DNA of 50,000 nucleotides from Salpingoeca rosetta (Eukaryota; Protista; Choanoflagellata), in contig JAWQFM010000019.1 in NCBI GenBank assembly GCA_033442325.1, positions 826,230-876,229 of the forward strand. The letters run 5' to 3'. Shown piece by piece: positions 1 through 50,000 of the stretch. The first letter of the stretch is position 1, and every line of letters starts with the position of its first letter. The translations under genes and the position numbers were made by a program. A model generated the notes under the pieces. The model was not told where the DNA came from, did no database searches, and saw only the letters and a program-made list of their open reading frames with translations.

Positions 1-214
1 GAGAGAGAGAGAGACCCATGAGCGTGTATGTATGCATGTGCCTGAATACCACGACCGAGCCGTGTGCTGTTACTTGTACACGTCTAACCACGCAATGAAC
101 CCCCCAACCTTCCTTTCTTCGCCATTCATTCACCTCACCAATACACATCACCATCCCTCGCCCCCCCCCCTTCTGCTCTCATCAACACGCCATCCTCGTC
201 CAACCCTCGTCCAG

Positions 215-396
215 CACTGGACCTGCTTGAGAAGATGCTCATCTTCAACCCGGACAAGCGCATCACTGTGGAGATGGCCCTGTCCCACCCGTACTTTGAG
301 CAGTACTATGACCCCTCCGACGAGCCAGAGGCAGAGGAGCCCTTCACATTCGAGTGTGACGTCGACGACATTGGCAAGGAGGCCCTCAAAGGTAGG

Positions 397-467
<71 letters not shown>

Positions 468-864
468 GACGTCTGGTTTCGTGTCATTTCAATGTACACC
501 TAGTTGCTCACCTCACGCATTCCTTTCCCCGTCGTTCTTCAAACTCGTTCTTTGTTTTCAGAGCTCATCTTTCAAGAGGTGCAGGCATCTCGCGCCCGCG
601 AAGCACGTACGTACACAGTGTACAACATTCAACACCCAACACACAACGCACATACACGCACATATGCACACCGCCATACACACCACACAACGCATATACA
701 TGCACAGACACACAAACCCCGACACATACATACACAGCCATACAGACACACAAATACACACACACTCTCCCCTTCCTTCCCTCCCGCCTCCCACACGCCG
801 ACGCCAAAGCTCACCACATCCCCCATGGTGCCCTTTCCTCACAGAAGAACTTGCAGCAATGTGA
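215..864 (+). CDS. MAP kinase (ERK1/2-like), last three exons (215-391, 562-606, 845-864); 5' part lies upstream of the window
   Basis: Spliced translation [80 protein letters not shown]. This matches the ERK kinase subdomain XI and the CD docking motif [12 protein letters not shown] junctions have consistent phase. Confidence 0.9.
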
Positions 865-1575
865 CCGCGACGCTGATGCAATCGCCAGCAACTGTTATCG
901 CTCGCTCGTTCGCTCGCCATGGTTTTGTGTTAGCCCATATGTTCCCCTTGGCCCCTTCTCTTCCTACACACACGACGCAGCACCAGCAGCGGCATGACAC
1001 ACACACGCACACATGTGTGTGTGTGTGTGCGTGTTTCTTGGATCGTTTATAACTGCCGCCTCCCCTTTCTCTTCCCCATCTCTTCTTTTGTGCTGCTGGT
1101 TTTCTGCCATTGCTGTGGTGTGCTCGTTGATTCAACCCCCACACCCAAACATGTCGCCATTCCATCATTCCATCCTTTCATTGTTAATCGCTCGTTTCCA
1201 TGGAGCCTTGTTCTCAGTGACTGCGTGCATCAAACCACACCGCGGCACAACATGTCACCCCGGCCACCACCACCACCACAACTTCTTCCTAACTGCCCGG
1301 TCACTGTTTCTTCGTTTCCTGTTTTGCTTTCTTGACATTGCGTTTTGTTGTATGCTTTTGGCATAATCAATTGAACGGTCAAACCACCCACCCTTCCCGC
1401 CCAAAGCAGCCCTGCTTCCTGCCACCTCCCTTGCTTTGCTTGGTGATGGATTGATTTCCACTTTTGTGTGTTTGCGACCCCTCTTCCCCTCTCGCGCCGT
1501 GTCTGGTGTTCTCAACGAAGCGTGACAGTTTGGTGCGTGCGCGTGGGTTTACTCTCGTCGTCGTCGTCGTTGTTG

Positions 1576-1684
1576 TTACCGTTGTTGGTGCACGTTCAAC
1601 AGTGAACTGACGCTGTGCAACCAGCAAATGGAAGCAAAAGGAGTGGAGAGAAGCGAGGGATGGGCAGCGAACACTACCACCAAG

Positions 1685-1730
<46 letters not shown>

Positions 1731-4700
1731 CCACAACCACACACACACACATACACACACAACCACACACAACCACACACACACACACAACCACACAACC
1801 ACACACACACACACACACAACCACAACCACACACCCAGCCCACACAGCACTCACTCACTCACGCCTTCTTTGAGAGGACAATGTGGCGCAGGGCACCGGC
1901 ACCTTCGCTGCGGCTGCTGACGGTGCCAAGGCTATCGCAAATGCTGTGCACGAGCTTGCGCTGGTACGCGGTGATGTGGCAGGGCAGGGCGCGCGTCTTG
2001 TCCGTGGACGCAACAAACTCTCGCACGGCCTGGCTCACGCGTGCATCTGTCCACGACGATGACGCGGTGGTGGTGTCGCGGAACACGGCCTCGCCGCCAA
2101 GGGAGATGGCCATGCACGTGCCCTGCGCCCGGAAGTGCTCGAGCTCGCGCCAGAGCGGCTGCAGAGCATTGAGCATCGCGTCCCGTGTCATCGCGCGGCA
2201 CAGCACAGCACGCACGTGCGTGTCCACGCTGTTCGCTGGCAGCGATTCCGGCCGCTCAAACGCATCCACAAAACGCCGCTGCCCCGTGAACACGCGAACA
2301 AGACCGTCACCAGCTGCTGCACGCTGAAGGTGGGTGATGTACGTTGGCAGGCGAGCGTGCAGGAACAAATCCGCCTGCCACGCCACGTGGCTGTTGTCGC
2401 CCGCAAATGCAATCACAATCTCAGACCCGCCGCCCGCAACATTCGAGGATGACGCCGACGCGCTGCCCTTGCTCTTGCTGGTGGTGGTGGTGGTGGTGGG
2501 ATGAGAGGCATGGGTGCCCTGTTCGTCGTCATCATCGTCGCCATCATCATCATCAGCAGCACCGCCCGTGTTGGTTGCCGGGCCCTGGTGCTGGTCGCGT
2601 GAAATCTGCAGCAGCGTGGCGGCCACTGCGGCATCGTGCGCGTTCATCTCCTTCCACCCGTGGCTCTGCACCAGCTGGCACAGCGTCGAAGTAGACACGC
2701 CATCGCTCCGCAGGAAGCGCAGCCAGCGCTTGCACATCCTCGCGACCTCTCCCCATGTGGCCGCCGCGACCGTCCCTCCTTTCTTGACGCCGCCTTCGCT
2801 CGCACCCGATGTGAGCAGGGCCTGCGCGTTCCCGTTTGCGAAGAACGACAGCAGCGACAGCAGCAGCGCGTCCCCCGTGGCGTGTGCCGACGTCGGGTCC
2901 GGCTGGTGCTCCCGCGCAACCTGCATGAACGCGGCAACGAGGTGGAAGCGGCGCAGGCCGACAACGCCCGTGCCGTAGACGCCAATCGACTCCAGCAGCA
3001 GCCGCGCCACCTCAAGCACGCTCGCCGCTGTTTGGATGGGAATGCCTCGGGCACGGAGGAGGGTGTGCAGTGCACGGTTGACCGCGATGCCGTCGAGTGC
3101 AATTACAGACGCGTCGTCGCATGCAGCGGCCGGCGGCGGCAGGAACGAGGCGCAGGACGTGATCTCCTCCACTTGTGCAGCGTGCACCACTGCTGCAATC
3201 TGTGATTGTGTGTTTGTGTGTGTGAATGCGTGTGTGTGTGTGATTGTATGCGTGATTGTATGTGTGCGTGATTGTATGCGTGTGTGTGTGATTGTATGTG
3301 TGCGTGATTGTGTGCGTGTGTGTGATTGTATGTGTGCGTGATTGTATGCGTGTGCGAGAGGCAGTGTACAGGTGTGGGTGTGAGTGCGTCGTGCGTTTTT
3401 TGATCAACTTCTAAGCACGGCCAGCGAAATTCATGCCAACGAACACCACAACCAGAAATGCACACCAACAACACCACCATATCACCACCCATCCTCATCG
3501 TCACAACGCGAAACACCGACCAGGTCAAGGGTGACGGTGGCTGCGTTGGTGCAGGCAATCCTGGCAACGATGCGAGGGCAGCGGGCCTTGTCTGCGAGAT
3601 AAACGTCAGCAGCACCTTCCTCCGCTAAGACTGCAAAGAGGCGCGAGATGAGAAACGCCGGCTGCACCGCATACGTGCTGCGCACGAGAGGAGCAAGAAG
3701 GCACACGTCCACGTCCGACAGGCAGCCGATGGTGTGCGAGCCAAACACAATCGCGGCCGCAGCATCAACGTCAAAGGTGGCGGCGTAATCTGCGCTGTCG
3801 GCACACTCGCGCAGCACGCGTGCCCAGCACCTGGTCACCAGCGCTATGCCAGCGGCGACGGCAGCATCGTAGCCGCTGGGGCGAGACAGCAGCCCAAGCT
3901 CATCGCACAGCGCAGCAACAGCACCACCACCGCTGTCGCCACCAGCAGCAACAGCACCACCAACAGCAGCGCGCTGCACTTGCTGCTCGTGCTCCTCCGT
4001 GTCTGAACCGTCAACGTTGTCGTCATCGTCGTCGCCGCCATTAGCAGCACCGTCACGACTGCTGTGATCGCGTGCGGCATCCAGCGCTGGTGCGGCTGCG
4101 GGGACTGCCAGAGACCAGAGCGTGTTGGCGTCCACCACATCCACACGCGCGCCGCACTCGGACCGCAGGGACTCCACGCCCTGCAGCGTCTTGCCCAGGT
4201 CGTCGATGAACGTGATGCGCGAATACCGGGCCGTCTCCCACATGTCGCGCACGGTGTCGCGCTTGAACACGCTCGTGTCCTGCCCGCCGCCAGGGTGGCA
4301 GATGAGGCGGAAGGAGGATGGGCACAGGCCAAAGGCTGCAAGCACGCGCTGCACATGCGCGCGCATGGGGGCCAGGCGCCCCGTCAGCACGACCACCTCG
4401 ACATTGTCACGTGCATGCAAGATATGACGAAACATCTGCATGGCAGGGCCTGGGAAGAGGGGCATGTATGGGGCCAGGCTCTCCGGCTGCGACGCCCAGC
4501 TGTCCTTGGGCCACGCTTTGCCGTGTTGCTGTGCGGAGGGAGAAGAACCAGAAGAGGCAGAGTGTATGGGTGGGATTTGGAGTGAGTGGAAGTTTTGTCA
4601 TGAGAACAAGGATCGAACGAAAGGAGGGAGAAGTTGAAGGTGAATTTGGGGGGGGGGGGAGAGGCAACCGCACACTGCAAGCGCGGTCAGACACTTGCGA

Positions 4701-7700
4701 AAAAACACGTGTGCTTGCACACGCGCGTGCAAGCAGAGAGACGCGTCACTGACCTGCCAGTAGAAACGCGAGCCTTCCTCCTTCCCTGGCACGAGCATGA
4801 GGGTGTTGTCAAAGTCAAACACATACAGCTGCGGCTTGGCAACGGGCGCTGTCATGTCTGGCAGCACGGCAGCGCTCTTCGCAATCGGCGCAACGACAGA
4901 GCTGCGGTTGTGCGACACGCGCGTTATTCCATGCGCGTCCCGGAAGCACACGCCAGCAACCGCCTCCACCTCAATGGCGCCATCAAGCCTGTTGACAACA
5001 AGTCCCCGTCCTGTACTAGAGGTGGCAGCATCTGCTGTTGCTGTCACCAGTTCAGGGGCGGCGGCTGCAGCTGCAAGGAGCGTGTTGGAGTACACGGCCT
5101 CAACGCCACCTGCGGTCGACACTGTAATGTGCGGATGGGCATTCAAACTCGCCAGCGCATCCACGCTTTCGTCATCGCCGTCACCGTCACCATCACGGGT
5201 GCGACGCCAGGACACGACCAGGGCCTGCCCGCGCGCATCATACACTTCCGCTTCGACGCGAACGGTCACACGCTCCCCAAACGGCAGCGAGAGCCACATC
5301 TCCGTGGACGGGCGGTAGGCGAGGGTGACGTGGTCCAGGTGCTCGGTCGTGTGGCGCTTGGGCAGCCGTTCACGCAGCAGCGCACGCGCCTCCTGCGTGA
5401 GGAACAGGCCCGTATACACCACCTCGCACTGGGGGCGTGGCGTCATGCTTGCCGGAGTGGCGCTTGCACGCGGTGTCAGCTTCACCTCGACATCAGCATC
5501 GGCAGGATTGGTAGCACCAGCGTTCTTCGATGCGTTCGCTGACGTGGCGGTCGTGGTTGCAGTCGTGCTGGCAGCGCCTGGCGTCAGCGCGGTTGCTGCT
5601 GCTGTTGATGCGGCGCTGTTGCTGCCATTGTTGCTGTCGTCGCTGAGGTCATACTGGTCGATCATGATGGTGTGCCCATCATCGGGGCTCTCCTCCCACA
5701 TGTTGTACATGCGGAAGAACACGGCGGGTTCGAGGTGGTGCGTGTTGCGCTGGAAGAAGCGAGTCGCCTGCTCCCGCGAGAAGCACCCCAGCTCCACCAC
5801 ACACCAGTCGTAACCGGCAGCCACGGCGCCCTCCACATATGCCTCGTAGCGCGATGGCGTAATGTTGGTGTTGTCCACAATCACCAGCCGCACACCGCTT
5901 GCCAAGCTCTCCCTGAACAGCTCTTTGCACTTCTCGTGGGCGGCCTTGGTCAGCTGCTTGCTCCACGCCTCCTTGTACGTCGTGTTGGTCTTGCGCGCAT
6001 GCCGCTCAATCTCGTGATCAGCGCTGCACACAACAACGCCGTTGGTGGCGGCGGTGCTGTCGCTGCAGCCCCTCGTGTTGCTCTCGTTGTCTGTCGTGGT
6101 GCTAGTGGTGCTCTTGGAGGTGTTAGTGGTGGTGGTTGTCGACAGCTTGGTGGCATCACCGGCACTGCCTGCTGGTGGCGCGGTTGATGTTGTTGTTGTT
6201 GTTGCTGCTGGTGGTGGTGGTGCCGTACCAGCCCCACTCGCAGCCTGAGGAGGGGCGCTGGTCGACGCTGCCGCTTTGCGAGCGACGGGGTCGAGTTGCT
6301 TGAGCATGCGCACGGTGGTGCTCTTGCCAGAGCCAGGCAGGCCCTTCATGATCACAACAAGGCCCGTGCTAGTGTTGTACAGCCGCTGCTGTACGAGTTC
6401 AACAGCAGCAGCGGCAGTCACGCCCACGCGGGCGTTGGGGATGTGGGCGACGCGCTGGTAGTGGCCGTCATCAGCCTTGTCCGGAGACATCCTGTCACCA
6501 TGGTAATGATGGTGATGGTGGTGATGGTTGGTGATCGGTGCGTGTGGCGTTTGAGGAGGTGACCGGTTAAGACAGGCGATAGGTAAGATGAGAGCATGCA
6601 ATCACAGTGCACCTCACGGTTGGCAGCAAGCAAAGGAGGACTTCAACCAGGTGGTACAGCTGAAAACGGGAAGGACAAGGCAGCGCTGGACACGACACAA
6701 GACCCGTGCTGACATGTGTGTGTACCTGTTGAGGTGTAGGGCCTCCACTCTGTGCCAAAGAGATTTCGGTGCTTCCAGACCGTTGCATAGATCAAGCGGC
6801 AGGCGGCCGTTCTGTCAAGGCGGGTGCATGGATGAACATGTGGCAACAGTCAATAATACCGTGTCATGTGTATACATAAAGCTGGAAATACACTCACGCA
6901 CGCACACGTACATACACACACACGCACATTCACGCACGCGCACACAAACGAACACACACGCACACAAACGAACACACACGCACACAAACGAACACACACA
7001 CACACTCTCACTCTCACTCTCACACGTACGTTCTGGAGGGCTGCGCGGGATGGTTTGACAATGGAGATGTGGGGCACAAATGGGGTGCGGTTTCCAACAA
7101 GGGCGACGCCTGCGCCTTCGAGATGCGCACACAGCTCGGTCACAAGCCGCTGAATGTTGCACTTGTGCTCGTTGACAGACGCATACACGAGCCGGTCCCC
7201 AAACATGGCTGGCGCCTCCACGAGAAAGCGGTTCGATGGCGGTACGACACGATGCACACGGGACCTGAGGTGGTGTGGCGATATAGTGTGTGGTCATATG
7301 GTGAATGGGGGAGGGGGCACTGCAAACGTGTTTGTGTATGAATATGTGTGTGCATGTGCTTGTGCACGCATGTGTGTGCATGTGCAGGTGTGCGTTTGTG
7401 CACCTGCATATGCGTGTTTACGTGTGCACAACGCTTTATGCATGCGTCGCACTGAAACAGCTTGACCAGCGACCACAATGACCGCACCTGAAGGAACGGA
7501 GGGCGAGGGCTGCAGCTGCAATGTCGCTGGAGGTGGCACAGCGCAGCGTCACGAGCGTGATGTGGAACGCTGGCGAGCGCGTGCGAGAGAGGGGGGAGCA
7601 GGTGTTGGTGTGAGTGCGTGAAAAAGGGAACCAAGTCATTTCACAAGCACACATGTACACACACAAGCAGACAGACAGACAGAAAGACAGACACACAAGC

Positions 7701-8830
7701 ACACAGACAAACACACACAGACAAACACACATACACACATGCACCAGCACCACCATCTCCGGGCAACCTTGGCTTGGGATGAGGTGGTCTGCGAGCCAGG
7801 GGATGCGGCTGACAATGGCGTCCTGCCAGCTCTTCAGCTGCTGCACGACAGACGGGCGGTCCACACGCAGACTGACAAAGTAGTTGGGTCGATCCGAGTC
7901 ATCCCGCACGCGACGCAAGCGCAGGCGCCGACCAACCTCGTTTGCCAGCCCATCATCATCACCATCATCATCATCACCATCATCGTCGTCGTCGTCATCG
8001 TCGTCGTCATTGTTGTCGCGTTGCGCATTGGCATTTGTCGCACCACCGGTATCGTCATCACCATCACCATCATCATCATCGCTGTTGTCCATCATTTCCT
8101 GCAACCTTGCCTGATGCTCGGCATCTGCCTTGGCCACAGTCTACCGTGCAACATCAACCAGAGAGGTGGGTGATCAGTGCGCATGTGCGAACGAAAGTGT
8201 GTGCGCGGATGCGTCGCAGGAAACCCCCAGCCACAAACACGACAGCCAGACGGACACTGTGTGTGTGTGTGTGTGTGTGTGCGAACCTCCTCTAGCTTGA
8301 CGCCGGTTCCAGCGCTTCCAAACACGCGATCCACACGGTTTGGGCGGTCCCAAATAATAGTGTCCCTGAGGAAGAAGAAAAAAAAAATGTGCGTCATGTG
8401 TGTGTGTGTGTGACATGGTTGAGTGTATGGTTACCATGCCGTCCAATGCATGGTCTTCCATCTCTAAACATGCACGCACCAAGCTTGCACTGCCCTTGTG
8501 TACGCGCAAACACGCAGCGCACAAGCGCACAAACACACAAACACGCAGCGCACAAACACACAGCTGCAGCATATGACTGACCTGTACTTGAAGTAGACGA
8601 TGCGGTGTCTTGGAATGGCCACGGCCTTGTGGGAAAGAGCACCAAGGTCGTCCACCCAGTTGAACTCATCAAAAGCTCGCTCCTTCACGCCAACAAAGCG
8701 ATCTTCATACCCAACAATCACAAGGCTAGACGAAATCGTGCTATCCCACCTATGGTGTTGTTCACCAAAATACAGCCAATTGCAACCAAGCGGATCGCCC
8801 AATCAACCAGTCATGTGAGTGGGTGAGCGA

Positions 8831-8902
<72 letters not shown>

Positions 8903-9066
8903 TGCAAAGTGGAGTGTACAGCGCTCACGGTGCTGCAGGCAGTAGGCAAATGAACGTACGTGATACGCTTAATGATGTCATCCGCGGGGCGCATCTTCCG
9001 ATCACGCGAAGCGTCGGGGCTGTTCGACTTGCCGGACTTGCCAGCCTTTTGCTTCTTTGATGGCAT
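1576..9066 (-). CDS. Multi-domain RNA end-healing/repair protein ('Swiss-army-knife' type, LENG9-like N-terminus): MJ1316 - 2H (AKAP7-like) - P-loop PNK - 2H - HAD - pol-beta NTase/PAP-like - R3H; ~1749 aa
   Basis: Exons 9066-8960, 8749-8582, 8365-8287, 8140-7768, 7569-7488, 7264-7030, 6811-6726, 6491-4754, 4528-3521, 3199-1863, 1612-1576. All introns are GT-AG, phases are consistent and the total is 5250 nt. Motifs: MRPADDIIKRITWD..VGYEDRF..IPRHRIVYFK..WDR (MJ1316); RPNYFVSL..HITL..PHISI (2H); MKGLPGSGKST..SADH..VIVDNTN (kinase); DHVTL..PHITV (2H); VFDFDNTL..LTGR..FK..FIDD (HAD); FGS..SDVD..TLDL (NTase); QRKLVH..SRSEG (R3H). Confidence 0.85.
3201..3352. repeat. Intronic degenerate minisatellite (GTGATTGTATGC/GT variants)
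   Basis: Tandem gtgattgtatg(t/c)gtg units directly visible, abutting the minus-strand splice acceptor at 3200-3201. Confidence 0.7.
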
Positions 9067-9705
9067 GGTCCTCGGTTACACACACGGGTCAACGCGGCCA
9101 GAAACGAGGCGAAGATCAGCTAGAGATGAAAATATAAAAGGGGGTGCGCAAGAAAGAAACGCGATCTGCTTGGCTTGCTTCAAAGCGAAGATGGTCTGTA
9201 TCTTCTTCTTGAGAGCGAAGGCGTCCGTGTCTCCTTGATGTGAGTTCCGATGGAATCTGCAACAAGGGATGTGCGATCTCTGGATTAGTTGTCGAGATGT
9301 CAGTAAATGAACCACGATGACATGCGACACTGACATGCGCTCACACTGACCGCTGTCCCAATGGAGCTGTTACAACAACACCAGCACGCTGAAATGAACA
9401 CAAACAGGACCATTGCCAAGCGCGTAACAGCACCAACGAAATTTTGCTGGAGATTCAGCAATTCTTCCCGACTTGAGGTGTTTGGTTTGCCTGCGCACAA
9501 CGACAATCAACCAACCACCAACAACAACAAACCAACAGCACTCACTCACGGCTTTCGCGTTCGCGTTCGTGTTCGTGTTCGTGCTCGTGTTTGTTTGCGG
9601 GTCTTGATGGGTCGGTGGATGGAGGACGGGAAGAAGTGAAGGCAAGCGCCAAGCAGAGTTCCCACTCAGGCACAGACGCAGAGACACGCGCATGCGCCCA
9701 TCGCC

Positions 9706-16773
<7,068 letters not shown>

Positions 16774-17122
16774 CCGGACCAAAGTTGAAGGGGCCAAAGA
16801 GCAAGACCCTCTGCTGCACATGTCGCAGCAACTGCTAGCAGACACAACGTTTGTTGCGCTTGTTGCGCTTGTTGTTCTGTAGTTTAATGTTGTTGTGAAC
16901 TTCATCAACACCGTTCGTCGATCCACTTTTTGTTCACCCTTGAGTTTTGTTTTGTAGGCGAGAAAGTGAGGTACTCAGCAGCCAGCCAGTCAAAGACCAT
17001 TGTCACAAGACCAAAACACTCGTTCATATTTGACGTCTCATCATCACAGATTCCTTTTATGACTCTCATTGTCCTCCGTAAATAAACACGCCAGCCGGCA
17101 AACCATCCATGAATCCATCCAT

Positions 17123-17203
<81 letters not shown>

Positions 17204-17646
17204 CACCAACGTATCGCTCTCGTGAACAAGGAGGGTTGGCTGTTCTCATGTGCAGCGCGCGTGCGCGCATGTGTATGCACGTGTGTATGCTTTGTCTATT
17301 TATTTGGAAATGGAAAAAAGCAAGGGGTTCTTATCAGTTCATCACAACAGACACAAGCAAGCAACATCATCAAATCACAACACCACTCACTGCGTCAGCT
17401 TTCGCTCTCGCTATCGTACACTCAGCTCCAACTGTACCCATGTAAACCAGCCTCACATCAACACCACCCTTGAAATGCAGTTGCACGAGAGGATGACAGA
17501 ACATATGTCACGAGTGAGCACAATACACGTCAACCTCACGTCAACACACCCAAACGCTTCTATCACATGCGACACACCAGCCTGCTGCTTCTCGCGCGTG
17601 CTCCACTGTGGCTTTCTTGACCACGCAATGGACTGCAACGACAACA

Positions 17647-20600
17647 CTAACGGCTGGGGTTGTTGTTGCTGCCACCAGGAGCTGTGGGAGAGTAGGACGG
17701 GGAGGTGGGGGAGTAAGACGGCGATGTGGGAGAGTAGCTGGGCGAGGTTGGGCTGTACGAGGGCGACGTGGGCGAATAGGATGGGGACGTGGGGCTGTAG
17801 CTCGGCGACGTGGGCGAGTATGACGGGGACGTGGGAGAATAGCTCGGGGATGTGGGGCTGTATGAAGGAGACGTAGGCGAGTAGCTTGGTGATGTGGGGC
17901 TGTATGATGGCGATGTGGGGCTGTAGCTTGGGGAGGTTGGGGAGTACGACGGGGAGGTGGGAGAGTAAGACGGCGATGTGGGGGAGTAGCTGGGCGAGGT
18001 TGGGCTGTACGACGGCGACGTGGGCGAGTAAGAGGGGGACGTGGGTGAGTAGCTCGGCGACGTTGGCGAGTAGGACGGCGACGTCGGGGAGTAGGACGGG
18101 GAGGTGGGAGAGTAGGACGGGGAGGTGGGAGAGTAAGACGGCGATGTGGGGGAGTAGCTGGGCGAGGTTGGGCTGTACGAGGGCGACGTGGGCGAGTAAG
18201 AGGGGGACGTCGGGGAGAAAGATGGGGAGGTGGGCGAGTATCCTGGTGATGTCGGTGAGTACGAGGGCGATGTCGGCGACTGGCCTGGCTTGGGCGACGT
18301 CGGGGAGTACCCGGGCGACGTTGGGCTGTACATTGGCGACGCTGCAGCGTCGGCCCTGGGAGACGTCGGGGAGTACCCGGGCGACTGCGGGGCGTAGCGT
18401 GGCGACGCCGGGTTGTACGAGGGCGACATGGCGCCAAACCCTGGCGAGTCCGCCACGGGGCTGCGGCCGGGCGACAGCGTGCCGTCAAAGGCGTGATCCG
18501 GGGTGAACTGGCCCATGATGGGGGTCTGCCCGCCGACGATGGAGGGCGACGCGGCAAAGTGGGCTGGGGTGCGGGCGCTGGTCCACGGCGTTGCCGCGCC
18601 CTCGCCCAGGTCATCGCCTTCCTCTGCACCGAGAATGTCGTCGTCGCCAACCAGGTCCGTGGGGCGGAACGTGATGGCCTGCGACAGCATGTCGCGGTCA
18701 ATAAACAGGTCAAAGTAGCCCGTGCCGACCGGGGCGAGGTTGCCCAGCATGATGTTCTCCGAGACGCCACGCATGGTGTCCGTCTCTGCGTGGGCCGCGG
18801 CCTCAAGCAGAATGTCGACCGTCTCCTCAAAGGAGGCTCGCATCAGGGCGCCGGTGCTCTGGCGGTTGATGCCGTGGCGCGTGATGGCCATCAGGCTGCC
18901 CTTGTTCGTCATAATGTCGCACAGCAGCGACAGGTGGCGGTAGTTGACGTTGGCGCCGCCAGACGTCACGACGTTGATAATCTCGTTCTCCACGGCCTTG
19001 CGCGCCGCCTCAATGCCAAACACCTGGAACACCTCCACAATGTCGTTGGTGGACGAGTTTTCCGGGTCGACGTGCGGGTGCGAGAGCACCTTGGCCAGGC
19101 TGGAGCCGTCCGTCTCGATGATCCAGCCAGACTTACTCTGGAAGGTGCCGTTCTCGTCATAGTAGCGCTTGAGCTTCTCCGGCTCCTTGGTCTCCGGCTT
19201 TGAGATGTACCCGCGCGAGATCTCCTCCACGCCCTTGAGGTGCAGGTTCTTCAGCAGCCGCTCCTCCACCAGGCGCAGCAGGCGGTCCGCGGACATGAAG
19301 TCCTCCATGCCCTCCTCGTTCTCCTCCACCTTGGTCAGGCGGATGCGCATCACCTTCTGCTTGGCAGCGGCGTTGGTCGTGTACACGCACTTGACCGTCG
19401 ACTCGAGGTACGACTCAATCTTCTCCTCAATCATGTCGCAGGACACGTCGCGCAGGGTCATCTGCACCGAGTCAAGCTCCAGCCGCAGCACCCAGGGGGA
19501 CAGGTCCTCGGGGTGGTAGTCTGGGTCGTCAAAGTAGTCCTGCAGAAACTCGAGGTCCTCTTGGATGATGGTGTTGCGCTCGTCCGGGTCAAAGCAGATG
19601 CTGCTCTTCTTCACCACGGCACTGAGTGGGGTGTACTCGAGGTCGTACAGGCAGCGCAGCGCGAGCGTCTCGTTGTCGCTGGCCTGCTCGTCCAGGAACA
19701 GCAGCATGCTTGGCGTCTTGGGGTTGCGAGACACGTTGATGATCTCCTTGAGGCGCGGCACGCCGAGCGTGACGTTCTTGGCGGAGTAACCGGCCTGGTG
19801 GAACGTGTTGAGCGTCATCTGCGTGGTTGGCTCGCCGAGGCACTGGGCCGCCAGCGGGCCCACCATCTCCGCGGGCTGCGCCTGCGACTGCGCAAACCTG
19901 TGCTCAATCTCGCCCAGCACCCACTCAAACGCCTCGCGCGTGAGGCGGTGCTCGTGGATGAGGCGGTTTGTGGCCAGCATGGAGCGCAAGTGGCAGCAAA
20001 ACTGCAGCGTGGTCGACTCCTGCGCGGCGACGCTGATGGGGTCGTCGCCCGGCACCACGATCAGCTTTTTTGTGAGCGCGTTGATGGAGGTGAGCGCGTA
20101 CAGCGGGTTGAGGTCCGAGGGCTGCGTGCCGTCAATGTGGAACAGCTTCTGCGCGTTCCACAGCAGGCGGTGCAGGTTGACGGGGAGGACGACCGTCTCG
20201 TTGCCGCGGTCGTGCACCTTGCGCAGCTCGTCGCGGTCGCGGATGAGCTGCTCGTACTCGTCCAGCAGCTGCTGCGCGGCGTCCTGCGACGCGGCCAGGT
20301 CGTCCACCACGTCCTCCGTCAGGAAGCGCCGCAGGGAGCGGGTGTTGGCGACGTTGGTGAGGAAGCGTTTCTCAAACGTGGCGTTGTCGAGCTTGAGGGT
20401 GAGTGACTGCGACTCGACGAGGGCGCCGTCCATGCCGTCCTCGCCGTAGTGCAGCTGCACCAGGTCGCCCGTGGAGTTGCGCACGGTGCCGTCGTACTCC
20501 AGGCGCAGGCCCTCCATGGACTTGACCAGCCGCCGCTGGATGTACCCGGTCTCGGCCGTCTTCACGGCCGTGTCAATCAGACCCTCGCGCCCGCCCATGG

Positions 20601-22634
20601 CGTGAAAGAAAAACTCGTGCGGCTCGAGCCCTTGGATGTAGGAGCTGAAGACAAACCCGCACGCGTGCGGGCCGTAGTCGTCCTTGACAAAGTGCGGCAG
20701 GCTGCGGTGCCGAAAGCCAAAGGGGATGCGCTTGCCCTCCACGTTCTGCTGCGAGACGCAGGCGATGATCTGGGAGATGTTGATCTCGCTGCCCTTGGAC
20801 CCGGCGGTGGACATGGCCTTGAAGTTGTTGTGCTCGGAGAGCGCCTTCTGCACGGCGCCACCCGTCTTCTTGATGACCTGGTTAAGGTTCTTGTTCACCT
20901 TGGCCTCAAACGTCTGGCGGATGGTGTGGCCGGGCGACGGCTCAATCTTGTCCAGCTGCGCGTCCTGGATGAGCTCGTTCACCTTCTCGTTGGCCGCCGC
21001 CTTCTCGCTGTCAATTGTGTCGTAGGTGTGCGTGTCGGCAATGGCGTCGCCGATGCCGATGCTGTGGCCGTGGATGAGGAGCCAGTTGTTGACCACCGTC
21101 TGCACGTTGCCGTAAAACTGGCGGGCGCGCTCGTGGCCGTGCTCCATCATGATGACGTGGATGACGCCGTTGGCGCGCGCGCCCATCGTCTTCTTGCACA
21201 GGATGCCGGAGATGAGCTTGCCGTTCTGGATCAGCACGCGCGTGTCGTGCTGGGTGATGTGGGTGGCGTCCTCCGCCTCAATCACGTTGCCGTCCTTGTC
21301 CCGCGGCGTGTCGACGGAGCCGTCGTGCTGGCTGTAAAACTGCACCAGGTTGATCTTGTCCGGCAGCACCATGGACACGAGCTGCTTGCCGGTCCACAAC
21401 TCCTTTGGCTTGAGCAGCGCAGGCTCCGGCAGGCGGCCGTCCCAGTTGGGGTACCACATGAGCAGCTGCATCATGTCGTCCTTCTCGATGAATGTGTCGC
21501 GGAACGTGAGCTTGCGGATGGCCGTCAGCGTATCCTGGATGATACCCATCACAGGCCGGTTGGCCTGCGGCGTCAAAATGTTCCGCTGCACCATCATAAT
21601 CTCCTCGACCTGTTGCCCGGGAGAAGGGGGGGGGAGGTGGAGGAATGGAAACGGAAGGAACAGAATCGAGCACGTGCATGAGTGAGTGTGTGAGTGAGTG
21701 GGCGAAAAGAAAGAGATAGGCGGGGAGGGGTTCAGAGAAAAGAGGAGGGGAGGACGACAAACAAACACACACAAAGAAAGAGAGAGAGAGAGAGAGAGCA
21801 GCAGCAGCAGCAGCAGCAGCACGCATGAAACTTATTCACACGCAGCAGCACGCATACAGAAGCACACACACAGCAGCACACACACAAACACATACAGAGG
21901 CACGCATACATCCACACAGCACATGCTGCTCGTACCTCCGCGCGGGTGCCGAGGGATTGTGGCACGTGCAAGTTCATTTCATCGCCATCGAAATCGGCGT
22001 TGTACGGGGAGGTGACACTGAGGTTCATGCGGAAGGTTGACCACGGCAGAACCTTGACGCGATGGCCCATCATGGACATCTTGTGCAGGGTTGGCTGTCG
22101 GTTGAAGATGATGACATCGTCGTCCTTGAGATGCCGCTCAACAATGTACCCGGGCTGGAGGTTGAGATCCATGGCGTTGCGCGCGTGCCGCAGATCGATG
22201 CGCTGCCCGTCATCGCGGATGATGTACTTGGCGCCCGGATGCTGGTTTGGGCCGCGGTCAACATACTGCTTCATGGTGTTGATGTTGAAGTTGGTCACCC
22301 GCTCCGGCACTGTCAGCGTCAGCGCCACGGATGTCGGCACGCCAACCTGCAGCGAGCACAAGAGTTGAGGATGAGGCAGGCCAGCAAATGCACATGGTGT
22401 TTGTGTTGCGACACACAAACGCACACACGAAAGCAAGTGTACAGCAAATACACAGCGGCGCCGCGCGTGCACACCTGGTCAATCTCGAGGTTTGGGTCTG
22501 GGTTGATGACGGTACGTGCGCTAAAGTCGACGCGCTTTCCCATGAGGTTCCCGCGGATTCGGCCCTCTTTGCCCTTGAGGCGCTGCGAGATGGCCTTGAT
22601 GGGGCGCCCAGATTTCTGCCGTGGACGGGTTAGG

Positions 22635-22715
<81 letters not shown>

Positions 22716-24820
22716 TGTGTGTGTGTGTGGGTGTGTTGTGCCATGGTGAGCGTGAACGTGGAGGTGGTGGGAAGCAGAGGCATGTGTTGTGGATTCGTAT
22801 GGGCGAGAGAAAATAGCAACATGGACAGCGCAGAGAACAAATAGAGCATGCGTCGGAAGTGTGTGGCGGGGTGGGAAATGGACGAGTGCACACACACACA
22901 CACACACACACGAGCACATGCCAAAAAGGAAACAAGGGTGGCACAAGCAACGCATTGCACAAGCGACACAGTGCAACAAAGCGAAGAAGCAAAGCAGGGC
23001 CATGTTGGTGGATGTGGTGGGCTCACCTGCATGGACATGGGCATGTGTGGGAGGTTGTTGTCGAAGAGGGTGGCCACCTTGAACTGGAGGTAGAGCACGT
23101 TCTCCTCAATCACGTGCCGTGGCGCACCGCTCTGCTCGTTCTCGCGCAGGCCGTTGTTTGCCTTGACAATCTCTGCGTACTGGTTGGTGAGGTCATCGTG
23201 GCTGCGGCCACCGCTGCCCATCTGCACGGAAGGGCGCACGGCGAGCGGGGGCACGGGCAGGCAGGTGATCATAAGCCAGTCCGGGCGCGTGTGATGGGGG
23301 TCAAAGCCCAGCGCCTCGGCATCGGCGTGGCTGATGTTGTGCAGAAGCTCGTAAATTTCTTCCGTCGACATGGTGCGCTGTGACATGCATTGCATGCACA
23401 CGTTTGCGTTTGTTGAGAGAGGGGGAAGGGTCGTGCAGAGAAGGTTGCATTGATGTGAGGTGGCGTCGGTGTGAGGTGGCGTTGGTGCGGTGTGAGAGGG
23501 GAGAGAGAGAGAGAGGCAAAACAAGTGTTGAAAAGGCAGATGAGGTGACAAACGGGGCAAGGAGGTATACAGAGCACGTGCATGAAGGAAGGTGTGTGCC
23601 ACGAGAACGCAGAACAAGACAAGGCAGCCATTCAAGCACACACCAAAAACACACAAAACAAAAAACACACAAAACACAACACATGCACACATTCACGAAG
23701 CATACACAACCAAAGCACACGAGCACACGCCTCCACCGCCTTCCTCGGAAGCTTCCTGTTGTGAGCTGCTGGACTCACCGCTGTGACAAGACCGTTGTCG
23801 TCCTTTGTCTCCATGATGATTTCGAGCGTATGCCCGGGCTCAGTAGAGCGACGCACGGACTTTGGCTGCTCGGCACCGCACCCCGAGTGGCCCTGCTTCT
23901 CAAGCTCCTCCTCTGGGCTGAGCTGGATGTCGTCTGGCCTGTCGTCGTCCATCCCTGTTCCGGCCTCGCACACCTTGCGGCCAGCACACTTCTTGGCAAT
24001 GGCCTTGAGCCGCTTCTTGGGGTCGTTCTTCGTGCGGCGCAGAATCTCCTTCACCTCATCATCCGACAGGTCAACCAGCAGCTGCACATGGTGGTTGTGG
24101 TTGTGTGAATGGTGCGTGAGGACAGACAAACGGCATTCTCAACGAGACAACAGCAGCAACCCACCCAGAAAAGCACCAGCGCGAACCAGCACTGCCACAA
24201 GAGCAGGATCATTAGCCATGGGGGAGTATGAGCATGGGGTATTGAGGTTTTGTGAAGCGGACCTTTGAGCACGACTTGCAGATGCAGCGAAGAACCTGCA
24301 CAATCTTGCTGATCATGCCAACGTGGACGACGGGCTTGGCCAGGTCGATGTGGCTGTGCAGAACACGTGGATGCAAGCAGGTGTGTGCATGTGTGAGCAT
24401 GTCGCAAGAGAAGAGGCAGAATGCAACCACATCAAACTATCAAGGGAGAAGGAACCAGCAGCGTCACAGAAGAGCAAACCACACCACGCAGCCGAGACAC
24501 GCATGCACAGGGAAGTTGGGCCACTTGAAAATACACACGCACACGCACGCACGCACGCACGCACGCACACACACACATTCTCTCTCGGTCACTCTGTCAC
24601 CGACCCGCACCCACACACACACCCACACACACATAATCCCCACTCCACCCAAACTACACTCACCCAAAGTGTCCCGGGCATTCCGAGGCGGTGCCATGGC
24701 ACGTCTCACAGCGAAGGTCGCGATCAATGGGGCCCATGCGAGGGTCACTCAGGCCACCAGGCTTTGGTACGCCATTCTCCTGGTGCTCTGGCGTGGTGAT
24801 CTCGCACACGGAACCGGCTG

Positions 24821-24893
<73 letters not shown>

Positions 24894-25151
24894 TGTTGGC
24901 CAGGAGTGAGTGGAGGTGACCCAAGATAGAAAGGGAGCCGCAAACCACCTGTGGGCATGGCCTTACCCATAATCACAGCAGCGCATTCCGCACACTCGCT
25001 CACACGTTCTTGACATGACACATCTCAAATGCATGCACACACACACACGCACGCACACACCCTTGATCTCGTCGGGGCTGAGAATGCCAAACTTGATGCG
25101 CTTGGCCTTGCGCAGCGGCGCCACAGATGGGCGCTCCGCAAACGTCACCAT
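17647..25151 (-). CDS. RPB1: DNA-directed RNA polymerase II largest subunit, multi-exon
   Basis: N-terminal [12 protein letters not shown] and zinc site CETC..CPGHFG; [26 protein letters not shown]; active site NADFDGD; bridge helix [31 protein letters not shown]; trigger loop TQMTLNTFH; C-terminal YSPTSPS heptads. Confidence 0.98.
17674..18400 (-). repeat. Pol II CTD heptad array: 24 consecutive YSPTSPS plus about 7 flanking heptads (mostly variant)
   Basis: Translation of ORF 17647..21822. The F codon at 18217-18219 and the last Y codon at 17692-17694 are 525 nt (25 heptads) apart. Confidence 0.95.
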
Positions 25152-26141
25152 GCTGACTTATGTGTGTCTAAATCACCACTCGACAGCTCAGGTCAATGCC
25201 AAAGTCTGCATGTGTGTGTGTGTGTGTGTGAGTGTGTTTGAGTGTGTGTGTGTGAGTGTGTGTGTGTGTTTGATAGGGCGCATGTTGAGTGTGTTTGAGA
25301 AGGTAAGCATGGCACGAAACAATGACAACAGGGAGAGCGTGCACACAACCACAACGTCATGAGCATGTCTGTTGGTCGTGCGTATGCTTCTCTGTCAGGC
25401 CCAACATAATCACACACACAGACGGTTATGTTGTGACGACCGTGCTCAGTCCACAAATATGGGAAGCGCACACTCACATCAATGGCAATCACGGTGCGAA
25501 GGCGGAGAGAACCGGTGCACCACCACCAATTGTATGCGCTTGCGGCGTTTCAAGAGCACTCAACCCTTCCCTTCCCCAAGCTGCACCCCTCCAATCAATC
25601 CAGGAGACGAGGGAGAGCGTGCAGTGCTCCTGCGCCGTCGCTGGACAAGCGAGCACACCAACCAAGCAAAAGAGCAGTTCAGAGAGCGGCGTTCGCCTTC
25701 TTCTTCCCCTTTTCCACCGCACACGACACCAGCGCCTGCAGTAAATGGTCTGCTTCACTTCAACCCGCTCGCTTTTCTCTCGCAGTGTGTGCGCACCACA
25801 CACAACGAAAAAGTTACGACGTATCCACCACGTCTGCATGGAATCAATTTTATTTTTTTATTTTTTTCTGGGTGGAGATCGTGCGCAGATACGAGACAAC
25901 CAACAAAAGCAGCACTCGACAACGACAACCACAGCAGCCTGTGGCTGTCAGAGAGACTCACATCAATCCGGCTGGCTCACATCTACACAAGCGTGTGAGG
26001 GTGAACGAACACAGCCACACCCACACCCACACCCACACCCACACGTACACCCCACACAGCAAGCAACCACGCACATACTCACACTCGCTCACAGTTCCAA
26101 AGAAGACACATACCACAACACCACAACACAAAGAGGCAAAG

Positions 26142-26501
26142 ATGTACAACGGAGTTGGCTTGACCACGCCGCGTGGCAGTGGCACCAACGGGTATGTGCA
26201 GCGGAACATGTCCATGATCCGTCGCTCACGGCCACAGCAGCAACAGCAACAACAGCAACAACACCAGCCTGGTGGCCCACCACACGCCATCCCAACAGCG
26301 CTCACACGCGCGCCTGATCAGGGGATCCTCGACCACTACCGTCGCCGCGAGATTGAACTCAAGTGCGCAGAGCTGGAGGATTCCATGACGGAGCAAGGCT
26401 GCACAGAGGACGAGATTGAGGCAAAGGTTGACGAGTATCGTGCACAGCTCCTCGAGAAGTTCCATGCCGCCAACATCCAGAAGCACGGAAAGTAAGGTTT
26501 C

Positions 26502-26592
<91 letters not shown>

Positions 26593-27834
26593 ACATGCAC
26601 GTGGCTGCTTTTGCTTGCGTCGCTGCTTGCTTGCGTGCTTTTGCTTACGCCGCTGCTTGCTTGTGTGCTTTTTTTCTTGCTTCGCGCGCTCACGCGTCCT
26701 CCTTCCATTGGCTGCAGGCATATGGGCACCCATGAAGAGGCGGCTGCCAACCAGGTGAAGAACGAGCGCCTCAAGTCTGCCTTTGGCATCGCCTCCGATT
26801 TCCAACACGGCGAATCCTTCAACGAGGACATGCAGAAGCAGCGCCGCGAAGAGCGCCGTGCCGCGCGACAGGCGGTACGTGTGATCATGCGCATTGGTGG
26901 TCAACACTGTGGATCGTTTCTTCTCCCCCGTTCTGTGTGTGCTCGTCCGTTTGTTCATGCTCCCACATCCCCCTTTCAATATCAGCAACGCTTCAGTGAT
27001 GTCAATGATCTCACCCCTTGCCATTCCTCGCTCCGCTCCTTGTCATCGCTGCCATGTTCTTCTTTTTCCCCCTGCTGTTCCTCCTCCCCCATGTTTGTGC
27101 CGTCCTCTGTCTTGTCCGCCTCCTCACTTCCTCCTACCTCGCTTCCTACTTCCTTCGCCGCTGCATCGCTGCCATCGCCGCTACCGTCGCCCCATCAGCG
27201 CTATGAGCAGCGCAAGGCCGAGCGCGAGCAGCGGGCCCGCGAGCGTGAGGAGCGCTCTCATCGCCGCTACCGTCGCCACAGCCGCAGCAGGAGCCGCAGC
27301 AGGAGCCGGAGCCGCACGCCCCCGCGCCACCGCCGCCGCCACCGCCGTGACAGCCGGGATGAGCGCGATGAGCGCGATGAGCGGCGCCGGAGCGACGACC
27401 GCCGTGGAGAACGCGAGCATGGCGGCGCACATGATGATGCACGTGTCACGCGTGACGCTGAGGAGGTGCGCACGAGCCCGCGCCCTGCCCGTGACGGTGG
27501 CGATGCTGATGCTGATGCTGATGCTGATGCCGCCCGTGATGGCGGTGACGCCCGCGCAGATGTGGGCGGAAGTGAAGAGCGACGCGGTGGTCGCCAGCGG
27601 TCAGGCAGCCGCCGCCACAGCCGCGACGTGAGGGAAGACAGCGCTGAGAAACACCGCCGCCGTCGCCGTCGTCACAGCAGTGGCAGCAGCAGCAGTGGCA
27701 GCTCGTCATCGTCGTCGTCGAGTGGGTCTGATTCCGATTCGGGCTCAAGCTCATCCAGCAGCAGCAGTGGCAGCGATGACAGCCGTCGCCGTCGCCGTCG
27801 CCACCGCCGCCACTCCGCGTCCCCACGCCGCTAA
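26142..27834 (+). CDS. CWC21: CWC21/SRRM2-like splicing coactivator (cwf21 domain plus RS/Ser-rich tail); ~380 aa; exons 26142-26491, 26718-26874, 27199-27834
   Basis: Diagnostic start MYNGVGLTTPRGSGTNGYVQRN; ILDHYRRREIELKCAELEDSMTEQG..EIEAKVDEYRAQL; KNERLKSAFGI; RSRSRSRSRSRTP tail. Confidence 0.93.
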
Positions 27835-28287
27835 TTGTCGCGCTGGGTGTGTGTGTGTGTGTCTGTGTGTGTCTGTGTGTCTGTGTGTCTGTGTGTCTGT
27901 GTGTGTGTCTGTGTGTGTATCTGTCTGTCTATCTTTGCCTGCGTCTATCTGTGTCTGAGCCCTTGTGGTCTGCGTTGCCCCTTCGATAGCCCTGTCTTCT
28001 GCTCCCCACCCCCCCCCCTCTCTCTCTCGAACAGTGTGCTTTTCTCTTGTTCCTTTTCAAGAACTATGGTTGGTTTTCAATAACGAAAGACGATTGTGTG
28101 CGAGCAACAACAGTAAAAGCGCGAACTTTTCAACACACATGGCATGAAGAACACGTCACACACACACACACACGCACACACACACACACACACGCACACA
28201 CACCCTGCTTGCTTGCTTGCAACCAGCACCACCACCACCATCAACATAACCACCATCGCCACCACCACCATCAACAACACGCCCAGC

Positions 28288-29048
28288 TCAGAATCCGCGT
28301 GCGCCCCAGACGTCGTCGTGGCGGTCGATGCCTCCGCGCCGCATCCCACCGCCGCCGCCGCCGCCGCCCATGGGCGAAAACCCCGTGCTGAAGCCAACGT
28401 CGCTCGTGTCAAGCCCGGCACCACGCGGGGTCATCCCTGTACCGTACATGTGCGAATCGTCAACGCCACCGCCGCCGCCACGGCGTGCTGCCGCTGATGA
28501 CGATGATGGCGGGGCGTGGGCAGGGGTGCTCGTCGGGTGGTCGTGCGAGCGCACAGCAGACTCAGGCAACGTCACGGGCTGGCAGCACAGGAGAGAAAAC
28601 AACAACGCGTGAGGGGAGGGCCAGCGTGTCGAGTGCAGGTGCAATTCGCGGGGCGAAACGCAAAGCATGATATGACGGTGGAGCAAGATGTTTCTGCATG
28701 AGAAGCGAGTGGGTCGTGCACATTGGCGACGTCGCCTTGTCCGCGAAACAAGCAACGTCACGAACATCTCAACAATACGTGGAGACTGTGGGCGTACCTT
28801 GTGGAACATGTTCTGGCCAAACTGCTCTGCAATGACGGAGAAGCGGTCCTTTGCGCCGTCCAGCCGCTTCGACAACTGCCACACCATAAGCACGACCCAT
28901 GATGGCATGACGTGTGACGTGTGACGTGTGAGCGCAGGTGAGGGAGAGGAAATATTGGAGGTGAGGGGTGGGCTACGCACGATAAGACATTAACGTGAAG
29001 AGATGCAAGACGAAAGGGGTTCTGACGGCCTTCCGTCACCCTCTATCC

Positions 29049-29136
<88 letters not shown>

Positions 29137-29939
29137 CACAAACACATGCACACATGCACAAACACATGCACACACACACACACCTGGTCGTAGTTTTGGC
29201 CGGCCTGTTCGTGGGACCTGAGCTTGGTCATGACCATGTGGTGTTCGTCGCGGCACCGCGTGCACTCGTTCTCGTTTGGGATGCAGTCCCAGTGGTACGA
29301 GTGCCCACACAGGAAATGCACGACGGGCAGCGTCAATGGCCGCGGGCACTGCGAACACTTGTTGTCCTGGTAGTCGCGGAGAGGGAGGGAGCACGAGCAG
29401 AAGAACAGGAATATGTGAGGCGCTCAATCTGCGCAGGTGTGCACGTGGGCGAAACGCGTGCAAACACTGCGTGCAACCATTATGACACCGCCCCCGCCAA
29501 ACTAGCACCACGACACCCATGCCATAAGCCCCCACACCTGGAAGACGCGGGCCTGTGTTCGCAGCTGCTCAATCTCTGCCCGCATCGCCTCGCTCTTGCC
29601 ACGATACTGTGCATGCAATACAGCGCGATCAGTTGGTCGGGAGCAGAGGGTGACGGTGAGTGGCAAGGCAAGAAGAAGCTCGCACACAAGGTCACAGCTG
29701 CCGCACACGAGCAGGGCGGCTGGCACGCATGAACATTCTACTTCAGATTTGCACTCACGCGCTGGATCTGGCGCTCATCGCCGTCAATGGACTTCATCTC
29801 GTCGTTGAGCCGCTTCGTAAAGTAGTCCTGAGGTGTAGCGGGCGGTAGGTAGTGTAAGCATGGCGGGGTGAGCAATGAAACGGTGGTGGTCGCACGCGCA
29901 CGTGGCCATGCATACAACACACGTACACACACACACACG

Positions 29940-29992
<53 letters not shown>

Positions 29993-31053
29993 GCACACAC
30001 ACACACACACGCACGCACACGCACACACACGCACACACACAACACACACAACACACACACGCACACGCACGCACGCGCGCGCGAGTATCATTCTTCATAT
30101 GGGCGCGTGGCGTGCACCTCACCTTGACGGATGCGAGGGTGACCATGTCGTTTCGGGCGAGGATTTCAATGACCATGAGCGGCGGGAGCAGGTTGTTGTC
30201 GTTAATGTACTCCAGCACCTGCTTCATGTACTTGCGGCAGCCTTCCTCGTCCCCTGAGAGAAAGCGTGGTGCCACGCATCAGAGCAGTGTTGAGGGAGGC
30301 GTTTGAGGAAGTGCATGCATGTGAATGAAACCTCCAAAGCGAGCCGCAACACCATACGAGTGTACTTCAAACCCACAAGCGCCCTCAAATAAGCGCACAC
30401 AACTGCGTGCCATTACAAGAGGGTTCACAAGCGCATCCACACTCACCTGCGAAGAATTCAAGCGCTTGCACCCAGAGGGCCGTGTCCGCAGCGCCGTACG
30501 TCCGGCACGCGCTAATCACATCTGGTGGATGCACAGACACGCGCACACGCACACACACACATGGAGGAAAGGAGCCATTGAGCCGCAGGGAGATAGTGCA
30601 TCGAGGGTGCGCCGCTTCTGGAACAGCAGTGGAACACACCACATCCACATCCACATCCACATCTACATCTACATCCACATCCACACCCACATACACATCC
30701 ATATCCACATCCACATCCACATCCACACCAGCACGCGACGCACCTGCGTAAGCCTTCTTCTCCATGTAGTAGCGGACAATCTGCTGGTACTGCTTGGTGC
30801 GGCCAAAGAGGTAGAGGATGCCCTCCTTGAAGTCGTACATCTGCGTGAGGATCATGGCCTGGTACTCGTCGTACTTGCCGTGGCTTCGCAGCAGCGCCAT
30901 CACCCGCGCGTCGCGGTCCGCCTCCTCCGCAGCAGTCGCTGCCGAAAAAAATAATTCCACAACAGGCGGTGGTCACAAATGCGGTGGTGACAGGGGCAGA
31001 GGGCGGTGCGGGGGTGAGAGAAATGATGGTGTGGCAACATGTGATATCAAGGG

Positions 31054-31129
<76 letters not shown>

Positions 31130-31961
31130 GTGTTGTGTTGTTATTGGCAGAGGGAAGGCGAACAGCAGAACTAGATGCGAGTGTGCGAAATGCAGGGGTG
31201 TGCTCACCTGGCTTTTCACGCAAGTACAGCTCCAACAGCGTGTCGTAAGCGGCCTTCTTCATGTCGCTCTTGTTCTGCACACGCAAGCAAGAGAGTGGAG
31301 TGGTGGTGGGGCAAAAACAGCCACAGAAGGCCAGGTGTTGCAGGCAGATCAGGCGGCGGAAGTGGAGCACGAAACAACAAGGGGACCGCCCACACAACGT
31401 GGAAAGCAGCCAGAGAGATGGAGAAGCGACCAACTGTCGCCGTCGCCATCACCCACTACCATCAATGTCACCGCCACGGCAACACTACAAGTGTCACATC
31501 AGCGCACCTCGACCATGTATTGGAGGAACTGCCTGAGCTGGGGCACGTTGTCGACAAAGAGCTGAATAAAGTCCTCGGGGTCCGCTGGTGGTTTGGAGCG
31601 GTTGCGCCGGCCCTTGCGCCCGCCACCGCTGCACACTGATGGTGGTGGCAGGGTTTGGCCATGTAACGTGGCGTGGATGTGCGATGAGGGTTGCTGTGAG
31701 GTGGTTCCATGAAAAAAGGGGCAGCAGTGGGGCAAACTCGGGCACCTGCAGACGGCTGCTGCGCACACCAATGCATATATCCAGCACGTCCACCATCCAT
31801 GCAACTCATCCATACTCACCGTCGACGTCTGTGTTTGGTTTGTAGTCTGTGCACAGCCGCTTGAGGAGTTCCGTGGCCTCGTTTGGCAGTGCCGCCACCA
31901 GCTGTTTCCCAAACTGCTGCATGCTCTCTTTCGCCTGGCGAGGTGTCGAGTGCCACACAGT

Positions 31962-32035
<74 letters not shown>

Positions 32036-32037
32036 GG

Positions 32038-32125
<88 letters not shown>

Positions 32126-46612: not shown

Positions 46613-47401
46613 CAAGGTGCCCTTGATGTAGCGAAGGAGGTGCTTGGCAGCCTTCCAGTGGTCCATGCCGAAGTGCTGCATGCGGCGAGACAGGATGGAG
46701 ACAGCCGCCGAGATGTCTGGACGCGTCATCGTCGCAGCATAGAGGAGGGAGCCAAGCAACTCGCGGAACGGCACGTCCGGCAGTGGCTCCTCCTTGTCGG
46801 CTGGCTTGTCGACGTAGCCCGTGCAGAGCGGCGTGCCGACCGGCTTGCAGTCAGCCATGCCGAAGGTCTCCAGCACGCTGCGCAGGTAGTGCTCCTGGCT
46901 CATGGTGACGGTCCTGGCCTTGCGGTCATGCCGCACCTTGATGCCGAGACATATGTCTGGGCTGCCCAGGTCCTTCATCTTGAAGCGCTTGGAGATGGAG
47001 TTCTTGAACGCGGCCATGTCGCTGTCGCTGTCGTGTGCACGAACACAAACAATCTAAACAATGAGCAGCATGCATACATGCGCGCAGAGCAATGCTAGGC
47101 ATGGCATGAATGCTTGCAGGCAAGCATACACAACAGACAACACTTCACAACACTGCATGGCACGCACACATGGCATCCGTCAAGCATGACGGGCATGCAC
47201 ATACACACATTGCACACATGGCACACAACTCACGTGTGTAGGGGAAGGAGGAGAGGAGAGGCAGTTGGCACACATGCCAGCAGAGAGGAAGGGATGTTTG
47301 CCAACGGAAAAACCACAAAGCAGGTGTTGTTGGCAAACAAGACAAAACCACACGAGAAGGCAAATTAGGAAGGACTCAACAAAACTCACTGACTCTCAAC
47401 A
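46613..47401 (-). mobile_element. Internally deleted Ty1/copia element: partial LTR (47401-47033) fused to the 3' half of RT (47032-~46613)
   Basis: RT motifs FKMKDLG..LGIKV..MSQEHY..PFRELLGSLLYAATMTRPDISAAVSILSR..HWKAAKHLLRYIKGT. The minus-strand LTR starts TGTTGAGA at 47401. Confidence 0.85.
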
Positions 47402-49610
47402 GAGTGTCGCAAGAAGCAGCGCGACAACGGAGCAACAGGCTTCACTGCACAGGCACAGCATCAACATGGTCAAGACGCAGCAACCTTCGTCGCTGCCACA
47501 GCTACTACACCCACGCAGCTGCATGACCCACTCACGTGGCTTGCAGACACGGGTGCTTCACACCACCTCACCTTCGTCAAGGACGCCTTCGTGGAGCTGA
47601 CACCGCACCTGCAACAGCACCATCCACGCCACATCACTGCGTTTGGCGGCACACGTGTGCCCGTGCGCGGTGTTGGCTCTGTGCTGTTGCATGCACGCAC
47701 GACGAGCGGAGCTACGATGCAGATTGTGCTACAGGAGTGCCTCTACGTGCCCGAGGGCCAGGCCAACCTCATCGCCCTCAGTCGTCTGACCAGGGACAGC
47801 AGCGGCAGGCCAACGGGCCACTCGCAGCGTGATGGCGCTGATGGGCACTACGTGCGCTTCAGCCACGGAGCCGAGGTCAAGCTGAAGGAGCGCAACAGCC
47901 TCCGATGCTGGCCCATTGTTGCTGTTGGTCCACCCACAGCACACGGTCTCACCGCCGATGCCTGCAAGCAACCACAGCAACCCGCAGCAGCTCCTGCAGC
48001 CCAGAGCAAAGCACAGACACCATCGATGCATGAGGTGCTTGGCCACCGCAACGACAACGACGTGCAGCAGTACTGCAAGCTGATGGGCATCGACGATCGC
48101 AACGCCATCAGCAGCAAGCAGTGTACAACGTGTGCAGTGACCAAGAGCACTCGTCACAGCGTCAGCAAGCACGCGGAGCGCACACAGGTGCCCGGCGAGC
48201 GCATCCACGCCGACATCGTCGACTGGACCGCGGACTCGCCCACGGGCAAGCGCTACAGCCTCGTCATCGTCGATGAGGGCAGTAAGCTCTTACATGCAGT
48301 CCATCTCAATGCCAAGAAGGACGCAGTTGCCGCGTTCCAGTCTTTCCTGCGCGAGACCAAGCTCCCCATCTCGCCCACAACAACAGCACTCCAGACGGAT
48401 TCCGATGCCATCTTCCTCGGAGCTGACTTCCAGGCCATCGTCAAGAAGCACCTGAAGCAGCACCAGCAGTCCCCGCCGTACACCCAGGCGCAGAACGGCA
48501 TCGTCGAGCGACAGGTGCGCACCCTCTCCGACATGGTGCGAGCCATGATCACGGGTGCAGGCCTTGACGCATCGTACTGGAGCCTCGCCTGCAACCACGC
48601 CCTGCACATCCTCAACAACATGCCTCGCCCTTCCCTCCACGGCAAGACACCGCTGCAGATTGTCACGGGCTCGCTGCCCAAGCACGTGCCGCAGCTGCAC
48701 ATCTTCGGGCAGCCGGCCGTCGTCCACATCAGCACACAGCGCGGACGCCTGCAGCCCAAGGGTCGTCGAGGCATCTACGTCGGCTACAACAGCAGCAGCA
48801 ACAGCCACCTCGTCTACTTCGCAGACACAAACACTGTTGTGTCCTCCATCCACGTCCGCTTCCTTCCCTTCTCCAAGGCCGATGATGTCGTGGATGAGGG
48901 GGAGGAGCAAGTGCAGACATCCACGACATCGTCCATGCTCCAGCTTCCCAGTGCACGTGACAGCAGCAACAGCACCACTGACGGTGAGCCACCAACGGTT
49001 CACATCGACGAGGACCAGGACGAGGATGTCGAGACAGACTTCCTGCTCACGGACTTTGACGCCGACAGCAGCAGCGACACCAACGACGCCAACTACGACC
49101 CCGACACAACAGATGCAAGCGACACCGAGGCAGGCGCGTTCACAGCAAGCAGCAGCGACGACACCAGCCTCACGGAGCCTGCAAGCATCAAGCAGGCACT
49201 CAAGAGCCAGCAACGCAAGCAGTGGACTCAGGCATGCTTGGAGGAGATCGGGGCCATGGAGCGCAACGGCGTCATCAAGCTCATCCCACGCAGCGCCGTG
49301 CCACGGCAGCACACGCCTCTCAAGTCGCGCTTCGTCTTCAAGGTGAAGCGTGATGCGGAAGGCACGCCGACGCGCTTCAAGGCACGCTGGGTCGCCAAGG
49401 GCTTCAGCCAGCGACCGGGCATCGACTTCGACCAGACCTACGCCCCAACCCCAGCAGCCAAGACCATCCTCACTGTGCTCGCCGTCTCCCTGCAACGACA
49501 GCACCAGCTGCACCAGCTCGACTTCAAGTCGGCTTACCTGCAGGCTGATCTCAAGGAGGAGTTGTACATGGAGCTGCCGCCGCACTTCACCGACATCGGC
49601 GACGGCGCTC
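47402..49610 (+). mobile_element. Ty1/copia internal fragment: end of gag zinc knuckle, protease, integrase and 5' RT; frame open, cut at both ends by LTRs
   Basis: ECRKKQRD; WLADTGASHH (aspartic protease); HEVLGH..CTTC (HHCC); IHAD / LQTD / QNGIVER (DDE); PKGRRGIYVGY; RFVFKVK..RFKARWVAKGFSQRPGIDFDQTYAP..QLDFKSAYLQADL. The order PR-IN-RT is that of copia. Confidence 0.95.
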
Positions 49611-50000
49611 TGTTGAGACACGACAGGTGGTGTGTGTGTTTACTGTAGGCAAACGCAACAAACAAGAACACAAGAAGAATGAACAAGCACAACAAGCTGC
49701 TGCCAAATCAACTCGGGCAGCACGCTCAAACAAACACTAGACAAGTGCACACACAGTCAATGACGCTGTCAAGGCGACATGGGCAGAGTGTGCACGAACA
49801 CAAACAATCTAAACAATGAGCAGCATGCATACATGCGCGCAGAGCAATGCTAGGCATGGCATGAATGCTTGCAGGCAAGCATGCACAACAGACAACACTT
49901 CACAACACTACATGGCACGCAGGCATAGCATTTGCCAAGCATGACGGGCATGCACACACACACACACACACATGGCACACAACTCACGTGTGCAGGGGAA
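49611..50000 (-). mobile_element. LTR of another copia copy (same LTR family as 47033-47401), running off the window; composite LTR length ~546 bp
   Basis: Plus strand begins TGTTGAGA at 49611, the inverted match of TCTCAACA at 47394-47401. 49788-50000 is a close but imperfect direct repeat of 47033-47246. Orientation is inferred. Confidence 0.85.

Follow-up and report, generated by a model that had tools for sequence, protein, structure and literature searches.

A seven-domain, ligase-less protein of Salpingoeca rosetta predicted to heal and tail RNA ends

This analysis of a window of 50,000 nucleotides from Salpingoeca rosetta (the whole stretch of DNA analysed, to which all coordinates refer) points to one gene whose product, an orthologue within the ligase-less branch of the Swiss Army Knife (SAK) RNA-repair proteins, is predicted to heal both ends of broken RNA and then to tail it, away from direct religation. 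We give this reading a probability of about 0.62. The domains follow each other in the order MJ1316, AKAP7-type 2H, P-loop kinase, Trl1/CNPase-type 2H, HAD, nucleotidyltransferase and R3H.

Gene structure and expression

The coding span (1859..9066, minus strand, as are all features below) was delimited from reading frames, GT..AG borders, RNA joints and RNA strand, and its exon joins are collinear with homologues. Ten exons read from 9066 to 1859 join into a single open frame of 1738 aa: E1 (9066-8960, ATG at 9066), E2 (8749-8582), E3 (8365-8287), E4 (8140-7768), E5 (7569-7488), E6 (7264-7030), E7 (6811-6726), E8 (6491-4754), E9 (4528-3521) and E10 (3199-1859, stop TGA at 1861-1859). The preliminary description had proposed a phase-consistent frame of 1749 aa. 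A script check of this hand-built 11-exon model reproduced it exactly (5250 nt, 0 internal stops, 10/10 introns GT..AG, of 146-321 nt), including the introns that had been named as possible breaks (6492-6725, 4529-4753 and 3200-3520). In this model, E10 covers 3199-1863 and a last exon at 1612-1576 adds AVSSLLNVHQQR*; the phase fits, but 1613-1862 must be spliced out (donor GTGAGT at 1862). The frame is indeed open to 1749 aa. However, homologues end 2-7 residues past "RHIVL", a spacing also seen in the unspliced form ("...RHIVLSKKA*"), and therefore the stop at 1861-1859 is the likelier C-terminus and the additional exon is disfavoured.

The RNA evidence (stranded reads, and spliced RNA contigs from two further studies) covers positions 3100-9099. 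Read depth there is almost wholly in the orientation of minus-strand RNA and is about 0 in introns (4/4 runs show depth 0 for bin 6500-6699), and bin depth equals contig depth multiplied by exonic share (e.g. 238.7 x 70/200 = 83.5). All nine junctions of this interval are spliced in frame, which supports the single transcript initially proposed: four joints are listed directly in the RNA data (4528/4754, 7264/7488, 8365/8582 and 8749/8960) and five derive from contig arithmetic. For instance, contigs X4 record 3 and X5 record 7 contain 90 and 84 unlisted letters, corresponding to E7 plus 4 and E5 plus 2, and contig X5 record 5 (3869 nt) comprises 1395 nt beyond 3521 plus E9 and E8. No single read or contig of this interval covers the gene from end to end, the only places where contigs break are 6176-6228 and about 7946-7984, and read depth drops two- to three-fold from the 3′ to the 5′ end, being lower across the 5′ third. 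These features are what would be expected if at least two neighbouring genes had been read as one, an artefact that we regard as extremely improbable: both breaks lie at low-complexity coding repeats within continuous exons (one inside the kinase domain, the other in a poly-Asp linker), the junctions and exon joins are as described above, and orthologues known from transcriptomes each form one complete ORF in which the domain order is retained. A shorter isoform devoid of MJ1316 and of the first 2H domain may conceivably exist.

Domains and catalytic motifs

The seven modules that had been proposed were all recovered in the announced order, five by Pfam (MJ1316, both 2H domains, the kinase and R3H) and the HAD and nucleotidyltransferase domains by homologue-only HMMs, which match every module with E values between 1e-9 and 1e-38 and, for two modules, bridge exon joins. 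The five catalytic centres are intact, all invariant catalytic residues of homologues being found in the S. rosetta protein, and domain searches identified no ligase domain in it, in agreement with the initial claim.

The MJ1316 domain (aa 30-118, E1-E3, 8287..8979) matches PF04457 (E 3e-15 for the E2 piece; homologue-only HMM E 3e-35) and is the sole such match in the genome. The first 2H domain, of the AKAP7/LENG9 type (aa 200-377, E4-E7, 6726..7897), carries the motifs HITL245 and HISI335 and matches PF10469 in two pieces (E 6.9e-7 and 1.2e-4; homologue-only HMM E 6.5e-38). The P-loop polynucleotide-kinase-like domain (aa 415-660, 5642..6379; AAA_33, E 2.3e-12) displays GLPGSGKST427, a catalytic-type Asp535, DNTN583-586 and R625/H628, with a disordered Thr/Ala-rich insert of ~80 aa just after the P-loop. 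Its profile matches PSTK, PNKP, Pnkp1 and T4 PNK in PDB. The second 2H domain, of the Trl1-CPD/CNPase type (aa 735-905, 4907..5419; HVTL764 and HITVS831), is the single PF08302 match of the genome (E 7.4e-7) and has a Foldseek match to the CNPase catalytic domain (E about 3e-5).

The HAD (DxDxT) phosphatase domain (aa 925-1100, 4097..4849) is split by intron 4529-4753. It harbors DFDNT936, the T of VVLTGR, the K of FKRD and the DD of FIDD, and the homologue-only HMM matches it across the exon join (E 2e-36). The S. rosetta HAD piece itself is below the Pfam threshold (generic HAD only, E 0.14); among the aligned HAD segments, 10 of 12 match HAD_SAK_1 (PF10307), a family that takes its Pfam name from the Swiss Army Knife proteins.

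The pol-beta-type nucleotidyltransferase (palm and central helical domain, aa 1170-1480, 2636..3889), split by intron 3200-3520, includes FGS1218-1220 (GS1219), D1229xD1231, D1290 and RCPR. Its S. rosetta pieces are below the Pfam threshold (0.019), without any PAP_central or PAP_NTPase match; the homologue-only HMM gives E 4.5e-36 and the profile matches MNT, URT1, PAP gamma and Cid1 in PDB. Because the S. rosetta domain is split by an intron, its fold was taken from an orthologue's nucleotidyltransferase-R3H model (pLDDT 90.8). The best matches of this model are canonical poly(A) polymerases (PAP alpha/gamma, Pap1, Pla1; E 6e-11), with alignments over 430-500 of 461 columns that include all three domains. 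The catalytic GS..DxD..D set is common to both, but identity to these polymerases is 11-15% and the S. rosetta domain is embedded in a repair-type fusion. After an acidic low-complexity linker (aa about 1500-1560) comes a conserved alpha/beta module (aa 1560-1680, 2036..2398; homologue-only HMM E 1.6e-9), which, judging from the fold, is probably the counterpart of the RNA-binding C-terminal domain of poly(A) polymerases. It precedes the R3H single-stranded nucleic-acid-binding domain (aa 1680-1737, 1865..2038; PF01424 E 5.3e-12), whose profile matches the SMUBP-2 R3H structure (E 6.8e-12).

The protein might instead act in second-messenger metabolism, its AKAP7-type 2H domain degrading 2′,5′-oligoadenylate-like or cyclic-nucleotide signals and its nucleotidyltransferase making them. 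AKAP7-type 2H enzymes can cleave 2′,5′-linked oligoadenylates (2-5A; PMC8406329), and CD-NTases (CdnC, DncV, CdnB) appear lower down the list of fold matches for the nucleotidyltransferase (E 7e-6 to 3e-5). However, canonical poly(A) polymerases are better matches by five orders of magnitude, and R3H, MJ1316, the RNA-type kinase and the Trl1-type CPD all indicate polynucleotide ends. This role is therefore very improbable.

Comparison with known systems

The SAK concept was reportedly introduced by Burroughs and Aravind (Nucleic Acids Res, 2016). SAK proteins, like the S. rosetta protein, gather RNA end-healing enzymes and R3H in a single polypeptide, and SAK proteins bearing an RNA_lig_T4_1 ligase, retrieved with the same query, share the kinase, Trl1-type 2H and R3H domains with it. 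The S. rosetta protein differs from them by the lack of RNA ligase, 3′-5′ exonuclease and prim-pol domains and by the presence of MJ1316, a second (AKAP7-type) 2H and a PAP-like nucleotidyltransferase. The proposed kinship with predicted SAK fusions is borne out by orthologues reaching the HAD_SAK_1 threshold, whereas the S. rosetta HAD does not.

Animal LENG9 also carries MJ1316 followed by an AKAP7-type 2H. It is 26-31% identical to the first 380 aa of the S. rosetta protein (31% over 356 aa) and 33-39% identical, over 98%, to the N-terminal 426 aa of a long orthologue. However, LENG9 ends after the 2H (about 430-550 aa) and usually begins with RWD and/or CCCH, both absent from the S. rosetta protein, in which the chain goes on for about 1370 residues that hold domains equivalent to four additional enzymes.

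In the healing half of fungal and plant Trl1, as here, a P-loop RNA kinase stands immediately before a 2H cyclic phosphodiesterase. Besides the Pfam tRNA_lig_CPD match, the best Foldseek match of the exon 8 model is the fungal Trl1 RNA kinase (6u05), over both domains (473 aligned columns), then come CNPase, PSTK and T4 PNK. Unlike Trl1, the S. rosetta protein has no N-terminal adenylyltransferase ligase domain, has long disordered inserts within and after its kinase (exon 8 model), and continues with a phosphatase and a polymerase-like domain. T4 Pnkp, which has a DxDxT phosphatase (PMC3592404), and bacterial Pnkp/Hen1 also combine a 5′ kinase and a DxDxT (HAD) phosphatase in one chain. Compared with them, the S. 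rosetta order is reversed with a 2H domain interposed, Hen1 methyltransferase and partner ligase are missing, and the HAD resembles the Pnkp1 domain only weakly (E 0.8).

Ligase-less proteins that combine MJ1316, 2H, an EEP-type phosphatase fold (Exo_endo_phos) and a PAP-like nucleotidyltransferase were found in actinobacteria and in a fungus (P0305, 2H-EEP-PAP-MJ1316, domains confirmed by Pfam), with apparently the same logic: recognise, open, dephosphorylate, extend. By fold, the actinobacterial proteins come closest to the nucleotidyltransferase (TM 0.62-0.66, 330-346 residues aligned). These fusions use EEP rather than HAD, lack kinase, second 2H and R3H, have a permuted order and show sequence similarity to the S. 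rosetta protein for MJ1316 only; they represent an independent recurrence of this apparent ligase-less logic.

Proposed function

We infer the enzymatic activities and the heal-then-tail function from sequence. The substrates would be RNAs with 2′,3′-cyclic-phosphate and 5′-OH ends made by metal-independent endoribonucleases. The broken RNA would be gripped by MJ1316 and R3H, recognition of cyclic ends by MJ1316 being itself a prediction. A 2H domain would open the cyclic phosphate, the Trl1/CNPase type giving a 2′-phosphate; this chemistry is established for Trl1-CPD and CNPase. The HAD domain would then remove the phosphate to leave a 2′,3′-diol, the kinase would phosphorylate the 5′-OH, and the polymerase-like domain would lengthen the healed 3′-OH without template. 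RtcB requires a 3′-P or cyclic-phosphate end and a 5′-OH, a requirement with which the title of a 2012 report by Chakravarty agrees. Since the predicted product ends (5′-P, and 3′-OH plus tail) are not RtcB substrates, the cleaved RNA would most likely be committed to a fate other than direct religation: the 3′ tail may serve decay or end regeneration, and the 5′-P a 5′-3′ exonuclease.

The genome encodes RtcB and, on contig 17, an unlinked ATP-type RNA-ligase-like gene (PF09414) with a KVDG nucleotidyl-lysine motif. Therefore, tailing instead of ligation, as put forward in the preliminary description, is not established. The product of the PF09414 gene could seal exactly the ends predicted for the seven-domain protein.

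Alternatively, the protein could be the end-healing half of a genuine repair pathway in which a separate ATP-dependent RNA ligase seals 5′-P/3′-OH ends, the nucleotidyltransferase only restoring lost 3′ nucleotides beforehand. The PF09414 gene, the Trl1-like kinase-CPD cassette and the ligase-bearing SAK proteins agree with this scheme, which we consider unlikely. However, no ligase domain occurs in the scanned clusters with this architecture, the bacterial and fungal MJ1316-2H-PAP fusions likewise lack one, and a Trl1-type ligase requires a 2′-phosphate, which the HAD domain would remove.

Family spread and LENG9 ancestry

The architecture is not unique to S. rosetta, and the family was earlier predicted from sequence alone. 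At least 23 representative clusters contain it in full, among them Monosiga A9V559 and proteins from two Salpingoeca species, two sponges and Ancoracysta; a jellyfish protein shows the same order as far as the conserved middle module, no R3H being detected by the domain scan. Ancoracysta is a predator of other eukaryotes. The suggestion that the protein would suit a bacterivore exposed to ribotoxins does not fit this distribution, since the family also occurs in sponges, a jellyfish and Ancoracysta.

A further possibility is a housekeeping processor of one stable RNA class (the 3′ end of a U6-like snRNA, or tRNA/rRNA fragments at stalled ribosomes) rather than a damage response, recruited in many orthologues by an N-terminal RWD domain and CCCH finger. 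Usb1 is a 2H enzyme working with a terminal uridylyltransferase. The gene is single-copy and conserved across a wide span of eukaryotes, and several unrelated RNA studies show modest, constitutive expression. MJ1316 occurs in another fusion, with a mitochondrial release-factor-like peptidyl hydrolase (PMC6514570), and RWD and CCCH precede it in LENG9 as well as in orthologues from sponges, a jellyfish, Salpingoeca kvevrii and Ancoracysta. However, the S. rosetta protein has neither an RWD nor a CCCH module: an in-frame TAA lies four codons upstream of the ATG, and the RNA contig continues unspliced for ~150 nt upstream. Furthermore, five of the seven modules were lost in most animals, a loss that speaks against the complete machine being essential for housekeeping. 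Overall, we consider this role improbable, and healing followed by tailing remains our preferred reading.

In the tree, long forms occur in the outgroup, choanoflagellates, sponges and a jellyfish, and LENG9 is placed beside the long forms of sponges and the jellyfish within a metazoan clade. This placement suggests that the long form is ancestral and that animal LENG9 is a shortened descendant, in line with the LENG9 link first proposed. The literature searched yielded no measured activity for any module of the long family or of LENG9, and no function for LENG9. Taken as a whole, the S. rosetta gene is real and expressed, and brings together five RNA-end-processing enzymes and two RNA-binding modules in one predicted protein. 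It is an orthologue within the ligase-less SAK branch, a family conserved among eukaryotes whose N-terminal part survives in most animals as LENG9.

Gene Structure and Transcription

The gene lies on the minus strand of the window (9066..1859) and encodes seven modules in one chain: MJ1316, AKAP7-type 2H, kinase, Trl1/CNPase-type 2H, HAD, nucleotidyltransferase and R3H. Our analysis shows one expressed protein with five catalytic centres, all of them intact, and two modules for RNA binding, the whole being conserved as a unit. The host genome is GC-rich (55.4 Mb, 68 contigs); the exons of the gene have a GC content of about 60-69%, and (TG)n/(CA)n runs abound in its introns. Ten minus-strand exons were read from the sequence and checked by script: E1 to E5 at 9066-8960, 8749-8582, 8365-8287, 8140-7768 and 7569-7488, and E6 to E10 at 7264-7030, 6811-6726, 6491-4754, 4528-3521 and 3199-1863. 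An in-frame TAA is located four codons upstream of the ATG at 9066. The preliminary description had assembled a single frame of 1749 amino acids and named three points at which it could be broken (6492-6725, 4529-4753 and 3200-3520); this exon set reproduces the three points and, with the additional last exon of that description (1612-1576, minus strand), the length. This exon is phase-compatible: when it is included, the script gives 5250 nt, i.e., 1749 codons with zero internal stops, and 10 introns out of 10 with GT..AG ends (146-321 nt each). This last intron (1613-1862, outside the RNA-mapped stretch 3100-9099) and its 12-codon exon are not needed. Since the homologues end 2-7 residues after RHIVL, the unspliced C-terminus RHIVLSKKA, with a stop at 1861-1859 and a protein of 1738 aa, is the likelier end.

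Sixteen of the 24 sequencing runs were guessed to be RNA, and eight RNA runs contain 0.70-0.73 of the sampled words of the stretch, compared to an exonic share of 0.69. The raw reads of two stranded RNA runs, together with the spliced contigs of two further studies (sets X4 and X5, whose records are single contigs), were mapped on positions 3100-9099. First mates are nearly all on the plus strand, as expected for minus-strand RNA, and RNA depth collapses across introns, reaching 0 in 6500-6699. Four joints (4528/4754, 7264/7488, 8365/8582 and 8749/8960) are directly listed with GT..AG ends, and the remaining junctions in 3100-9099 were deduced from contig arithmetic and bin depths. For instance, X4 record 3 and X5 record 7 contain 90 and 84 unlisted letters, corresponding to exon 7 plus 4 and exon 5 plus 2, and the bin depth equals the contig depth multiplied by the exonic share (e.g., 238.7 × 70/200 = 83.5). 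X5 record 5 (3869 nt) comprises 1395 nt beyond 3521, then exon 9 and the part of exon 8 that reaches 6175, so that the modules from R3H through the kinase are found on one contig. Contig breaks are confined to 6176-6228 and approximately 7946-7984, both of which are low-complexity coding repeats within exons, and the first lies inside a single kinase domain, past its P-loop and ahead of its catalytic Asp. No single molecule spanning the whole gene was found among the four runs mapped on 3100-9099. The claim of one spliced frame is upheld by the RNA, which supports the junctions in 3100-9099, with frame and contigs running on through exon 8 and beyond. A phase-compatible mini-exon of 42 nt within 6492-6725 was ruled out by the zero depth there and by contig arithmetic, which leaves no space for it. 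In all four runs, read or contig depth drops two- to three-fold from the 3′ to the 5′ exons (777, 438, 239 and 231 for the X4 contigs); this could reflect either a 3′ bias or a shorter isoform devoid of MJ1316 and of the first 2H domain.

Most of the introns read (1613-8959) contain microsatellites, (TG)n/(CA)n or related, on which stray reads and contigs of other loci pile up (e.g., loose ends at 3299, 8389-8415 and 8529). A divergent neighbouring ORF of 958 aa (9706-12582, plus strand) is rich in poly-Q and poly-T, with a run of about 65 Gln and other low-complexity tracts, and has no Pfam match. The minus strand at 17650-21822 encodes the RNA polymerase II largest subunit, including the tail of heptad repeats. 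Neither neighbour bears on the function of the gene.

Domains and Catalytic Motifs

Pfam searches of the exon pieces detected MJ1316 (E = 3e-15), AKAP7_NLS in two pieces (E = 6.9e-7 and 1.2e-4) and R3H (E = 5.3e-12), together with AAA_33 (E = 2.3e-12) and tRNA_lig_CPD (E = 7.4e-7), both within exon 8. The HAD and nucleotidyltransferase domains, each of which is split by an intron, remained below the Pfam threshold on these pieces (generic HAD, E = 0.14; MTPAP-like_central, 0.019-0.08). HMMs built for each module from homologues alone, leaving out the S. rosetta sequence, find all the modules of the spliced protein, including HAD (aa 931-1094, E = 2e-36) and nucleotidyltransferase (aa 1176-1420, E = 4.5e-36), both across an exon join. 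The five enzymes and two RNA-binding modules initially proposed are thus all recovered by the homologue-only HMMs, while Pfam itself recovers five domains and neither HAD nor nucleotidyltransferase.

The catalytic residues coincide with alignment columns that do not vary across 12-20 homologues. These motifs are HITL245 and HISI335 in the first 2H domain, GLPGSGKST427, D535 and DNTN583-586 in the kinase, HVTL764 and HITVS831 in the second 2H domain, and DFDNT936 followed by T, K and DD in HAD. In the nucleotidyltransferase, FGS1218-1220, D1229xD1231 and D1290 occupy columns invariant among 17 homologues. The two 2H domains belong to different Pfam families (AKAP7_NLS and tRNA_lig_CPD). A genome-wide search revealed no further match to MJ1316 or tRNA_lig_CPD. 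A second gene of the AKAP7_NLS type, which may be ASCC1-like, was observed on contig 14 (1284776-1285817, plus strand; three exon-like matches, best E = 1.2e-10).

Kinship with Swiss Army Knife Proteins and Trl1

Like the Swiss Army Knife (SAK) RNA-repair proteins, this protein fuses several catalytic domains acting on RNA ends (two 2H, kinase, HAD and nucleotidyltransferase) in an RNA-supported frame. It gives no direct match to PF10307 (HAD_SAK_1): its HAD piece, which is incomplete because motif I is carried by the preceding exon, reaches the generic HAD family only at the E-value of 0.14, and the whole of exon 9 has no match. HAD_SAK_1, described as "HAD domain family 1 in Swiss Army Knife RNA repair proteins", is matched by the HAD domains of family members and by 10 out of 12 segments of a closely overlapping alignment, the S. 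rosetta piece being one of the sequences aligned there. The HMM and the alignment show homology to these HAD_SAK_1-bearing proteins, with the DxDxT, T, K and DD motifs.

Some types of SAK proteins include an RNA ligase, whereas the S. rosetta protein does not. In agreement with the preliminary description, no RNA ligase domain was found in Pfam scans of its pieces or of its orthologues, and according to the domain coverage, as modelled, every folded region large enough for a ligase already has an assigned domain. The P-loop kinase located immediately upstream of a 2H domain with two HxT motifs (CPD) is the same arrangement as the kinase-CPD cassette of Trl1/CNPase; however, the N-terminal adenylyltransferase (RNA_lig_T4_1) of the Trl1 tRNA ligase is absent. 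A genome-wide search for PF09511 gave no match, the search control being likewise silent. The exon 8 query also matches a multi-domain family that carries a ligase (proteins P0056, P0014, P0029 and P0021). P0056 and its green-algal counterpart P0021 (Cymbomonas) combine RNA_lig_T4_1, 3′-5′ exonuclease, R3H, AAA_33 kinase and Prim-pol 4; P0014 has only ligase, R3H and kinase, and P0029 keeps only a fragment of the ligase. Thirty-five proteins labelled by the homologue HMMs with the order 2H-R3H-kinase were taken as members of this same ligase-bearing family.

Predicted Folds

In the model of exon 8, made from the window sequence, the kinase and 2H cores are predicted with confidence, whereas two inserts are disordered. 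Among solved structures, Foldseek matches it best to the fungal Trl1 RNA kinase 6u05 (473 columns), the CNPase catalytic domain, PSTK and T4 PNK; the comparison of the kinase profile with solved structures concurs (PSTK, PNKP, Pnkp1 and T4 PNK). Since the nucleotidyltransferase domain is interrupted by an intron in the window, the fold from this domain to R3H was predicted from the Salpingoeca kvevrii orthologue, a sequence derived from a transcriptome (pLDDT 90.8, pTM 0.80). This model is nearest to canonical poly(A) polymerases (430-500 columns, E = 6e-11), with Cid1-type uridylyltransferases and CD-NTases far behind. The corresponding profile matches MNT, URT1, PAP gamma and Cid1. The S. 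rosetta protein itself carries the pol-beta PAP-like signature (hG[GS] x9-13 Dh[DE]h and a third carboxylate), the palm and central fold coming from the orthologue model. Its sequence has no match to the canonical poly(A) polymerase families of Pfam (PAP_NTPase/PAP_central), the sub-threshold MTPAP-like_central being the sole hit. For the HAD region, the profile gives E = 0.45-0.8 against solved structures.

Family Distribution and LENG9

When exon 8 was run with HMMER against all 1.84 billion representatives, 135 proteins were retrieved at E ≤ 1e-10, the best being 47% identical. According to domain HMMs and Pfam, the complete order MJ1316-2H-kinase-2H-HAD-nucleotidyltransferase-R3H is present in at least 23 of 162 proteins (the 150 best representatives and 12 cluster members), further members being truncated. 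Named members of the family come from Monosiga brevicollis (XP_001747935/A9V559, annotated "R3H domain-containing protein"), Salpingoeca kvevrii, S. urceolata, Ancoracysta twista, the sponges Oscarella lobularis and Halichondria panicea, and the jellyfish Sanderia malayensis, in whose protein R3H was not detected. Many family members carry additional N-terminal RWD and CCCH domains. Homologue searches with the nucleotidyltransferase region and with the full-length alignment were swamped by low-complexity candidates and returned the query and one fungal protein; a search of the protein atlas by features gave no match. The suggestion that this protein suits a bacterivore exposed to ribotoxins is rejected on the distribution of the family across organisms. 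The idea of such proteins and their domain families have already appeared in the literature and in Pfam, and an orthologue has been public for years.

The succession of MJ1316 and an AKAP7-type 2H domain relates this protein to the animal protein LENG9 with significant similarity. In BLASTP against a 14-sequence database, aa 1-380 are 26-31% identical to named LENG9 proteins (E = 8e-32 to 3e-57), and the N-terminal 426 aa of a long (seven-module) orthologue retrieve hundreds of animal LENG9 with 33-39% identity over 98% of the query. LENG9 (RWD-CCCH-MJ1316-2H, 430-550 aa) ends after 2H, whereas the S. rosetta protein continues far beyond it. Neither RWD nor CCCH was found in the latter: exon 1 has no match, and 29 residues precede MJ1316 downstream of the in-frame TAA. 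In the module tree, for which a quick search supplied the support values and a root was assumed, the S. rosetta protein groups with that of Monosiga (SH-aLRT 93) within a choanoflagellate clade (95), which places the host among choanoflagellates or their close relatives. Long forms occur there in three places: Ancoracysta as outgroup, the clade of choanoflagellates, and a clade of sponge and jellyfish proteins that forms one metazoan group with the LENG9 clades (support 91). The simplest reading of these sequences is that the long form would be ancestral and that LENG9 would be a truncated copy arisen early in animals. The earlier proposal of an ancestral form of LENG9 is supported by direct similarity and by the three positions of long forms in the tree.

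Proposed Mechanism and Significance

RNAs with 2′,3′-cyclic-phosphate and 5′-OH ends arise from ribotoxins, stress nucleases and quality-control cleavage. To our knowledge, little is known about how eukaryotes handle them outside tRNA splicing. Judging from the chemistry of related enzymes, the Trl1/CNPase-type 2H domain would open the 2′,3′-cyclic phosphate to a 2′-phosphate, which the DxDxT phosphatase would then take off. The kinase would phosphorylate the 5′-OH and the PAP-like domain would extend the healed 3′-OH. MJ1316, a predicted recogniser of cyclic ends, and R3H would hold the RNA.

Two fates can be considered for the healed RNA. It could be sealed in trans: an unlinked PF09414 RNA_ligase-like gene on contig 17 (982943-983692, minus strand), with (CA)n-rich introns and the nucleotidyl-lysine motif EEKVDGAN (KVDG), could be a candidate sealer of 5′-P/3′-OH ends. 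Alternatively, it would be committed to tailing, for decay or end regeneration. RtcB is present in the genome and the healed ends are not RtcB substrates, which favours, without settling it, the commitment to tailing. The case for 2H, phosphatase and polymerase being coupled in a ligase-free protein is strengthened by actinobacterial and fungal fusions whose logic is apparently the same and which have neither ligase nor kinase. In the ESM Atlas, the nearest fold neighbours of the nucleotidyltransferase are actinobacterial proteins of about 950 aa (TM 0.62-0.66; clusters of 387 and 75 members) with Exo_endo_phos (EEP-type phosphatase fold), 2H, MJ1316 and a PAP-like nucleotidyltransferase; the fungal protein P0305 (Helicocarpus griseus) has the order 2H-EEP-PAP-MJ1316.

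A broader reading, to which we give a probability of about 0.3, is that LENG9 would be the remnant of an ancient enzyme of seven modules, which choanoflagellates, sponges and some cnidarians still have in full. This family and the MJ1316-2H-phosphatase-PAP fusions of bacteria and fungi, which under this reading would have been assembled independently, would define a widespread ligase-independent "heal-and-tail" pathway deciding the fate of cyclic-phosphate RNAs, the members with RWD perhaps acting at stalled ribosomes. The S. rosetta protein is a well-supported and cleanly annotated member of a family that has so far existed as a prediction only, although the kind of system is not new. The link with LENG9 and the bacterial and fungal parallels are most worth following; no assay of the long family or of LENG9 was found in the literature searched. 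This family brings every predicted healing activity and a polymerase together in one chain. Salpingoeca rosetta is genetically tractable and has a single, expressed copy of the gene, which means that the predicted pathway could be probed in this host. A functional result would be the first lead for LENG9, a human gene for which we found no reported function.
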